From: Phycisphaerae bacterium
Lineage (GTDB): Bacteria > Planctomycetota > Phycisphaerae > UBA1845 > Fen-1342
Direction of reading: 5' to 3'
DNA length: 64,000 bases
Assembly: GCA_050115495.1 (NCBI GenBank)
Contig: JASFQK010000023.1
Location: 1-64,000 of the forward strand
Part shown: positions 1-64,000 of the stretch, piece by piece
How the letters are laid out: every line of letters begins with the position of its first letter
How positions within the stretch are numbered: the stretch's first letter is position 1
Made by a program: the position numbers and the translations under genes
The notes under the pieces: generated by a model
Databases searched by the model: none
What the model was told of the DNA's origin: nothing
The model's input: only the letters and a program-made list of their open reading frames with translations

Positions 1-48
1 AATCCGTCGCCGAACCGGAGAAGCTCATCGCAGCAGAGGACGAACACC

Positions 49-690
49 ATGACCACACCGACCACGCACCAACCGCACGCCTTCGCCCTGACGGCGTTGC
101 TCTCCGATCTCCAGCCACACCCCGAACTCGACCTGCCGACGATGGCCTACCACCTCCGCCAATCCGACGCCACCGCCGCCAACGGTCATAGCCACGCCGC
201 CATCAATGAGGCCCGCGCCGCCCTCGAAGCCCTCATCGTCAGCATTGCCTGCACGATCCGCCGCGATCTGCCCGGCTGCACCGATCCCCCGCTCCGCGAA
301 CGCGTCCAGGCCGGAACGGCGTTCCGCACCCACCGCCGCTGCTTACTGGACGCCGGCTTCGTCGACCCCGACGAGAACGAGCTTCTGCAATACGTCTACA
401 GCGTCGCCACCGCCCGAGGCAGCCATTACGGCGTAACCGACGACGCCTGGACCGGCTTAGCTCGGCGAATCGTCTTCGCCGCCGGCCAGTACTTCACGCA
501 ACGTTACGCGATCTGGAAGCAAAACGGCCGCCAGCCGGCGTCACCTCCCGCCAATCACCGCCAGCCGCCGCCACGCTCCTGGCTCCCCCGCCTCCTCGCC
601 ACCCTCCTGCCCCGCCGACAACCACCCCCAACGCCCGCCACCTCCACCAGGAGATCAGCCCGCCGCAAACGTGCGAATGCACACACATAG
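49..690 (+). CDS. Hypothetical protein with HEPN/Abi_C/DUF4145-like helical domain
   Basis: 213-aa ORF with AGAGGA upstream. The segment HLRQSDATAANGHSHAAINEARAALEALIVSI and a later RGSH resemble HEPN-fold proteins. Pro/Arg-rich tail. Confidence 0.5.
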   Translation: MTTPTTHQPHAFALTALLSDLQPHPELDLPTMAYHLRQSDATAANGHSHAAINEARAALEALIVSIACTIRRDLPGCTDPPLRERVQAGTAFRTHRRCLLDAGFVDPDENELLQYVYSVATARGSHYGVTDDAWTGLARRIVFAAGQYFTQRYAIWKQNGRQPASPPANHRQPPPRSWLPRLLATLLPRRQPPPTPATSTRRSARRKRANAHT

Positions 691-709
691 AGCGTCGCGC
701 GGCGGTCGA

Positions 710-767
710 CGTCGGCCACGGGGGGCCGACGCTACAGAAGACGGCCGGCACGGAGACCGGCCGCTAC
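710..767 (-). repeat. Two tandem GTAG-type REP-like palindromes
   Basis: Minus strand reads GTAG-CGGCCGG-N8-CCGGCCG (767-742) and GTAG-CGTCGGCC-N6-GGCCGACG (735-710), between convergent genes. Confidence 0.7.
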
Positions 768-783
768 ACCTCGTTGCCTCCCC

Positions 784-2691
784 TCACTCCTTCTTCTGCG
801 CGTAGCCCATTTCGCGCAGGGCGCCGGTGATTTCGTCCAGGATCGTCGGGTCGTCGATCGTCGCCGGGACCTGGTACTCCGAGCCGTCGGCGATGCGCTT
901 CATCGTGCCGCGCAGGACCTTGCCGCTGCGCGTCTTCGGCAAGCGCTTCACGACCGTCACCAGCTTGAACGCCGCCACCGGACCGATGCGCTCGCGCACC
1001 ATCTGCACCAGTTCGCGGGCGATGTCTTCCTGCGGCGTTTCGATCCCCGCCTTCAGCACGACGAAGCCGAACGGCAACTCGCCCTTGAGCTGGTCGGCGA
1101 CGCCGATGACGGCGCATTCGGCGACCGCCGGATGGGAGGCCAGTACCTCTTCCATCCCGCCGGTGGAGAGGCGGTGGCCGGCGACGTTAATGATGTCGTC
1201 GGTGCGGGCCATGATGTAGATGTAGCCGTCCTCGTCGAACATGCCGGCGTCGCCGGTGAGGTAGTAACCGGAGTAGGCGGACAGATACGAGTCGATGTAG
1301 CCCTGGTCGTTGTTCCAGAGCGTCGGCAGACAGCCGGGCGGCAGGGGCAGCTTGACGACGATGCTGCCGATCTTGCCGACCGGAACGGGGTGGCCGCCCT
1401 CATCGAGAATGCGGATGTCGTAGCCCGGCGACGGCCGCGTCGGCGAGCCCGCCTTCACCGGCAGCGGGCACAGACCCATGCAGTTGGCGGCGATGCCCCA
1501 GGCCGTTTCCGTCTGCCACCAGTGATCGATGACCGGAACGCCCAGGTGCTGCTCGGCCCAGTGCAGCGTGTCGGGATCGCACCGCTCGCCGGCGAGGAAC
1601 AGGGCGCGGAAGTCGCCGAGGTTGTACTTCTTCAGGAATTCGCAGTTGGGGTCTTCGCGCTTGATGGCGCGGAAGGCGGTCGGGGCGGTGAAGAGCACGT
1701 TGACGTTATGCTCGGAGATGACCCGCCAGAAGGCGCCGGGGTCGGGCGTGCCGACGGGCTTGCCCTCGTACAGGATCGTAGTGCAGCCCTTGAGCAGGGG
1801 GGCGTAGAGGATGTACGAGTGGCCGACGACCCAGCCGATGTCGGAGGCGGCCCAGTAGACGTCGCCGGGCTCGACGTTGTAGATGGCCTTCATGGTCCAC
1901 TTCATGGCGACCGCATGGCCGCCGTTGTCGCGGACGACGCCCTTCGGCACGCCGGTGGTGCCGGAGGTGTAGAGGATGTAGAGCGGGTCGGTGGCCTGGA
2001 GCGGGACGCAGTCGACCGGCTGCGCGTCGGCCATCAGCTCGGTCCAGTCGAGATCGCGGCCGGCCTGCATGTCGGCGGTGAGCTGCGGGCGCTGGTAGAC
2101 GATGCAATGCTCCGGCTTGGGCGAGGACATGTGGATGGCCTCGTCGAGCAGGGGCTTGTACGGGATCGTCTTCTTGCCCTCGATGCCGCAGGAAGCGGAG
2201 ACGATCAGCTTCGGCCGGGCGTCGACGATGCGCTTGGCCAGCTCCTTGGCGGCGAAACCGCCGAAGACGACGGAGTGGATGGCGCCGATGCGGGCGCAGG
2301 CGAAGACGGCGACGACAGCCTCGGGGATCATCGGCATGTAAATGAGGACGCGGTCGCCCTTGGTGATGCCCTGGGCGGTGAGGACGCCGGCGAAGCGGGC
2401 GACGAGGTCGCGCAGCTCGCGGTAGGTGAACTTGCGGGTCGTGCCGGTGACGGGGCTGTCGTAGATGAGGGCCAACTGGTCGGCCCGGCCGTTCTCGACG
2501 TGATAGTCGAGGGCGTTGTAGCACGTATTGAGCTCGCCGCCGGCGAACCAGCGGTAGAACGGCTTGCGGCTGTCATCGAGGACGCGGTCCCACTTCTTGA
2601 ACCAGTGTATGTCCTCGGCGGCCTGGCCCCAGAACTGGTCGGGGGCTTCGATGGACTGCCGATAGAGTGCGTCGAACTCCGCCTTCTCCAT
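784..2691 (-). CDS. prpE: Propionyl-CoA synthetase (acetate/propionate-CoA ligase family)
   Basis: 635 aa. AMP-binding loop YILYTSGTTGVPKG, DHWWQTET, RTDDIINVAGHRLS and LPKTRSGK with the acetylation-site Lys. GCAGGAG RBS. Confidence 0.9.
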   Translation of the reverse strand: MEKAEFDALYRQSIEAPDQFWGQAAEDIHWFKKWDRVLDDSRKPFYRWFAGGELNTCYNALDYHVENGRADQLALIYDSPVTGTTRKFTYRELRDLVARFAGVLTAQGITKGDRVLIYMPMIPEAVVAVFACARIGAIHSVVFGGFAAKELAKRIVDARPKLIVSASCGIEGKKTIPYKPLLDEAIHMSSPKPEHCIVYQRPQLTADMQAGRDLDWTELMADAQPVDCVPLQATDPLYILYTSGTTGVPKGVVRDNGGHAVAMKWTMKAIYNVEPGDVYWAASDIGWVVGHSYILYAPLLKGCTTILYEGKPVGTPDPGAFWRVISEHNVNVLFTAPTAFRAIKREDPNCEFLKKYNLGDFRALFLAGERCDPDTLHWAEQHLGVPVIDHWWQTETAWGIAANCMGLCPLPVKAGSPTRPSPGYDIRILDEGGHPVPVGKIGSIVVKLPLPPGCLPTLWNNDQGYIDSYLSAYSGYYLTGDAGMFDEDGYIYIMARTDDIINVAGHRLSTGGMEEVLASHPAVAECAVIGVADQLKGELPFGFVVLKAGIETPQEDIARELVQMVRERIGPVAAFKLVTVVKRLPKTRSGKVLRGTMKRIADGSEYQVPATIDDPTILDEITGALREMGYAQKKE

Positions 2692-2880
2692 TCGGTATCT
2701 CCTGCTTTCCTGGACGGTGAACCCGTGGCCGACATCGAAATCGGCTAAACGTGATCAGGTTTCGGGTACGCCGATCGGGGCCGGAATGGCCCGCAGAAAC
2801 GTAACAGGGGGAGCATATGCGGAGTCGGCCGCCGGTGCAACGCAGGGCGTGTCGCCGGCGGCCGACGTGTTGAGGGCACG

Positions 2881-3923
2881 AAAAAAGCGACGTGAGGTTT
2901 GGAGCTCGCCGCGCCCTTCAGAGTATTCGGTTCCGCTGCTTGGCACCCGCCGTCACCGGCCGACGCCATCCTCTCGGAGTTGGCTGCCCGTTCAGAGTTT
3001 CACCTGCCGAAGTAGCGCCCGTATCGGTTAGACGCTCCCGCTATGCCGTTGGCCGTTTCCTCGGCTTTGCGGTTTTCCCTCGGGCAGGCCCGGAGGACAC
3101 AGTTAAGCGCCCACGCGAACCTCTCTTCGGGTTTCGCTCTCCGCCAGAGTATTACCCAGCGGACCCTAGTCGCCCGGCCGAAGCCGGCCGACTCCTCTCA
3201 TGGGCTTCCACATCCCTTCAGCACGCTCAGACTCGGAGGTCCACTTACCACGGGCTTGCCTCACCCGCTACGTTCCGCCCTCAGGGTTTGGTCACCCTCT
3301 CGGCGGCTTACTCCCTCCGAGCCCCAGCCGGTTTTCTTTCGCACCGGCGGCGCTCATGGGATTCACCCTTCGGAGCTTTCCCCTCTCACAAGGTATCCAC
3401 GCGTCTCCGCGAGGAAGGACCCACTTACCGTTTCTCCTGCCGTTTCTACCGGTGCCGAAGCACCGAGCCGGCCCGGCAGGCCGCGGTTTCTGGGCTTTGA
3501 CCCTTGCGAGAGTCCCTGGCGACCGGAGCGGGATTAGCGCTCCGACCACTGGCTGCTCCCATGGGTTTCACCCTTCCAGGGTTTTCCACCGGAAGCCTTG
3601 GCCAAGCTTTCGCCCGGCCTCCTCTCACGCGCTTGCCGAACCCGCCCGAAGACGGGCCCGCGGCGCCCCAGAGTCTCGATCAGCCTCCGGCTGGTCCCAC
3701 CCGCCATAACGGCAAGCCGCTACGGACGGCCAAGACAGCCCTCATAGGGTTTCCGCACCTGCTAAATCCCAAACATTCGGGGGCGCGCTCTCCGGGTTAT
3801 GTATTCACCTCAGACCGCGTCGTACATTGCTGCCGACCGACCAGCCTTCCTTGGAGAGCCCCGCTTCCCTGCCGGAGCTGCTGGGACTCGCTTCGGTGCC
3901 GAGCCCGCGACCTCATCGTCACA
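2881..3923 (-). ncRNA. Candidate large (~1,040 nt) structured non-coding RNA, family not identified
   Basis: Upstream sigma70 promoter. 5' GUGACG-A-UGAGGU (3922-3910) pairs with 3' ACCUCA-CGUCGC (2898-2887), followed by U6 (2886-2881). C(UUCG)G hairpins at 3656-3641, 3465-3450 and 3187-3174. About 10 copies of an AA(A)CYCY-Nx-RAGRG motif. No credible CDS. Confidence 0.8.
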
Positions 3924-3929
3924 AGAGTA

Positions 3930-3958
3930 AGGTTAGCACACGTTTAGCGTAAGGTCAA
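3930..3958 (-). promoter_or_regulatory. Sigma70-type promoter of the large ncRNA candidate
   Basis: Minus strand TTGACC (3958-3953), 17-nt spacer, TAACCT (3935-3930) with extended TG. The predicted start near 3923 coincides with the 5' strand of the terminal helix. Confidence 0.8.
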
Positions 3959-4138
3959 AAACGAGTTCGGGTATTGACAGTGTGTGAAATGCGCAGCGCG
4001 CAAGGCCACACTCGTAACTGACGGAAGCACCATGAGTAGGCGTCGATATATCGGACGGTTAAATCTATCGAAAAGACTTTCGCTGACATGTTATCCACAT
4101 GCTGTCCACTGATTGTGTTTTTGTGAAGATGCGGCGGG

Positions 4139-5443
4139 CTACAGGAGATTGGCGGCGAGCTCGGCCAGGGAGCTACGTTCACCCTTGCGCAACTCGATGT
4201 GCGCTGCGATCGGCTGGCTCCGAAACCGGTTCGCGAGGTGCGTGAAGCCGTTGCTCTCGGAGTCGACGTAGGGGTTATCGATCTGGTACGGATCGCCGGT
4301 GAGCACGACCTTCGCGTCCTGACCAATGCGGGTGATGATCGTCTTGACTTCGAGGGGGGTGAGGTTCTGGGCCTCGTCGATGACGACGTAGCGGCGGGCG
4401 ATGCTGCGGCCGCGGATGTAGGTGAGCGGCTGGATCTCCATCACGCCGGCGCGGAGCAGGCCGCCGCAGTCGGCGTGGCCCTTGATCGGGCCGCCGGTGT
4501 CCATGAGGAACTCGACCGTATCGACGACAGGCTTCATCCAGGGGGCAAGCTTGCTGCCGATGTCGCCGGGGAGATAGCCGAGGTCGCGACCGACGGGGAT
4601 GATCGGCCGGGCGACGAGGACGGCGCGGCAGCGCTTCTTGCGCAGGGTGATGTGCAGGGCGGCGGCGATGGCGAGCAGGGTCTTGCCGGTGCCCGCCTTG
4701 CCCATGAGCGTGACGAGCTGGATGTGCTCGTCGAGCAGGGCGTCGATGGCGAAGTATTGTTCCTTGTTGCGCGGGCGGATACCGCAGACGCCGGTCTCGG
4801 GGTCGTGCAGGGTGACGAGGCGGTGTTGGTCGGCGTCGTGGCGGGCCAGGGCGGAGCCGTGGCCGCCGTCCGCCGGGTGGAGCAGGACGTACTCGTTGGG
4901 CGACAGGTCGTCGTCGGGCCAGTCGAGGTGGCCGTCGCGGCGGAAGGTCTCGAACTGCTCGGACGTGATTTGGCGGTCGGTCTGGCCGGTGTAGACGTCC
5001 GAGAGCTGCACGTGGTCGGACTCGTAATCCTCGGCGCGGACGCCGACGGCGTCGGCCCGCACGCGGAGGTTGATGTCCTTGGTGACGACGACCACGGGGA
5101 CGTCGGGCTCGGTTTCGTGGATGCGGCGGGCGACGCGGAGGATCTCGGCGTCGGCGGAGCCGGTGTGGCGGTCGCTGATGGCCTCTTCCGGGGCGCAGTA
5201 GACGCGGAGCACGCCGCCGCTGTCGAGCGTCACGCCCGAGGCGAGGCTCTGGCCGTTGCGCAGGGCGTCGAGGACACGGACGACGGCGCGAGCGTTGTAG
5301 CCGCGGGCGGTCATTTCCTTCTTAAAACGGTCGATTTCGGTGATGACGCCGACGGGGATGATGACCGTGTTGTCGGCGAATTCGAAGACCGATTGGGGGT
5401 CGTGGAGGAGGACGTTGGCATCCAGGATGTAGTTCTTACGCAT
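4139..5443 (-). CDS. PhoH family protein with N-terminal PIN domain (PhoH2/YlaK-like ATPase)
   Basis: Start reassigned to ATG at 5443 (MRKNYILDANVLLHD), 434 aa. PIN motifs LDANV and TKDINLR, Walker A GKAGTGKT, GYLPG, YIRGRS, IDEAQN, GDPYQID. Confidence 0.92.
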   Translation of the reverse strand: MRKNYILDANVLLHDPQSVFEFADNTVIIPVGVITEIDRFKKEMTARGYNARAVVRVLDALRNGQSLASGVTLDSGGVLRVYCAPEEAISDRHTGSADAEILRVARRIHETEPDVPVVVVTKDINLRVRADAVGVRAEDYESDHVQLSDVYTGQTDRQITSEQFETFRRDGHLDWPDDDLSPNEYVLLHPADGGHGSALARHDADQHRLVTLHDPETGVCGIRPRNKEQYFAIDALLDEHIQLVTLMGKAGTGKTLLAIAAALHITLRKKRCRAVLVARPIIPVGRDLGYLPGDIGSKLAPWMKPVVDTVEFLMDTGGPIKGHADCGGLLRAGVMEIQPLTYIRGRSIARRYVVIDEAQNLTPLEVKTIITRIGQDAKVVLTGDPYQIDNPYVDSESNGFTHLANRFRSQPIAAHIELRKGERSSLAELAANLL

Positions 5444-5842
5444 GTCGCCGCCAGTGTAGCACGTGGTGGCACCGACGCCAGAGGCGATGGCGGCAGGCGC
5501 TCGGCGTCGGTGTGGGCGCTCGGCGGAGCACGCGTTGCCAATAGTCGTCGCCCTGCTGGCCGACGCCGCAAACAGTGATGCGCTGCAGCCAAGACCTCTC
5601 GTACAGCGAACGCAGGGATTGTGTAAGCCCGGATCCCGTGAGGAGTTCTCGGATCCGGCAGCAGTGAGCCATAAGCGCATTCACAGTAATTGTTTACGCC
5701 TGGCGCCTGGGATCAGTTGAGAAACATGGGTCGTATTTCGGTTATGTCTCAGACATGGTAGCGATACTGCGCCGCTCTGTTACAATGAGGCCAGCCTTTG
5801 GTTGTTGCACTTGTCCAGGATTTCATGAAGGAGGAAGCATCC

Positions 5843-6967
5843 ATGTTGAGACTATGCAGCAGGCTGGGATTGGGGCTCACGTTGATTGGGTGTGCTGGTA
5901 CGTTACCCGCCTTGGGCCAACCGCATGAACCGGCACACGTACAGGAGGGGCTTGGCGTAACACTGCCTCAGACCGCCCTTCTGCGAACCGGCTATGAGAT
6001 CATCCTGATTGACCCGCCGGAGGCGCCACCCACGTCGACCACGCAAGCCTGTGCTGTTAACAACGTCGGTGAGGTGCTCGGGAACTACTCGAGGCCCGGC
6101 TTCATCTTCTATACGGGGGCGATCTGGCGGGACGGCGAACTGACGACGGTAGACAGCTCTGCCAGTCAGCAACACGACATCAACGAGGCTGGACACGCCG
6201 TGGCGACCCGGAGTGCCCTCTGGTCGTACGAGGCGATCATGTGGCGCGACGGCGAGGAAATCGACCTTGGCATTCCGTCGTACAGCTTTGCGTACGGCAT
6301 CAATGACTGCGATCAGGTTGTGGGCGATTACGAAGACGCGTTCGGCGACAGACGGGCCTTTTTCTGGGATGACTTCGTATTGACGGGCCTTCCCAGACTG
6401 AACGGTCCGGAGAGCACGGCGATTGCGATCAACAATGCGCAGCAGATTGCCGGTTACGCTGACTACGTGAACCCCGAGCACCCGGAGGCCGCAGTGTCCT
6501 GCGCGGTGCGCTGGGAGCACGTCGATGGGGAGTGGGTGATATCGCCGATCGCGCCGCTCGGTACATACAGTTTTGCGATGGATATCAACGAAGCGGGTGA
6601 TGTGGTCGGTGCGATTCGCAATGGCTCGGCCAACCGCCAGCCGGCGTTGTTTACTGAAGAGGGTGTGACAATCCTGAACGAAGAGACTGCCTGGGGCATC
6701 GCGCGAGGTATGAACAATGCGGGCGATGTAGTGGGTTCGTATGAGTCTGTCGGTTCTGGGGACGACAGCGCGTTTCTTTGGAAGGACGGTGTTTTCACCG
6801 ACCTCAACGATCTGCTTCGGCCGTCGGCGCAAGCGGATTGGGATCTCTGGTGTGCTTCTGACATCAACGACCAAGGGTGGATAGTCGGCATTGGCGACTA
6901 TCAGGGAGAGATGCGTGGGTTTGTTCTGTGTCCGGTGGTCGTTCGTGATGCCAAGCGTCTTCGTTGA
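5843..6967 (+). CDS. Secreted HAF-repeat (DUF3466-like) protein
   Basis: AAGGAGG RBS then ATG at 5843. Signal-peptide-like N-terminus. Repeated A-x-x-INxxG-x-VVG and AFLW-x-DG units ending in DLNDLL...ASDINDQGWIVG. Confidence 0.85.
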   Translation: MLRLCSRLGLGLTLIGCAGTLPALGQPHEPAHVQEGLGVTLPQTALLRTGYEIILIDPPEAPPTSTTQACAVNNVGEVLGNYSRPGFIFYTGAIWRDGELTTVDSSASQQHDINEAGHAVATRSALWSYEAIMWRDGEEIDLGIPSYSFAYGINDCDQVVGDYEDAFGDRRAFFWDDFVLTGLPRLNGPESTAIAINNAQQIAGYADYVNPEHPEAAVSCAVRWEHVDGEWVISPIAPLGTYSFAMDINEAGDVVGAIRNGSANRQPALFTEEGVTILNEETAWGIARGMNNAGDVVGSYESVGSGDDSAFLWKDGVFTDLNDLLRPSAQADWDLWCASDINDQGWIVGIGDYQGEMRGFVLCPVVVRDAKRLR

Positions 6968-7123
6968 TGGCCTGCCTGCCATCCTGAGTCGCAGGGCGTG
7001 ACAAGCACGAGTGCTTGATGCAGCGGGTGGAACAATTCGTGGCGTCCGTATTCCGTTTACAGGGAGGGCGACGGGCGCACTGAAAGCACTCTTACTCCTT
7101 TCCTCCTCTGACCTGCCTCCCTG

Positions 7124-7154
7124 GGGGGCCGCTTAGGGCGGCCCCCTTTTGTTT
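7124..7154 (+). terminator. Intrinsic terminator
   Basis: GGGGGCCGC-TTAGG-GCGGCCCCC stem followed by TTTTGTTT. Confidence 0.8.
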
Positions 7155-7254
7155 GGTTCTTCACGGAATAACGGGGAGCTGGGAAGACAGGGTGGGGTCT
7201 GGTTATCGCCGCGGGGCCGCGGTGGTCGGGTGGTTCTCCGGGTACTTGGGAGTT

Positions 7255-7368
7255 GGCGGGCACGGCCCGCCCTACTCGGTGGTTTCCCGGTACTCCGTGA
7301 CGAGCCCTTTGTTTGGGGCCCGCGCGGAATATCGGTGGACTGTGCCGGTGGGGCGGGCTATGGCCGCT
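7255..7368. repeat. Pair of GTAG/GTGG REP-like palindromes
   Basis: Minus GTAG-GGCGGGC-CGT-GCCCGCC (7275-7255) and degenerate plus GTGG-GGCGGGC-TAT-GGCCGCT (7348-7368). Similar to the arms at 53904-53968. Confidence 0.55.
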
Positions 7369-7448
7369 GCGTGGTACTCGCAATGGACCTCGGGGCGGTG
7401 TCGCCGGGGTGGATGACGCCCGCGCGGGTGGCGATAACGGGCGGTGGG

Positions 7449-8594
7449 TCAGTCGAGCTGCTTGCGGAAGCGGAGCACGCTGAGAGCGAGGATGGCCGTG
7501 CAGCAGATGGACAGACCAGCGACGTGCGGGAGGAGGTCGGCCAGCGTGGCCGAGCGCAGGATAATGCCGCGCAAAATCTCGATGAAGTAGGTCACCGGTA
7601 TCGCGAAGCTGACGAGGTACATCGGCGTGGGCATGGCCTCGCGGGGGAAGACGAATCCGGACAGCAGGATCGACGGCAGCATGATGATGAAGGCGAACTG
7701 GATGGCCTGGAGCTGCGTGGTCGCCAGTGTCGAGACCAGCAGGCCCAGTCCGAGTGCCGTCAGCAGGAAGAGCAGCGAGAGCGACAGGAGCAGGACGAGG
7801 TCGCCGCGGATGGGTACCTGGAAAACGAAGACCATCACGACCAGCACGATGAGCGTTTCGACGAAGCCGATGAGGGCGTAGGGGATCAGCTTGCCGAGAA
7901 GCAGGCCGGCGCGGCCGACCGGGGTGACGAAGAGCTGTTCGAGTGTGCCGAGCTCACGCTCGCGGACGACGGCGAACGAGGTCAGGAAGAGGGTGACGAG
8001 CTGCATGATGATGCCGATCAGGCCAGGCACGAAGAAGTGTGCGCTGCGCAGGTCGGGGTTGTAGAGCAGGCGGGGGCGGACCTCGATGGGGATGGTCAGC
8101 CGGCCGGCCGGGTCGCGGGCCGGGGCGGCGTGACGGCTTTCCGCGAAGGCCAGGCCGCGGTGCAGCGAGAGGTTGAGCCCGAGCAGGGCGGCGCTGTTCA
8201 GCGCGGTGCTGGCCACCTGCGAATCGCTGCCGTCGATGAGCACCTGTACCGAGGCCTGCTGCCCGTGGAGCAGCTTTTCGGTGTAGTCGGGTGGGATGCG
8301 CACGCCGACCTTCGCCCGCCCGGAGGAGAGGGCGGCGTCGAAGGCGCTTTGGTCGTGCACTTCCTCGACGACGTGGAACTTGCGCGAGTTCTCGAGGGCG
8401 GCGACGAAGTCGCGGGCGTCCTGGCGCTGGTCCAGGTCGAAGACGACGGTGCGAATGTGGTCGACGGTCGTGCCGATCGCGTAGCCGAAGATGGTGAGCT
8501 GCACGACGGGCACGAGGAAGGCGAAGAAGAGCGTGGCCGGCTCGCGGCGAATATGGGCGAATTCCTTGAGCAGAATGGCGAGCAGGCCGTTCAC
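7449..8594 (-). CDS. ABC-2 type transporter permease (YbhR/YbhS-like)
   Basis: GTG start at 8594 overlaps the upstream stop (GTGA). KEFAHIRRE, RERELGTLEQLFVTP, LLSGFVFP and multiple TM helices. Confidence 0.9.
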   Translation of the reverse strand: MNGLLAILLKEFAHIRREPATLFFAFLVPVVQLTIFGYAIGTTVDHIRTVVFDLDQRQDARDFVAALENSRKFHVVEEVHDQSAFDAALSSGRAKVGVRIPPDYTEKLLHGQQASVQVLIDGSDSQVASTALNSAALLGLNLSLHRGLAFAESRHAAPARDPAGRLTIPIEVRPRLLYNPDLRSAHFFVPGLIGIIMQLVTLFLTSFAVVRERELGTLEQLFVTPVGRAGLLLGKLIPYALIGFVETLIVLVVMVFVFQVPIRGDLVLLLSLSLLFLLTALGLGLLVSTLATTQLQAIQFAFIIMLPSILLSGFVFPREAMPTPMYLVSFAIPVTYFIEILRGIILRSATLADLLPHVAGLSICCTAILALSVLRFRKQLD

Positions 8595-9556
8595 GTCGCC
8601 CTCCGCTGCGTTTCCTCGCGACTGAGCGTGACGAAGACGTCTTCGAGCGTCGGGGCGATCGGCCGCACTTCCACCGCCGCGGGCTCCTCGCCGGTGGCGG
8701 CCACGAGGGCGTCGTCGGCGGTGCTGTCGGCGGCGAGGACGTGCAGGGTCTGGCCGAAGAGCGTGGCGTCGCGAACGCCGGGCGCCGTGCGCAGGCGGGC
8801 CAGGGCCGCCGCCGGCCGTTCGCAGTAGATCTCCAGTCGGCGGGTGCCGGCGGGCGTGACGGCGGGCAGTTGCTTGAGGTCGGTCGGGCGGCCGCAGACG
8901 ATCAGCCGCGACATGTAGATGTAGCCGACGTGCGTGCAGCGCTCGGCCTCGTCCATGTAGTGCGTCGTGACGAAGAGGGTGACGCCCTGGCCGGAGAGGT
9001 CGAAGAGCAGGTCCCATAATTCGCGACGGGCCACCGGGTCGATGCCGGCAGTCGGCTCGTCGAGGAAGAGCACGTCCGGCTCGTGGATCAGGGCACAGGC
9101 CAGGGCCAGCCGTTGTTTCCAGCCGCCGGAGAGACGGCCCGCCAGGCGCTGCTGGAAGGGGCCGATGCCGACTAGGTCCATGAGCGCCTGCTTGCGGGCG
9201 GCGAGGCGGGCCCTGCGGAGGCCATAGACGCGGCCGTAGAAGTCGAGGTTCTCGTCGACGCTGAGATCGCCGTAGAGGCTGAACTTCTGCGACATGTAGC
9301 CGATGCGGCGTTTGATGGCCTCGGACTCGCGGGCGACGTCGTGGCCGAGGACCGTGCCACGGCCAAGCGTCGGCCGCAATACGCCGCAGAGCATGCGGAT
9401 GATGGTGGACTTGCCGCTGCCGTTGGGGCCGAGGAAGCCGTAGATCGCCGCCCGCGGTACGGTGAAGCTCACGTCGCGGACAGCGACGAAGTCGCCGAAG
9501 CGGCGGGTCAGTCCGTCGGCCTCGATGACCGTATCGGCCGCGACCGCTGCGGTCAT
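8591..9556 (-). CDS. ABC transporter ATP-binding protein (YbhF-like)
   Basis: Walker A GPNGSGKS, signature LSGGWKQ, Walker B FLDEPT, TTHYMDEAE. Confidence 0.93.
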   Translation of the reverse strand: MTAAVAADTVIEADGLTRRFGDFVAVRDVSFTVPRAAIYGFLGPNGSGKSTIIRMLCGVLRPTLGRGTVLGHDVARESEAIKRRIGYMSQKFSLYGDLSVDENLDFYGRVYGLRRARLAARKQALMDLVGIGPFQQRLAGRLSGGWKQRLALACALIHEPDVLFLDEPTAGIDPVARRELWDLLFDLSGQGVTLFVTTHYMDEAERCTHVGYIYMSRLIVCGRPTDLKQLPAVTPAGTRRLEIYCERPAAALARLRTAPGVRDATLFGQTLHVLAADSTADDALVAATGEEPAAVEVRPIAPTLEDVFVTLSREETQRRAT

Positions 9557-10689
9557 GGCGTCTCTTCCAGGAACACGTCGGCGGACATGCCCGCCCGCAG
9601 TACGTCGCGACCCTCGTCCAGCGTCACCTTGATGCGGAAGACCTGCTTCACCCGCTCTTCCGGCGTCTGCACGTTGGACGGCGTGAACTCGGCGTCACGC
9701 GAGATGAAGGTCAGATGGCCGGCGAAGCGGCGGTCGGGGAACGAGTCGACGCGCAGCGACACACGCTGGCCGAGCTTCAGATCGAGCCGGTTCTCGGGGA
9801 CGTAGGCCCGCACCCACAGATCGGACATGTCTGTCAAGGCGATGACCGGTGCGCCGGGAGCGATCAAGTCGCCGGGCCGCAGGTCGGCGGCCTCGACCAC
9901 GCTGTCGACCGGGGCGGTCACGATGAGCTCGGCCATCTGTCGTTGGATGATTGCCACCGCGGCCTGTGATGAGGCGACCAGGGCTTCGGCTTCGGCGATG
10001 TCCTCGGCACGGGCGCCGGCTTCGAGGAGGGCGAGCGTCTGCTCGGCCTGGGCGAGCAGCGCGGTGGCCTCGGCGATGTCCTCGGCGCGGGTGCCTTCCT
10101 TGAGCAGGGCGAGCTCGTCGCGGGCGCTGTCGACGCGAGCCTGAGCGACGGCCAGTGCGCGGGTGGCGTCGTCCAGCTCCTCCTGGGCCCCCTGCTCGGC
10201 GGCGACGAGACGGCTGATGCGCTCGTAGTCCTTCTGGGCTTTGACCAGATCGGCCTGGGCCAGAGCGAGAGCGTCTTCGCGAATCTTGATTTCGAGCGGA
10301 CGCGGTCCGGCGACGAGCTTGTCGAGCACGGCCTGAGCGCGGTCGCGGGCCGCCTTGGCGCCGGCGATCTCCTCAGGACGCGATCCGGCCCGCAGCTTCT
10401 CCAGCCGCGCTTGCTGCGCCGCCAGCGCTGCCTGGGTCTGGGCCAGACGCTCGCTCAGGTCGTACGGCTCGAACTCGAGGAGCTTCGCGCCGGCGGAGAC
10501 GCGGTCGCCCTCGGCGATGTGCACGGCCTGGATGCGGCCCCCGACGTGCGAGCCGACCCGGATCTGGTGCGACTCGATGAAGCCGGAGACGAAGAAGGGC
10601 TCGTGGCGCTGCTGGCTCCAGATCAGCGCCGCCAGCGCCACCAAGGCGATGGGGATGACCAGTAGCAGGCGTTTCATGGGGGGCAGCAT
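9553..10689 (-). CDS. HlyD family membrane fusion protein (YbhG-like)
   Basis: N-terminal TM, lipoyl-like halves, long coiled coil, AEFTPSNVQTPEER. The start may be ATG 10677. Confidence 0.9.
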   Translation of the reverse strand: MLPPMKRLLLVIPIALVALAALIWSQQRHEPFFVSGFIESHQIRVGSHVGGRIQAVHIAEGDRVSAGAKLLEFEPYDLSERLAQTQAALAAQQARLEKLRAGSRPEEIAGAKAARDRAQAVLDKLVAGPRPLEIKIREDALALAQADLVKAQKDYERISRLVAAEQGAQEELDDATRALAVAQARVDSARDELALLKEGTRAEDIAEATALLAQAEQTLALLEAGARAEDIAEAEALVASSQAAVAIIQRQMAELIVTAPVDSVVEAADLRPGDLIAPGAPVIALTDMSDLWVRAYVPENRLDLKLGQRVSLRVDSFPDRRFAGHLTFISRDAEFTPSNVQTPEERVKQVFRIKVTLDEGRDVLRAGMSADVFLEETP

Positions 10690-10877
10690 AGCCCCGGGAT
10701 GTCAGGATTCAATGACGCCGGGCGGCGGTCGGGTCGGGTCGCCTACCGTTTTCTGGCGGGATTCCGCCGCCGGCGCCGTCCTGAGCCTAAGACGCCCGTT
10801 GCGGTTGACGCGACCCGCCCGCGGTGTGGATACTCGCGGGCGTGACGTGCAGCGGCGGGGTGCGGAGGTTTGGCGGT

Positions 10878-11876
10878 ATGTCAGTGACGCATGCAGAGAT
10901 CCAGGAAATCGGCGACATCGTTCGCCGGCACTATGAGCCGTTCGAGCGGCTGCTGACCGAGATTCGGCGGGTGATCGTCGGGCAGGACGACCTGCTGCGG
11001 AAGATGCTGGTCGGGTTGCTGGCCGATGGGCATATCCTGCTGGAAGGTGTGCCGGGGCTGGCCAAGACGACCGCCGTGGCCTGCCTGGCCCGGGCGGTGA
11101 GCACGCGGTTCCAGCGCATCCAGTTTACGCCGGACCTGCTGCCCGCGGACATTCTGGGCACCATGGTCTTTCAGCCGCAGGACGGGAGCTTCGCCGTCAA
11201 GAAGGGGCCGGTCTTCGCCAACTTCATTCTGGCGGACGAGGTGAACCGGGCGCCGGCGAAGGTGCAAAGCGCGCTGCTCGAGGCGATGCAGGAGCGGCAG
11301 GTGACCATTGGCGCGCAGACGTTCCCGCTGGAGCGGCCGTTCCTGGTGCTGGCGACGCAGAACCCGATCGAGCAGGAGGGGACGTACCCGCTGCCCGAGG
11401 CGCAGGTCGACCGTTTCATGCTCAAGCTGCTGGTGGAGTACCCGACGCAGGAGCAGGAGCGGCAGATCCTCGACCGCATGGCGACGCATCGCGGTGCCGT
11501 CGAGATTCAGCCGGTGATGACGGCGGCGGAGATCTTCACCGCCCGCAAGGTGCTCGACGACATCTACATGGTCGACAAGATCAAGGACTACATCGTCACG
11601 CTGGTACACGCCACGCGGCGGCCGGCGGATTTCGGGCTCGAGATCGGCGAGTGGATCGAGTACGGGGCGTCGCCGCGGGCGTCGATCTACCTGGCGATGG
11701 GGGCGCGGGCGATGGCGTTCCTGGCGGGGCGGGGTTACGTGACGCCGCAGGACGTGAAGGACATCGCGCCGGACGTGCTGCGGCATCGCGTGATCGTCAG
11801 CTACGAAGCCGAGGCGGAAGAGAAGACGAGCGAGGACGCGGTGCGGTACGTCCTCGACCATATCGAGGTGCCGTAG
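10878..11876 (+). CDS. moxR: MoxR family AAA+ ATPase
   Basis: GGAGG RBS then ATG at 10878. LLEGVPGLAKT, RIQFTPDLLPAD, DEVNRAPAKVQSALLEAMQE, TQNPIEQEGTYPLPEAQVDRF. Confidence 0.93.
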   Translation: MSVTHAEIQEIGDIVRRHYEPFERLLTEIRRVIVGQDDLLRKMLVGLLADGHILLEGVPGLAKTTAVACLARAVSTRFQRIQFTPDLLPADILGTMVFQPQDGSFAVKKGPVFANFILADEVNRAPAKVQSALLEAMQERQVTIGAQTFPLERPFLVLATQNPIEQEGTYPLPEAQVDRFMLKLLVEYPTQEQERQILDRMATHRGAVEIQPVMTAAEIFTARKVLDDIYMVDKIKDYIVTLVHATRRPADFGLEIGEWIEYGASPRASIYLAMGARAMAFLAGRGYVTPQDVKDIAPDVLRHRVIVSYEAEAEEKTSEDAVRYVLDHIEVP

Positions 11877-11883
11877 GGGGAAA

Positions 11884-11912
11884 CACTGGTGGGCGAGCCA
11901 CCAGTGGCACCC
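11884..11912. repeat. REP-like palindrome between convergent genes
   Basis: CACTGGTGG-GCGAG-CCACCAGTG-GCACCC, a 9-bp perfect stem. Confidence 0.6.
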
Positions 11913-11916
11913 GGCG

Positions 11917-14841
<2,925 letters not shown>

Positions 14842-15168
14842 CGCGTCCCTGCTCCTCGCCGCGGCCGGAGGCGTTCGTGCGGGCCGTACCCGCTACGCCG
14901 TCCGATGCATCACGATGCGCGTTGCGCCGTGCGGGAAATGGTTGTTGCCGGCGACACTGCCCGACGTGACCCCGTCAAGACGGACGTGCATGCCCGACCA
15001 GCGCGCTTCGCGCAACGCCGTGCCGTCCATGATGGACCGCAAGTCCGGCATCACCGTCTTCCGTCGAGATCTCGGGCGAGCGAGGGCGCGCCGCCATGCC
15101 ACCCGGTCTACTGACCTGCCGTGTACCGGGGCCGGCTGGGGACCCGCGTCGCGGATCTCGTACGATAG

Positions 15169-15195
15169 GTATCGGGTTGATCGGGTAAGGCCTTA
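15169..15195 (-). promoter_or_regulatory. Sigma28-like promoter upstream of the hybrid kinase
   Basis: Minus TAAG-N15-CCCGATAC versus the FliA consensus TAAA-N15-GCCGATAA. Confidence 0.5.
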
Positions 15196-15409
15196 AAAGA
15201 CCCCCTCTGGCCGCAATATTCCGGACTTCCGACGGTGAAATTCTTTAACACGCGCTGAACCACCGGCCGGCGTCCCCGTACAAACTGGTGGCGATAAGGT
15301 GCCTGGTTTCGGCCCGGGGATTTGAGTGGAGGAAGAAGCGCCGGCCGGAGTGCCGTTGCAGAGGCCACTCCCGCCGGGACGGCAGCGCGGCCTGTTCCTG
15401 CCGCGCCGT

Positions 15410-16540
15410 TCAATCGCCGTGCAGTAGTGCGTCCGCGATACGCTCGCTGGCTCGGCCGTCGCCGTAGGGGTTCTGTACGACCGCGGAGCGCGGTTCGTTG
15501 TTGCTGCTGAGACAGGCAGTTACGGCGGCCTGGATGCTCTCGCGACGATTGCCTACCAGTTTGACGCAGCCGGCCTCGACGCCCTCCGGCCGCTCGGTGG
15601 TGTTGCGCATCACCAGGACGGGGATGCCGAGGCTGGGGGCTTCCTCCTGCACACCGCCGGAATCCGTCAGAATGAGTGTGCTGCGCTGCATCAGCCAGCA
15701 GAAGGGCGCATACGGTAGGGGGGCCAGCAGGTGCACGTTCGGCCGTCCGCCGAGCAAACGCCGCACCGGCTCCTGAACGTTGGGGTTGAGGTGCACGGGG
15801 TATACCCAGTGCACGTCCGGACGCGCTTGCGCCAGGGCAGCGATCGCCGCACAGATGTTCTCGAAGCCTTCGCCGAAGCTTTCCCGCCGATGGCCGGTGA
15901 TGAGCACCAGCGGCGCCTGGCCGACGTGCTCGTCGGTCCAGCGCTGCAAGTCGCGGACGTCGGGCGGCGGATCGCGGCGGACGAGGTCCAGTACGCGGAA
16001 GAGGGCGTCGATCACGGTGTTGCCGGTCACGACGATCTGCTCGGCGGGGATGCGCTCGGCGAGCAGGTTATCGCGGCTGCGCGGCGTGGGGGCGAAGTGC
16101 AGGTCGGCGAGCTGCGTGCACAGCCGACGGTTGATCTCTTCGGGGAAGGGCTGTCGCTTGTCGAAGGTGCGCAGGCCGGCCTCGACGTGGCCGACGCGGA
16201 TGTTCTCGTAGAAGGCGGCGAGGGCGCCGGTCCAGACGGTCGTCGTGTCGCCCTGCACCAGCACCCAGTCGGGGCGCTCGTCGTGGAGGACGGGCTTGAG
16301 GGCGCGGACGACGTTGGCGGTCAGGTCGAAGAGATCCTGCCCCGGCTGCATGAGCTTCAGGTCGACGTCCGGCGTGAGGCGGAAGAGGGTCAGCACCTGG
16401 TCGAGCATCTCGCGATGCTGGCCGGTGGTGCAAATGCGCACGTCGAAATCGTGCGGGCGCGCCTGCATGTGCAGAATGACCGGGGCCATCTTGATGGCCT
16501 CGGGGCGAGTGCCGAAGACGAAGAGGATTTTTCGGGGCAC
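15410..16540 (-). CDS. wecB: UDP-N-acetylglucosamine 2-epimerase (non-hydrolysing)
   Basis: FGTRPEAIKMAP, TGQHREML, QGDT, HVEAGLRT, PFPEEINR, TDSGGVQEEAPSLG, NPYGDG. Confidence 0.93.
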   Translation of the reverse strand: MPRKILFVFGTRPEAIKMAPVILHMQARPHDFDVRICTTGQHREMLDQVLTLFRLTPDVDLKLMQPGQDLFDLTANVVRALKPVLHDERPDWVLVQGDTTTVWTGALAAFYENIRVGHVEAGLRTFDKRQPFPEEINRRLCTQLADLHFAPTPRSRDNLLAERIPAEQIVVTGNTVIDALFRVLDLVRRDPPPDVRDLQRWTDEHVGQAPLVLITGHRRESFGEGFENICAAIAALAQARPDVHWVYPVHLNPNVQEPVRRLLGGRPNVHLLAPLPYAPFCWLMQRSTLILTDSGGVQEEAPSLGIPVLVMRNTTERPEGVEAGCVKLVGNRRESIQAAVTACLSSNNEPRSAVVQNPYGDGRASERIADALLHGD

Positions 16541-16581
16541 GCTGAGCTACTCTCGATTGGTCTGTCGCGGCCGGGCCGGCG

Positions 16582-17682
16582 CTACTTGGCGCAGTGCTCG
16601 GCCAGGATGGCGGCGATGCGTTCGGCGGCGCGTCCGTCCCACTTCTCGGGGATGCGGGCGTTGCCGACGGGCGTGGCCCGGCAGCGCCGATACTCGGTCA
16701 GGATCTTGTCGGGATCGGTGCCGACCAGCGTGTTGGTACCGTGCGTGATCGTCACCGGACGTTCGGTGTTCTCGCGGAGCGTCAGGCACCACACGCCGAG
16801 AATCGTGGTTTCTTCCTGGATACCGCCCGAGTCGGTCAGGACGATGGCGGCCCGGCCCATGAGCTTGAGGAAGTCGAGGTAGCCGAGCGGCTCCACCACC
16901 TTCAGGCTGCGCAGGGCCTCGATGCGGGGCGCCAGGCCGAGCCGCGAGAGGTTGGCCAGCGTGCGCGGGTGCATCGGGAACACGATGGGCATATCGCCGC
17001 CGACGACTTCGAGCACATCCAGGATGCGGCCGAGCACGACCGGATCATCGACGTTGCTCGGCCGGTGCAGCGTGACGACGGCGTATTGCGCCGGCGAAAG
17101 CGACAACCGTTCGAGTACGTTCGACTTCTCGGCGGCCGCCTGGTTGGCCCGCAGCGTATCGATCATGACGTTGCCGACGAAGTGCAGCTTCTCCGGCGGG
17201 GCGCCCTCGCGCTGGAGGTTGGCCATACCGCTGGGCTCGCTGACGAAGAGCAGGTCGGAGATGGCGTCGGTCAGCAGGCGGTTGATCTCTTCGGGCATGT
17301 CGCGGTCGAAGCTGCGCAGGCCGGCCTCGACGTGGGCCAGTCTGGCGCCGAGCTTCACCGCCACCAGGCCGCAGGCGATCGTGCTGTTCACGTCGCCGAC
17401 GACGACGACCCAGTCGGGCCGGTGCTGCGCGACGAGCGGCTCGAAGCGGGTCATGATCTCGGCAGTCTGTTTGGCGTGGCTGCCGGAGCCGACTTCGAGG
17501 TTCACGTCGGGCTCAGGGATGCCGAGCTGCCGGAAGAACAGGTCCGACATGTTGTCGTCGTAATGCTGCCCGGTGTGGACGAGCATGGGCTCGATTTCGG
17601 GGTGGGCGGCGTAGGCCCGCATGAGTGGCGCGATCTTCATGAAATTCGGACGCGCCCCGCAGATGTTGATGATCCTGGCCAT
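16582..17682 (-). CDS. wecB: Second UDP-N-acetylglucosamine 2-epimerase-family protein (GARPNFMK subtype)
   Basis: Start reassigned to ATG 17682. GARPNFMKIAP, HTGQHYD, VGDVNST, MPEEINR, TLHRPSNVD, TDSGGIQEE. Confidence 0.9.
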   Translation of the reverse strand: MARIINICGARPNFMKIAPLMRAYAAHPEIEPMLVHTGQHYDDNMSDLFFRQLGIPEPDVNLEVGSGSHAKQTAEIMTRFEPLVAQHRPDWVVVVGDVNSTIACGLVAVKLGARLAHVEAGLRSFDRDMPEEINRLLTDAISDLLFVSEPSGMANLQREGAPPEKLHFVGNVMIDTLRANQAAAEKSNVLERLSLSPAQYAVVTLHRPSNVDDPVVLGRILDVLEVVGGDMPIVFPMHPRTLANLSRLGLAPRIEALRSLKVVEPLGYLDFLKLMGRAAIVLTDSGGIQEETTILGVWCLTLRENTERPVTITHGTNTLVGTDPDKILTEYRRCRATPVGNARIPEKWDGRAAERIAAILAEHCAK

Positions 17683-17921
17683 GCTGCTTTCACCAGTGTT
17701 TGGAGCCAATTGCCCGGCGGGCCGCCACGCGCTGCGTGCCGCGACGCCGGAAGCGCTTCTTATATCGGTCATGCGGGGCCGCTGCCAGACCGGCCGGCGG
17801 GAATTCGAGACACGCCGCGTGTTGGTCTCCGGCGCCAACAATTCGTAGTTCTATATTAGGCGTATCCCGCGGGACGTGACTCGCCGGCGGGGCGCGAGCA
17901 TTCAGGATTGGAATCAAGGCC

Positions 17922-19310
17922 ATGCCACACGACAGCTTGGGCAGGGCCGTCCGCGACCGTCGCGACGACGACCCGTCACAACGCATTCCTAACAAACGTC
18001 CGATTCTCGGTCGCAGCACGCTCCACGGCCTGTGCCTGGCCAGCTTGGTGCTGGTGCTTTACGGCACGCTCGGGCCGCTGGACCCGCACGGCAGGAAGTG
18101 GCTCGCCCGGCCGGCGCACTGGAGCTGGATGCTGCCCAGTGTGCACTCGGACGCCGACGACGCCTTCACCAACGTCGCCGTCTACATCCCCGTCGGCATG
18201 GCCCTGCGCCTGTTGCTGCGGCGTCGCGGCCGCGCCGGCTCGGCCGATCTCGTGCCGGCCCTGGCGCTCTCGGTGATGTTGAGCTACGGGACGGAACTCG
18301 CTCAGCAGCTCATGCCGGCCCGCTCGGCCAATCTGATGGACTGCGCGTACAACAGCCTGGGAGCGTTGCTGGGCTGCCTGGCGGCCCCGCTCCTTCAGCG
18401 CTGGCTGCGCGTGGCGCACGCCGAGGCGTACGAGGCCAACCACGGCGGCTCCTGGACGCTGCTGGCCTGGGTGGCTTCGGCTGTCACCGCCGGCCTGATG
18501 CTCGTGCCGTTTCGCGTCGCTCGGACGCCGATGGAAATCGATGTGACGCGCCATCTCGACCTCGAGGACGTCCGCCGCTACGGCATGTTCGTCATCGTGG
18601 GCTTCTGCTGGACGGCGGCGGCCGTGCGGCGGTGGGGTGACTCGCCACGTGTGGTGCGGGCGGCGATGCCGGCCGTGCTGCTGATGGCCGTAGTCTTCGA
18701 GACGGCCCAGCTCTTCATCACTACGCACGCCTGTGGTCTGCTCGACATGTTCATCGCCGCCCTCGGCGGCGTCACCGGCTGCGCCATGGCCACGAAGTTC
18801 GCCGAGCTGCACATCATCGGCGATACCAGGCGGCAACCGCTGGACCGCCACCGTTCCCACCGGATCATCCAGACCATCGCCCTGGCCTGCATCCTGGCGA
18901 GCATCGTGCTGTTCGGCCTGCATCGGCTGACGGCGGCGCCGGCGACCGGCCCGGTCGAACTCGGCGTCTGCTGGGTCCCGTTCCAGACGTACTTCGCCCA
19001 GCCGTTTCATCATGCCCTGGCCGGCCTGATCGAATCGATGCTGCTGTACGGAGCGCTGGCGATGTTGTGTCTCGTGCTGGCCCGGTGGGATCGGCAGACT
19101 CTGGCGCTGCTGGTCGTGCTGAGCCTGTCCGTGCTGCTGGAGTGTACGCGCATGCTCTCCGCCCTGGGTCCGGCCGACGTGACCGCGCCGATCCTGGCGC
19201 TGTCCGCGTGGTTCCTGGCTTGCCGGTTCTGGTCGGCGATGGTGCCACGGGAGCCGGCGCCGCCGATGCCGGCGTTCGCCACGGTTCCACTGCGGCCGCC
19301 GTCGACGTAA
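17922..19310 (+). CDS. Multi-TM VanZ-family protein
   Basis: NVAVYIPVG...ELAQQLMPAR..NLMD..NSLG VanZ-type motif plus two further degenerate copies. About 12 hydrophobic segments. Confidence 0.7.
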   Translation: MPHDSLGRAVRDRRDDDPSQRIPNKRPILGRSTLHGLCLASLVLVLYGTLGPLDPHGRKWLARPAHWSWMLPSVHSDADDAFTNVAVYIPVGMALRLLLRRRGRAGSADLVPALALSVMLSYGTELAQQLMPARSANLMDCAYNSLGALLGCLAAPLLQRWLRVAHAEAYEANHGGSWTLLAWVASAVTAGLMLVPFRVARTPMEIDVTRHLDLEDVRRYGMFVIVGFCWTAAAVRRWGDSPRVVRAAMPAVLLMAVVFETAQLFITTHACGLLDMFIAALGGVTGCAMATKFAELHIIGDTRRQPLDRHRSHRIIQTIALACILASIVLFGLHRLTAAPATGPVELGVCWVPFQTYFAQPFHHALAGLIESMLLYGALAMLCLVLARWDRQTLALLVVLSLSVLLECTRMLSALGPADVTAPILALSAWFLACRFWSAMVPREPAPPMPAFATVPLRPPST

Positions 19311-19572
19311 CGGTGCGTTTCTGCGGCGTGCTGTCCGGCTGACGCCGCAGGACGGCCGCGCTTCCCTTATGTACTACCGATAACCAGCAACGGCAGCACG
19401 CCCTGCGCCGCGCGCCCCGTCGACGCCGCACAGTCCGCATGCGCGCGACGGCTCACAGACGGCTCCCGGCAAGCCGATAAGGCCAACAGGCTATTGAGGC
19501 AGACAGGGTGCGCGCCGTCGCAAGCAGAGAGGCCCGCCGAGGAGGCCGGCCCGCAGCCGAGAAGGCAGGGCG

Positions 19573-20772
19573 ATGAATATCGGACTTGATGCCCGCACAA
19601 TCTTCTCTCCGCGACCGCGGGGAACGGGCCGAAATCTCGCCGACGCTTTCCGTCTGTTGCCGGAACTGCGGCCGGACTGGACGTTCACCCTGTATCACCA
19701 TCGACCGGTCGAAGAGTGCCCGCTGCTGAGCGGTCCGGGCGCGCTGCCGCTACGCATGAACGTGCGCAGTCGCCGGCTGAATGTCCCCGGCGACCGCTAC
19801 GACACGTGGTTCCAGGTGGGGCTGCCGCTGGCGGCACGGTGGGATGGTGTGGACTTGCTGCACCTTCCGGCGAACGCGGCGCCCGCGTGGTGCCCGGTGC
19901 CGTACGTGGCGACAATTCACGATCTCATCCCGCTGAAAGTGGCGGGCGAAGCGACGCTCGCGGAGCAGAAGCGGTTCCGGACGGGCGTGCTGCGGGCTGT
20001 GCGCCGGGCAGCGCACGTCATCACACCGTCGTTTGCGACGCGAAACGAGTTGTGCACCGAATTCGGCGTCGATCCGGAGCGCATCAGCGTCATTCCCTGG
20101 GCACCGGACAACGCCATGCTGGCGTACGGCGCCGGCGGCCTGGCCGACGATGCGGCTTGTGCCGTGCGCGAACGCTACGGAATCACGCGACCGTGGCTCG
20201 TGAATTTCTCCGGTGGCTCTCGGCGAAAGAACGCGACCGCCGTGCTGGCGGCACTGGCTCGCCTGTCGCCTGAGCTGCGCGGGCAACATCAGCTTGTGTT
20301 GGTGGGTTGTTCGCCGGAGCCGGTGCGGCGGGATTTGGCAGCACTGGCCGAGCGGCTGGGCGTGAGCGACGACTGCCGCATACTCGGGTTCGTGCCGCAC
20401 GAGGACCTGCCGCCGCTGTTGGCGGGGTCGCGGGCGCTGCTGATTCCGAGCTTGTGCGAGGGGTTTGGGCTGCCGATTCTCGATGCATTTGCGACCGGTG
20501 TGCCGGTATTGGCGGCGGCGGGCGGCAGCCTGGAGGAGGTTGCTGGAGAAGCCGCCGTCTACTGCGACCCGACGTCGCCGGAGAGCATCGCCGCCGGGCT
20601 CGCGGAAGTTCTGCGAGCGGAGGTGTCGGCGCGGCTGGTGGCCGGTGGGCGGGCGCGGGTGCAGGCATTCACGTGGGAGCGGACGGCGCGGGCCATGGGT
20701 GAGGTGTACAGCCGTGCGGTGGCCGCGGCTGGTCGGTCTCCCGTGGCGCAGGAGGTGCTGCAGTGTCGCTGA
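19573..20772 (+). CDS. Glycosyltransferase family 4 (MtfB/WbaZ-like)
   Basis: MNIGLDAR, TIHDLIP, RKNA, PSLCEGFGLPILDAF. Confidence 0.9.
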   Translation: MNIGLDARTIFSPRPRGTGRNLADAFRLLPELRPDWTFTLYHHRPVEECPLLSGPGALPLRMNVRSRRLNVPGDRYDTWFQVGLPLAARWDGVDLLHLPANAAPAWCPVPYVATIHDLIPLKVAGEATLAEQKRFRTGVLRAVRRAAHVITPSFATRNELCTEFGVDPERISVIPWAPDNAMLAYGAGGLADDAACAVRERYGITRPWLVNFSGGSRRKNATAVLAALARLSPELRGQHQLVLVGCSPEPVRRDLAALAERLGVSDDCRILGFVPHEDLPPLLAGSRALLIPSLCEGFGLPILDAFATGVPVLAAAGGSLEEVAGEAAVYCDPTSPESIAAGLAEVLRAEVSARLVAGGRARVQAFTWERTARAMGEVYSRAVAAAGRSPVAQEVLQCR

Positions 20773-22154
20773 CGGCCATCCTGTTCTGGATCGTGTATGC
20801 CGGCGGCGTGTGCACCGCCGTGGCCCGTCCGGTCGTGGGCGTGGCCCTGTATATCCTGGTGTACCACCTGAACCCGGAGACGCAGTGGTGGGGAGAGAGC
20901 TTCGCGGCGACGGGGTTGCGGCCGTCACTGACGGTGGCGGCGGCGACGGCGCTGGGCATCATCCTGCGCCGACCGCGGCTTTCGCCGGGGGCCCGGCAGT
21001 TCCCGCTGCAAACCAAGCTCATGCTGGCCCTGGCCCTCTATGCGCTGTTGACGTTGACGTGGGCGGACCTGTCCTTCAGCCGTAGCCTGTTCATGGGCGA
21101 CAAGGTGGTGAAGCTGGCCATCTTCGCCGTGATTCTGGTGCGCTGCGTGCGCCGGCCGGAGCACTACCACCTCGTGATTGTGGCGTGGCTCATCGGCGTG
21201 GCGTACATCGGCTATCAGGCGCACGGCGGCGTCGGCGGGCGTAGCGGCGGACGGCTGGCCTGGGGCCTCGGCGGGCCCGACTTCGCCGAGTCGAGCGATC
21301 TCGCCGTGCACCTAGTGGGCACGCTGCCGATCATCGGGGCCATGGTCTTCATGGCGCGCAAGTGGTGGGCGCGTGTGGCGTGGTTGGTCACGGGGGCCTT
21401 GGCCGTGAACACGATCATCGCGACGCGCACGCGCAACGCGGTCGTGGGTCTGGCCGCCGTTACCTGTGTGGCGGTGCTCTGGTTGCCGCGAGGTTATCGG
21501 GCCAAGGGAATCGTGGCCATCGCCGCCGGCATGCTCCTGGCCGCCCAGCTTGCCGACCCCGGCTGGTGGCGCCGCATGCGCACCATCCAGGACTACAAGT
21601 CGGATGCCTCCGCCGCCCGGCGGATCGTCTATTGGCAGGCCGCCGTGGACATGGTGACCGACTACCCGTTTGGCGTGGGCCTCGGGCAGTTCCACTACCG
21701 TGTGGGCGACTACCTGCCTGACGGCGACTACGGCCACAGTGCCCACAACACGTTCATGACGTGCCTGGCGGAGCTCGGCCTGCCCGGCATGACCCTGTTC
21801 CTCGCGGCGATCCTGGTGGCACTCCGACGGACGAGCCAGGTGCGGAAAGCCGCGTACCAGTTCAGGTCCGATATCACATTATCCATGGGGTATACGTCGC
21901 CACGGTTCCACTTGGCGTGGCACGCCATGGCCCTGCAATCGGGTCTGGTGGGCTATCTGGCGTGCTCCCTGTTCACGACCCGCCTGTGGGCCGAGGGGCT
22001 GTGGATCCTGCTCGGCCTGACCGCCTGTCTACAGAACGCGTGCATACATATGGAATCTGCGGCGCAGACGACCGGGGTCGAGGAGCCGCTGAACGCGGGC
22101 GTGCCCCCTCTGGGCACCTGGCCGGTGGCGAACGATTCCGGAGCCCGCGCGTAG
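20763..22154 (+). CDS. O-antigen ligase / Wzy_C family membrane protein
   Basis: Many TMs, TRTRNA, SAARRIVYWQAA..YPFGVGLGQF, SAHNTF..LAELGLPG. Confidence 0.85.
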   Translation: MSLTAILFWIVYAGGVCTAVARPVVGVALYILVYHLNPETQWWGESFAATGLRPSLTVAAATALGIILRRPRLSPGARQFPLQTKLMLALALYALLTLTWADLSFSRSLFMGDKVVKLAIFAVILVRCVRRPEHYHLVIVAWLIGVAYIGYQAHGGVGGRSGGRLAWGLGGPDFAESSDLAVHLVGTLPIIGAMVFMARKWWARVAWLVTGALAVNTIIATRTRNAVVGLAAVTCVAVLWLPRGYRAKGIVAIAAGMLLAAQLADPGWWRRMRTIQDYKSDASAARRIVYWQAAVDMVTDYPFGVGLGQFHYRVGDYLPDGDYGHSAHNTFMTCLAELGLPGMTLFLAAILVALRRTSQVRKAAYQFRSDITLSMGYTSPRFHLAWHAMALQSGLVGYLACSLFTTRLWAEGLWILLGLTACLQNACIHMESAAQTTGVEEPLNAGVPPLGTWPVANDSGARA

Positions 22155-22343
22155 CATCCACGCACGCCCCCCCTTTCAGTCCGACAATCAAGCGACCGAA
22201 AAAAAGAGCTGAGCCGGACTGCGCGCCGGGCGGGGATGTTGCGCCCAGACTCAGGGCGACCCGCCCGGCGTGTCCGGTTCGACGTGCGCGGTGTGGGTGT
22301 TTCGATCGCGCCGCCTGTTGGATAGCGAGGATTATCGGCCGCG

Positions 22344-23603
22344 ATGCGCGTGCTGGTCGTCACACCCCGCGAGCCCTGGCCACCCAACGATGGCGGCCGC
22401 CTGCACCTCTACCACGTGCTGAAACACCTGGCGGATCGAGCGGAGGTCACGCTGGCGCTGCCGCGGCCGGCGACGGGGGACGACGAGCTGCGCGGGCGGT
22501 TGCGCGTTGAGACAGTGCCGGACGTGGCTCACGCGTCGCAGCGGCGGCGGAGGCGGCTGGCAGCGCTGGATCGGCTGATTCGACGGCACGTGCCGTACTC
22601 GCCGGCGATCGAGGCGTGGTTGCGGCGGAATGCCCGGCTGGAACGCTTCGACGCGGTGCTGCTGCACGGCACGGCGCTCGGGCACTACGTCGCGGCGTGT
22701 CGTGTGCCGGTCGTGTGGGATCCGGTGGACGAGCTGGTGCTGCACGCCGTTCGTGACGCGGAATACGGGCCGTGGCAGCGGTGGCCGGCGGCGTTGCGGC
22801 ATGCGGCCGTGTGCGCGTGGTACGAGCACGTTGCGGCGAGCCGGGCGGCGGCGACGGTGTTCGTGTCGTCGGTGGATGCGGCGGTTGCTCGGCGGTGGGT
22901 GGGGGATCGTCGAATTGAAGTCGTGGCCAATGGCGTGGACCTGGATTACTTCCAGCCGCCGGCCACGCCGCCCGATCCGGGGACAGTGCTGTTCGTCGGG
23001 TCGCTCGACTTTCCGCCGAACGTGGACGCGGTTTCGTTCTTCGTCCGGCGGGTGTGGGGACGGCTGTACGAGAGGGATCGGCGGCGACGGCTGCTGATCG
23101 TGGGGCGGCATCCGGTGGCGGCGGTGCGAACGCTGGCGTCGCAGGCGGGAGTGGAGCTGGTGGCGGACGTGCCGGATGTGCGGCCGTACTTCGCGCGGGC
23201 CGGTGTGGTCATCGCGCCAACGCGAAAGGGCGGGGGGTTGAAGAACAAGATTCTCGAAGCGTGCGCGATGCGGCGGCCGGTGATCGCCAGTCCGCGAGCC
23301 GTCGCGGGGTTGAGCGCTCGGCCGGGACGCGACCTGTTGCTGGCGGCGTCGCCGGCGGCGTGGGCGGCGCGCGTGGAGCAGGTGCTACATCATCCGCGGT
23401 GGGCGGAAGGGCTCGCCGAGCGCGGCTACGACTGGGTTTGCCGAGCGCATCGCTGGAGCGATGCGGGGCAGCGTTTCCTGGGGATCCTGGCGTCGGTCTG
23501 CGGCGCGTGTGTCGACGAGCTGGTGGATGATCCGGACGTGCCGCGGCCGGCGTCGCTGGTGATCAAGGCCCGCACGGCCGCGGTGATGGAGCTGGTCCCG
23601 TGA
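22344..23603 (+). CDS. Glycosyltransferase family 4
   Basis: PWPPNDGGR, VANGVDLDYF, FVGSLDFPPNVDA, GGGLKNKILEA. Confidence 0.88.
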   Translation: MRVLVVTPREPWPPNDGGRLHLYHVLKHLADRAEVTLALPRPATGDDELRGRLRVETVPDVAHASQRRRRRLAALDRLIRRHVPYSPAIEAWLRRNARLERFDAVLLHGTALGHYVAACRVPVVWDPVDELVLHAVRDAEYGPWQRWPAALRHAAVCAWYEHVAASRAAATVFVSSVDAAVARRWVGDRRIEVVANGVDLDYFQPPATPPDPGTVLFVGSLDFPPNVDAVSFFVRRVWGRLYERDRRRRLLIVGRHPVAAVRTLASQAGVELVADVPDVRPYFARAGVVIAPTRKGGGLKNKILEACAMRRPVIASPRAVAGLSARPGRDLLLAASPAAWAARVEQVLHHPRWAEGLAERGYDWVCRAHRWSDAGQRFLGILASVCGACVDELVDDPDVPRPASLVIKARTAAVMELVP

Positions 23604-26600
23604 GAGTGGCCCTGCTCATCGACACGTTGACGGGCGGTGGCGCGGAGGGTGTTGTCTATCGTCTGGCGCTGGGGCTGGCGGGGCGCGGTCACCAGGTGTT
23701 CGTGTATTGCCTGAGAAGCGCCGGCCGCGAGACGGATGAACTGCGGGCGGCTGGGGTGGTCGTACGCGAGGGGCATGGTGAGGGGCGGCAGCTTCGGCTG
23801 ATGTGGCGGTTGGCGGGGTGGTTGCGGAGCGATCGCATCGATGTGGCCCACGCGCACAGCAGCGCGGCCATGGTCAGCGTGCTGCCCGTCGCCAAGCTCC
23901 TGGGTATTCCGGTAATGCACACGCGGCATAGCCTGCGCCATGGCCGGCCGACGCGTGAGCACGTGCTGGCTCGACGGCTCGCGCCGCTGCTCAACGGGCT
24001 GACGATCGTTGCCGAACCGCTGCGTGAGCGGTTGTCGGCCGGCTGGCGAGAGCGGGCGGTGTATACGCCGAACGGGATCGATGCGCCGGTTGTCGAGCGA
24101 GCGGCGGCGCGGCGGCGGCTGGAACACGTGTGCGGCGGGCCGCTGGACGGGCCGGTCATCGTGAGCGTGGCGAACATCCGGCCGGAGAAGGATACGCGCG
24201 GGTTGCTGCAAGCGTTCGCCCTGCTGCGTCGCCAACATTCGGATGCGCGGCTGGTCTGCCTGGGTCAGCGGACGAACGCGGCGTACTGGGAGCAGGTGCA
24301 GCAGAACATCGCCGTCATGGGGCTGCAACGCGTTGTGCATTTGCCCGGCTATCGGGCGGACGCCGGCGAACTCATGGCGGGGGCGGACGTCTTCTGCCTG
24401 TCCAGCCGGACGGAGGCCCTGCCGCTCGCGGTGCTCGAAGCGATGAGCCAGGGTGTGCCGATCGTGGCCACGGCTGTCGGCGGCGTCGGGCGGCTCGATC
24501 GGGCGGCGGGGTCGGATCGGTATGTGCTGCAACAGGGGCGGTCGGCGTTGCTCGTGCCACCGGAGGATCCGGAGGCGCTGGCTCGGGCACTCGACGGGGC
24601 GCTGACGGATCGGGCGCGGGCGGCGGAGCGGGTGGTGCAGGCTCGCGCGGATTACGAGCGGCACTTCACGGCTGAGCGCATGGTTCAACGGTACGAGGAG
24701 CTGTACGTCGCCAGTGGTGTTGGCCGCGGGCGGCGCAAGCGTGGGCGGCGGCCGCGGGTGATGATGGTTGGGCCGGCTCCGCCGGAAGTGGGGGGCATGG
24801 TCACGTCGATCGGCCTGCTGATGGATAGCCCGTTGCGGGAGACGTGTGAGCTGCATCGGTTTGCGACGACGATTGACCCGGCGACGTTGACGCAAGGGCG
24901 AACGGCGGGCAAAGCCCGCCCTACGGGATGGCTCGGTCCCGTCAGTTCGATCGTGCGGCATGTGAAGACGCTGGGGGCGTTTGTGGGCGAGGTGGTGCGC
25001 AGGCGGATCGACCTCGTGCACGTGCACACGTGCAGCGGTTTCACGTTCTACCGCAACCTGCTGGACCTGGCGGCGGCGAAGCTGCTGGGACGGGCGGTCA
25101 TTCTGCATATTCGGGGCGGACGGTTCGCGGAGTTCTGTGCGGGCGGGTCTCGGCTGCGGCGATGGCTTATCCGCCGGGGGCTGGAGTGGGCCGACGCGGT
25201 GATCGTGCTGTCGCCGGGGTGGGCGCGGGTTTTGCGCCGCCACGCGGGCCACGCGCGGTTGCTGTCGCTGCCGAATACGTTTGGGACGCCGGCGCTCCTG
25301 GCGTCGCCGCGGGTGGATGAGCGGCGGCCGTGCCGGCTCCTGTACATGGCGCCGCTGAGCGAGGCGAAGGGGCTGGGTGACCTGCTGGAGGCGGCCCGGC
25401 GGCTGCGCGCGGAGCACGTGCCGTTTACGCTCGACATCGCCGGTCCGGCGGGTCCGGCGGGGCTGGAACGCTGGCAGCGGCAAGTGCACGAGGCGGGGCT
25501 GGACGAGATCGCGCGTTTCGTCGGGCCGGTGCACGGGCGGGCGAAGGCGGGATTGCTGGCGGCGGCGGACTGCTTCGTGCATCCGAGCCACAGCGAGGGA
25601 TTGCCGAACGCGATTCTGGAAGCGGGGGCGACCGGTCTGCCGGTGATTTCGACCGACGTGGGAGCAGTGGGCGAGGTGTACGCGCCGCTGGCCGGCGTGC
25701 TCGGACCGGACGAGCCGTTGCCGCTTGTGCCGCCACGGCAGCCGGCGGAGCTGGCTGAGCAGATGCGACGGTTCGCGAGGAATGCGGATATCTGCCGGCG
25801 GTTCGGAACCGCGTTCCGGACCCATCTGCTGGAGCACTATGGCCAGGAGCGCGTGAGCGAGCGGCTGGCGGCGATCTACGGTGACGTACTGTCGCGGCGA
25901 CGGGGCGGACGGCGGACGCTGACGATGCCGGAATCGCTCGTGCGGCACGTGGTCTGGCCGGTGTTCGAGCGCGTGCGCAAGCGGCAGACGCCGGGCGAAG
26001 TGCGGGCCCTGGAACGTCTCGTCCTGGATACGCCACAACGCGTGCCAGAGGAATCGGCCCGCCGGCTGAGCAGCCTGCTGCAATTCGCCGGGACACACCT
26101 GCCGTACTACGCGGAGCAGTTTGCGAGGTACGGCGTGCGGCCGCAGGCGGACGAACCTTACGCCGAGCTCGCCCGGCTACCCGTGTTGCACAAGGCGGAC
26201 GTGCGGGCCAACGCTGAACGCATGACCTGGCGCGACGTGCCCGGCGGGCTCTTGCCGGCGGTGAGCGGCGGGACCACCGGCGACACGCTGCACTTCTTCG
26301 TCGACCGCGTCCGTAACTCGCAGAGTCTGGCGGCCCGGTTGTTCATGCAGCAGCTCTGGGGCGTGCGGCCGGGCGATCGGCGGATGTGGTTCTGGGGCTC
26401 GCCGCGTGAGCTGAAGGAATCGCCGCTGTACACGTGGCGCGACCGGCTGCTGAACGAGATCATGCTCGACGCGTTCGACATTTCGACGGCGCGGCTCGAT
26501 GAGTACCTGCGGCGGATCGTCGCGTATCGGCCGCGGCTGCTGAGCGCGTACGCCAGTGCGGGGCTGCTGCTGGCGCGGCACGCGGCGAAGCGTTACGGGC

Positions 26601-27328
26601 CGCGTGACTTCCCATGGCTCCAGGCGTTCGTGCTGACCGGCGACGAGATTCACGACGAGCATCGGCGGGCGATCGGCGAGGTCTTTGGTTGCCCGGTGGT
26701 GAGCGAATACGGCAGCCGCGAGGTCGGGCTGATCGGGTACGAGTGCCCGCAAGGCCGGCTGCACGTCGTGTCGCCGCACATCCACGTCGAGATCACGCAG
26801 AACGACGAGCGCGTGCCCGACGGCACGTTCGGCAACGTGACCTGCACGAACCTGAACACGCGGGCGCAGCCGCTGCTGCGTTACCGGCTGGGTGACGTGG
26901 GAGCGATCTCGCCGGCGGGCTGTCCGTGCGGGTTGCCGCTGCCGGTGCTGGAGATTCGGGCGGCGCGGATCACGGGCTTCGTGGCGATGCCCGGCGGCCG
27001 GCTGCGCGACGGGCATCTCGTGGCATACCTGGTGCGGGTCGATCCGGGCGTGGTCGAATTCAAGGTGCATCAGCGCACGCTGGAGCAGTTCGATGTGCTG
27101 CTGGTGGTCAACGAGCGGTTCACGGCCGACTCGATCGCCGGCATCCAGCAGCGGTTTCACGGATACTTCGGGCCGCAGGTGCAGGTGAACTGCATCGTCG
27201 TGGACGCGATTCCGCCGGACCCGTCGGGCAAACGGCGGTACATGGTGTCGGACGTCGCGCCGCGGCTGGAGCGGTATGAGGTGGAACCGTCGCCGCCGGC
27301 GGTCGCGGGGGCGATCAACCGAGGTTGA
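23600..27328 (+). CDS. Fusion: two GT4 glycosyltransferase modules plus a phenylacetate-CoA-ligase/CapK-like adenylation domain
   Basis: 1242-aa unbroken ORF. GT4 signatures SRTEALPLAVLEAM and SHSEGLPNAILEAG, then SGGTTG, EYGSREVG, LLRYRLGD, SGKRR. Confidence 0.85.
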   Translation: MRVALLIDTLTGGGAEGVVYRLALGLAGRGHQVFVYCLRSAGRETDELRAAGVVVREGHGEGRQLRLMWRLAGWLRSDRIDVAHAHSSAAMVSVLPVAKLLGIPVMHTRHSLRHGRPTREHVLARRLAPLLNGLTIVAEPLRERLSAGWRERAVYTPNGIDAPVVERAAARRRLEHVCGGPLDGPVIVSVANIRPEKDTRGLLQAFALLRRQHSDARLVCLGQRTNAAYWEQVQQNIAVMGLQRVVHLPGYRADAGELMAGADVFCLSSRTEALPLAVLEAMSQGVPIVATAVGGVGRLDRAAGSDRYVLQQGRSALLVPPEDPEALARALDGALTDRARAAERVVQARADYERHFTAERMVQRYEELYVASGVGRGRRKRGRRPRVMMVGPAPPEVGGMVTSIGLLMDSPLRETCELHRFATTIDPATLTQGRTAGKARPTGWLGPVSSIVRHVKTLGAFVGEVVRRRIDLVHVHTCSGFTFYRNLLDLAAAKLLGRAVILHIRGGRFAEFCAGGSRLRRWLIRRGLEWADAVIVLSPGWARVLRRHAGHARLLSLPNTFGTPALLASPRVDERRPCRLLYMAPLSEAKGLGDLLEAARRLRAEHVPFTLDIAGPAGPAGLERWQRQVHEAGLDEIARFVGPVHGRAKAGLLAAADCFVHPSHSEGLPNAILEAGATGLPVISTDVGAVGEVYAPLAGVLGPDEPLPLVPPRQPAELAEQMRRFARNADICRRFGTAFRTHLLEHYGQERVSERLAAIYGDVLSRRRGGRRTLTMPESLVRHVVWPVFERVRKRQTPGEVRALERLVLDTPQRVPEESARRLSSLLQFAGTHLPYYAEQFARYGVRPQADEPYAELARLPVLHKADVRANAERMTWRDVPGGLLPAVSGGTTGDTLHFFVDRVRNSQSLAARLFMQQLWGVRPGDRRMWFWGSPRELKESPLYTWRDRLLNEIMLDAFDISTARLDEYLRRIVAYRPRLLSAYASAGLLLARHAAKRYGPRDFPWLQAFVLTGDEIHDEHRRAIGEVFGCPVVSEYGSREVGLIGYECPQGRLHVVSPHIHVEITQNDERVPDGTFGNVTCTNLNTRAQPLLRYRLGDVGAISPAGCPCGLPLPVLEIRAARITGFVAMPGGRLRDGHLVAYLVRVDPGVVEFKVHQRTLEQFDVLLVVNERFTADSIAGIQQRFHGYFGPQVQVNCIVVDAIPPDPSGKRRYMVSDVAPRLERYEVEPSPPAVAGAINRG

Positions 27329-28271
27329 AGTTGGGGACGTCGCCGCGCTCGCGCACTCGGGCGAGGACGCGCTCGGCGGTATCGAAGCGGAAGCAGCGCA
27401 GCAACTTCGCGAGCTTTGGTTCGGTGGTGTGCAGGTTGACGCGGTGTCGCCAGCGGGCGAGACGGCTGATCGGGGGCGTTGGCTGGTCGCGGTCCAATTC
27501 CCACGGGTGCACGTAGAGCATCGCCGGCTCGCCGCGGTGAACGCGGTAGGCCAATGCCCGGCGCATGATGAGCCCGGGCAGCAGGCGCAGGTAGCCGCCG
27601 CCGGCGACAGGCACACGCAGCAGGCCCCAATCCAGCGTCAGCGGCGGGAACTCGAGCAGGCGCTTGCCGGACGGGCCGGTGAGCCAGAAGGGCACGACCG
27701 GGGCGTCGGGCACGCCGTAACGATCGTGCCGGACGGGGAAGATGCTCGTGTCGTATTCGAAGCCGGCATCAGCGATGACGTCGACGGCCCAGGAGGTCGC
27801 GCGGGTGAGGGAGAAGGTTGGCGCCCGGTACCCGCGCGGGGCGACGCCGAGAAGATCGGCCAGTTGGTCGCGAGCCCGGCGGAGATCGTCGCGCAAGCGC
27901 GCGGCATCGAGCCGTGCCAGGTGCTCGTGCATGCTGCCGTGGCAGGCGATCTCGTGGCCGGCGTCGGCGAGGTCAATCAACTGGCGGCGCAGGTGCGGCA
28001 CCGTGTCGCCGAGCACGAAGAACGTCGCCCGCGCCTCGTGACGCTGCAGGAGCTGGGCGATGCGTTCGAGGAAGGGGGCCACGCGGCGTTGGCGGTGGGG
28101 CCACTCGGTTACGGGGACGGTGCCGGCGAACACCTCGGCGTGGAAGTACTCCTCGACGTCGATGCTGAGACAGCTCAGAACCGCGTTTTTTTGCGGACCG
28201 GGGGCAGTTACGGGAAGTGCCCCGTCGGTGGCAGGTCCGGGATCGGTTTCGCGGGCCAGCGTGCTCGGCAT
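27315..28271 (-). CDS. Polysaccharide deacetylase with DUF3473-like C-terminus (PEP-CTERM-locus type)
   Basis: SIDVEEYFH, ATFFVLG, GHEIACHG, GYRAPTFS, AGGGYLRL, YVHPWELD. Start uncertain (28271 preferred; ORF extends to 28385). Confidence 0.88.
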   Translation of the reverse strand: MPSTLARETDPGPATDGALPVTAPGPQKNAVLSCLSIDVEEYFHAEVFAGTVPVTEWPHRQRRVAPFLERIAQLLQRHEARATFFVLGDTVPHLRRQLIDLADAGHEIACHGSMHEHLARLDAARLRDDLRRARDQLADLLGVAPRGYRAPTFSLTRATSWAVDVIADAGFEYDTSIFPVRHDRYGVPDAPVVPFWLTGPSGKRLLEFPPLTLDWGLLRVPVAGGGYLRLLPGLIMRRALAYRVHRGEPAMLYVHPWELDRDQPTPPISRLARWRHRVNLHTTEPKLAKLLRCFRFDTAERVLARVRERGDVPNFNLG

Positions 28272-28488
28272 ACTGCTGTTATCGGCTTGCAGCCGGCTAC
28301 AGTGGATGACCGGGGGGAAATGGCCCCCGCTATTCATCAGCGGGGGTATCGGGGACGATGCACGCGACATGGGAGCATCGTGCAACCATAGTGTTTTCCA
28401 CTCCGCCGGGCTGACCGCAGGCGATCCCGACGAGCATATCGGAGTCGCGACGTCTCAATTTGTGGTCGAGCGGGAGGCCTCGCTGCAC

Positions 28489-28863
28489 GTGTCGCAGGGT
28501 GCGCTCCTGTTCCGTTGCGGGCACTGCCTGACGCCGTTGCCGGAAGTGGACGGGAACCCGACGCTGCGCTGCCCGGCGTGCCGGCGGCGCAACGCGCTAC
28601 CGGACCGGGCGTGGGTGAATTGCCTGCATTGCGGGTTCGAGCAGCGGATTTCCGTGCGGCGGGCGGGGGCCGAACCGCGTTGCACGAGCTGCGGGCACGT
28701 CCTGACGCCGGCGGATGTGGTGCTGAAGCGGATGTTCCGCCGGCGAAGGCGGTCGGCGCGTTCGCATATGCTGCGGCGCTCGAACCACGAGCAGGCCGTG
28801 CTATTGCTCTTCCTGTTGGGGGTGGCGGCGTTGCTCTCGTTGCGGGTGCTCAGCCTGCTCTAG
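28489..28863 (+). CDS. Small double zinc-ribbon membrane protein
   Basis: GGAGG then GTG at 28489. Four CxxC motifs (CGHC, CPAC, CLHC, CTSC), Arg-rich linker, C-terminal TM helix. Confidence 0.7.
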   Translation: MSQGALLFRCGHCLTPLPEVDGNPTLRCPACRRRNALPDRAWVNCLHCGFEQRISVRRAGAEPRCTSCGHVLTPADVVLKRMFRRRRRSARSHMLRRSNHEQAVLLLFLLGVAALLSLRVLSLL

Positions 28864-30031
28864 AGAGCGTGGGGGGTTGTTCACTGCTGGACTCGCCGGC
28901 GACGATCCGGCTCAGCCACTCGACGCGGCTGCGCCAGCTCTCGGCCTGGACCAGCTTCTGGCGGGCGGACGGGGGCACCTGCTCGGCATCAACCAGGGCG
29001 GCGGCGCAGGCGGCGAGGAAGTCATCGAGCTCCTCGGCCGTGCGGACCGCCGGGGCATACGACTGCACGGCGGACATCGGGGCGGAGACGACCGGCAGGC
29101 CGGCGGCGAGATACTCGCGCAGCTTTATCGGATTCACGGCGCGGATGAGCCGGCTCATTCGGAAGGGGATCAGCCCGACGTCAAAGCCGCGGCAGTACGC
29201 GGGCAGGTCGGCGTAGGGCCGGCCGCCGAGTAGATGCACGTTCGGTAGACCGACGACCGGCTGCTCGTCGGTGCGGCGGTCGCCGAGCAGGACGAAGGAC
29301 CAGTCGGGACGCCGGCGGGCGGCCTGTCCGAGCAGTTCCAGATCGACATACTCGCTGATAAGACCGAAGTAGCCGAAGATCGGCCGCGGGATGGCGCGGA
29401 GGTCCTCGGGAATGGGGGCGGGTGCATCGACCGCCGCGGCGAAGTGCTCATAATCGACGCCGTGGGGCACGAGGTGGACGTTGTTATGCTCGCCTCGGCG
29501 GGCGTCGTAGAGCTCCTGGCTGGTGGCGATGACCACGTCGCTGGCGGCGAGCGTCTGCCGCTCGAGCCGCTCGATCAGTTCGGTATTGAAGCCGGCGAAG
29601 GCGGCGAAGTCGTCCACGCAGTAGTACACGACGCGCTCGGCGTCGAGCCGGCGGGCCAGGCCGGGGGCGTCCGGAGCGAACAGCCAGAGCTGCACCGGGC
29701 GCGGCGGCAGGCGACGCAGGGCGGAGCGAATGCGGGCGGCGAGCAGGTCCGTGTTGAGCCAGCGGATCAGGGGGCTCTCGGGCAGCGGGACGAGCAGCGG
29801 CGTGATCACGTCGATGCCGGGGGCGACACGCTGTGGTCCGGCCCACACCTGTCGCAGACGGCGGAGCACGGCGGCCGCGTCGCCGCCGGTCAGGCTCGGC
29901 CGGCGTGAGGCATGGCAGGAAACCCACATGACGTGGTTGTGCTCGGCGAGCAGACGCATCACGTGGTGTTTGCTGGTGGGATGGTCGAACCAGCCGCTGG
30001 CGACGCAGACGATGTTGCGTCCGCGGATCAT
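28850..30031 (-). CDS. Glycosyltransferase (GT4, TuaH-like)
   Basis: TSKHHVMR, YYCVDDF, PHGVD, NPIKLREYLAAGLPVVS. Confidence 0.88.
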   Translation of the reverse strand: MIRGRNIVCVASGWFDHPTSKHHVMRLLAEHNHVMWVSCHASRRPSLTGGDAAAVLRRLRQVWAGPQRVAPGIDVITPLLVPLPESPLIRWLNTDLLAARIRSALRRLPPRPVQLWLFAPDAPGLARRLDAERVVYYCVDDFAAFAGFNTELIERLERQTLAASDVVIATSQELYDARRGEHNNVHLVPHGVDYEHFAAAVDAPAPIPEDLRAIPRPIFGYFGLISEYVDLELLGQAARRRPDWSFVLLGDRRTDEQPVVGLPNVHLLGGRPYADLPAYCRGFDVGLIPFRMSRLIRAVNPIKLREYLAAGLPVVSAPMSAVQSYAPAVRTAEELDDFLAACAAALVDAEQVPPSARQKLVQAESWRSRVEWLSRIVAGESSSEQPPTLSRAG

Positions 30032-31302
30032 GACCCGACCTCGACCAGCTCCGGCGTGCGTCGCGTGGTGGTGTCGGTCGGGATGGACGGCGTTGGCGCG
30101 GCGGGGGGCTCGTCGCCGGTGAGCCAGTGCTCGACCTCGGCGTACTGGGCCTCGGCGTCGTAATACTGCGTGGCCACTTTGCGAGCGCGGGCGCCGAGCT
30201 CGTCGGCGAGGGCGTCGTCCTTCAGCAGGCGGACGACAGCGGCGGCGAACTGGGCGGGGTTATCGGCGACGAGGAAGGGGAGCGAGCCTTCATGGTCGAT
30301 GCCGGCCGCGGCGGCCGACGAGACGACGCAGGGCCGGCCGGCGGCCATGGCCTCGATGAGCTTGGTCTGCACGCCGATCTCGGTGGTGGCTCCGCAGATG
30401 AAGACGCGCATCTGCGCGTAGTAGGGGCGGACGTCCTCCACGAAGCCGGTGACGGTGATGCCCGGTTCGCGTCCCCAGCGGCGGACGCTGGGTCGCGGCC
30501 GGTTGCCGACGATAAGCCACTGGGCGGCGGGCACGTGCTGCTGCACGAGCGGCCAGACGTGCTTGCCGAACCAGTTCACGGAGTCGACGTTGGGGGCGTA
30601 GAACATCGAGCCGACGAAGCCGATGACGGGCAAGCGGGGCACGCTGGCCAGGGCGGGGAGGGCCCCGTCGCCGGCGAGGGCGGCCAGATCGACGCCGGTG
30701 CGGACCACGGCCGCGCATTGGGGATGCGTGAAGTCGAGGAGCTTGCCGCGTTCGCGTTCGTTGACCAGGAGGCAGACGTCGTGCGTGCTGGCCCAGCGGC
30801 GCTCGGCGGCGACGAGACGGCGGGCTTCCCAGGCGCACAGCCAGCGCAGCGGGCCGCGGGCCTGCTGGGCGTACGTGTGCCACTTGAAGCTCTCGACGTC
30901 GTTCATGTCGAGCACGCGGCGGCGGGCGGGCACGTCGCGGGCCAGGTCGGCCATCTCCGGAGCGAAGATCAGGACGACATCGAACCGGACCTTCTCGGCC
31001 CAGGCGGTGATCTGGCGGCGAAGGCCAGCGTCGGCGAAGTAGCCTTCGGCGATGCTGGCCCCGCTCAGCAGCGACAGACCGCCACGCCACAGGGCGGCCA
31101 GCGGCGAACGCACGGCCACGGCCATATCGGCGCAGAGGGTCCGTACACGACAAAGCTGGTCGGGAGTCGGTTGCTGATGGTCGACGCAGGCGAGCCAGAC
31201 TTGGTGCTGGCGGGCGAGGTGCCGCAGTTCGCCCCAGGCCCGGATGCAATCACCCCGATTGGGCGGATAGGGGAACCGGGGTGTGACCATCAGGATGTTC
31301 AT
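30028..31302 (-). CDS. GT4 sugar transferase (PEP-CTERM-locus type)
   Basis: RFPYPPNRGDCIR, DMNDVESFKW..Y, FVGSMFYAPNVD, GVQTKLIEAMAAG. Confidence 0.88.
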   Translation of the reverse strand: MNILMVTPRFPYPPNRGDCIRAWGELRHLARQHQVWLACVDHQQPTPDQLCRVRTLCADMAVAVRSPLAALWRGGLSLLSGASIAEGYFADAGLRRQITAWAEKVRFDVVLIFAPEMADLARDVPARRRVLDMNDVESFKWHTYAQQARGPLRWLCAWEARRLVAAERRWASTHDVCLLVNERERGKLLDFTHPQCAAVVRTGVDLAALAGDGALPALASVPRLPVIGFVGSMFYAPNVDSVNWFGKHVWPLVQQHVPAAQWLIVGNRPRPSVRRWGREPGITVTGFVEDVRPYYAQMRVFICGATTEIGVQTKLIEAMAAGRPCVVSSAAAAGIDHEGSLPFLVADNPAQFAAAVVRLLKDDALADELGARARKVATQYYDAEAQYAEVEHWLTGDEPPAAPTPSIPTDTTTRRTPELVEVGS

Positions 31303-31314
31303 CAGCTCCAGTCC

Positions 31315-32418
31315 CTATCCGGGGATCGAACGCGACAGCCAGCCGCCCAGGCAACGGGCCACGGGCAGCGGCAAATGGGGCCACAGGCGGCGGGCCAGGC
31401 CGAAACTCCGATTCGACGGCGTCAGGTCGGGGGCGACCTGGCCGGGCCGGACGTAACGTTGATAGCCGAGGGTCCGGGGCTCGAAGCCCTGGTTCTTCTT
31501 GAAGCCGGCGGAGCCGGGGTTGTCCTTGCGGGTGCGGCCGTAGTCGAAGCGGCGCAGGCCGCTGCGAATCGCGCGCTCCATGACGGCGTGGAAGAGGGCG
31601 TTGGCCGCGCCGCGGCAGGTGGCGTGCTCGTCCAGACCGAGGAGGTAGGGCGTGATCGTGTCGCCGTACGCGAGGCTGAGGGCGCCGGCCACGGGGCGGT
31701 CCTCGTGCCAGGCGACGGTCACCCAGGCGCGTTCGCCGAGGCGCTCGGCGAGCTCGACGAGAAAGCGGTACGGATAGCTGATGGAGCCGAGGCGGCGCAT
31801 GCTGCGGGAGTAGAGATCCCAGACGGTCCGCAGCAGGCGGTGATCGTGCTGAACGGTGACGCCGTCGCGCTCGCGAGCCTGGCGGGCCGCGGCCCGGGCT
31901 CGTTTGGGCAGGAACGCGTCGAGCTCGTTGGGATGCAGGGGCAGGTCGCGCACGAAAGCGTCATAGCGCTCGACGACTTCCCAGCCGGGAATGACGGCGT
32001 CGGCGCTGCGGATGTCGAGCACGCGGGCCCCGCGATGATGGACCAGGTGCACGGCTTCGGCGGCCAGGGCGTCGCGGGCGTTCTCGTCGTCGGCCAGTAG
32101 ACCCCCATACGTACCGTAGGGCACGCTGATCAGCATGCGTCCGCCGAGCAGGCTGCGCACCTCGACGAGCGGCAGCACGCCGACGATCCGGCCGTCGCGC
32201 CAGGCTACGCGGTGCACGCCGTGGTGGCCGAAGGTGCGCTCGACGGCCTCGCTCCAGAGCGGGTCGTGAAAGACGGTGGCACCGGGCGCGCTGTGGAGGT
32301 AGCGCTGCCAGGCAGCCTTCGTTCCTTCGTCGGCGACCGCCGCTATCGCGACCCCATCCGGCCGCGGCAGACGGTCCTGCCTAGGCGTCGCGGTAGTAGT
32401 ATCCGTAGTAACGGTCAT
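31315..32418 (-). CDS. FemAB-related / GNAT protein (PEP-CTERM-locus type)
   Basis: ATVFH..W, GVLPL..RS.L.G..LISVPY..YGG, FDYGRT..GS..FKKNQGF. The only in-frame ATG near the N-terminus overlaps the upstream gene by 38 nt. Confidence 0.85.
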   Translation of the reverse strand: MTVTTDTTTATPRQDRLPRPDGVAIAAVADEGTKAAWQRYLHSAPGATVFHDPLWSEAVERTFGHHGVHRVAWRDGRIVGVLPLVEVRSLLGGRMLISVPYGTYGGLLADDENARDALAAEAVHLVHHRGARVLDIRSADAVIPGWEVVERYDAFVRDLPLHPNELDAFLPKRARAAARQARERDGVTVQHDHRLLRTVWDLYSRSMRRLGSISYPYRFLVELAERLGERAWVTVAWHEDRPVAGALSLAYGDTITPYLLGLDEHATCRGAANALFHAVMERAIRSGLRRFDYGRTRKDNPGSAGFKKNQGFEPRTLGYQRYVRPGQVAPDLTPSNRSFGLARRLWPHLPLPVARCLGGWLSRSIPG

Positions 32419-33934
32419 AGTAATGCGTTCGCCGGTCTTCGTGCCGCGTTAGAATGCAGCCCAGGATCCGGGCGTTGTTCGCCTGGAGTGTGCGTACGGC
32501 CTGCTGGGCGGTGGGCTCCGGCGTGCGGTGCATCTCGACGACTAGGATCACGCCGTCGCATTGCGGGGCGAGCATGCTCACGTCGGATACGGTGTTGACC
32601 GGCGGCAGGTCGAGCAGCACGTAGTCGAATGAGGCCCGCAGGTGGGCCATCACGTCGCGCGTGTTCGGCGAGCCGAGCAGCTCGGAGGCACTCTGCGGAG
32701 CCATCTTGCCGGGGGGCAACACGTACAGGTTGGGCATCGGCGTCGAGCAGAGCAGCTCATCCGCCGGATACTCGCCGCGAATCAGCTCAGCGAGGCCGGG
32801 CCGGGCCGCCAGGCCGAGCATGCGGCCGATGGAGGAGCGGCGGAAGTCGGCGTCGGCCACGAGGATGCGGTGCTCGCCGCCCTCGGCCATGACGAAGCCC
32901 AGGTTGACGGCGGAGACGCTCTTTCCTTCCTGGGGGACACTGCTGGTGATGGCGATGATGCGGTGCGTTGCGGAGCCATTCATGCTCAGCAGGCGGGCCC
33001 GCACCGAGCGGAACTGCTCGGTCACGGACGAATAGCGCTCGTGGAAGGCAACGACGGCGGGGTCGATCTGCTTCGGGTCCCAGTTGCCGTTCGCCGCTCC
33101 GCCCGGCACTTCGCGCCGCTCTTCGGACGGTTGCACGGGCTCGAAACGCGACCGGCCGGCCGGCGACTGTGCAGGCTGGGGGGCCGGAACCGCGGTGGGC
33201 TCGGTGGCTGGCGACACGTCGTCGAGGTCGGTTGTTTTGGCGGTCGGCTGCGCGGCGATGGGCGGTTCGGGGGCCGGCTCGGTTCCGAGGTCGACCCACT
33301 CTTCCTCCTCTTCCTGCGCCTGCGGTGCCTCGACGGCCGGCGTAACGTCGGCAATCTCGGTTTCGGCCGGCGGTGCAGCGTCGGCAATCTCGGGCTCGGT
33401 AGGCGGTGCAGCGTCGGTGATTTCGGTCTCGGCCGGCGGCGCCGTGTCAGTGATTTCGGTTTCGGCGGCCGGCGCGGTGTCGGTGATCTCGGTCTCGGCG
33501 GCGGGCGCGGTGTCAGTGATCTCGGTCTCGGTGGCCGGCGCGACGTCGGTCAACTCGACCTCGTCGTCGGTCGCCGATTCGTCGATCTGCTTGATCTCAT
33601 CGATCGCCGACAGATCGGCCGGTTCGGGCGCGGCGAGATCCGGCTCAGCCTCCGCTGACGCGGTGGCCTCCTGGACCTCGGCCTCGAGGTTCGTCTCGTC
33701 GGTCAACTCGGTTTGGGCGCCGATCAACTCTTCCGCTAGGGAGTCCAGGGCCTCAGCCACCGGCGTCTCGTCGGTCAGCTCATCCTGAGCGGCGGTCGGT
33801 CCGCCATCCTGAGAGATGGGCGTCTCGTCGATCGGCGTGATTTCGGCCTGCTCAGCAAGCGGCTCCTGGACGGGAGCCTGGACGCTCTCGTCTTCCCGCA
33901 GCTTCTGCATGACCTCGGACATCGAACCCATCAC
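32381..33934 (-). CDS. CpsD/CapB family tyrosine kinase with long acidic N-terminal extension
   Basis: EQFRSVR, TSSVPQEGKS, DADFRR, LLDLPP and C-terminal Tyr cluster YYDRYYGYYY. About 270 aa of Glu/Asp/Pro/Thr-rich N-terminus. Confidence 0.88.
   Translation of the reverse strand: MMGSMSEVMQKLREDESVQAPVQEPLAEQAEITPIDETPISQDGGPTAAQDELTDETPVAEALDSLAEELIGAQTELTDETNLEAEVQEATASAEAEPDLAAPEPADLSAIDEIKQIDESATDDEVELTDVAPATETEITDTAPAAETEITDTAPAAETEITDTAPPAETEITDAAPPTEPEIADAAPPAETEIADVTPAVEAPQAQEEEEEWVDLGTEPAPEPPIAAQPTAKTTDLDDVSPATEPTAVPAPQPAQSPAGRSRFEPVQPSEERREVPGGAANGNWDPKQIDPAVVAFHERYSSVTEQFRSVRARLLSMNGSATHRIIAITSSVPQEGKSVSAVNLGFVMAEGGEHRILVADADFRRSSIGRMLGLAARPGLAELIRGEYPADELLCSTPMPNLYVLPPGKMAPQSASELLGSPNTRDVMAHLRASFDYVLLDLPPVNTVSDVSMLAPQCDGVILVVEMHRTPEPTAQQAVRTLQANNARILGCILTRHEDRRTHYYDRYYGYYYRDA
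33329..33556 (-). repeat. Intragenic 33-nt tandem repeat (about 7 copies; TDTAPAAETEI)
   Basis: Imperfect 11-aa units visible in both DNA and protein. Confidence 0.85.
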
Positions 33935-33940
33935 ACCGCC

Positions 33941-35719
33941 TCACTTCTCGGGAGGATTCAGCAGCCCCGTGCCCGGTATGCCGATCCCCTGCAACGCGTC
34001 ATCCAGCCGGACAATCGCTTGCTGGTACAGCGCGGGCTGTTCCAGACTCGTGTAGGCTAGGCCGCCGGCGATCAGGAGCACGCCCAGCAGCAGGGCGAGT
34101 GCCGGTCCCCAGATGATCCGCTCCCGCAGACGCCGTCGGCGAACCTGCGGCGTGGCGATCACGCCCACGCTCTCGAGCACCGGGATACCCAGCACGCGGG
34201 TCACCTGCCCGGCCGTGCGGAACGAGCGGTCCATCAGCTCGGCCAGGGCCACCAGCAGAGCGGCGACGGCCAGGCCGGCACCGGTGCAGACGGCGAAGAC
34301 CGAGGCGGTACGCGGCGAGATGGCCCGGCTGCCGTCACGCGGCTCCTCGATCAGCGGGAACTGCGTGCCGCGCTCGACGTTCTCCGCCGAGAGGATGCGG
34401 TCCAACTGGCCCATGTGCTGGCGCCACATGGCGATGGTCGTGGCGTCCTGGCCGAGCTGCTCCTGGATCTTGCGGAGCTCGGCGCTCTGGCCAAGCAGCT
34501 CGTCGTACAGGTCGCCGAGCTTCTCCGTCCGCTGCTGGGCCACGGCGTAGTCGCTACGGACGATGTCGTACTGGCGGCGGAGGGCCTCGATCTCGAGCTC
34601 GACGCGGAGGCGCTCGCCCTCGAAACGCAGACGCGGGCGCTTTGCGGTTACTGCGGTCTGGGCCTGGACCGTTTCGGTTTCTTCGGGCGCGGCCGCGTTC
34701 TGGGCACGGAGGGCCTCACGGGCCGCTTCCAGACCCTCGATCCGCCGCCGTAGCCTCTGCACCGTGGGGTGCTCGGCGGTCATTCGCGAAACGAGCATGG
34801 CGTCGGCGATTTCCTGCTCGACGTCACGGATGGCCTTGGCGATCACCTGCTCGGACTGGGGCAGGGCCGGCGGCGCGCTCGGGGTGTTCGCCGTGTTCGG
34901 GCTGGCGTCGACCGCGTCCTCCTCGATCGCCAGGGTGGAGACCAGGAATTCCTCGCGGGCGGCGATCTGCGCTTCGAGCTCGGCCTGGTGGCGGCCGAGG
35001 GTGGCCTCCGCCTCGCGAAGCTCTTCCAGGCGGGAGCCGACGCTGGCGGCGTCCATGGGATCGATGCCCGGGTAGTCGCGGAACCGCTCGCGCAGCGAGC
35101 TGTTGGCGTCGGCCGTGTCGCGCTGGAGGCGATCCAGTTCGTTCTGGAAGAACTGCCGGGTGCTGACCAGCATGTCGCCAATGCGCTCGCGCATCTGCGT
35201 GATGTAGCGGTTGCGCAGGGTGACGACGAAGTCGCGGGCTACCGCCGGATCGTTGGCCTCGCAGCGCAGGCGGATCGTATCCAGACCGCTGGCGGCCTGA
35301 ACGACCTGCACCGAGGGTGACAGCCGATATTGAGCGAGCATGGCGTCGAGGGCAGCGGCAGCTTCGTTACTGAGGGCGCCCTCGGGCGGGATGATCGCCC
35401 GGTCCAGCAGGCCCAGGTCGGCGGCGGCTTCGGCCAGGGCGCGGGCCCCGGTCATATCGCGGACGAGCGTGGACTTGAGGTTGTCAAAGCTGTACGGGGA
35501 GTTGCTCTGCACGAGGTTGCGCAGGACCACGTCGTCGCGCCGCTCGAAGACGGTGTTGGCGGCATAGCGGCGGGGCAGGTACTGGCTGTACCAGAACGCT
35601 GCCGTGCTGACCAGGCTGAGCGCGATCAGCCCGAGCCGCCAGCGCTGCCGGGCGATGCGCCCGTACTCGCTGAGCGTGCTGCGCAGGTCTTCGAAGGTTC
35701 TCTCGTGGTTCGTCGTCAT
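33941..35719 (-). CDS. Polysaccharide co-polymerase (GumC/Wzc N-terminal-like)
   Basis: N-terminal TM, long coiled coil with MTAEHPTV, second TM followed by ELMDRSFRT..LGIPVL. Lies between wza-like and tyrosine kinase genes. Confidence 0.82.
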   Translation of the reverse strand: MTTNHERTFEDLRSTLSEYGRIARQRWRLGLIALSLVSTAAFWYSQYLPRRYAANTVFERRDDVVLRNLVQSNSPYSFDNLKSTLVRDMTGARALAEAAADLGLLDRAIIPPEGALSNEAAAALDAMLAQYRLSPSVQVVQAASGLDTIRLRCEANDPAVARDFVVTLRNRYITQMRERIGDMLVSTRQFFQNELDRLQRDTADANSSLRERFRDYPGIDPMDAASVGSRLEELREAEATLGRHQAELEAQIAAREEFLVSTLAIEEDAVDASPNTANTPSAPPALPQSEQVIAKAIRDVEQEIADAMLVSRMTAEHPTVQRLRRRIEGLEAAREALRAQNAAAPEETETVQAQTAVTAKRPRLRFEGERLRVELEIEALRRQYDIVRSDYAVAQQRTEKLGDLYDELLGQSAELRKIQEQLGQDATTIAMWRQHMGQLDRILSAENVERGTQFPLIEEPRDGSRAISPRTASVFAVCTGAGLAVAALLVALAELMDRSFRTAGQVTRVLGIPVLESVGVIATPQVRRRRLRERIIWGPALALLLGVLLIAGGLAYTSLEQPALYQQAIVRLDDALQGIGIPGTGLLNPPEK

Positions 35720-35754
35720 GGAGCGAACTCATCCGCGGTGGCGATAACGGCGCG

Positions 35755-36573
35755 TTACTCGCTGTCGTCGCCGCCGAATTCATCCTCATACGTACGCGTG
35801 GCGTCGATCGGTCGTATCGGCGCGGCGTACGCGTTCACAACCGGACCGACCGGGTACAGCAACTCGCGGACGCGCAAACCGGTCCAGGCGAGCGGCGTAG
35901 GCGGCACCTCGATGATGTCACCCGGCTGCAGCAGGAAGTTCTGGTCCACTTCGCCGCTGCGCACCATGCGGTCCAGGTCGACAATGATGGTTTTGCGTTC
36001 CTCCTCGTTGGCCGAGGGCCGCACCACACGAATGTGGGAGCGCCAGGCCAGGTTGTTCAGTCCGGCGTCGGCGAGCGCGCCGAGCAGCGTCACGCGGCCG
36101 GTGAACGGCCGGCGGCCGGCGGCGCCGACGCCTTCGCCGAACACGTAGTAGAACTGGCTCTTGTAAGAGGAGACGTTGACGACCACCTCGGGATCGACGT
36201 AGTAGCGGGCCAACTGCTGCCGCAGCTTCTCGGCCACCTGCTCGGTGGTCAGGCCGGCCACGTCCACCTCGCCGAGCAGCCGCAGGACAATCTTGCCGTC
36301 GGGCCGCAGGCGAGCGGTGACGCCGTCGACCTCGGGGGCCGTGGGCGAATGCACGGTGATGGTATCGGGGGGCATAACGGTGTATTGGCCGGTGCCAACC
36401 GCGTCCTCGTGGGCTCGCAGGAAGGAGACCAGGTCGGCGTGGGAGCTGGCAGCACAGCCGGTGAGCAGCGCGGCGGAGACGACCATCGCCACGAAGGCGA
36501 TCGGTCGGGCGGCGTCCACCGCTCGGTACCGCAACGAGGTCGGATACGGCCGGTGATGGCCCATCGTGCTCAC
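35755..36573 (-). CDS. wza: Polysaccharide export lipoprotein (Wza/Poly_export + SLBB)
   Basis: Lipobox LLTGC, YTVMPPD, RPDGKI..LLGEV..AGLT, LQPGDIIEVP. Start uncertain. Confidence 0.85.
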   Translation of the reverse strand: MSTMGHHRPYPTSLRYRAVDAARPIAFVAMVVSAALLTGCAASSHADLVSFLRAHEDAVGTGQYTVMPPDTITVHSPTAPEVDGVTARLRPDGKIVLRLLGEVDVAGLTTEQVAEKLRQQLARYYVDPEVVVNVSSYKSQFYYVFGEGVGAAGRRPFTGRVTLLGALADAGLNNLAWRSHIRVVRPSANEEERKTIIVDLDRMVRSGEVDQNFLLQPGDIIEVPPTPLAWTGLRVRELLYPVGPVVNAYAAPIRPIDATRTYEDEFGGDDSE

Positions 36574-36641
36574 AAAGCCCTATAATTCATGAACGCCCTC
36601 CTTGGCGGCGTTCACGGATGCTCCCGCACCCACGTCGTGAG

Positions 36642-36744
36642 CTATCGTCCAAACTGCACAATCAATGAAATACATACCGGCAACTCGTCGTTTTCCGGTC
36701 GCCCGTTGTTTAGGACTTCAGCCGGTCCCCCTTAGCACCGATGT
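36642..36744. promoter_or_regulatory. Divergent pair of sigma28-like promoters (wza side and ATPase side)
   Basis: Minus TCAT-N15-GACGATAG (36668-36642) and plus TCAG-N15-ACCGATGT (36718-36744). Confidence 0.45.
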
Positions 36745-36775
36745 TCTGCTGGTGCGATAAACGCGGAGACTACCC

Positions 36776-37969
36776 ATGAAGCCCTACCGGCATTTCGGCC
36801 TGGTGCGGCCCCCCTTCGAGCCGAGCCCCGACCCGCGCATGTTCTACAGCTCGCCGCAGCACGGCGAGGCGCTGGCCACGCTCGAATACACGGTGCACGC
36901 CAACAAGACATGTACTGTGGTCGTCGGGGAGTCGGGCTCCGGCAAGACGATGCTGGCCCGGCTGATCGCGGCCGAAATAAGCCGCGAAACGAGCGTGCTG
37001 TGGGTGCATGGGCTTGGACAGCCTGAAAAAGTGACCGAATTGAACGTGTATTCGCCAGGGGCGCTGGCCGACGCGCAGCCGAAGCCGCCGACGTCGCTGA
37101 CGACGCTGGCGGATTGGACGCGGCAGCCGCACGTGACGGGTACGCCGCCGCTGATGGTTATTGATGATGCGGACGACATGCCGCCGCACGCGTGGCACGA
37201 CGTGGTTTCGCTGCTGTCGCGCGAGGTGCAATTCCCGCAGCCGACGAATCTGGCTTTGTTCGGCGCCCCGCCGCTGATCGCCCGGCTCGGTCAACCGGAG
37301 CTGATGCGTCTGCGACGGCGTGTTTTTCGGACGTGCGCCATTGGTCCGTTCGACGCCGAACAAGTAGCGGAATATGTCCGTTGTCGGCTGGCGGCGTCCG
37401 GTAACAAGGACAACGGCCTGTTCGATGATGACTCCCTGGCGCTGCTGCACCGGCTGACGAAGGGCAACGCCGGCCTGATCAACCAAGTGGCCGATAACGC
37501 GCTGCTGGAGGCATTCAGCGCGAACGAGCGGCGGATCACGGTCAGGCACATCATGGCCGCCGGCCGAGCGATCGTGGGTGCACTGCACGTGTTGCCACGA
37601 CGGCCCAGCGTCGGGCTGGCGCTCGGAGACGGCGGGCGCCGGGCCCTGCCGGGAGCTGCACCGGCACCCGCGGAAGCGGCGTCGGCGTGGACGGCAGGCG
37701 AGCCGGAGTCGGCGGTGGCCGAGCGTCCGGTAATCACCACGCCGAAGCCGGTCGCGCCTGACATCCGCAGCGTCGAGCAGCGGCTCTTCAGTCTCCAGGG
37801 GCGGCTGGCCAATGCGTTGGGGGCGGTTCGTCCGTCGAGGGCGAGCGTGCGACCCCGCTACACGGCGCCGGTGGCCAAGCCGGTCGTGGGCGAGATTGTC
37901 GACGTCAGCCCGTCAGAAGTGATGGACGACGACGAGGCCGTGGAAGAAGCGGCCGTCGCGAGCAGCTAG
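36776..37969 (+). CDS. ExeA/GspA-like AAA ATPase
   Basis: YRHFGL..PF..SPDP, GESGSGKT, VIDDA, LFGAP.L, G....IN...DNALL. Confidence 0.85.
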   Translation: MKPYRHFGLVRPPFEPSPDPRMFYSSPQHGEALATLEYTVHANKTCTVVVGESGSGKTMLARLIAAEISRETSVLWVHGLGQPEKVTELNVYSPGALADAQPKPPTSLTTLADWTRQPHVTGTPPLMVIDDADDMPPHAWHDVVSLLSREVQFPQPTNLALFGAPPLIARLGQPELMRLRRRVFRTCAIGPFDAEQVAEYVRCRLAASGNKDNGLFDDDSLALLHRLTKGNAGLINQVADNALLEAFSANERRITVRHIMAAGRAIVGALHVLPRRPSVGLALGDGGRRALPGAAPAPAEAASAWTAGEPESAVAERPVITTPKPVAPDIRSVEQRLFSLQGRLANALGAVRPSRASVRPRYTAPVAKPVVGEIVDVSPSEVMDDDEAVEEAAVASS

Positions 37970-38043
37970 GCGACGCCGAGCGGACTTCGGCCCTCATTCC
38001 CTAACGATCGATGGAGGCTTCCGGGGTGGACCGGGGGGGCTTT

Positions 38044-38964
38044 TCATACACCGACAGGTTCGGCTGGCGCCGGCGTCTGGGCGGCGACAGCCGCTTCGGG
38101 TCGCCGGAGTTGCAGCAGGTAGTCGCTGTACTCGTTCTGGCCGAGGGAGTGGGCGAGGCGTTCGAGATCGTGACCGTCGATAAAGCCCATGTGATAGGCG
38201 ACCTCTTCGGGGCAGCCGATCATCAGGCCCTGGCGTTGCTCGACGGCGCGAACGAATTCGGAGGCTTCGAGGAGGGATTCATGCGTGCCGGCATCGAGCC
38301 AGGCCTTGCCGCGGCTGAGCAGCTCGACGCGCAGCAGGCCGCGCTCCATGTAGATGCGGTTGACGTCGGTGATTTCGAGCTCGCCGCGGGCACTCGGGCG
38401 GAGGTTGGCGGCGATGTCGACAACCTGCTCGTCGTAGAAGTACATGCCGGGGACGGCCCAGTTGCTGCGCGGGCGGCGGGGTTTCTCCTCGATGGTCAGG
38501 GCGCGGTAGTTCTCGTCGAAGGTGACGACGCCGTAGCGCTCCGGGTCGCGGACGCGGTAGGCGAAGATGAGGGCGCCGTGACGGACGTGCTGGGCGGCGC
38601 GGGCGAGCTGCAAGGGCAGGCCCTCGCCGTAGAAGATGTTGTCGCCGAGCGTCAGGCAGCTCGGTTCGCCCTGCACGAAGTCGCGGCCGATGCGGAAGGC
38701 GTCGGCCAGCCCGCGGGGTTCGTCCTGGCGGGCGTAGCGCAGCGACATGCCCCACTGCGCGCCGTCGCCGAGCAGGCGCTGGAAGAGCGGCAGGTCCTCG
38801 GGGGTGCTGATGATGAGCACGTCGCGGATGCCGGCGAACATGAGCATCGTCAGCGGGTAGTAGATCATCGGCTTGTTGTAGACGGGGAGCAGTTGCTTGC
38901 TGACCGCGAGGGTCAGGGGGTAGAGGCGCGTGCCCTTTCCGCCGGCGAGGATGATGCCTTTCAT
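38044..38964 (-). CDS. rfbA: Glucose-1-phosphate thymidylyltransferase
   Basis: Start ATG 38964. [53 protein letters not shown]. Confidence 0.95.
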
Positions 38965-40061
38965 ATACAGATCTCCGCCGGCTGGAGGGCCTGGCGTCTG
39001 GCGTAATTCTTCTTCATCCACCGCTGATAGCCGCCCTGCTCGCGGATGGCCTGCACCCACTCGGCGTGATCGAGGTACCAGTGGACGGTCTGCCGCAGCC
39101 CGGCTTCGAGCGTCCAGCGCGGCCGCCAGCCCAGGTCGCTCTCGATACGGGCGGTGGCCATGGCGTAGCGGCGGTCGTGGCCGGGGCGGTCGGCGACGTA
39201 GGCCAGAAGCTGTTCGTGCGGGCAATAGGGCGAGTCGGGGCACATCTCATCGAGCAGCGTGCAGATCTGCTGGACGATGGAGAGGTTAGTCGGCTGGTTG
39301 CCGCCGCCGATGTTGTATGTTCGTCCCGGCTCGCCGGCTTCGAGGATGCGCCAGATGGCGGCGCAGTGGTCGTCCACGTGGAGCCAATCGCGAATCTGCC
39401 GGCCGTCGCCGTAGATGGGCAGGGGGCGGCCGGCCAGGGCGTTGAGGATCAGCACGGGGATGAACTTCTCGGGGAACTGGCGCGGGCCGTAGTTGTTGCT
39501 GCAACTGGAGATGCTCACCGGCAGGCCGTAGGTGTGGGCGTAGGCCCGCACCAGGTGGTCGCTGGCGGCCTTGCTGGCGGCGTAGGGCGAATTCGGGGCG
39601 TAAGGCGTCGTTTCGGTGAACGCCGGATCGTCGGGCCCGAGCGTGCCGTAGACCTCGTCGGTGGACACGTGGTGGAAACGGGCGCCGTCGGCACCGTCCG
39701 CGTCGGCGAGCCACACGTGGCGGGCCGCTTCGAGCAGCGTGAACGTGCCCATGATGTTCGTATCGAGGAACTGCCTCGGGCCGTCGATGGAACGGTCCAC
39801 GTGCGACTCGGCGGCGAAGTGCACGATGTGGCGGATGTGGCGCTCGCTGAGCAGCCGCTGGACGAGCGGCTGGTCGGCGATGTCGCCGACGATGAGCGTG
39901 TGCCGCTCCGGCGCGGGCAGGTCGGTGAGGTTGGCCCGGCTGCCGGCGTAGGTGAGCAGGTCGAGATTAACGACGGCCACGTCGGGCGCATGGGCCAGCA
40001 CGTGACGGACGAAGTTGCTACCGATGAACCCGGCTCCGCCGGTGACGAGGATCGTCTGCAT
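38961..40061 (-). CDS. rfbB: dTDP-glucose 4,6-dehydratase
   Basis: [53 protein letters not shown]. Confidence 0.95.
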
Positions 40062-40320
40062 GGTGGCGGCCCACCTCCACGAGCCCCAACCGCACGCCTC
40101 CGAACGTGCGTGTGGCGGATCTCGGCGATCCGTCCCAATGGGGTGTCGTCGCTGAGGACGCTGTTTACCTGGTTATGGGATCGGTTGGTTTGCAGCAGGA
40201 AATGTAGGGTGCGGTTGGCGACGCCGGCGATCGAGATGGGGGTGTTTCGGATCTGCGTTGCCGTATAGGCAGTTATGGCAGACCGCGTCGGATCTTGTGC
40301 CGCGCAGATATTGCCTCCGG

Positions 40321-41469
40321 CTACGGCGCGACGGCGCATGGGTCCGCCGAGAACTGAGGCGTTTCGCGGCAGCGGTCGTCGGGGGCTTCGTCTTCGGCGA
40401 GCAGAACGCGCTTGAGCCGGCCGAAGCAGTGCTCCAGCGTGAAGCCCTCTCGCACGGTTCGCAGGCCCTCGGCGACGAAGTACTGGCGCAGGGTTGCGTC
40501 GCGGATCAGCAGTTCGAGCCGATCCTCCCACTCGGCGGACGTCGCCGCCAGCAGGCCGTTCTGGCCGTCACGAATCAGCTCACAGGTCTGCCCGATCGGC
40601 GAGGCGATGACCGCCGTTTCGCCGCTCATGTAGACGGTGGCCTTCAGTACGCCACGGTAGTGGCTGCGCTCGACATCCTGGAGCGGGAACAGGCCGATGT
40701 CCATGTCGAGGACTTCGGCGATCATGTCCTGCTGCGTGTAGAACGGGCGGCGCGTGTAGGGGATGCGGTCAAACAGCGGCAGGTGTTCGCTCGCGCCGAC
40801 CAGACGCAGACGCAGCTCCGGGTGGCGGGCGAAGACGCGTTCGAGCGCTTCCCAGATGACGAAGAGGTTGTAGGTCGTGCTCATCGTGCCGAGCCAGCCG
40901 ATGGTCAGCACGCTGGGCGGACGCTCCGGACGCCGGCCGCGCTGCTCGTCGAAGAGTTCGAGCTGCGGCGAATCGGGGATGATCGTGACGTTCGTGTTGA
41001 AGCGGCGGATGTAGTCGGCAGTGGCGCGGTTGATGGTCGTCACGGCGTCCACCGTACGCAGGACTTCGTGAAAAGGCTCCGGGTCCGGCGTGTACAGCCA
41101 CACGGCGTCGCCGAAGTCCAGCACGAGTCGGGCCTTCGTCTGCTGCCGCAGGGCCTGCACGAGCGGCAGCGAGAGGACCTTGGACAAATACACGATGTCG
41201 CAGTCGGCGGCCTGCTCGACGATACGCTGCTCATTGAGCGGCGTGGCGCGTTCGAACATCCGGCGAGCGACGCGGGCACCGTTGTGGCCGTGCAGCCGGC
41301 GCCACCAGGGCGGCGGCTCCTCCACCATGCGCAGCCAGTGCGGCGAGAGGCGGGCCGTGAACGTCGTCTGGAAACCGTGGACCCGCAGGAGGTCGGCGTA
41401 GATGAGGCCGCGAACCATCCCGCTGGGATAGCGGTCCCCCGCTTCGAGCACGGCCAGCATGCGCGGCAT
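40321..41469 (-). CDS. Glycosyltransferase (GT4-like)
   Basis: Start reassigned to ATG 41469, overlapping the upstream TGA. LDFGDAVW, IGWLGT, DIGLFPL..LKATVYM..IASPIG. Confidence 0.8.
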   Translation of the reverse strand: MPRMLAVLEAGDRYPSGMVRGLIYADLLRVHGFQTTFTARLSPHWLRMVEEPPPWWRRLHGHNGARVARRMFERATPLNEQRIVEQAADCDIVYLSKVLSLPLVQALRQQTKARLVLDFGDAVWLYTPDPEPFHEVLRTVDAVTTINRATADYIRRFNTNVTIIPDSPQLELFDEQRGRRPERPPSVLTIGWLGTMSTTYNLFVIWEALERVFARHPELRLRLVGASEHLPLFDRIPYTRRPFYTQQDMIAEVLDMDIGLFPLQDVERSHYRGVLKATVYMSGETAVIASPIGQTCELIRDGQNGLLAATSAEWEDRLELLIRDATLRQYFVAEGLRTVREGFTLEHCFGRLKRVLLAEDEAPDDRCRETPQFSADPCAVAP

Positions 41470-42353
41470 CAGCGTACCTCCGCCGTGCCAGCCACGGGCC
41501 GCGGTCGCTCCGGTGCCGGGGTGGCGGCTGGAGCCGGGGCTTCCTCGATGATCAGCTTCACGCGGTACTTGCGGCCCTCGTGCATGAAGAAGGCCGAATC
41601 GCCGCGGAGGAAGGTACGGGCGCGGATGATGTCGAGCAGATCGCCGGCGCGGTAGGTGCGTTCGAGGTCGATGGCGGAATGCGGCTCGATCTCGCGGGCC
41701 CAGTGGAACGTGCCGCCGTCGGGCGGTTGCGGCCGGGGCGTGAAGTCGAGCGTCGTCAGCCGCGCGTACGAGTCCTTGAAGAGCTGCACGACCTCGCGGA
41801 CGCCGCGTTCGTAGAGCGTGTCGCCGGTGTCGTGGATGTACACGGGCAGCTCGCGCTGGAAGAGGATGGGGCCGGTGTCGATGCCCTCGTCGAGCAGGTG
41901 GACGCTGACGCCGAAGGGGGTGTGCTCGACGACCGACCAGTAGTAGCCGTGCTTGCCGCGGCCGTAGGGCAGCAGCGTCGGATGGAGGTTCGCCCAGCCG
42001 ATGCCGGGCGCGGCCAGTGCTTCTTTCTTCACGATCGACGGCCACCACGCCAGGATGACCAGATCGATACGCCGCTCGCGGAGCCGGGTGATGAACGCCG
42101 GCTCGTTGACGTTTACGCGCCGGTGGCACTCGACGCCGCGCTCGTCGCACAGGGCCGCGATGCGGGCCTCGTACGGCGAATCGTCGCGGTCGCAGGTAGC
42201 CACGAACTCGATCGGATAAGGCTGCGCCAGCACGAAGCCGGCCACCTCGCAGCCCGGATGAAAGGCCGCACAGACGGCGATACGCGGACGCTTCCGGTTA
42301 GCGGCGGCGTCCGCGGGTTGGTTTGCCGCGTGGGCTCGCTCGCTCGCGCTCAT
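41469..42353 (-). CDS. Nucleotide-sugar N-formyltransferase (VioF/Rv3404c-like)
   Basis: Start ATG 42353 (ATGA overlap). NLHPTLLPYGRG, GVSVHLLDEGIDTGPI, C-terminal IRARTF...AFF..EGRKYRV. Confidence 0.85.
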   Translation of the reverse strand: MSASERAHAANQPADAAANRKRPRIAVCAAFHPGCEVAGFVLAQPYPIEFVATCDRDDSPYEARIAALCDERGVECHRRVNVNEPAFITRLRERRIDLVILAWWPSIVKKEALAAPGIGWANLHPTLLPYGRGKHGYYWSVVEHTPFGVSVHLLDEGIDTGPILFQRELPVYIHDTGDTLYERGVREVVQLFKDSYARLTTLDFTPRPQPPDGGTFHWAREIEPHSAIDLERTYRAGDLLDIIRARTFLRGDSAFFMHEGRKYRVKLIIEEAPAPAATPAPERPRPVAGTAEVR

Positions 42354-42808
42354 TTGATCGGCGGTCCCTTCTGCCAGTCGTAGCCGATGACCGGGTCGTC
42401 GTGCGGGATACGGCCCTCGTCCTGCGGGTCGTAGATGCGCGACGTGACATACAGCAGGTGCGCGGGCCCGAGCAGGCAGCGGCAGCCGTGGGCCACGCCG
42501 GGCGGAATCCGCACCACGCGGGCCGGCTGATGATCGCCCATCATCAGCTCCATCGTCTCGCCCTTGGTGGGCGAGTCCGGCCGCGTGTCGTAGAGGGCCA
42601 CTTTCAGCGTGCCCGCCGCCACGTACCACCAGTCGACCTGGTGGGCGTGGACGTGCCAGGCCTTGGCCACGCCGGTGTGCATCAGCGAGTGGCTCCACTG
42701 GCCGAAGCCCTCGCCGAAGAACTCGTCGGTCACGCGGATGATCTCGCGGAAGAAGCCGCGCTCGTCCGTGTGCGTTACCAGTTCCTGGACCACGACGCCG
42801 TCAATCAT
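42350..42808 (-). CDS. RmlC-like cupin (dTDP-4-keto-6-deoxyhexose epimerase family)
   Basis: DERGFFRE, KAWHVH, LYDTRPDSPT, IPPGVAHG, DEGRI. Confidence 0.85.
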   Translation of the reverse strand: MIDGVVVQELVTHTDERGFFREIIRVTDEFFGEGFGQWSHSLMHTGVAKAWHVHAHQVDWWYVAAGTLKVALYDTRPDSPTKGETMELMMGDHQPARVVRIPPGVAHGCRCLLGPAHLLYVTSRIYDPQDEGRIPHDDPVIGYDWQKGPPIK

Positions 42809-42888
42809 GGGCGACAGACTCCCATCTGGTCATTGTGCCTGCGTAGCCCAACCGGCCAGCATCGCCCGGTGAGCCGGGCGGCGGCCTC

Positions 42889-43578
42889 CTACGCAGTCTG
42901 ATCTTGGGGACGCGAGGCCTGGTTCACGAAATCGACGCAGATCGCGTAGGCCTGCTCCCAGAAGTGGTGGGTGCGAATGTCGGCTACGGGCCGACCGGCG
43001 GCGGTGCGGATGAAGGCCAGCAGCCGGGGCAGCGAGTAGAAGTTGTTATAGAAGCGCTGGTGGTCCCATCGCTCCGACGGCTCAGAGAACTGGATCTGGT
43101 CCTCGGCCTTGTCGGTGAACCAGCTCACCAGCACCAGCTTGTCGCGAGTGATGCGGAGCAGTTCGCCCACGGCGTCGGCGTAATTCGGCAGGTGCTGGAT
43201 CACGTGCACGTTGAGCACCTGCGGGATGGCGCGGTCGGGGATGGCCAGGCGGAAGATGTCCAGTTCGTTGAAGGTCACGTTGGGCAGACGGTTCCGGGCG
43301 ATCTCGAGCATCTTGCGGCTGATGTCGCCGCCGGTGTAGCGGTCGGGACGAGTCAGACCCCGTTGGAGCAGCGTCTGGCAGATGAGGCCCGAGCCGCAGC
43401 CGACCTCGAGAATGTTCTCGTTGGGCGAGATCTCGGTGGCCAGGTAGTTACCTAGCTGGTCGCGCCAGCCCTGCTCGTTCTTGACCCAGTACTCGTCGAT
43501 GCAGGCCGTGGCCTGACCGTTGTCCCAGTTCTGCCAGGGGCGTTCGCCGAACACGTCCACGTTCTCTTCCATCGACAT
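42889..43578 (-). CDS. Class I SAM-dependent methyltransferase
   Basis: Start reassigned to ATG 43578. ILEVGCGSG, GDISRKML, HVIQHL. Confidence 0.82.
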   Translation of the reverse strand: MSMEENVDVFGERPWQNWDNGQATACIDEYWVKNEQGWRDQLGNYLATEISPNENILEVGCGSGLICQTLLQRGLTRPDRYTGGDISRKMLEIARNRLPNVTFNELDIFRLAIPDRAIPQVLNVHVIQHLPNYADAVGELLRITRDKLVLVSWFTDKAEDQIQFSEPSERWDHQRFYNNFYSLPRLLAFIRTAAGRPVADIRTHHFWEQAYAICVDFVNQASRPQDQTA

Positions 43579-43670
43579 CAGCAACCTCGCTTTCAGGCCC
43601 GGTCCAGGCCGGGCGAAGGACTGCAAACACTCCCAGGGGCCGCCCGGCGCGCTGCGCGCGGGCGGACGAT

Positions 43671-44894
43671 CTACGTTTCCTGAATTCCGGTCAGCGCCGG
43701 CTCCCGAACCGGCGTTGGCGCCGCCGCCGGACGCGACTCGGTCTGGCGGCTGAGTATCGAGCGTAAGCTCGTGGCCACGCGCTGGACGTCGGTGTGCCGC
43801 AGGCGCAGGTGCATGGGCAGCGACATCAGCCGGGCGCTGGCCCGGGCGGCGCGGCGGCACGTACCGGCGGCATGCGCGTACATGCGGTAGGTCGTATTGT
43901 CGTGATAGTGCACGCCGGGGTGGATGCCGGCCTCGTTAAGGGCCAGCAAAACTTCATCGCGACGGTCGACCTGCACCTGGTACAGGTGGCGGGCGGGTTC
44001 GCACTCGGGCGACATGGGCACGATTTCGAGGCCGGGTGTGCCGGCGAGCAACTCGTCGTACCACGCCGCGATCTGCCGCCGGTAGGCGTTGTCGACGTCG
44101 AGGTATTGCAGGGCGACCAGGCCGATGGCGGCCATGATCGAGTTGCCGTGATACTTGAAGCCGACGTGCTCGACGTCGTAGCGCCAGCGGTAGGCGCCAC
44201 TCGTCGCCGTGCGCGAATACGTATCCTTGTTGATGCCCAGCCAGGAGTACTTGCGAGCTTCGGCGTCGAGGGCGGCGTCGGCGAGGCAGAGCATGCCCGC
44301 GTCCGCCGTCGGCAGGTTCTTGACGGCCTGGAAGCTGAATACGGCGGCGTCGGCCTCGGCTCCGACGTGCGCGCCGCCCCGCCAGCGGGTCCCGCTCATG
44401 TGGGCGGCGTCGAGCACGAAGCGGAGGTTGTGCTCTTCGCAGATCTGCTGCACGTCGCGCAGCCCGCCGGCGTTGCCGCCCATGCCGACGAAGATGACCG
44501 CCCGGGTGCGGTCGGTGATGCGCTCGCGGATCGAAGTCGGGTCGAGGCAGAGTGTTTCGTCGACGTCGGCGAAGACCGGGCGCAGGTTCTCGTACAGGAT
44601 GGCGTGATTCGTCGAGACGAAGGTCAACGGCGTGGTGATGACCTCATCGCTATCGCGCCAGCCGTCCGCTTCCTTGAACAGGCGCAGGGCCAGGTGCAGG
44701 CCGGCGGTGTTCGAGTTGAGCATGTGTGCATGCGGCAGGGCGGTGTAACGGCACCAGGCCTCCTCGAACGTCACCGTCTTGAAGCCCAGGCCGGTCCAGC
44801 CGCATTCGAGGCAGGCACGGATCTCGGCCAGCGTTTCGTCGATGCGATACGTCGGCACGAATAGCTGAATGGGCTCTAGTGCGTCGGACAACAC
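43671..44894 (-). CDS. DegT/DnrJ/EryC1/StrS family sugar aminotransferase
   Basis: GAAGGAG then GTG at 44894. NSNTAGLHL, TFVSTNHA, DAAH, FSFQAVKNL (PLP lysine), GVHY. Confidence 0.92.
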   Translation of the reverse strand: MLSDALEPIQLFVPTYRIDETLAEIRACLECGWTGLGFKTVTFEEAWCRYTALPHAHMLNSNTAGLHLALRLFKEADGWRDSDEVITTPLTFVSTNHAILYENLRPVFADVDETLCLDPTSIRERITDRTRAVIFVGMGGNAGGLRDVQQICEEHNLRFVLDAAHMSGTRWRGGAHVGAEADAAVFSFQAVKNLPTADAGMLCLADAALDAEARKYSWLGINKDTYSRTATSGAYRWRYDVEHVGFKYHGNSIMAAIGLVALQYLDVDNAYRRQIAAWYDELLAGTPGLEIVPMSPECEPARHLYQVQVDRRDEVLLALNEAGIHPGVHYHDNTTYRMYAHAAGTCRRAARASARLMSLPMHLRLRHTDVQRVATSLRSILSRQTESRPAAAPTPVREPALTGIQET

Positions 44895-45934
44895 ACTTCT
44901 CCTTCCACCATCACGGGCGGCGGCGGGGCGGATTCTTCCGTCGGCGGCCGGAGCCGGTCCTCGATCAACTCCGCCATCTGCCGGGCCCGGGCGTAGCAGT
45001 TGTGCCGGGACTGGACGAGCCGGTGGCCGGCGTCGGCGATGGTCTGCCGCTCGTCCTCGTGAGCCAGGTAGTAGGCGACCTGGTCGAGCAGGTCGTCCTC
45101 GGTGACGGGCACGTAGTGCGTGCCGGCGATCAGGCCGCTCCGGGCGGCGCCGATCGGCGTCGGCATCAGCAGCATGGTGCGCGAGGCGAGGGCCTCGTAG
45201 ACCTTGGCGTGCAGGTTGCCCCAGCGGCCGCCCGTCGTGACGAACATGCGACACGAGTTGATCGCCCGCGAGAAGTTGCGGCCGACCAGCGCCGTACCGT
45301 GGCGGTGATAGCCGAAGCCAGGATGTTTCGCGCTGAGGTAGCGGAGGCCGCGGGCGCTCAGCAGCTTCTCGTGCATGACGCGCCGCTCGGGATAGAAGTG
45401 GGTCGGCTCGGTCGTGCCGGCGGCCAGGAAGCCCACGTCGTAGACCTTCGGCTCCTGCCAGTCGTTGAAGAGACGCGGGTCGATGCAGGGCGGCAGGTAG
45501 AGGAAGCGGTCGGCGATCGTCGTATGGCCCCAGATCTGCTGCGGCTGCGGGAAGTAGGTCAGGATGTAGGTGATGCGGGCTTGCTCGACGATCTCCACGA
45601 ACTCGTCGAGGTAGTGGTCGGAGACGTCCCAGTAGTCGCCCAGCACGAACGCCGTCGGACAGCCCACGTCGGCGATGCCGGGGTGGGGGAAGCTGCGGTG
45701 ATCGCGGCGGTAGTCGAAGCTGGCGATGAGCAGGTCCGGCTTCTGGTCGCCCCAGGCGTGGCGGACAATCTCCGGGTACGAGCGGCGGAGCGGTCCCCAG
45801 GGCAGGTAGCCGGGATAGCCCCGGCCGAAGCAGCGCGTATCGAACATGGCCCGCAGCCCGGTGCGGAACGCTTCGTGGCACTTCGCCAGGTAGCGCGACA
45901 GGTTATGCCCCTGCACAAGAATGCGCATGCGCAT
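44876..45934 (-). CDS. CgeB-like glycosyltransferase (Glyco_trans_1_2)
   Basis: GGAGG then ATG at 45934. KVYDVGF, YPERR, KVYEALAS, YYLAHEDERQTIA..G. Confidence 0.75.
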   Translation of the reverse strand: MRMRILVQGHNLSRYLAKCHEAFRTGLRAMFDTRCFGRGYPGYLPWGPLRRSYPEIVRHAWGDQKPDLLIASFDYRRDHRSFPHPGIADVGCPTAFVLGDYWDVSDHYLDEFVEIVEQARITYILTYFPQPQQIWGHTTIADRFLYLPPCIDPRLFNDWQEPKVYDVGFLAAGTTEPTHFYPERRVMHEKLLSARGLRYLSAKHPGFGYHRHGTALVGRNFSRAINSCRMFVTTGGRWGNLHAKVYEALASRTMLLMPTPIGAARSGLIAGTHYVPVTEDDLLDQVAYYLAHEDERQTIADAGHRLVQSRHNCYARARQMAELIEDRLRPPTEESAPPPPVMVEGEVCCPTH

Positions 45935-47210
45935 CCACCTCCGTCGTCCAGGGAATGTGCGGGGCCAGTCGGACGCCGATGCGGCCGCTCTGGGCGTAGG
46001 CGTTGCGGACGCGTCCGGTGTCCGCGGCGCTGATGGGGATGCGTACGGCCTGTCCGTCGAAGCAGTGGCGGACATTCTCGACGGCGGCGCCGATCGCGAG
46101 GCGATAGGGGATCGGGGCCAGCAGGTCGCCGGGGATGGTCGCCCGCGAGACGTAACGGCCCGGGGCGAGATAGGGCAATTCGCTGCCGTCGGAGTGCGAG
46201 AAGCTGCGGAACAGGCCGACGTCCTCGGTGTCCGTGAGCAGCAGGCTCAGCCGCAGCCCGTGTGTGCCGGCGAGCACGTCGTACTCGACGATGACCTCGA
46301 TCGGGCGGTCGGTGGCGAAGTGCGTGCGGGCGGAGCCGTCCTGGTACAGCGACACGTTGCGCAGGCGGATGGCCGGGTCGGCGGGCAGAGCGGCAATCAG
46401 GGCGTCCACGTCGAGGGCGTCGCCCGTGTCGGCGGCCAGTTGGAGATAGTCGTCGACCACGCCCGGTGTCGGCCCGGACGAGACGATCTTGCCATCTCGC
46501 AGCAGAATCGCCCGCGGGCACAGGTGCCGCACCGCCGGCATGTGGTGGCTGACGAACACGACCGTCCGGCCCTGGGCTCGCGCGTCACGCATCCGGCCCA
46601 GTGATTTCTTCTGGAAAGCCACGTCGCCGACGGCCAGCACCTCGTCGACGATGAGAATGTCCGGTTCGAGATGCGCCGCGACGGCGAAGGCCAGCCGCGT
46701 GTGCATGCCGCTGGAGTAGCGTTTCACCGGTGTGTCGAGGAACTTGTCGACCTCGGCGAAAGCCACGATCTCGTCGAAGCGGGAGCGGATCTCGGCCTTA
46801 GTCATGCCCAGAATCGCACCGGCGAGATAGACGTTCTCGCGGCCGGTGAGCTCGGGGTGGAAGCCGGTGCCGACCTCGAGCAGCGACGCGACCCGCCCGC
46901 GGATGGTGATGCGGCCGAGCGTCGGCTCGGTGATGCGGCTGAGGATCTTCAGCAGCGTGCTCTTGCCCGCCCCGTTGCAGCCGATGACGCCCAGCGCCTC
47001 GCCCTCGGTGACCTCGAAGGAGATGTCGTCCAGCGCCCAGAACTCATCGCGGCCGTCGTCCGACCCGGCGCAGCGGGACCACGGTCGGGCGAGCAGCCGG
47101 CCGAAACGTTGTGCGGCGTGCGTCAGGGCTTCGCGCAATTGCCCCGTGGAGCGGCGACCGATGCGGTACCGCTTGCTGAGGTGCTCAACCCTGATGGCCG
47201 CGCCGGACAA
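45903..47210 (-). CDS. wzt: Polysaccharide ABC transporter ATP-binding protein with Wzt_C domain
   Basis: FWALDDISF, GCNGAGKST, GFHPELTGREN, YSSGM, DEVLAVGD..FQKK. TTG start at 47210 after AGGAG (ORF extends to 47261). Confidence 0.92.
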   Translation of the reverse strand: MSGAAIRVEHLSKRYRIGRRSTGQLREALTHAAQRFGRLLARPWSRCAGSDDGRDEFWALDDISFEVTEGEALGVIGCNGAGKSTLLKILSRITEPTLGRITIRGRVASLLEVGTGFHPELTGRENVYLAGAILGMTKAEIRSRFDEIVAFAEVDKFLDTPVKRYSSGMHTRLAFAVAAHLEPDILIVDEVLAVGDVAFQKKSLGRMRDARAQGRTVVFVSHHMPAVRHLCPRAILLRDGKIVSSGPTPGVVDDYLQLAADTGDALDVDALIAALPADPAIRLRNVSLYQDGSARTHFATDRPIEVIVEYDVLAGTHGLRLSLLLTDTEDVGLFRSFSHSDGSELPYLAPGRYVSRATIPGDLLAPIPYRLAIGAAVENVRHCFDGQAVRIPISAADTGRVRNAYAQSGRIGVRLAPHIPWTTEVDAHAHSCAGA

Positions 47211-47279
47211 ACCCGTCTCCTGTGACGCCCGCCGACTTCCTGTAGCGTCCGGGCTCTGCACCGGACGTCTTCCCGCGTT

Positions 47280-48104
47280 CTAAATCACGTCGGCGAACGA
47301 ACGTTCCGTCCGCCGGAAGTGCCGCACACCGGCCCAGAGCATCGCGCCGATGGTGACCGTGGAGATCACCTGCGCCGGCCAATACAGCGGCTGGTTGCCC
47401 GGCAGCAGGCAGTACCGAAAGCCGTCGATCACGCCGACCATGGGGTTCAGTGAGAACAGCAGCCGCCATTGATCGGGCACGACGCCGCTGGCGTAACCCA
47501 CCGGCGAGATGTAGAGCCCGAATTGGGCGATGAACGGCACGATGTGGCCGAAGTCGCGGTACTTGACGTTGAGCGCTCCGAACCAGAGTCCCACGCCCAG
47601 TGCCGCCGCCAGGGCCAGCAGCGTGAACCACGGTAACAGCACGATCCGCCAGCCCGGCCACACGCCGAACCAGCCCATCAGCACCACCAGCAGGACGCCG
47701 GCGATCCCGAAATCCACGAGGTTGCCGATCAGCCGGCTGAGCGGAATCACCAGCCGGGGGAAGTACACCTTGGAGATCAGCCCCGCGCTGCCGACCAAGC
47801 TGCCCGACGTATTGCTCAGGGCGGCGGAGAAGAGCTGCCACGGAACCAGTCCCGCCAGCACCAGCACGCCGTAGGGGATGCCGGCGGAGCTCAGCTTGGC
47901 GATGCGGCTGAAGACGAAGGTGAGGACGATCATGGTCAGCAGTGGCCGGAGGATCGACCAGAGCACGCCGACGGTGGTCTGCCTGTAGCGCAGCAGGATG
48001 TCGCGCCAGGCGAGAAACAGCAGAAGCTCGCGTGAACGCCACAGATCGTGCCAATAGCGCAGGTCCGGGCGTCCCGCTTCAATGGTGATCGTCGCGGGCT
48101 GCAT
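47280..48104 (-). CDS. wzm: Polysaccharide ABC transporter permease
   Basis: RDILLRYRQT..G..W, LISKVYFPR, NVKYRD, NPM, ERSFADVI. Confidence 0.93.
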   Translation of the reverse strand: MQPATITIEAGRPDLRYWHDLWRSRELLLFLAWRDILLRYRQTTVGVLWSILRPLLTMIVLTFVFSRIAKLSSAGIPYGVLVLAGLVPWQLFSAALSNTSGSLVGSAGLISKVYFPRLVIPLSRLIGNLVDFGIAGVLLVVLMGWFGVWPGWRIVLLPWFTLLALAAALGVGLWFGALNVKYRDFGHIVPFIAQFGLYISPVGYASGVVPDQWRLLFSLNPMVGVIDGFRYCLLPGNQPLYWPAQVISTVTIGAMLWAGVRHFRRTERSFADVI

Positions 48105-48374
48105 GCCGAGCTATATCGGACGACTTAGTACACAGATAGAGTCAAACCGCGTCCCCGGGACGAGCGACGCGCCGCGGCATCCGCGGTCGCCTCTGCTGCG
48201 TCTGTCGGCCGGTTGTGACGATGCACCGCCAGGGCTGGCGCAGATGTTGCGCGATTGACGGCATTTCGGCCCCGCATTGTTGGGGGTGTTCACCCAACGC
48301 GGGGGCATGTCCGATAGGCAAGGGTGTTGCCGGCCGGCGCCGAGCCGCGCCGGGCTTGCGCAGCGACACCAGCG

Positions 48375-49688
48375 ATGACCATATCGGCTCCTCCTCGGCG
48401 TGTTTGTTCTGTCAGCGCCACGGCGCTGCCGCGGGAGGTGAGCGCGCCGCCGCCGGCCCGCTCGCTGCGGATCGCGTTCATCACGCCGGAGTTCGTCACC
48501 GAGTCTTCACGCGACGGCGGTCTGGCCAACTTCGTGAACCGCCTCACGCAGGCGCTCCTCGCCTGCGGGCACCAGCCGGACGTCTTCACCCTCAGCAAGC
48601 AGCAGCCGACGGAGATCGATTTCGGCGGCGTGCGCGTGTATCGCACGTGGCCGCGACGCCATCCGCCGTTGCGGCGGCTCTCGCAGTGGCTGTCGCGGTT
48701 GCACTGGCGGTTGCGTTTTCCGCTGCCGCTGCCGCGGACGCACCACTATGTGTACGGGGCGCTTGCACTCGGCGAGCTCTTCAACCGCTGGGACCGCGTG
48801 CACCGCTATGACCTGGTGCACACGTCGGATTACGGCATGGCGGGGTTGTTCGTGCCGCACAGCGATGACCGCGTGCACGTGGCGCGGAGCAGCTCGACGA
48901 GCGACCTGTTCCCGCGTGTGCTGGGCCGGCCGCGTTCGATCGATTTGCGGGTCATCGCGGCGCTCGAGCGGCGGTGTTTGCGCCGGGCGGACGTCGCCTA
49001 TGCCCCAAGCGAGACGACGGCTCGGCACTACGCCGACCGCCACCGGTTACGGCTGAACGTTGTTCGTCCACCATTTTTGCTGGAGGCGCGGCCGGCGGCG
49101 GAAGTGCCGGCCGATGTGCCGCCGCGGTACATGCTGCACTTCGGCACGTTGGGCCCGATAAAAGGTACGGATTGGCTGGCGGCGACGTTGCCGCACGTGT
49201 GGGCGCAGGAGCCGGAGTTTGCGCTTGTGCTCGCTGGCAAGGAGGCGGATCCGGGTTTGGTGGCGAGTTGGCGGAAGCAGTGGGGCACGCACGCGGGCCG
49301 CGTTTTCTGGCTCGGCAGTCTGCGAAAGCCGGACCTGTACGCCGTCTTGCGGGGGGCGGTGGCGACGATACTGCCGTCACGTTGTGATAATTTTCCCAAC
49401 ACGGCCCTGGAGAGCCTGGCGCTCGGCGTGCCCGTGATTGGCACCAACGGGGCCAGCCTGGACGAACTCGTCGAGCCCGGCGGCAGCGGCGAGCTGGTGC
49501 CGGTCGATGACGTCCCGGCGCTGGCGGATGTGCTGTTGCGGGCGTGGCGTGGCGAGGTGCCATGGGTGGGGGCGGGCTTCCGGCCGCCGCGAATTCTGGA
49601 AGAGACGCGTCCGGAGTTGGCGGTGGCTCGATTGCTGGAGCTGGCGCGGGTGGGGCAGCGCTCGGGCGCGGTTACGGCGGGTATCTGA
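48375..49688 (+). CDS. Glycosyltransferase family 4
   Basis: IAFITPEF..GGLA, KGTD, PSRCDNFPNTALESLALGVPVIG. Start uncertain. Confidence 0.85.
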   Translation: MTISAPPRRVCSVSATALPREVSAPPPARSLRIAFITPEFVTESSRDGGLANFVNRLTQALLACGHQPDVFTLSKQQPTEIDFGGVRVYRTWPRRHPPLRRLSQWLSRLHWRLRFPLPLPRTHHYVYGALALGELFNRWDRVHRYDLVHTSDYGMAGLFVPHSDDRVHVARSSSTSDLFPRVLGRPRSIDLRVIAALERRCLRRADVAYAPSETTARHYADRHRLRLNVVRPPFLLEARPAAEVPADVPPRYMLHFGTLGPIKGTDWLAATLPHVWAQEPEFALVLAGKEADPGLVASWRKQWGTHAGRVFWLGSLRKPDLYAVLRGAVATILPSRCDNFPNTALESLALGVPVIGTNGASLDELVEPGGSGELVPVDDVPALADVLLRAWRGEVPWVGAGFRPPRILEETRPELAVARLLELARVGQRSGAVTAGI

Positions 49689-49793
49689 AGCGCTCCCCAG
49701 CGAGACCCGATAGTAACTCTGGTTCTGACCCGGACGCCGATACCGCGCGCACGCGGCGGCGCGACGGGTTGTGTTCTGCGCAGGTGTCGCGGC

Positions 49794-50735
49794 ATGGATT
49801 GCGCCCCGACGAAACCCAACGGTCGCGTCAGTATCGTGATCCCGACGTACAACCGGGCGCACCTGCTGGCGCAGGCCATCGACAGCGCTCTGCGCCAGAC
49901 GGCCGCCGGCCGGTGCGACGTCGTCGTCGTCGACGACGGGAGCACGGACGAGACGGCGAAGGTCGCGGCGCGGTACGGGTCGCGGATCGAGTACATCTGG
50001 CAGGGCAACGGCGGGCTGGCGGCGGCGAGAAACACGGGGATCAGTGCCCTCGGCAACGAGTTTGCCGCCTTTCTCGACGACGACGATGAATGGACGCCGG
50101 ACAAGACCGAGCGGCAGATTGCCGTGATGGAGCGCTGGCCGGAGGTGGTGTTCGTGGCGGGGCGGGCGCTGAGGCGGTTTGCGGACGGCCGGACGTTGCC
50201 GCATCCGGACCCGCCGGTGCCGTTCAACGAGCCGACCGATTTCGCGCCGTTGCTGATGGCCCGGAGCTGCCTGGTGGTGCCGATGCTGCTCGTGCGGCGG
50301 CAGTACCTGGAACAGACGGGGCTGTTCTGCGAGCGGCTGCGGCGGGTTGAGGATTATCACATGTGGACGCGGCTGGCGTGTCGCGGGCCGTGCGTCTACA
50401 TGGATGTGCCGGTGACGACGTATGCGGTGGAGACGCCGGGGGCGTTGACGCGCGATGAGGAGGGCATGCGCCAGGGAGAGCTCGCGGCCCGCCGGTTGTT
50501 GCGGCGTGAGCTGCGCTGGCGGCCGGACTGCCGGGATGTGTGGCGGCGGGGGATCGCGGATCACCTGCGGATGATGCGCGATCGGGCGTACCGGGATCGG
50601 CGGTACCTGGCCTCGGCGCGGTACGGGATCGAGTCGCTGTGGTACTGGCCGCGAGAGCGGGAGCGGTGGGAATGGGGTAAGCCGTTGCGGGCGTTGTGGC
50701 GGGCCGTTGTGCCATCGCCGGCCGTGCCTGATTGA
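49794..50735 (+). CDS. Glycosyltransferase family 2 (copy 1)
   Basis: VSIVIPTYNR, VVDDGSTD, ARN, FLDDDD, EDY. Confidence 0.9.
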   Translation: MDCAPTKPNGRVSIVIPTYNRAHLLAQAIDSALRQTAAGRCDVVVVDDGSTDETAKVAARYGSRIEYIWQGNGGLAAARNTGISALGNEFAAFLDDDDEWTPDKTERQIAVMERWPEVVFVAGRALRRFADGRTLPHPDPPVPFNEPTDFAPLLMARSCLVVPMLLVRRQYLEQTGLFCERLRRVEDYHMWTRLACRGPCVYMDVPVTTYAVETPGALTRDEEGMRQGELAARRLLRRELRWRPDCRDVWRRGIADHLRMMRDRAYRDRRYLASARYGIESLWYWPRERERWEWGKPLRALWRAVVPSPAVPD

Positions 50736-50747
50736 GAGGATGCGTTC

Positions 50748-51680
50748 GTGTCGCACAGCGCCAGTGAGAATAGCGGCCGGGTGAGCGTCGTAATGCCGAC
50801 GTACAACCGGGCGAAGCTGCTGGGCCGGGCGATTGACAGTGCGCTGGCGCAGACGGCGGCGGAGCTGTGCGAAATCATCGTTGTCGACGACGGCAGCACG
50901 GACAACACGGCAGACGTCGTGGCCGCGTACGGCTCGCGCGTGCGCTACCTGCGGCAGGCAAACGCCGGCGCGAGCGCCGCGCGCAACGCGGGCATCCGGG
51001 CATCGACAGGCGAGTTCGTCGCCTTCCTCGACTCGGATGATCTGTGGGAGCCGGACAAGATCGAACGGCAACTGGCGGCGTTTGTGCGCTGGCCGGAGGC
51101 CGTGCTCGTGGGCGGACGCGCGGCGGATCGGTTTGCGGATGGACGGGTGCGGTTGCATCCGTTGCCGCCGATCGCGCTGGACGAGCCGGCGGACTTCTTC
51201 CTGCCGCTGCTGCGAACGAACTTCCTGGCGACGCTGACCGTCATGGTGCGGCGCGAAGCGCTGGCGGGCATCGAGCTGTTTCCCGAGGACGTGCAGCGGT
51301 TCGAGGATTATCACCTGTGGGTGCGGCTGGCGTGCCGCGGGCCGGGTGTGTACGTGTCGGCGCCGCTGGCGACGTACAACGCGGACACGCCGGGGAGCCT
51401 GTCGCAGGACCGCGAGGCGATGCTCGCCGCGGAGATCCAGGTGCGATACCTGCTGAAGGACGTGCTGCGTGAACGGCCGGACGGGCGCGAGTACTGGCAG
51501 CGGGCGCTGGCTCGTGTGCTGGCGAGTGCCCGCGACCGGGCGTATCGCGGGCGGCGCTTCGGCGAGGCGGCGCGGCTGGCGACGGCGACGCTCTGGCACC
51601 AGCCGTGGTCGCGGCCGTCGTGGGAATGGGGCCGACTGGTCGGGAGCCTGTGGCGGGCGGCGGTGACGCGCCCCGGGTAG
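50748..51680 (+). CDS. Glycosyltransferase family 2 (copy 2)
   Basis: VSVVMPTYNR, VVDDGSTD, FLDSDD, EDY. Confidence 0.9.
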   Translation: MSHSASENSGRVSVVMPTYNRAKLLGRAIDSALAQTAAELCEIIVVDDGSTDNTADVVAAYGSRVRYLRQANAGASAARNAGIRASTGEFVAFLDSDDLWEPDKIERQLAAFVRWPEAVLVGGRAADRFADGRVRLHPLPPIALDEPADFFLPLLRTNFLATLTVMVRREALAGIELFPEDVQRFEDYHLWVRLACRGPGVYVSAPLATYNADTPGSLSQDREAMLAAEIQVRYLLKDVLRERPDGREYWQRALARVLASARDRAYRGRRFGEAARLATATLWHQPWSRPSWEWGRLVGSLWRAAVTRPG

Positions 51681-51687
51681 ACGCGGC

Positions 51688-52656
51688 ATGAGCGGAGGAA
51701 CCGTGGTGAGTGCGGGCGCCGAGCTGGCTAGCGGACGCGTGACCGTCGTCATACCGACGCGGAACCGCGCCGCGCTGCTGGCGCAGGCCATCGACAGCGC
51801 CCTCGGTCAGACGGCTGCGGAGCGGTGTGACGTCGTCGTCGTCGACGACGGTAGCACGGACGATACGCCCGCCGTCGCCCGCCGATATGGGAGCCGTATT
51901 CGCTACATCCGGCAGCGGCAGGGCGGCGTGTCGGCGGCACGCAACACGGCCGTGTACGCCTGCCCGAACGAGTTCACCGCGTTTCTCGATGATGACGATC
52001 TGTGGGCCGCCGAGAAGATCGAGCGGCAACTGGCGGCGCTGGCGCGCTGGCCGGAGGCCGTGCTGGTGACGAACCTGGCGCGGGCCCGCAGCGCAGACGG
52101 GCGCGAGCGATTGCACGGTGTGCCGGCGATTCGGCTGGACGGGCCGACCGACCTGGCGCCGCCGCTGTTCGAGAACAACTTCGTGCCGACGCCGACGGTG
52201 ATGGTCCGCACGCGAGCATTGCATGCGGTCGGGCTGTTCGATACGCGGCTGCGCTGCGCGGAGGATGGGTACACGTGGGCACGGTTGGCATGTCGCGGGC
52301 CGGGCGTGTTCCTGGCTGAGCCGCTCACGACGTTCCGGGCGGCGACGGATGGCTTGTCCGGCGATCTGGAGCGGCTGCTGCGATATCAACTGCGCATTCG
52401 GTATCGGCTGGCGAGTGAATTACGCCGGCGGCCCGATTGCCGGCCGCACTGGCACCGCGGGTTGGCCCGGGCGCTGACGGATCTACGCGACCTGGCCTAT
52501 CGCCGCGGCGATTTTGCGACGGCGGCGCGCTATGGTCTGCATTCGCTGCTGCATCGGCCGTGGGGACGTTCGCGGTGGGAGTGGTATCGGCTGATCGAGT
52601 CGGCATGCCGGGCGGCGTTCGGCGGCGGTCAGACGGGGGTTGATTCGACGAGTTGA
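51688..52656 (+). CDS. Glycosyltransferase family 2 (copy 3)
   Basis: VTVVIPTRNR, VVDDGSTD, FLDDDD, ED. Confidence 0.9.
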   Translation: MSGGTVVSAGAELASGRVTVVIPTRNRAALLAQAIDSALGQTAAERCDVVVVDDGSTDDTPAVARRYGSRIRYIRQRQGGVSAARNTAVYACPNEFTAFLDDDDLWAAEKIERQLAALARWPEAVLVTNLARARSADGRERLHGVPAIRLDGPTDLAPPLFENNFVPTPTVMVRTRALHAVGLFDTRLRCAEDGYTWARLACRGPGVFLAEPLTTFRAATDGLSGDLERLLRYQLRIRYRLASELRRRPDCRPHWHRGLARALTDLRDLAYRRGDFATAARYGLHSLLHRPWGRSRWEWYRLIESACRAAFGGGQTGVDSTS

Positions 52657-53873
52657 GTGGGGCACGCGTTGTCCGCGGGGGTCGTCGGTTCGTCCAGGCC
52701 GAGGATCTGGTTGAGGCAGTCGGCCCAGGATGAGCGGTGCGAGGCCAGCGTGCGCGCCTGGTCGCCGAGAATCGCCAGCAGGCCGGGTTCCTGCGACAAA
52801 CGGCGGATGGCGGCGGCCAATGCGCCTGGTTGCTCGCGGTCGTATACGAGGCCGCCACCTTCGGCGGTGATGACCTCGGCGAAGCCGGCGCGGACGGCGG
52901 GCGGGTTGTGTCGCGGGACGATCGCCGGCCGGCCGCGAGCCATGCCTTCCAGCAGCGTGAGGCCGAAGTTTTCGTAAAGGCTGGTGGAGACGATGCAATC
53001 CGCGGCGGCGTAGAAGGGGCCAATGTGCGGATGACCGCCGACGAAGTGGACGCGCTCGCTGAGGCCGGCGGCCTCGGCTTGGGCGGCGAGGGCGGCGAAC
53101 TCCGGACCGTCGCCGACGATCACGACGTGTTCGCGGCCGTCGAGGTGGGTCCATTCGCGCAGGAGCCAGTCGAAGCTCTTGTTGTGATCGCAGACGCCGA
53201 CCGCCAACGCCAATAGACCGTCATCGGGCACAGCCAGCGCGTGACGCTGCCGGCGACGCTCGGCCGGATCGGCGTCGGCTGACGGGCAGGTGAAGTGGCA
53301 CAGCGCCAGGCGCTGCGTCGCGGTGGGATGGAAAGCCTGCGCTTCGCGCCAACTGGCGCGGCTGGGCAGCAAGACCAGGTCGGCGGCGGCGAGGGCGAGG
53401 TGCTCGGCGTGGCGAATGCCGGCGAGGTCCGCCCGCTGCCACAACGAGGGCGCGCGGTGTGGCGACCACGTGCACGGCAGGCAATGGCTTAGCAGACACG
53501 GGTAGACGTAAATGATCCGGGCGTTGGGCCAGGCTCGCCGGGCGGCGACCACCCAATGCATACTCTGGGCGACGAAGGCATGACGCGGCGGGGGCAGGTG
53601 CCGCAGGTGACGGGCGAGCTGTCCGGCCAGGTGCCAACTGGGGACGCGCCAGAGGATCGGCCGCCGACGGAGCGGGACATCGTATTGTGCGGGATCATCG
53701 GCATCGCCGGCGGGGCGCTGCCAAGTGGTGCCGAGCAGGAGCGTGGTCAGATCACGACGGCGGCACTCGGCGATGAGGCCGCGGGCCACGGACAATGCAC
53801 CACCCCAGCCGGCGACCGTACCGGAGCAGGCGAAGATGACGTCGCGGGAGGATGTTGGCGGCTGTGGGGACAA
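52629..53873 (-). CDS. Glycosyltransferase family 4
   Basis: GWGGA, IVGDGP, SLYENFGLTLLEGMARG. Start uncertain: the track ORF runs through a REP doublet, so TTG 53873 is preferred. Confidence 0.82.
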   Translation of the reverse strand: MSPQPPTSSRDVIFACSGTVAGWGGALSVARGLIAECRRRDLTTLLLGTTWQRPAGDADDPAQYDVPLRRRPILWRVPSWHLAGQLARHLRHLPPPRHAFVAQSMHWVVAARRAWPNARIIYVYPCLLSHCLPCTWSPHRAPSLWQRADLAGIRHAEHLALAAADLVLLPSRASWREAQAFHPTATQRLALCHFTCPSADADPAERRRQRHALAVPDDGLLALAVGVCDHNKSFDWLLREWTHLDGREHVVIVGDGPEFAALAAQAEAAGLSERVHFVGGHPHIGPFYAAADCIVSTSLYENFGLTLLEGMARGRPAIVPRHNPPAVRAGFAEVITAEGGGLVYDREQPGALAAAIRRLSQEPGLLAILGDQARTLASHRSSWADCLNQILGLDEPTTPADNACPTQLVESTPV

Positions 53874-53903
53874 CAGCGTATCCGGTCGTAAGCTCTGCAA
53901 CAC

Positions 53904-53968
53904 GGGTGGGGCGGGCGTCTCGCCCGCCGGGTGCCCAGCGAGTGGCAGGCGAGACGCCTGCCCCACCC
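53904..53968. repeat. REP doublet (REPIN-like inverted pair)
   Basis: 25-bp inverted arms GGGTGGGGCGGGCGTCTCGCCCGCC / GGCAGGCGAGACGCCTGCCCCACCC with a 15-nt spacer. Each arm is itself a hairpin. Confidence 0.8.
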
Positions 53969-54068
53969 AAGTTGGGATGCGAACAGCAGTCAGAGACAGC
54001 ACCAGTGGTTTCTATCGGTTGGGTTGGCGGGTGACGGAAGGACCGATAACGGCGGCGGCCCGTGGGGA

Positions 54069-55601
54069 TCAGCGGGCGCCGAGGAGGAACGTGCCGATCG
54101 TGCGGATGATGATGCCGAAGTCCATGTCGATCGAGCGGTGCTTGAGGTAGTACAGGTCGAAGCACAGCTTGCGGTACGTGTCCTCGACGGTGGCGCCGTA
54201 GGGGAAGTGGATCTGGGCCCAGCCGGTCAGACCCGGCTTGAGCAGGTGGCGCTGGCGGTAGTGCGGGATGGCCTTGCTGAGATGGTCGACGAACTCGGGC
54301 CGTTCCGGGCGCGGGCCGACGATCGACATCTCGCCGCACAGGATGTTCCAAAGCTGGGGCAATTCGTCCATGCGCGAGAGGCGCAGGAAGCGCCCGATGC
54401 GCGTGACGCGCGGGTCGTTCTTGTCCGCCCAGCGGGCACCGTCCTTCTCGGCGTCGACCCGCATGGTGCGGAACTTGTAGATCGTGAAGATGCGGCCGTG
54501 GCGGCCAACGCGGCGCTGGCGGAAGAAGACCGGGCCGGCGCTGTCCAGGCGGATCGCGATGGCGATAAGGACCCAGAGCGGCAGCGACAGGACGAGGCCG
54601 ATCGTGGCGGCGACAACGTCCAGCAGGCGCTTGATCATCTCGTAACCGCTGTCGCTCTGGACGTCGGCGACGAGGAACCACTGGGCGTCGATATCCTCGA
54701 TGGGCACCTGGCTGAGCAGCTTTTCGACGAAGGTGGGCTGGTCGGTTACGCGGCAGCGGCGATCGAGGCAGGTCAGCACGGTGCGGCCGACCGCCGGATC
54801 GGCGCTCAGTTCGGCGCCGACGACCACTTCGTCGATGTCGTGTTCCTTGAGGACCGGTTCGAGGTCGTCGAGGGTGCCGAGGCAGGGGCAGGATCGGCGG
54901 AACTCGCGTTCGCTGTCGGCGATGAAGCGCGTCTGCGTCGAGCAGGAGACGACAGGTTGGTCATCGAGGCGCAGGTGGCCGGCGATCTCGATGTGCGGGC
55001 GCGGCGTACGTCCGAGAAGGGCGACGGCGTCGCGGACCGAGTCGCCACAACCAACGCAGAGGACCCGCCGGCGGACGTCGGTGACGGCTTCGTGGGCGAA
55101 CAGGCGCGCTCCGATGGTCACGGCGCAGCAGGGCAGCGCGACGAGCAGGCTGAGCCAGCGTGACGTTGCGCTGTAGAAGAGCAGGAAGATGCAGGCGTGG
55201 GCCAGGATGAGGCCGAAGCCCAGCGTCATGATGGTGCGCACCATGATGCGGCTGCGGGCCGCCAGCGTCTTGTTCTCATAAAGACCGAAGACCAGGCCGG
55301 CCAGGATGAAACTGCCGCCGAAGGTCATGCCGCTGAGGAGGGGGCCGGCGACCCAGGTGAAGCCGCCGTGGCCGAAGACGAGCAGCGAGTGCGCGCCGTA
55401 GGTGGCCAGCGCCACGAAGATGAAGTCGAAGTAGGCCCAGAGGGTGGGACCGGCGTGGCCGAGCGTGCGCCACAGACCGGGGACCGGCCGCTTGCGGGAT
55501 TGCGGCCGCCGGCGGGCGACGGTCGGTGACCCCGGGCGCGACGGCGCGACGGCCTGAGCGGTAGGCGTTCCCGTTACTGAAGAATCTGCCGCAATACTCA
55601 T
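54069..55601 (-). CDS. Priming polyprenyl glycosylphosphotransferase (WcaJ/WbaP family)
   Basis: N-terminal TMs, KRLLD, KFRTM, DPRVT..GRFLR..DELPQLWN, GPRPERP, KPGLTGWAQ, DLYY. Confidence 0.93.
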   Translation of the reverse strand: MSIAADSSVTGTPTAQAVAPSRPGSPTVARRRPQSRKRPVPGLWRTLGHAGPTLWAYFDFIFVALATYGAHSLLVFGHGGFTWVAGPLLSGMTFGGSFILAGLVFGLYENKTLAARSRIMVRTIMTLGFGLILAHACIFLLFYSATSRWLSLLVALPCCAVTIGARLFAHEAVTDVRRRVLCVGCGDSVRDAVALLGRTPRPHIEIAGHLRLDDQPVVSCSTQTRFIADSEREFRRSCPCLGTLDDLEPVLKEHDIDEVVVGAELSADPAVGRTVLTCLDRRCRVTDQPTFVEKLLSQVPIEDIDAQWFLVADVQSDSGYEMIKRLLDVVAATIGLVLSLPLWVLIAIAIRLDSAGPVFFRQRRVGRHGRIFTIYKFRTMRVDAEKDGARWADKNDPRVTRIGRFLRLSRMDELPQLWNILCGEMSIVGPRPERPEFVDHLSKAIPHYRQRHLLKPGLTGWAQIHFPYGATVEDTYRKLCFDLYYLKHRSIDMDFGIIIRTIGTFLLGAR

Positions 55602-55898
55602 GCGCGTACCATGCTTCCCTGTGCCTCGGGATTCACTTCCTCGAAGTCATCGGTTGCCCCTGGGTGGACCGTGAGTTACGGCAGTGCGGTTCGGGGGCGC
55701 ACGTTCCGCGCCGCCGTTACCGGTCCTGAGGCGGCCGGGCGGCGCGGCAACGGGGTGGTCCGAGAACCGCGGTTTCCCCTTCGTCGCTGCGAAAAACGAG
55801 TGGATCGGGGCCCTGGTCCACTTTGGTGGTCTTCTAAATCATGTCCCCACCACTCCGTTTCGATAACAACACCAAGACGCGATCGACGGAGTACCAGG

Positions 55899-56789
55899 AT
55901 GCTTCGCGCTGTTAGCGCTTGTCTGATCACGGGCGTGCTGTCCGTCCTGCTGGCCGGCTGTCAGACCGGTCATCGGGTGGCATACGAGGCGCGCCTGGAA
56001 ATGACGAGCCTGCACGCGGGGCTGCCCATGCCGGACAACTCCTTCACGCAACTGACCGGGGGTCAGACGCAGAACCGTTTCCCTTGTCCGCTGGCCATTG
56101 CCCGGCTCGTTCCGGGGAAGGATGCGGAAGAGGGTGCGCTGGTCACGGCGAAGATGACGCCCGCGGAACAGTCGGCCTGGGCCGAGGCGTTTCGCGGGTT
56201 CAGTGCGATCCGGCACCTGGTGTTCCTCGCGCCGCGCAGCCTGCTGCCCGACGGGCGTGACGACATGCAGGCGCTGCTGGCCGCGGCCGGTCGCATCAAC
56301 GCCCCGCTGCTTCTCGTGCACGTCGTGAACCGTTACGGGCCGAACTCGGCCCAGGTGTTCGGCGTGCTGTACGACGTGGCGAGTGGTTCGCCGCTGGCGA
56401 CGGTGGGTGCGTCGCAACGCATCCTCGACGAAGACGGCGACGAAGTGGCCCTGGACAACGAGCACGAGGATTTGCGGGAGATGGATGCCCGCTACCAGGC
56501 CACGCGCAGTTTTGAGACGTATACGGTGGCCTGCCTTCGCGAGCAGGTAGGCCTAGATGTGCCGCCGGAGCATCCGCTGGAGCATGACTGGTTCCCGATC
56601 TACCCGCGGTACCAGATGATGCCGCCGCCGCCGGCCAAGGGTGCGGCACCGGCCGGCGGGTCGCCGGCGGGTGCGGCGCCGGCCGCGCCGACGACGCAGC
56701 CGGTGGGGTCGAACCCGGAGGGGCTGCCGCCGCCGGCGCCCAACCGGCCCATGCGGGTGGCCACGCCGCGGCGTCCTGCCAATCCCTGA
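55899..56789 (+). CDS. Hypothetical lipoprotein
   Basis: ATG 55899, signal peptide with lipobox LAGC, Pro/Ala-rich C-terminus. Confidence 0.7.
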   Translation: MLRAVSACLITGVLSVLLAGCQTGHRVAYEARLEMTSLHAGLPMPDNSFTQLTGGQTQNRFPCPLAIARLVPGKDAEEGALVTAKMTPAEQSAWAEAFRGFSAIRHLVFLAPRSLLPDGRDDMQALLAAAGRINAPLLLVHVVNRYGPNSAQVFGVLYDVASGSPLATVGASQRILDEDGDEVALDNEHEDLREMDARYQATRSFETYTVACLREQVGLDVPPEHPLEHDWFPIYPRYQMMPPPPAKGAAPAGGSPAGAAPAAPTTQPVGSNPEGLPPPAPNRPMRVATPRRPANP

Positions 56790-56860
56790 CCGGTCGCGAC
56801 CGGGGGTCGGGAAGGTCCGATCACTGTGCCGCACCGGGGTGGGGGGCTAGAATCCTGACC

Positions 56861-57670
56861 ATGAGCGCGGATCCCCTGAACGCCACGCTGATCGAGCGCC
56901 ATGATCTCAATGAGATGTTGAGCATCGTGCGGGTGCGCCCGGACAGCGGGCGGGTACCGGACTTCACGCCGGGACAGTTCATCACACTGGGGCTGCCGAA
57001 GGAGATACCGGCGGAGGTGGCCGCGATTCGGCCGCGGCGGCCGGGTCGGACGCCGATGACACGGCGGGCGTATTCGATCGCCTCGCCGCCGGGCGAGACC
57101 GAGGCGTACGAGCTGTTCGTCGTGCTGGTGACGGAGGGAAAGCTGACGCCGAAGATGTGGACGCTGAGCGAGGGGGACCGGTTGTGGATGGACGAGGTGG
57201 CAAAGGGGGAATTCACGCTGGAGCGGGTGCCGGCGGGGCAGGATCTCGTGTTGATCTCGACCGGGACGGGGATTGCTCCGTTCATGTCGATGCTGCGCCA
57301 CTACCGGGGGACGGGGCGGTGGCGGCGCGTGGTGCTGATTAACGGCGTGCGGCGGGTGAGCGACCTCGGCTACCGGGCGGAGTTGGAGGCGATCTGCCGC
57401 GAAGACGCCAGCGTGCGGCACGTGCCGGTCGTGTCGCGGGAAGGGAAGGCGGACGGCTGGGACGGCTTGCACGGGCGGGTGCCGGCGGTCCTCGAACCGG
57501 AGACGTATGAACGGCTGGTGGGCAGCCCGCTGGATCCGGCGAGCTGCCAGGTGTGTCTTTGCGGGAACCCGGGGATGATCGACGACGTCGAGGCCCTGCT
57601 GCATGAACGCGGCTTCCGAACGCAGACGGACGATCAGCCGGGCAACATCCACGTGGAACGCTACTGGTGA
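56861..57670 (+). CDS. fpr: Ferredoxin-NADP+ reductase
   Basis: FTPGQF, RRAYSIAS, GKLT, STGTGIAPF, CGNPGMI, ERYW. Confidence 0.92.
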   Translation: MSADPLNATLIERHDLNEMLSIVRVRPDSGRVPDFTPGQFITLGLPKEIPAEVAAIRPRRPGRTPMTRRAYSIASPPGETEAYELFVVLVTEGKLTPKMWTLSEGDRLWMDEVAKGEFTLERVPAGQDLVLISTGTGIAPFMSMLRHYRGTGRWRRVVLINGVRRVSDLGYRAELEAICREDASVRHVPVVSREGKADGWDGLHGRVPAVLEPETYERLVGSPLDPASCQVCLCGNPGMIDDVEALLHERGFRTQTDDQPGNIHVERYW

Positions 57671-57721
57671 CCAGGGCGGCGGCCTGCGGGCCGGTGCCGC
57701 GAGTGCCGAGGGAGCCTGCCG

Positions 57722-60301
<2,580 letters not shown>

Positions 60302-60349
60302 GCCGGCCGGGGGGCCGAGTCACGGAGCACGGTGATCGGTCGCGATCGC

Positions 60350-60463
60350 CTACTTGGCGCAGCGTGAGCGGCAGCCAGTCCTGGCGGTCTTCTTCTTGGC
60401 GACCTTCTTCTTGGCCACCTTCTTCTTAGCCACCTTCTTCTTGGCGACTTTCTTCTTGGCCAT
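60350..60463 (-). CDS. 37-aa lysine-rich histone H1/HC2-like small protein (not in ORF track)
   Basis: GGAGG RBS then ATG. Translates to MAKKKVAKKKVAKKKVAKKKVAKKKTARTGCRSRCAK. Repeats vary at synonymous third positions. Confidence 0.8.
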   Translation of the reverse strand: MAKKKVAKKKVAKKKVAKKKVAKKKTARTGCRSRCAK

Positions 60464-60702
60464 GGCGCATTCCTCCAAGAGACTTTGCCCACAAACGCTT
60501 GTGAGTCGCCGCAGTATCTAGCAAATGGCCACCGGCAAGTCAACGACCTTTCTGGCGCTGTTGCGTCACGAAATTGGGGTCGGGGTCGCGGGGTTGGTCG
60601 GGCGGCCGTTGGCCTACCCGGGGCGCGCGGGTCGGGGTAAGCTGTCGGGCGCACGAGTGCCTGCGGGCCGGGGACGCGCACTCGGGAAAGGAACGTGCGG
60701 GA

Positions 60703-62220
60703 ATGCCTACGAAAATCGCGATCTTCTGGCCTGGTGACTATCGCCCCAAACCCAACGAGCAGGCCCTGCCCAACGTGCAGCAGGCTACCGCCCAGCTCGA
60801 GGGCGCGCTGAAGAAGCTCGGTCGACCCAGCTACCGCATCGAGGGATTTCTCACTCGCCCGCACGAGGCCATCGAGAAGCTCGGGCCCGTTGAGGACCCG
60901 CTCATCGGCGTTTGCGTCCACTGGTTCTACGGACCGCACACTACCGACGGCGTCGTGGGCAAGGACAACCCGCTGCTGCTGGCCAGCAACTTCTCCGGCA
61001 CGTGGCCCGGGCTGGTGGGTTTGCTGAACACCGGGGCTTGCCTGGAAAGCGTCGGGCGCAGCTTCTCCCGAGCCTGGACGAGCGCCGACGACTGGACCAG
61101 TGACGCGGCCTTCATGGCTCACCTTGATGAGTGGTGCACCACCGGACGCATCCGCTACCCCGAGGACGAATTGCACTACACCGCGGCGATCACGCCCGAG
61201 GCCCGGCAAGTCGCGGAGCAGGTGGCCGGCGACATCCGCCGGCGGCGGGCGCTGGCCCTCATGCTCGGCGATACCTCGATGGGCATGATCAACGGCTACT
61301 TCGGCCACCGGCTGCTCAACCCGATCGGCTTCACCGAGCACAAGGTCGATCAGGCCTGGATCATCGACCGCGGCCGGCGGATCGAGGACAAGCGGCTCGA
61401 CGCGGCCCTGGCCTTCGTCAAGGAGAAGGGCGTCACGTTCCACTGGGGCGAGGGCGACGCCGCCGACTTCGACGAGAAGGCGACCCGCGAGCAGTTGCGC
61501 GACTACCTGGTGGTGCTGGACCTGGTGCGCGAATTCCGGGCCGACTGCGTCGGCTGGCAGTACCAGTTGGGCCTGCTGCCGCTGCGGCCGCCGTCGGACT
61601 TCGCCGAGGGGCTGCTCAACAGCGCGTGTCGCCCGGAAGGGGACGGTGACACGATTGCCACGGCGACCGAGGGCGACCAGGGCAACCTGGTGCCGATGGA
61701 GCTGATGAAACGCGTGCTGAAGGCGCGGAAGCTGCACCAGGGCGTGATGTTCCACGACGTCCGCTGGTGCGGCGAGCACGACGGCCGCGACGTGTGGGTG
61801 CTGCTCAACAGCGGCTCGTGCAGCGCGTACGCCTTCAACCACGACCCCGCTTCGCTGGCCGGCGTGCATTCCTATCGCCAGCCGGCGGGGTATTTCCCGG
61901 TACCGGGCGGGACGTTCACCGGCGAGAGCCTGCCCGGGCGGATCACCTGGTCGCGGGCGTACCTCAAGGGCGGCGAGTTGTGGATGGACGTCGGCCGCGG
62001 CGAAGTGGTCAAGCTGCCGCCGGCCAAGCGCGACGCCTGGTGGTCGGGCACGACGCGGGAGTGGCCGCTGATGACCGCTGACCTGGGCGTGCGGCTCGAT
62101 ACGATCATGGCCCACTACCTGAGCAACCACGTGGCCGTGGCCTACGGCGACATCTTCGGCGAGATGGTGGCCCTGAGTCAGGCGCTGGGCTTCAAGGTGC
62201 GCGTGCTCGGCACCGAGTAA
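60703..62220 (+). CDS. L-fucose/L-arabinose isomerase family protein
   Basis: Start ATG 60703. WPGLVGLLN, GWQYQLG, and putative metal ligands in TEGD, FHDVRW and SNHVAVAYGD, matching the FucI Glu/Asp/His pattern. Confidence 0.8.
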   Translation: MPTKIAIFWPGDYRPKPNEQALPNVQQATAQLEGALKKLGRPSYRIEGFLTRPHEAIEKLGPVEDPLIGVCVHWFYGPHTTDGVVGKDNPLLLASNFSGTWPGLVGLLNTGACLESVGRSFSRAWTSADDWTSDAAFMAHLDEWCTTGRIRYPEDELHYTAAITPEARQVAEQVAGDIRRRRALALMLGDTSMGMINGYFGHRLLNPIGFTEHKVDQAWIIDRGRRIEDKRLDAALAFVKEKGVTFHWGEGDAADFDEKATREQLRDYLVVLDLVREFRADCVGWQYQLGLLPLRPPSDFAEGLLNSACRPEGDGDTIATATEGDQGNLVPMELMKRVLKARKLHQGVMFHDVRWCGEHDGRDVWVLLNSGSCSAYAFNHDPASLAGVHSYRQPAGYFPVPGGTFTGESLPGRITWSRAYLKGGELWMDVGRGEVVKLPPAKRDAWWSGTTREWPLMTADLGVRLDTIMAHYLSNHVAVAYGDIFGEMVALSQALGFKVRVLGTE

Positions 62221-62455
62221 GCGGGCCGGCCGACAGAGCCGAAGCATTGGTGTTTGCTGCGTCCGCGGCCGCATGGTTCGCGGACGTAGCCGTCTGCTTG
62301 ACCAGCCTCGGTTTGGGGGGAAGAATCCGTCGAAGCACGTTTGATGGCGGCCGGGGAAGGAAGCATCCCGCACGCCCCAGAAAAACTACCGCGCGCGACG
62401 GCCAGGCAGGGATGTGCCCCAGGCCGGACGTGCGCCAGCGCTGCAGGGCCGAGCC

Positions 62456-63343
62456 ATGCTGACCGACAACATCCTGGACCTGATCGGAAATTCGCCTTTG
62501 TTGAAGCTCAATGGCGAGCGGATCTACGCGAAGGCGGAGTTTCTGAACCCCGGGGGCAGCGTCAAGGACCGCGTGGCCCGGGCCCTGATCGAGGGGGCCG
62601 AGCGGCGCGGGGAGCTCAAGCCGGACTCGGTCATCGTCGAGCCGACTTCGGGCAACACGGGCATCGGCCTGGCGCTGGTCGGGCGGCAGAAGGGCTACCG
62701 CGTGCGGATCGTCATGCCCGAGGGGATGAGCGTCGAACGGAAGAAGCTCATCCTTGCGCTCGGGGCCGAGCTGGTGCAGACGCCCGATCGCGAGTCGATC
62801 CCCGGCGCCGTGGCTCGCGCCCGGCAGATCGCCGCCGACGATCCCCGTGTCTACATGCCCGACCAGTTCGGGAATCCGGACAACCCGCGGGCCCACTACG
62901 AAGAGACGGCACCGGAGCTGTGGCGGCAGATGACGGGCAACATCGATTGCTTCGTGGCCGGTGTGGGCAGCGGTGGGACGTTGCAGGGCGTGGGTCGCTT
63001 CCTCAAGGAGCGGCGGCCTGGCGTGAAGATCATCGCCGTCGAACCAAAGAACGTGGCGGCTCTGCTCGGCCACGAGCCCGGCCTGCACCAGATCCAGGGT
63101 ATCGGCGACGGGTTCATCCCGGCGGTGCTGGACGTCTCGCTCGTCGATGACGTCGTGGAGGTGACCGACGAGGACGCGATCGAGACGACGCGGCAGCTCG
63201 GCGCCAACAACGGTTTGCTGGTCGGGATCTCGTCGGGGGCGAACGTCTGGGCGGCGCGACAACTCAAGGACAGGTTCCGCGGCAACATCGCCACCGTGCT
63301 GCCGGACCGTGCCGAGCGGTATTTCAGCACGGCGCTGCTGTAG
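62456..63343 (+). CDS. cysK: Cysteine synthase A
   Basis: Start ATG 62456. KAEFLNPGGSVKDR, EPTSGNTG, GVGSGGT, HQIQGIG, GISSGA, PDRAERYFST. Confidence 0.92.
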   Translation: MLTDNILDLIGNSPLLKLNGERIYAKAEFLNPGGSVKDRVARALIEGAERRGELKPDSVIVEPTSGNTGIGLALVGRQKGYRVRIVMPEGMSVERKKLILALGAELVQTPDRESIPGAVARARQIAADDPRVYMPDQFGNPDNPRAHYEETAPELWRQMTGNIDCFVAGVGSGGTLQGVGRFLKERRPGVKIIAVEPKNVAALLGHEPGLHQIQGIGDGFIPAVLDVSLVDDVVEVTDEDAIETTRQLGANNGLLVGISSGANVWAARQLKDRFRGNIATVLPDRAERYFSTALL

Positions 63344-63486
63344 CGCGGCTCCCGCCGCCGATCATGTGTTGAATCCCGCGGGCGGCATCCACTAAGATTG
63401 AGACTGGCGTATCAGGCGAGCCGCCGGCGGCCATGGGGCCGGCCGGCCGTATCTGGGTTCGTCTGTCGACACCGGAGGAGAAGAGG

Positions 63487-64000
63487 ATGACGGCGAAGGG
63501 GTTGTGTATTGCGCTGCTGGCGGTGTGGGGGACGGGGTTGGCCGGCGCGCAGATCATCCGGGTGGACGACGATGCGCCGGCGGGTGGCGACGGAAGCAGT
63601 TGGACGACGGCGTTTCGGTGCCTCCAGGATGCAATCGCCGTCGCCGGCACGGGGACGGAGATTCGCGTGGCCGGGGGGCGGTACTTCCCGGATCGCGACG
63701 AGGTCGGGGAGATCACGCCGGGTGATCGGTCGGCGTCGTTCATGCTGAGGGCGCACGTGGCGGTGCGGGGTGGCTATGCGGGTCTGGCCGATCCGGAGCA
63801 TCCGGACGTGCGGAACCTGTCGCTATACGAGTCGATCCTCAGCGGCGATCTCGCTGAGGATGACGAGCCCGGCTTTGTGAACGATGCGGAGAACAGCCGG
63901 CACGTGGTCTATGGCCCGGGCGTGTCGTCGACGGCGGTGCTGGACGGGGTGACCATCACGGGGGGCAACGCCGACGGCGAGGGGGATGCGTCCGAGGGCG
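63487..64000 (+). CDS. Secreted right-handed beta-helix (pectin-lyase-like) protein, 5' partial
   Basis: GGAGGAG upstream, signal peptide, VDDDAPAGGDGSSWTTAF..LQDA, IRVAGG.Y.PD, SILSGD, LDGVTITGGNA. Runs off the window edge. Confidence 0.85.
   Translation, partial: MTAKGLCIALLAVWGTGLAGAQIIRVDDDAPAGGDGSSWTTAFRCLQDAIAVAGTGTEIRVAGGRYFPDRDEVGEITPGDRSASFMLRAHVAVRGGYAGLADPEHPDVRNLSLYESILSGDLAEDDEPGFVNDAENSRHVVYGPGVSSTAVLDGVTITGGNADGEGDASEG

What the first reader, a model, noticed from the sequence alone, without database searches (positions are those of the whole stretch)
2881..3958. Candidate ~1,040-nt highly structured non-coding RNA with its own promoter and an end-to-end closing helix
Seen: a sigma70 promoter (TTGACC-17-TAACCT with extended TG) points into a 1 kb region without a credible protein. 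The first transcribed bases GUGACG-A-UGAGGU pair with ACCUCA-CGUCGC about 1,010 nt away, directly before U6. C(UUCG)G-capped hairpins occur on the minus strand (CCCGUC/GGCGGG, CGGUGC/GCACCG, CCGGC/GCCGG), and their G-U pairs work only on that strand. Known: RNase P RNA and tmRNA are closed by terminal helices in this way, and few bacterial ncRNA classes reach this size (GOLLD, ROOL, OLE, HEARO, MISL, ARRPOF, group II introns). I see no rRNA, RNase P, tmRNA or group II domain V signature. Inference: a stand-alone large structured RNA, possibly of an undescribed class.
Basis: partly seen in the sequence, partly recalled or inferred. Interest (0 to 1): 0.95.

Follow-up and report, generated by a model that had tools for sequence, protein, structure and literature searches.

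The report
New giant structured RNA of Planctomycetota
This stretch is a stand-alone gene for a roughly 1,040-base, intricately folded RNA that codes for no protein, matches no catalogued RNA family, is kept by compensating mutations in many planctomycete bacteria and turns up as RNA in wetland samples, so it looks like a new class of large bacterial RNA whose job is unknown.

Summary
Window 3922-2881 (minus strand) is a single-copy gene for a ~1,042-nt non-coding RNA. A promoter ends 6-7 nt before the first base of a terminal helix (P1). P1 pairs the first 12 nt with 11 nt about 1 kb away, just before a U-tract.

I collected 74 non-redundant full-length homologues (1,032-1,169 nt, mean identity 64%). 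They share no ORF, no codon periodicity and mostly 1-nt indels. A 311-pair consensus fold is 90% canonical, against 37-42% when slid. Of the 50 strongest covarying column pairs among ~583,000, 42 are predicted base pairs.

The fold is P1 plus five domains. It holds ten 3x3 internal loops whose outer positions are A·A or G·G and covary.

Rfam 15 gives no match for the window or for 20 homologue loci. RNase P, tmRNA, SRP and a 6S-like RNA lie elsewhere in the genome.

The family occurs in Phycisphaerales and, patchily, in other classes of Planctomycetota. Contigs from three wetland RNA libraries cover it. DnaA-box-like sites are enriched upstream across classes.

Function is unknown. My best guess is a stable scaffold or decoy RNA under DnaA-linked control. 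A by-sequence look-up of this scan's earlier findings found no look-alike.

The parts
4091..4099 (.). Perfect DnaA box (TTATCCACA on the + strand; TGTGGATAA as read with the RNA), about 170 nt upstream of the predicted start
   Evidence: It is one of only 10 perfect boxes in the 5.97-Mb genome; another lies just upstream of a dnaA homologue on contig C3. Boxes with at most 1 mismatch sit at a fixed place (-184 to -199) in 17 of 74 homologues. Density is 0.82 per kb upstream, 0.10 downstream and 0.013 in the RNA body. In loci of other classes the density is 2.07 per kb upstream against 0.098 elsewhere.
3973..3988 (-). Degenerate copy (UUCACACACUGUCAAU) of a conserved upstream palindrome, consensus TTGACAGGCTGTCAA; candidate operator
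   Evidence: Aligned upstream regions of 72 homologues show the block ...TGACAnnnTGTCA... about 25-30 nt upstream of the -35 element. The binding factor is unknown.
3930..3958 (-). Sigma-70-type promoter: -35 TTGACC (3958-3953), 17-nt spacer, extended TG (3938-3937), -10 TAACCT (3935-3930)
   Evidence: Read; not called by the consensus scan. It is conserved in 62 of 74 homologues, and in 56 of those 62 the -10 element ends 6-7 nt before P1.
2881..3922 (-). Whole predicted primary transcript (~1,042 nt) of the non-coding RNA
   Evidence: Conservation is sharply bounded at about 3936 and about 2896. Full-length homologues measure 1,032-1,169 nt. Exact RNA-library contigs cover 2892-3300 and 3357-3911 in run X2.
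3911..3922 (-). P1, 5' strand (GUGACGAUGAGG)
   Evidence: 11 pairs, 10 of them with changes on both sides.
2887..2897 (-). P1, 3' strand (CCUCACGUCGC)
   Evidence: In run X7 an adapter junction abuts position 2897, and an X2 contig ends at 2892.
2881..2886 (-). U6 tract directly after P1; presumed terminator tail
   Evidence: All 74 of 74 homologues have at least 5 T in the 9 nt after P1. That P1 acts as the terminator stem is inferred, not tested.
3755..3899 (-). Domain I, closed by GCACC/GGUGC (helices H03-H11)
   Evidence: for example H07 has 7 of 7 pairs with compensatory changes, H09 6 of 6 and H08 5 of 6.
3571..3749 (-). Domain II, closed by CCCU-AUG-AGGGC / ACCCU-GGA-AGGG (H12-H20)
   Evidence: The interior of this domain is missing from the nhmmer matches of two homologue loci, L034 and L089.
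3365..3566 (-). Domain III, closed by ACCC-AUG-GGAGC / GCUCC-GAA-GGGU (H21-H30)
   Evidence: Direct-repeat families D1 and D2 link its start to the starts of domains IV and V.
3213..3361 (-). Domain IV, the most conserved part, closed by UCCC-AUG-AGCGC / GUGCU-GAA-GGGA; contains the invariant hairpin AGGGU-NNCCAA-ACCCU
   Evidence: Alignment A1 of 73 sequences has 40 pairs that are 98.2% paired, with 0 of 500 shuffles as high on all five measures. Model R1, built from it, finds the family across the phylum.
2913..3205 (-). Domain V, closed by GCCC-AUG-AGAG / CUCU-GAA-GGGC, with nested sub-domains (H39-H55)
   Evidence: for example H50 has 11 of 11, H42 9 of 10 and H55 11 of 12 pairs with compensatory changes.

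Best explanation
Shown: window 3922-2881 (minus strand) is a stand-alone, single-copy gene for a ~1.04-kb structured non-coding RNA. The RNA belongs to a family that is absent from Rfam 15 and was not found in print. The family occurs in Phycisphaerales and patchily in other classes of Planctomycetota.

The transcript runs from a sigma-70-type promoter to a U-tract. Its first 12 and last 11 structured bases form helix P1, which encloses five independently folded domains joined by short purine linkers (GAA, UGAA, GGAAA). Four domains are closed by the same module, CCC-AUG-AG...CU-GAA-GGG. About ten such 3x3 internal loops occur in all. Each has A·A or G·G at both outer positions, and these exchange only as AA<->GG.

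Inferred (about 40%): the RNA is a stable, highly expressed scaffold or decoy. Its repeated homopurine loops would be docking sites for many copies of one protein partner. Its synthesis would be tied to DnaA and two further upstream operators, and so to replication or growth state.

Also inferred: P1 doubles as the stem of the intrinsic terminator, so that termination needs the 5' end to meet the 3' end. P1 may then serve as a processing stem.
For: Non-coding: 23 homologues share no ORF. Variability by codon phase is 0.209/0.214/0.232, and gap lengths mod 3 are 779 (1), 208 (2) and 98 (0).

Structure: the RNAalifold consensus of 74 sequences has 311 pairs, 90.2% canonical, against 37-42% slid and 77.6% shuffled. 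260 pairs show double changes, against 185 +/- 5 in shuffles. Without using any energy model, 42 of the top 50 and 82 of the top 100 MI-APC column pairs are these base pairs. For domain IV, the pair-count tool gives 0 of 500 shuffles as high on all five measures.

Repeated module: in ten 3x3 loops the outer oppositions are AA or GG. Examples are 43 GG / 28 AA, 43 AA / 26 GG and 47 AA / 26 GG. The middle position varies freely.

Gene boundaries: promoter in 62 of 74 and U-tract in 74 of 74; conservation drops on both sides; single copy in the genome.

Not a known RNA: Rfam gives no match. RNase P (283.7 bits), tmRNA (169.1), SRP (51.3) and a 6S-like match (45.7) lie on other contigs.

Expression: 21 of the 24 listed runs that hold it or a part of it are RNA libraries. 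Of the three RNA runs I laid (three studies, all wetland 2020, possibly one campaign), X2 gives exact contigs at 2892-3300 and 3357-3911, and X3 tiles 2916-3910. Summed word depth within the RNA reaches 159 (X2), 50,838 (X3) and 479,208 (X7), against a flat ~20.6 in the DNA run.

Distribution: BLAST finds it in 29 of 40 relatives. Model R1 finds it in 11 of 150 genomes sampled from the class, all in the same order, and in 19 of 150 sampled from the phylum, all outside Phycisphaerae. The full-length profile covers positions 52-1073 and 54-1071 of 1,080 in two such loci.

DnaA link.
Against: No function has been tested, and no protein partner is indicated.

- Neighbouring genes are not conserved. 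The PIN-PhoH (PhoH2) gene lies upstream in 31 of 74 Phycisphaerales loci but in 0 of 20 loci from other classes.
- The repeated loops could equally be RNA-RNA packing modules.
- The expression evidence is from assembled contigs only. Contigs cannot show strand, ends or level, and the depth sums contigs of related organisms.
- The three RNA runs I laid may belong to one campaign.
- All carriers seen are metagenome-assembled genomes.
- The DnaA box reaches at most 1 mismatch in only 24 of 74 Phycisphaerales loci and is a single site in this window.
- In several loci of other classes my crude search found no U-tract near the projected 3' end.
- The alignment is MAFFT, not structure-refined, so individual helices in indel-rich parts (H04, H18, H19, H48, H49) are weak.
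Confidence: 0.86

Rival explanations
1. The RNA works as an RNA-only assembly. It folds into a compact particle and perhaps forms homo-oligomers, as OLE, ROOL and GOLLD do. The A·A/G·G-flanked loops and the GNRA-like loops would then be tertiary or quaternary contacts rather than protein sites.
For: The RNA is large and has many domains. It carries many GAAA-type loops and conserved purine-rich internal loops. The cryo-EM paper PMC12286853 (abstract and passages read) reports that OLE, ROOL and GOLLD form homo-oligomers. These are held together by A-minor contacts, kissing loops and an A-A base-paired bridge.
Against: I noticed no conserved self-complementary loop when reading the hairpin loops by eye; this was not searched systematically. 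None of the top covarying pairs outside the fold formed a convincing extra helix. GOLLD and ROOL are recalled as phage-linked, whereas this RNA is chromosomal with no phage or plasmid match.
Confidence: 0.3
2. The ~1-kb transcript is a precursor. P1 and the repeated domain-closing modules would be cleavage sites, and the working species would be a P1-less core or separate domain-sized RNAs.
For: RNA-library contigs from two studies stop at 3911 (X2) and 3910 (X3), while the DNA contig runs on. An adapter junction abuts 2897 in X7. Both places are the inner end of P1. Four domains are closed by one and the same module.
Against: An X2 contig reaches 2892, inside P1. Contigs bridge the domain borders (X2 2892-3300 spans V/IV; 3357-3911 spans III/II/I), so the domains are joined in at least part of the molecules.
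Confidence: 0.2
3. The RNA is a large ribozyme whose conserved core lies in domains IV-V.
For: Domain IV contains invariant unpaired or loop nucleotides, namely CCAA in the loop of the invariant AGGGU/ACCCU hairpin, a GAAA and an AACC. It is the part that is conserved across classes.
Against: No ribozyme family in Rfam matches. No substrate-like feature or linked gene was seen.
Confidence: 0.08
4. The conservation reflects a DNA-level element, such as an origin-proximal or DnaA-titrating locus, or a hidden protein gene, and not an RNA.
For: DnaA boxes and an AT-rich stretch lie upstream. Long ORFs exist on the + strand: 202, 164, 169 and 147 aa.
Against: Compensatory base-pair changes with G·U/A·C asymmetry (9.6% against 2.2%) make sense only for a folded minus-strand RNA. 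There is no codon periodicity, indels are mostly 1 nt, and no ORF is shared. GC skew does not switch at the RNA locus within +/-200 kb in genome G086 and is flat in G168. The dnaA homologues lie on other contigs.
Confidence: 0.02

Closest known systems
OLE RNA (ornate, large, extremophilic; Bacillota)
   Same: Both are chromosomal, single-copy, large, highly structured RNAs. OLE is recalled as very abundant and as acting with protein partners. OLE uses conserved A-A pairs as a contact (PMC12286853, passages read).
   Different: There is no Rfam match. This RNA is ~1,040 nt, whereas OLE is recalled as about 600 nt. The phylum differs. No conserved partner gene lies beside it. The five-domain, closed-circle layout and the repeated 3x3 module are not features I know from OLE.
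GOLLD and ROOL RNAs
   Same: Both are very large 'ornate' multi-domain bacterial RNAs of unknown function, supported by covariation. GOLLD and ROOL are shown to self-assemble (PMC12286853, abstract).
   Different: There is no Rfam match. GOLLD and ROOL are recalled as mostly phage- or prophage-borne. This RNA has no match in 50,697 phage records or 72,556 plasmids, and only one 2.5-kb IMG/VR contig carries its motif. It is single-copy in this genome and present in 22 of 24 genomes searched in its own family.
RNase P RNA, tmRNA and rRNA precursors (RNAs closed by a 5'/3' terminal helix)
   Same: A long-range helix joins the two ends of the transcript, as in the closing helices of RNase P RNA and tmRNA and in the processing stems of rRNA precursors (recalled).
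   Different: The genome has its own RNase P RNA, tmRNA and SRP RNA elsewhere. Here the 3' strand of the terminal helix abuts the terminator U-tract in 74 of 74 homologues, which I do not know from those RNAs.
Multi-site decoy RNAs (CsrB/RsmZ, 6S RNA, Ms1)
   Same: Each is an abundant stand-alone non-coding RNA. CsrB-type RNAs carry many copies of one short module (recalled), which is the logic I propose here.
   Different: The module here is a 3x3 homopurine internal loop, not a GGA hairpin loop. No CsrA-type or RNA-polymerase link was tested. A 6S-like RNA lies elsewhere in the genome (45.7 bits). The RNA is 3-5 times longer than those decoys.
   Same: Both are orphan structured RNA genes preceded by DnaA-box-like sites.
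   Different: The phylum and size are unrelated, and the by-sequence look-up found no similarity. That note is an unchecked AI note and I did not test it.

Membership tests
Any Rfam 15 family (including OLE, GOLLD, ROOL, HEARO, raiA, ARRPOF, MISL) | Match to the family covariance model at its gathering score | tested here: not met
   There are 0 matches in the 64-kb window. In 2700-4200 the best permissive hits score 12-19.8 bits with E >= 1.1. In 20 homologue loci (86.7 kb) the only matches are 2 tRNAs and 1 group II intron, all outside the RNA.
Group II intron | Domain V / D1-D4 models; usually multi-copy, often with an RT gene | tested here: not met
   The only hit is a 12-bit match (E 1.1) to D1-D4-6 over 29 nt. 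The element is single-copy, and no RT ORF is conserved.
RNase P RNA / tmRNA / SRP RNA / 6S RNA | This locus is the genome's copy of that RNA | tested here: not met
   These RNAs lie elsewhere: RNase P on C15 (283.7 bits), tmRNA on C5 (169.1 bits), SRP on C4 (51.3 bits) and a 6S-like match on C30 (45.7 bits, just under the 46.4 cut-off).
Protein-coding gene | A conserved ORF, 3-base periodicity of substitutions, indels in multiples of three | tested here: not met
   the longest open frames differ in frame and length between homologues; variability by phase is 0.209/0.214/0.232; gap lengths mod 3 are 779/208/98.
Structured non-coding RNA (generic) | Base pairs kept by compensatory changes beyond controls | tested here: met
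   260 of 311 pairs show double changes, against 185 +/- 5 in shuffles. 42 of the top 50 MI-APC pairs fall in the fold. Domain IV reaches 0 of 500 shuffles.
Stand-alone gene with sigma-70 promoter and intrinsic terminator | Conserved -35/-10 at the right distance from the start; a stem followed by a U-tract | tested here: inconclusive
   The promoter pattern occurs in 62 of 74 and the U-tract in 74 of 74. However, the consensus scanner called neither in the window, and the only conserved stem next to the U-tract is the long-range P1. Start and stop have not been mapped with reads.
Expressed RNA | Found in RNA libraries | tested here: met
   Contigs from 3 RNA runs (3 studies, possibly one campaign) cover 2892-3911, two of them exactly. 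Strand, ends and level cannot be shown with contigs.
DnaA regulon member | A functional DnaA box in the promoter region | tested here: inconclusive
   A perfect box lies at 4091-4099 and is 1 of 10 in the genome. Enrichment and fixed position are shown. Binding and effect were not tested.

The most novel reading that the evidence does not exclude
A family of ~1-kb RNAs found across Planctomycetota is a hitherto unseen, housekeeping-level RNA machine. Its five domains would be arranged around a six-way junction and studded with ten A·A/G·G-flanked loops, building a defined particle (RNA-only or with one repeated protein). Transcription would be gated by DnaA. The transcript would end only when its own 5' end pairs with its 3' end, which would be a folding-dependent terminator.
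Probability: 0.3. Interest if true: 0.93.

Novelty: categorically new. Interest (0 to 1): 0.86.

Why it matters
Very few bacterial non-coding RNAs exceed 500 nt. Each one found so far (OLE, GOLLD, ROOL) has turned out to have unexpected architecture. This RNA is larger than those as I recall their sizes, and its structure has unusually strong comparative support.

It belongs to an environmentally common but poorly studied phylum, and contigs from wetland RNA libraries cover it at high summed depth.

It also offers three concrete handles for experiments:
- a repeated, covarying homopurine loop module;
- a terminal helix that abuts the terminator;
- a conserved DnaA box.

If a cultured carrier is found, structure, partners and phenotype become directly testable. 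A covariance model of the family would also let annotators label a currently blank 1-kb gap in planctomycete genomes that carry it.

Tried and rejected
1. Protein-coding reading: rejected.

2. Known RNA family: rejected.

3. RNA gene next to oriC: GC skew stays negative on both sides within +/-200 kb in G086 and is flat, hence uninformative, in G168. The dnaA homologues lie on C1 and C3. No cluster of three or more boxes within 400 nt exists anywhere in the genome. The sign change of skew near 4 kb in the window is not usable, because only 4 kb lie to its left and they hold minus-strand genes.

4. Conserved partner gene: PIN-PhoH (PhoH2) lies upstream and co-oriented in 31 of 74 Phycisphaerales loci, but in 0 of 20 loci of other classes. 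Other neighbours (M29 peptidase, aminotransferases, amidase, a sigma-54 activator) vary.

5. Phage or plasmid carriage: no match. One 2,489-nt IMG/VR contig matches the pattern.

6. The 11 of 109 pattern hits whose record titles name non-planctomycetes have no profile match. The 5 whose genomes I searched with model R1 gave 0 of 5.

7. RNA-library flanks: bins 1500-2839 and 3912-5500 show word depth 0-3 in X2, X3 and X7, while the DNA run stays near 20. I use this only as the suggested 'silent stretch' control, not to say that the neighbouring genes are silent.

8. The 21 unlaid runs (shares 0.20-0.88) are not counted as support.

9. A conserved local hairpin before the U-tract: I checked by eye only, in the alignment, and saw none. 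The window itself could form GGCGA/UCGCU.

10. My crude search for P1 plus a U-tract in loci of other classes was clear only for L143 and L200 (11 of 11 pairs each). It was unclear or negative for the rest.

11. Literature: seven full-text searches found no description. Subscription journals are not covered.
Full report
OBSERVATION

Read on the minus strand, the region has these features in order:
- -35 TTGACC (3958-3953), a 17-nt spacer, TG (3938-3937) and -10 TAACCT (3935-3930);
- GUGACGAUGAGG at 3922-3911;
- about 1 kb of G-rich sequence (G 37%, C 27%, A 21%, U 15%);
- CCUCACGUCGC at 2897-2887 and U6 at 2886-2881.

The consensus scanner called neither the promoter nor a terminator on this strand. 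Support for both therefore comes from conservation, described below.

IS IT A GENE, AND FOR WHAT?

BLAST of the 1,078-nt stretch finds one copy in the window's own genome. It also finds matches in 30 of 41 genomes including the window's own, that is 29 of 40 relatives, with 22 of 24 in the same family. Identity is 68-78% over nearly the full length.

In a MAFFT alignment of 23 homologues with 250-nt flanks, column conservation is 0.62-0.91 between window positions ~3936 and ~2896. Outside that span it falls to 0.11-0.53.

Inside the conserved block there is no shared ORF. Variability by codon phase is 0.209/0.214/0.232. Gap lengths are mostly not multiples of three: 779 with remainder 1, 208 with remainder 2 and 98 with remainder 0. 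The + strand ORFs of 147-202 aa are therefore by-products of high GC content.

MORE HOMOLOGUES

A degenerate pattern from the most conserved block was scanned over one genome per species and hit 109 stretches. A profile of the RNA matched 98 of these 109.

Of the 80 stretches whose record titles were listed, the 69 that matched are all titled Phycisphaerae, Phycisphaerales, Phycisphaeraceae, Planctomycetales, Planctomycetaceae, Planctomycetota or planctomycete MAGs. The 11 unmatched ones carry other phylum names. I take them as chance hits: the 5 searched with the covariance model gave 0 of 5.

In all, 88 loci hold the full length. Of these, 74 are non-redundant, measure 1,032-1,169 nt and have a mean pairwise identity of 64% (range 47-97%).

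STRUCTURE

RNAalifold on the 74 sequences gives 311 pairs in 55 helices.

Controls:
- 90.2% of cells are canonical, against 36.8-42.5% when the 3' partners are slid by 1-3 columns and 77.6% (sd 0.15) in 100 shuffles.
- 260 pairs show a change on both sides, against 185 +/- 5 (maximum 199) in shuffles.

An energy-free test agrees. Among all ~583,000 column pairs ranked by MI with APC correction, 42 of the top 50 and 82 of the top 100 are predicted pairs. 147 of the 311 pairs lie above the 99.9th percentile.

For domain IV I made alignment A1 (73 sequences). The pair-counting tool gives 98.2% paired and 22 of 40 pairs with double changes. None of 500 shuffles reaches the observed value on any of the five measures, and slid controls are 33-47.5% paired.

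G·U makes up 9.6% of paired cells and A·C 2.2%, which fixes the strand as minus.

ARCHITECTURE (window coordinates)

- P1: 3922-3911 with 2897-2887
- Domain I: 3899-3755
- Domain II: 3749-3571
- Domain III: 3566-3365
- Domain IV: 3361-3213
- Domain V: 3205-2913

The domains are joined by GGAAA, UGAA, GAA and GUGGAA linkers, so P1 and the five domains meet at one junction.

Domains II-V each open with CCC-AUG-AG and close with CU-GAA-GGG, and direct-repeat families link their starts. I infer from this that they grew by serial duplication.

Ten 3x3 internal loops follow one rule. The two outer oppositions are the same purine on both strands, A·A or G·G, and they exchange only as AA<->GG. Examples are 43 GG / 28 AA, 43 AA / 26 GG, 48 GG / 20 AA and 47 AA / 26 GG. 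The middle opposition is free. I could not put a name to this module from memory, and no tool here tests three-dimensional motifs.

ENDS

In 62 of 74 homologues a TTGnnn-16..18-TAnnnT pattern lies within 50 nt upstream of P1. In 56 of those 62 the -10 element ends 6-7 nt before the first P1 base. All 74 have at least 5 T in the 9 nt after P1.

P1 itself is 88% canonical (32-54% when slid), with 10 of 11 pairs changed on both sides. Scanning the alignment by eye, I saw no conserved local hairpin before the U-tract. I therefore infer that P1 acts as the terminator stem. This is unusual and untested.

EXPRESSION

24 public runs hold the stretch or a part of it, and 21 of them are RNA libraries. 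I laid three RNA runs (three studies, all wetland 2020, possibly one campaign) and one DNA run that may be the source.

- X2 gives exact contigs at 2892-3300 and 3357-3911.
- X3 tiles 2916-3910.
- Summed word depth inside the RNA peaks at 159 (X2), 50,838 (X3) and 479,208 (X7).
- The DNA run is flat near 20.6 and its contig runs through both borders.

Contigs of X2 and X3 stop at 3911 and 3910, and an adapter junction abuts 2897 in X7. Both places are the inner end of P1. This is a weak hint that the abundant form is trimmed there.

Contigs cannot show strand, ends or level, and the depths include related organisms. Flank bins had depth 0-3.

NOT A KNOWN RNA

Rfam 15 gives nothing at gathering score in the window. 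A permissive scan gives only chance-level hits. Nothing falls on the RNA in 20 diverse homologue loci. RNase P RNA, tmRNA, SRP RNA and a 6S-like RNA lie on other contigs.

There is no match in phage or plasmid collections. Seven full-text searches found no description. A by-sequence look-up of this scan's earlier findings found no look-alike.

DISTRIBUTION

A covariance model of domain IV (R1) gave the following.
- Class sample: 11 of 150 genomes match, all in the window's own order (f1 3/4, f2 5/8, f7 1/6, f6 1/1, f5 1/1). None of 130 genomes from the other families match.
- Phylum sample: 19 of 150 genomes match, all outside Phycisphaerae, with E from 1e-11 to 1e-25.
- Fetched loci from these genomes match the full-length profile over up to positions 52-1073 of 1,080.
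- In the phylum of a record titled Verrucomicrobiae, 1 of 121 genomes matches. That locus holds a near-complete RNA on a 73-kb contig, with an 11 of 11 P1 and a U-tract. It may be a mis-binned contig.

These are samples scored with strict filters, so 'not found' is not 'absent'.

REGULATION

A perfect DnaA box lies at 4091-4099, about 170 nt upstream of the start. It is one of 10 in 5.97 Mb, and another sits just upstream of a dnaA homologue.

Boxes with at most 1 mismatch occur upstream in 24 of 74 Phycisphaerales loci, 17 of them at -184 to -199. Density is 0.82 per kb upstream, 0.10 downstream and 0.013 in the RNA body. In loci from other classes, 11 of 18 have at least one box within 450 nt upstream, and density is 2.07 per kb there against 0.098 elsewhere.

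An origin next door is not supported.

Further conserved upstream blocks suggest additional operators: GTGCACA beside the box, an AT-rich run, ACTTAC...GTAAGT, and the palindrome TTGACAGGCTGTCAA.

MECHANISM

Shown: this is a conserved, single-copy gene for a large, precisely folded RNA, and contigs from RNA libraries cover it.

Inferred, with my odds:
- About 40%: a stable scaffold or decoy that presents about ten copies of one loop module to a protein partner. Synthesis would be tied to DnaA.
- About 30%: an RNA-only compact or oligomeric particle, as shown for OLE, ROOL and GOLLD (PMC12286853; abstract and passages).
- About 20%, and compatible with either of the above: P1 and the domain closers are processing sites.
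- About 8%: a ribozyme.

No neighbouring gene points to a partner. PIN-PhoH lies upstream in 31 of 74 Phycisphaerales loci and in 0 of 20 loci from other classes.

VERDICT

This is a new family of very large structured RNA with no detectable relation to any catalogued family. Its function is unknown, and it deserves experimental follow-up.

Noticed in passing
window 4139-5680 (minus): The gene just upstream of the RNA, in the same orientation, encodes a PIN_4 + PhoH protein of 513 aa, a PhoH2-type predicted RNase/ATPase. The same arrangement occurs in 31 of 74 Phycisphaerales loci and in none of 20 loci from other classes.
   Followed up: partly
window 2824-2866: A strong inverted repeat (20-nt arms, 85% complementary, 3-nt loop) lies 15 nt after the RNA's U-tract and upstream of the acetyl-CoA synthetase gene at 784-2691. 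Its role (second terminator or acs leader) and its conservation were not examined.
   Followed up: no
window 4000-4110; upstream regions of L001-L110: Besides the DnaA box, the ~220 nt upstream of the promoter carry several conserved blocks: GTGCACA next to the box, an AT-rich run, an ACTTAC...GTAAGT inverted repeat, and the palindrome TTGACAGGCTGTCAA. Together they suggest a multi-input promoter.
   Followed up: partly
L034, L089: Two homologue loci match the RNA profile in two pieces, with profile positions ~181-341 (the interior of domain II) missing. Domain II therefore seems dispensable.
   Followed up: no
G024, G236, G284, G296: Four genomes carry two matches to the RNA or to its domain IV, so paralogous copies exist in some lineages.
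   Followed up: no
G337:C3:34691-34846 (L200): One genome out of 121 sampled from the phylum of a record titled Verrucomicrobiae holds a near-complete copy of the RNA on a 73-kb contig. It could be mis-binning, transfer or a wider range.
   Followed up: partly
G000:C30:61478-61662 (minus): A 6S RNA candidate scores 45.7 bits, just under Rfam's 46.4 cut-off.
   Followed up: no
G000:C1:129372-129854 and C3:92358-92822: The genome has two DnaA-domain genes (212 and 167 bits). A perfect DnaA box lies at C3:93400, just upstream of the second.
   Followed up: no
L095:3761-3977; L065:2109-2291: A group II intron (D1-D4-3, 61.7 bits) lies just downstream of the RNA in L095. Two tRNA genes lie just downstream of it in L065.
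   Followed up: no

What the first reader, a model, noticed from the sequence alone, without database searches (positions are those of the whole stretch)
2912..3757. The RNA candidate is built from about 10 copies of a recurring AA(A)CYCY..RAGGG..AAACCC..GAG module
Seen on the minus strand: AAACCCUAUGAGGGC (~3753-3739), AAAACCCUGGAAGGGUGAAACCCAUGGGAGC (3585-3555), GACUCUCGCAAGGGUCAAAGCCCAGAAACC (~3514-3485), AAAGCUCCGAAGGGUGAAUCCCAUGAGCG (~3379-3351), AAGCCGCCGAGAGGGUGACCAAACCCUGAGGGCGG (3309-3275), GCUGAAGGGAUGUGGAAGCCCAUGAGAGG (~3222-3194), AAUACUCUGGCGGAGAGCGAAACCCGAAGAGAGG (3153-3120), AAACUCUGAACGGGCAGCCAACUCCGAGAGGA (3000-2969), AAUACUCUGAAGGGCG (2927-2912). Inference: each forms a GGG/CCC stem with a GA-rich internal loop (kink-turn-like, or an alternative pseudoknot). 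Repetition at irregular spacing suggests a multivalent protein-binding scaffold or sponge, or repeated tertiary contacts for oligomerisation.
Basis: partly seen in the sequence, partly recalled or inferred. Interest (0 to 1): 0.8.

Follow-up and report, generated by a model that had tools for sequence, protein, structure and literature searches.

The report
Kilobase RNA built from repeated loops
The repeats are building blocks of a very abundant, roughly 1,000-letter non-coding RNA found in several bacterial phyla; they pair with each other into about ten copies of one unusual symmetric purine loop, probably docking sites in a large RNA-protein particle whose helicase-nuclease partner gene often sits next door.

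Summary
Window 3922-2887 (minus strand) is a stand-alone 1,036-nt non-coding RNA gene with a conserved promoter, paired ends and no Rfam match. Strain-identical RNA contigs cover it hundreds of times deeper than its neighbours. Relatives occur in Planctomycetota, Myxococcales, Gemmatimonadota and others. They give nine 4-bp/3x3-loop/4-bp modules plus one 3x1 variant. The outer loop pairs are A.A or G.G in 1,148 of 1,170 cells and switch together on the tree. They are not kink-turns, and no pseudoknot was found. A PIN-PhoH (PhoH2) gene lies upstream in 32 of 65 loci, and linked copies group across phyla, but some RNA-bearing lineages lack it. Best reading (0.45): a multivalent protein scaffold with PhoH2 as optional remodeller. 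Main rival (0.3): an RNA-only assembly. An October 2026 preprint flags PhoH2-adjacent RNAs in general; this architecture is not in the text I read. No earlier scan note on this RNA was found.

The parts
2887..3922 (-). Non-coding RNA gene, 1,036 nt (RNA position p = window 3923-p); central junction with five arms; 5' and 3' ends pair
   Evidence: RNA contigs identical to the window span 2892-3911; 98 of 1,415 indels are multiples of 3
3930..3958 (-). Sigma-70-type promoter: TTGACC (3958-3953), 17 nt, TGTG-C-TAACCT (3940-3930)
   Evidence: sequence; loose -10 and -35 patterns at this place in 58 and 61 of 65 homologues, no shuffle control; below the threshold of the promoter scan (0 found)
3975..3987 (.). 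Conserved inverted repeat TGACA-N3-TGTCA-like upstream of the promoter, possible regulator site
   Evidence: matched with up to 2 mismatches in 51 of 65 upstream regions (loose pattern, no control)
2880..2886 (-). T-run after the closing helix (3' end)
   Evidence: 5 or more T in the next 12 nt in 63 of 65 homologues; not reported by the terminator scan
3571..3749 (-). Module 1: half-sites 3749-3739 and 3581-3571; loop AUG/GGA
   Evidence: pairs 178:348 (AA 47, GG 14 of 65) and 180:346 (GG 37, AA 27)
3622..3673 (-).
   Evidence: GG 62 and GG 65 of 65; closing pair 253:298 covaries
3365..3566 (-). Module 3: half-sites 3566-3556 and 3375-3365; loop AUG/GAA
   Evidence: AA 65, GG 65 of 65; 357:558 covaries
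3420..3494 (-). Module 4: half-sites 3494-3484 and 3430-3420; loop GAA/AAG
   Evidence: GG 65, AA 65 of 65; 432:500 and 436:496 covary
3213..3361 (-). Module 5: half-sites 3361-3351 and 3223-3213; closes the most conserved domain
   Evidence: AA 64, GG 64 of 65; AA 32, GG 31 of 32 divergent sequences
3276..3305 (-). Module 6: half-sites 3305-3295 and 3286-3276; the one local (hairpin) copy
   Evidence: 622:643 AA 34, GG 28 of 65; 14 changes shared on the tree
2913..3205 (-). Module 7: half-sites 3205-3195 and 2923-2913
   Evidence: AA 64, GG 64 of 65; 719:1009 and 725:1003 covary
2971..3149 (-). Module 8, 3x1 variant: 3149-3136 with 2984-2971
   Evidence: 778:948 GG 36, AA 21 of 65
2987..3131 (-). 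Module 9: half-sites 3131-3121 and 2997-2987
   Evidence: 796:932 AA 56, GG 4; 798:930 GG 63 of 65
3038..3072 (-).
   Evidence: 855:881 AA 58, GG 5; 857:879 AA 48, GG 16 of 65
3327..3348 (-). Hairpin with YGAAA loop closed by a G.A/A.G covarying pair; T-loop-like (label recalled)
   Evidence: 581:590 GA 39, AG 24 of 65; loop replaced in several divergent members
3168..3193 (-). Variable hairpin; site of 0.5-2.2 kb hairpin-rich expansions in relatives
   Evidence: L232, L276, L241, L298
4139..5443 (-). phoH2: PIN-PhoH ATPase gene, candidate partner, same strand, about 220 nt upstream of the RNA
   Evidence: Pfam PIN_4 100.6 bits and PhoH 165.5 bits; linkage
784..2691 (-). Acyl-CoA synthetase (acs/prpE type); downstream neighbour, not conserved, not part of the system
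   Evidence: downstream genes differ among homologues

Best explanation
A stable, very abundant, independently transcribed large RNA that works as a multivalent scaffold. SHOWN here: gene boundaries, non-coding status, nested secondary structure, and about ten copies of one module. Both strands of a module follow the same plan (A-rich flank, C-rich 4 nt, purine-N-purine, G-rich 4 nt), so it is pseudo-two-fold symmetric; the outer purines pair like with like and the middle bases are free. INFERRED: the pairs are trans Watson-Crick A.A/G.G, each forcing a sharp backbone turn with the middle base flipped out and the major groove widened, a doubled version of the geometry in the HIV Rev-binding loop. 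INFERRED: each module is a docking site for the same, probably dimeric, protein, so one RNA gathers many copies into a particle (storage, sequestration or scaffold). INFERRED: PhoH2, an ATP-driven RNA helicase with a PIN nuclease, is the protein itself or more likely an optional enzyme that loads, remodels or turns over the particle. My confidence that it is a real structured ncRNA with this module is about 0.95; the figure below is for the protein-scaffold mechanism.
For: AA or GG in 1,148 of 1,170 cells, AG/GA in 4; 714 of 734 ungapped cells in 46 further sequences; 125 of 128 in 32 divergent sequences. Partners change on the same branches, e.g. 14 shared of 16 and 14 changes, against a null shared fraction of 0.19. 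Alignment-free: 162 of 274 predicted 3x3 loops in 40 divergent RNAs are double-homopurine against 22 of 160 in shuffles. 101 of 198 module bases are at least 97% conserved against 83 of 838 elsewhere. bioRxiv 10.1101/098723 (passages and section 3.9): A:A and G:G trans W:W are isosteric, make sharp turns, generally do not covary, but may where a peptide touches only the backbone, as in the Rev site. PMC4488727 (passages): Rev assembles on several purine-rich loops. No kissing-loop or pseudoknot signal. PhoH2 upstream in 32 of 65 and 4 of 18 loci; 33 linked proteins sit on one side of a branch (SH-aLRT 95) against 36 unlinked (quick tree); in the order 37 genomes have both, 16 neither, 5 RNA only, 3 PhoH2 only.
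Against: No binding protein is shown. About half of the homopurine positions are nearly fixed (e.g. GG 65 of 65), so some are read base by base, which RNA contacts could equally do. Conserved AA flanks next to stacked C-G pairs are the usual parts of A-minor RNA-RNA contacts (recalled). The six residues specific to the linked PhoH2 group are hydrophobic or aromatic, with no basic patch. 14 of 22 RNA-bearing genomes in the wider phylum sample have no PhoH2 at E<=1e-60; 5 of 5 checked have only shorter, weak PhoH-type matches. 78 of 112 RNA-negative genomes in the phylum of G361 have PhoH2. Trans W:H geometry would also allow AA/GG exchange (recalled).
Confidence: 0.45

Rival explanations
1. RNA-only architecture. 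The modules are repeated bends or receptors; the AA linkers between arms dock into neighbouring modules, folding a compact particle or a GOLLD/ROOL-like multimer. Because any half-site can pair with any other, strands could also swap between molecules and build oligomers or a condensate.
For: AA flanks are conserved 5' of most module strands. A model of one domain also hits the adjacent domain (E 2.5e-6), as expected for repeated structural units. No obligate partner gene. PMC12286853 (passages): large ornate RNAs form protein-free cages through A-minor contacts.
Against: No covarying kissing loops or pseudoknots, which help hold GOLLD, ROOL and OLE together. Free AA/GG exchange at several sites argues against base-edge tertiary reading there. 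Size varies from shorter-looking forms to more than 3 kb, awkward for a closed cage.
Confidence: 0.3
2. Dedicated PhoH2 regulator: the RNA is a decoy or antitoxin that holds PhoH2 rings (or their PIN domains) inactive until stress, in the manner of an RNA antitoxin.
For: Cross-phylum linkage and a shared protein clade (21-protein group with support 98). In Gemmatimonadota the only genome of 101 with PhoH2 is the one with the RNA beside it (it was the centre of the search). All 29 RNA-bearing genomes in the phylum of G361 have PhoH2. PMC7390352 (passages) describes PhoH2 as a hexameric helicase-RNase of toxin-antitoxin type.
Against: RNA without PhoH2 in 5 of 42 genomes of the order and 14 of 22 in the wider phylum; PhoH2 without RNA is common; 0 of 36 unlinked PhoH2 loci have the RNA. 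Modules are nested, not a tandem array that could be cut into units.
Confidence: 0.13
3. A catalytic or selfish RNA (unknown ribozyme, circular replicon-like or intron-derived element) with chromosomal copies; phoH2 linkage is inherited gene order.
For: 2 of 79 metagenome contigs join the 3' end to the 5' end; up to six matches in one genome; patchy distribution.
Against: No Rfam ribozyme or intron match; no transposase or reverse transcriptase among 124 flanking ORFs scanned; own promoter and T-run; single copy in most genomes; one join rests on a 2-nt overlap typical of template switching.
Confidence: 0.1

Closest known systems
PhoH2-associated candidate ncRNAs (bioRxiv 10.64898/2026.10.21.760802, COMPASS; cluster #1,412,455 and 27 further clusters)
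   Same: Multistem RNA without family annotation next to a PIN-PhoH gene, lineage-specific, transcribed; 13 clusters lie 3' of phoH2 as this RNA does.
   Different: Their lead candidate is a 357-nt motif enriched in Bacteroidota. The main text holds no 'Planctomyc', 'Phycisph' or 'internal loop'. I could not see the figures or supplements, so this family may be among the 13 unlabelled clusters.
GOLLD and ROOL RNAs (PMC12286853, PMC5737381; passages)
   Same: Very large, ornate, abundant bacterial ncRNAs of unknown function with variable inserts.
   Different: They lie in phages or prophages near tRNAs and use pseudoknots and kissing loops. This RNA is chromosomal, has no tRNA in the window, no phage or plasmid match, no Rfam match, and is built from a repeated loop.
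OLE RNA (abstract start; passages)
   Same: Chromosomal, highly expressed large RNA with a protein partner.
   Different: No Rfam match; different phyla; the linked gene here is a helicase-nuclease, not a membrane protein; repeated symmetric module.
HIV-1 Rev response element, stem IIB loop (PMC4488727; bioRxiv 10.1101/098723)
   Same: Purine-bulge-purine strand, G.G exchangeable for A.A, several purine-rich loops on one RNA binding many copies of a protein. A working analogy only.
   Different: No homology. The Rev site has one bulged strand and a G.A pair; here both strands are purine-N-purine and both pairs are homopurine, repeated ten times.
Kink-turn
   Same: Purine-rich internal loop between a C-G-rich stem and a second stem.
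   Different: Symmetric 3x3 loop with like-with-like pairs; no 3-nt bulge plus tandem G.A.

Membership tests
Kink-turn | 3-nt bulge on one strand followed by tandem G.A/A.G pairs (rule recalled) | tested here: not met
   0 of 65 at six modules, 4, 5 and 6 of 65 at three; AG/GA in 4 of 1,170 cells
GOLLD / ROOL / OLE and all other Rfam 15 families | Match to the family covariance model | tested here: not met
   0 at gathering score; best E 1.1 in the region; no hit of a large-RNA family in 20 and 16 homologous loci
GOLLD / ROOL | Phage or prophage location, often near tRNAs | tested here: not met
   0 tRNA in the window; no phage or plasmid match; 1 true member in two IMG/VR pattern scans
GOLLD / ROOL | Covarying pseudoknots and kissing loops | tested here: not met
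   none among loop bases in 111 sequences
GOLLD / ROOL | Protein-free multimeric cage | not testable with these tools
   needs mass photometry or cryo-EM
PhoH2-associated ncRNAs (COMPASS) | Structured unannotated RNA adjacent to a PIN-PhoH gene of one lineage | tested here: met
PhoH2-associated ncRNAs (COMPASS) | Identity with cluster #1,412,455 or one of the 27 other clusters | not testable with these tools
   figures, sequences and supplements not visible
RNase P RNA | Replaces the genome's RNase P RNA | tested here: not met
   a normal type A gene lies on C15, 283.7 bits
Group I/II intron or mobile element | Intron model match, host gene interruption, RT or transposase | tested here: not met
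   only a 12-bit partial group II match; intergenic with own promoter; no such enzyme among flanking ORFs
Type III toxin-antitoxin RNA | Tandem array of short repeats upstream of an obligate nuclease gene (recalled) | tested here: not met
   modules are nested and downstream of phoH2; RNA occurs without PhoH2
MISL RNA (name and Verrucomicrobia range recalled) | Sequence or structure match; presence in Verrucomicrobia | tested here: inconclusive
   no paper found; recalled accession was another family; 1 strong match in 150 genomes of the phylum of G362
Trans W:W purine pair / sharp-turn motif | A.A and G.G exchange without A.G, next to a canonical pair | tested here: met
   the 3D geometry itself is not testable here

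The most novel reading that the evidence does not exclude
A new class of giant bacterial RNA (1 to over 3 kb) grown by duplication of a domain around a previously undescribed symmetric double-homopurine loop. It is the core of an unknown, very abundant ribonucleoprotein particle in several phyla, and PhoH2, a widespread helicase-nuclease of unclear role, is the ATP-driven machine that builds or recycles it; part of the RNA may be circular.
Probability: 0.35. Interest if true: 0.95.

Novelty: new variant of a known kind. Interest (0 to 1): 0.86.

Why it matters
Few bacterial non-coding RNAs exceed 1 kb, and those known are mostly ribozymes or have surprising structures. This one appears to be among the most heavily transcribed RNAs of its hosts in wetland and sediment communities, spans several phyla and tolerates multi-kilobase expansions. 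It repeats one small motif ten times, so a 30-nt model duplex can be solved and tested directly. It gives a concrete natural RNA for PhoH2, whose biological role is poorly characterised (PMC7390352, abstract), and may add a new motif to RNA structural biology.

Tried and rejected
Protein coding: ORFs over the region are not conserved in frame; 98 of 1,415 indels are multiples of 3. Plus strand: G-U 2,126 against A-C 415 at paired columns, and folding energy -510 against -422 kcal/mol, favour the minus strand. Cis-regulatory leader of the synthetase: downstream genes vary. Local hairpins, kink-turn, pseudoknot: see above. Repeat finder gave no result. Promoter and terminator scan found neither signal on the minus strand. 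Pattern hits L031, L033, L064 are chance; G204 is weak and unsupported. RNA-binding signature in the linked PhoH2 group: none. RNA beside PhoH2 in eight further loci of the order, three of them cut short by contig ends: none. No RNA contigs over most of phoH2 in four runs is not evidence of silence. Literature: searches found no description of this family; one search was for the Rev analogy; most subscription papers are not held, a review on large bacterial ncRNAs was not available and the supplement of PMC5737381 could not be read. Earlier scan notes: four about synthetase-like genes, none about this RNA. The tree is the quick tree; the careful one did not finish. Covariation scores are my own APC-corrected G-test, not R-scape.

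Full report
WHAT IS THERE. The finding lies in a 1.45-kb gap between a PIN-PhoH gene (5443-4139, minus) and an acyl-CoA synthetase gene (2691-784, minus). The gap holds one element conserved end to end in relatives while its flanks are not: 44 of 61 genomes of the order match by BLAST, full-length ones at 67-78% identity; a covariance model of its core finds 42 of 61. Alignment fixes the element at 3922-2887, 1,036 nt, with a sigma-70-type promoter just upstream, a 5' end that pairs with the 3' end, and a T-run after it. The built-in scan did not call the promoter or a minus-strand terminator. It is non-coding (98 of 1,415 indels in frame), folds better than shuffles (z -5.5, 25 block shuffles) and matches nothing in Rfam 15. 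The genome has one copy and a normal RNase P RNA elsewhere.

EXPRESSION. All 24 runs listed were RNA runs, 6 holding half the words or more. In four runs laid, contigs with 0-1 differences cover the RNA at depth 550-1,425 (X2), 618-1,854 (X3), about 1,100-3,200 (X7) and 17-18 (X1); bins in the flanking genes have summed depth 0-7. Contigs of two studies stop at 3911 and 3910. These are contigs, so level, strand and ends are only hinted. Separately, 58 of 79 metagenome-collection contigs with the core motif begin 560-720 nt before it and end 340-480 nt after it, at the RNA's own limits; the shortest contig returned was 1,004 nt, so a length cut-off may shape this.

THE OBSERVATION. The quoted strings exist and are enriched: 7 against 0.49 and 5 against 0.22 in 2,000 shuffles, none as high, and none of 11,532 genome windows (patterns chosen after the fact).

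WHAT THE MODULE IS. From 87 full-length homologues, 65 remained below 95% identity. The consensus fold has 332 pairs, 94 with APC-G above 30, and 83 of the 100 strongest signals; on 42 cross-phylum core sequences 89% of cells pair, 0 of 500 shuffles as high, slid controls 37-48%. They pair, mostly 150-290 nt apart, into nine elements of 4 bp, a 3x3 loop and 4 bp, plus a 3x1 variant. The GGG-loop-CCC that looks like a hairpin is usually the end of one arm, an A-rich linker and the start of the next; those local registers show no covariation. In each loop the outer bases pair like with like: AA or GG in 1,148 of 1,170 cells, AG or GA in 4. The middle bases vary freely. Changes fall on the same branches (14 shared of 16 and 14; 12 of 12 and 13; 12 of 13 and 12; null shared fraction 0.19). 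The rule holds in 125 of 128 cells of 32 divergent sequences, in 714 of 734 cells of 46 metagenome sequences, and without alignment (162 of 274 loops against 22 of 160). It is not a kink-turn (at most 6 of 65), and no pseudoknot appears. Half of the module bases are at least 97% conserved against a tenth elsewhere. A model of the third large domain also hits the second (E 2.5e-6), suggesting growth by domain duplication.

RANGE. A pattern scan of GTDB gave 86 hits, 84 confirmed by profile; record titles name mostly Phycisphaerae and other Planctomycetota, also Myxococcales, Gemmatimonadota, Latescibacterota, Verrucomicrobiota and Bdellovibrionota, with module order kept. Model tallies: 24 of 150 in the own phylum, one weak; 29 of 141 in the phylum of a Myxococcales genome, up to six matches per genome; one strong match, the centre itself, in 101 and in 150 genomes around the Gemmatimonadota and Verrucomicrobiota carriers. 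No plasmid or phage match. Some relatives carry 0.5-2.2 kb hairpin-rich inserts at one variable hairpin.

PARTNER. phoH2 lies upstream on the same strand in 32 of 65 non-redundant loci (4 too short to tell) and 4 of 18 divergent ones, including Gemmatimonadota and Latescibacterota. The 33 linked proteins fall on one side of a branch against 36 unlinked ones from the own phylum (SH-aLRT 95, quick tree; a 21-protein group with support 98). In the order, 37 genomes have both, 16 neither, 5 only the RNA, 3 only PhoH2 (my tally; kin are not independent). Against an obligate link: 14 of 22 wider-phylum carriers lack PhoH2 at E<=1e-60, their RNAs sit beside typA/bipA or PTS EIIA genes, and 78 of 112 non-carriers in the phylum of G361 have PhoH2.

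HOW IT MOST LIKELY WORKS. Exchange between A.A and G.G without A.G is the signature of isosteric trans purine pairs. bioRxiv 10.1101/098723 (passages, section 3.9) reports that trans W:W A:A and G:G make sharp backbone turns, bind ions and proteins, generally do not covary, and may do so where only the backbone is contacted, as in the Rev site; PMC4488727 (passages) describes Rev assembling on several such loops. I infer a doubled, symmetric sharp-turn with a widened groove, repeated ten times as a docking site, and PhoH2 as an optional remodeller (0.45). The RNA-only rival (0.3) rests on the conserved AA flanks and the precedent of protein-free cages (PMC12286853, passages); the PhoH2-inhibitor (0.13) and selfish or catalytic readings (0.1) fit less well. 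No binding, activity or 3D structure was shown here.

NOVELTY. Nine literature searches found no description of this family. One preprint of October 2026 (10.64898/2026.10.21.760802; abstract, sections 2.5, 3, 4.39 and part of the supplementary legends read) nominates long RNAs beside PhoH2 genes, led by a 357-nt Bacteroidota motif, with 13 clusters 3' of the gene. Its figures and supplements were not visible and may include this family; the size, range and module described here are not in the text read. Verdict: a real large ncRNA family with an apparently undescribed repeated motif; new variant of a known kind; interest 0.86.

Noticed in passing
L253 (about 560-590), L256 (about 165-185): 2 of 79 metagenome contigs have 123-nt terminal repeats and join the RNA's 3' end to its 5' end: circular form or template-switch artefact (one join has a 2-nt overlap, the other 8 nt between).
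   Followed up: partly
L232 706-2212, L276 728-2926, L241, L298, L225: Expansions of 0.5-2.2 kb rich in small UUCG-type hairpins at the variable hairpin after the core (far end of the RNA not seen in L225); no convincing gene by eye, no Rfam hit.
   Followed up: partly
L277 1-2123: Two different family members head to tail in one 2.1-kb contig.
   Followed up: no
window 3922-3907: The 5' end can form a conserved local hairpin (positions 1-5 with 12-16) as an alternative to pairing with the 3' end; possible folding switch, and the T-run follows a long-range rather than local stem.
   Followed up: no
window 4099-4091 and upstream regions of L072, L074, L076: DnaA-box-like 9-mers (consensus recalled) upstream of the promoter; the TGACA-N3-TGTCA repeat resembles an inverted pair of them.
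   Followed up: no
phoH2, residue 364 (window about 4354): The RNA-linked PhoH2 group has Leu where 42 of 43 comparison proteins have His.
   Followed up: no
L118, L121-L124, L073: In other Planctomycetota a PTS EIIA gene, often with a MoxR ATPase gene, follows the RNA; in L130-L133 typA/bipA precedes it and, in L130, L131 and L133, a kynureninase-type gene follows.
   Followed up: partly
L119 and L131, just after the RNA's T-run: A second short conserved non-coding stretch shared by both loci.
   Followed up: no
L100 (whole 1,037-nt contig): A scaffold filed under Stutzerimonas marianensis is almost exactly one Phycisphaerae-type copy of this RNA; likely contamination of that assembly.
   Followed up: no
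G374, G398, G495, G136, G208: Several large genomes carry 2-6 divergent matches; L213 looks like a 5'-shortened form with its own start.
   Followed up: partly
window 5798-6967 (+): Probable secreted repeat protein with a DUF3466 match, divergent from phoH2.
   Followed up: no
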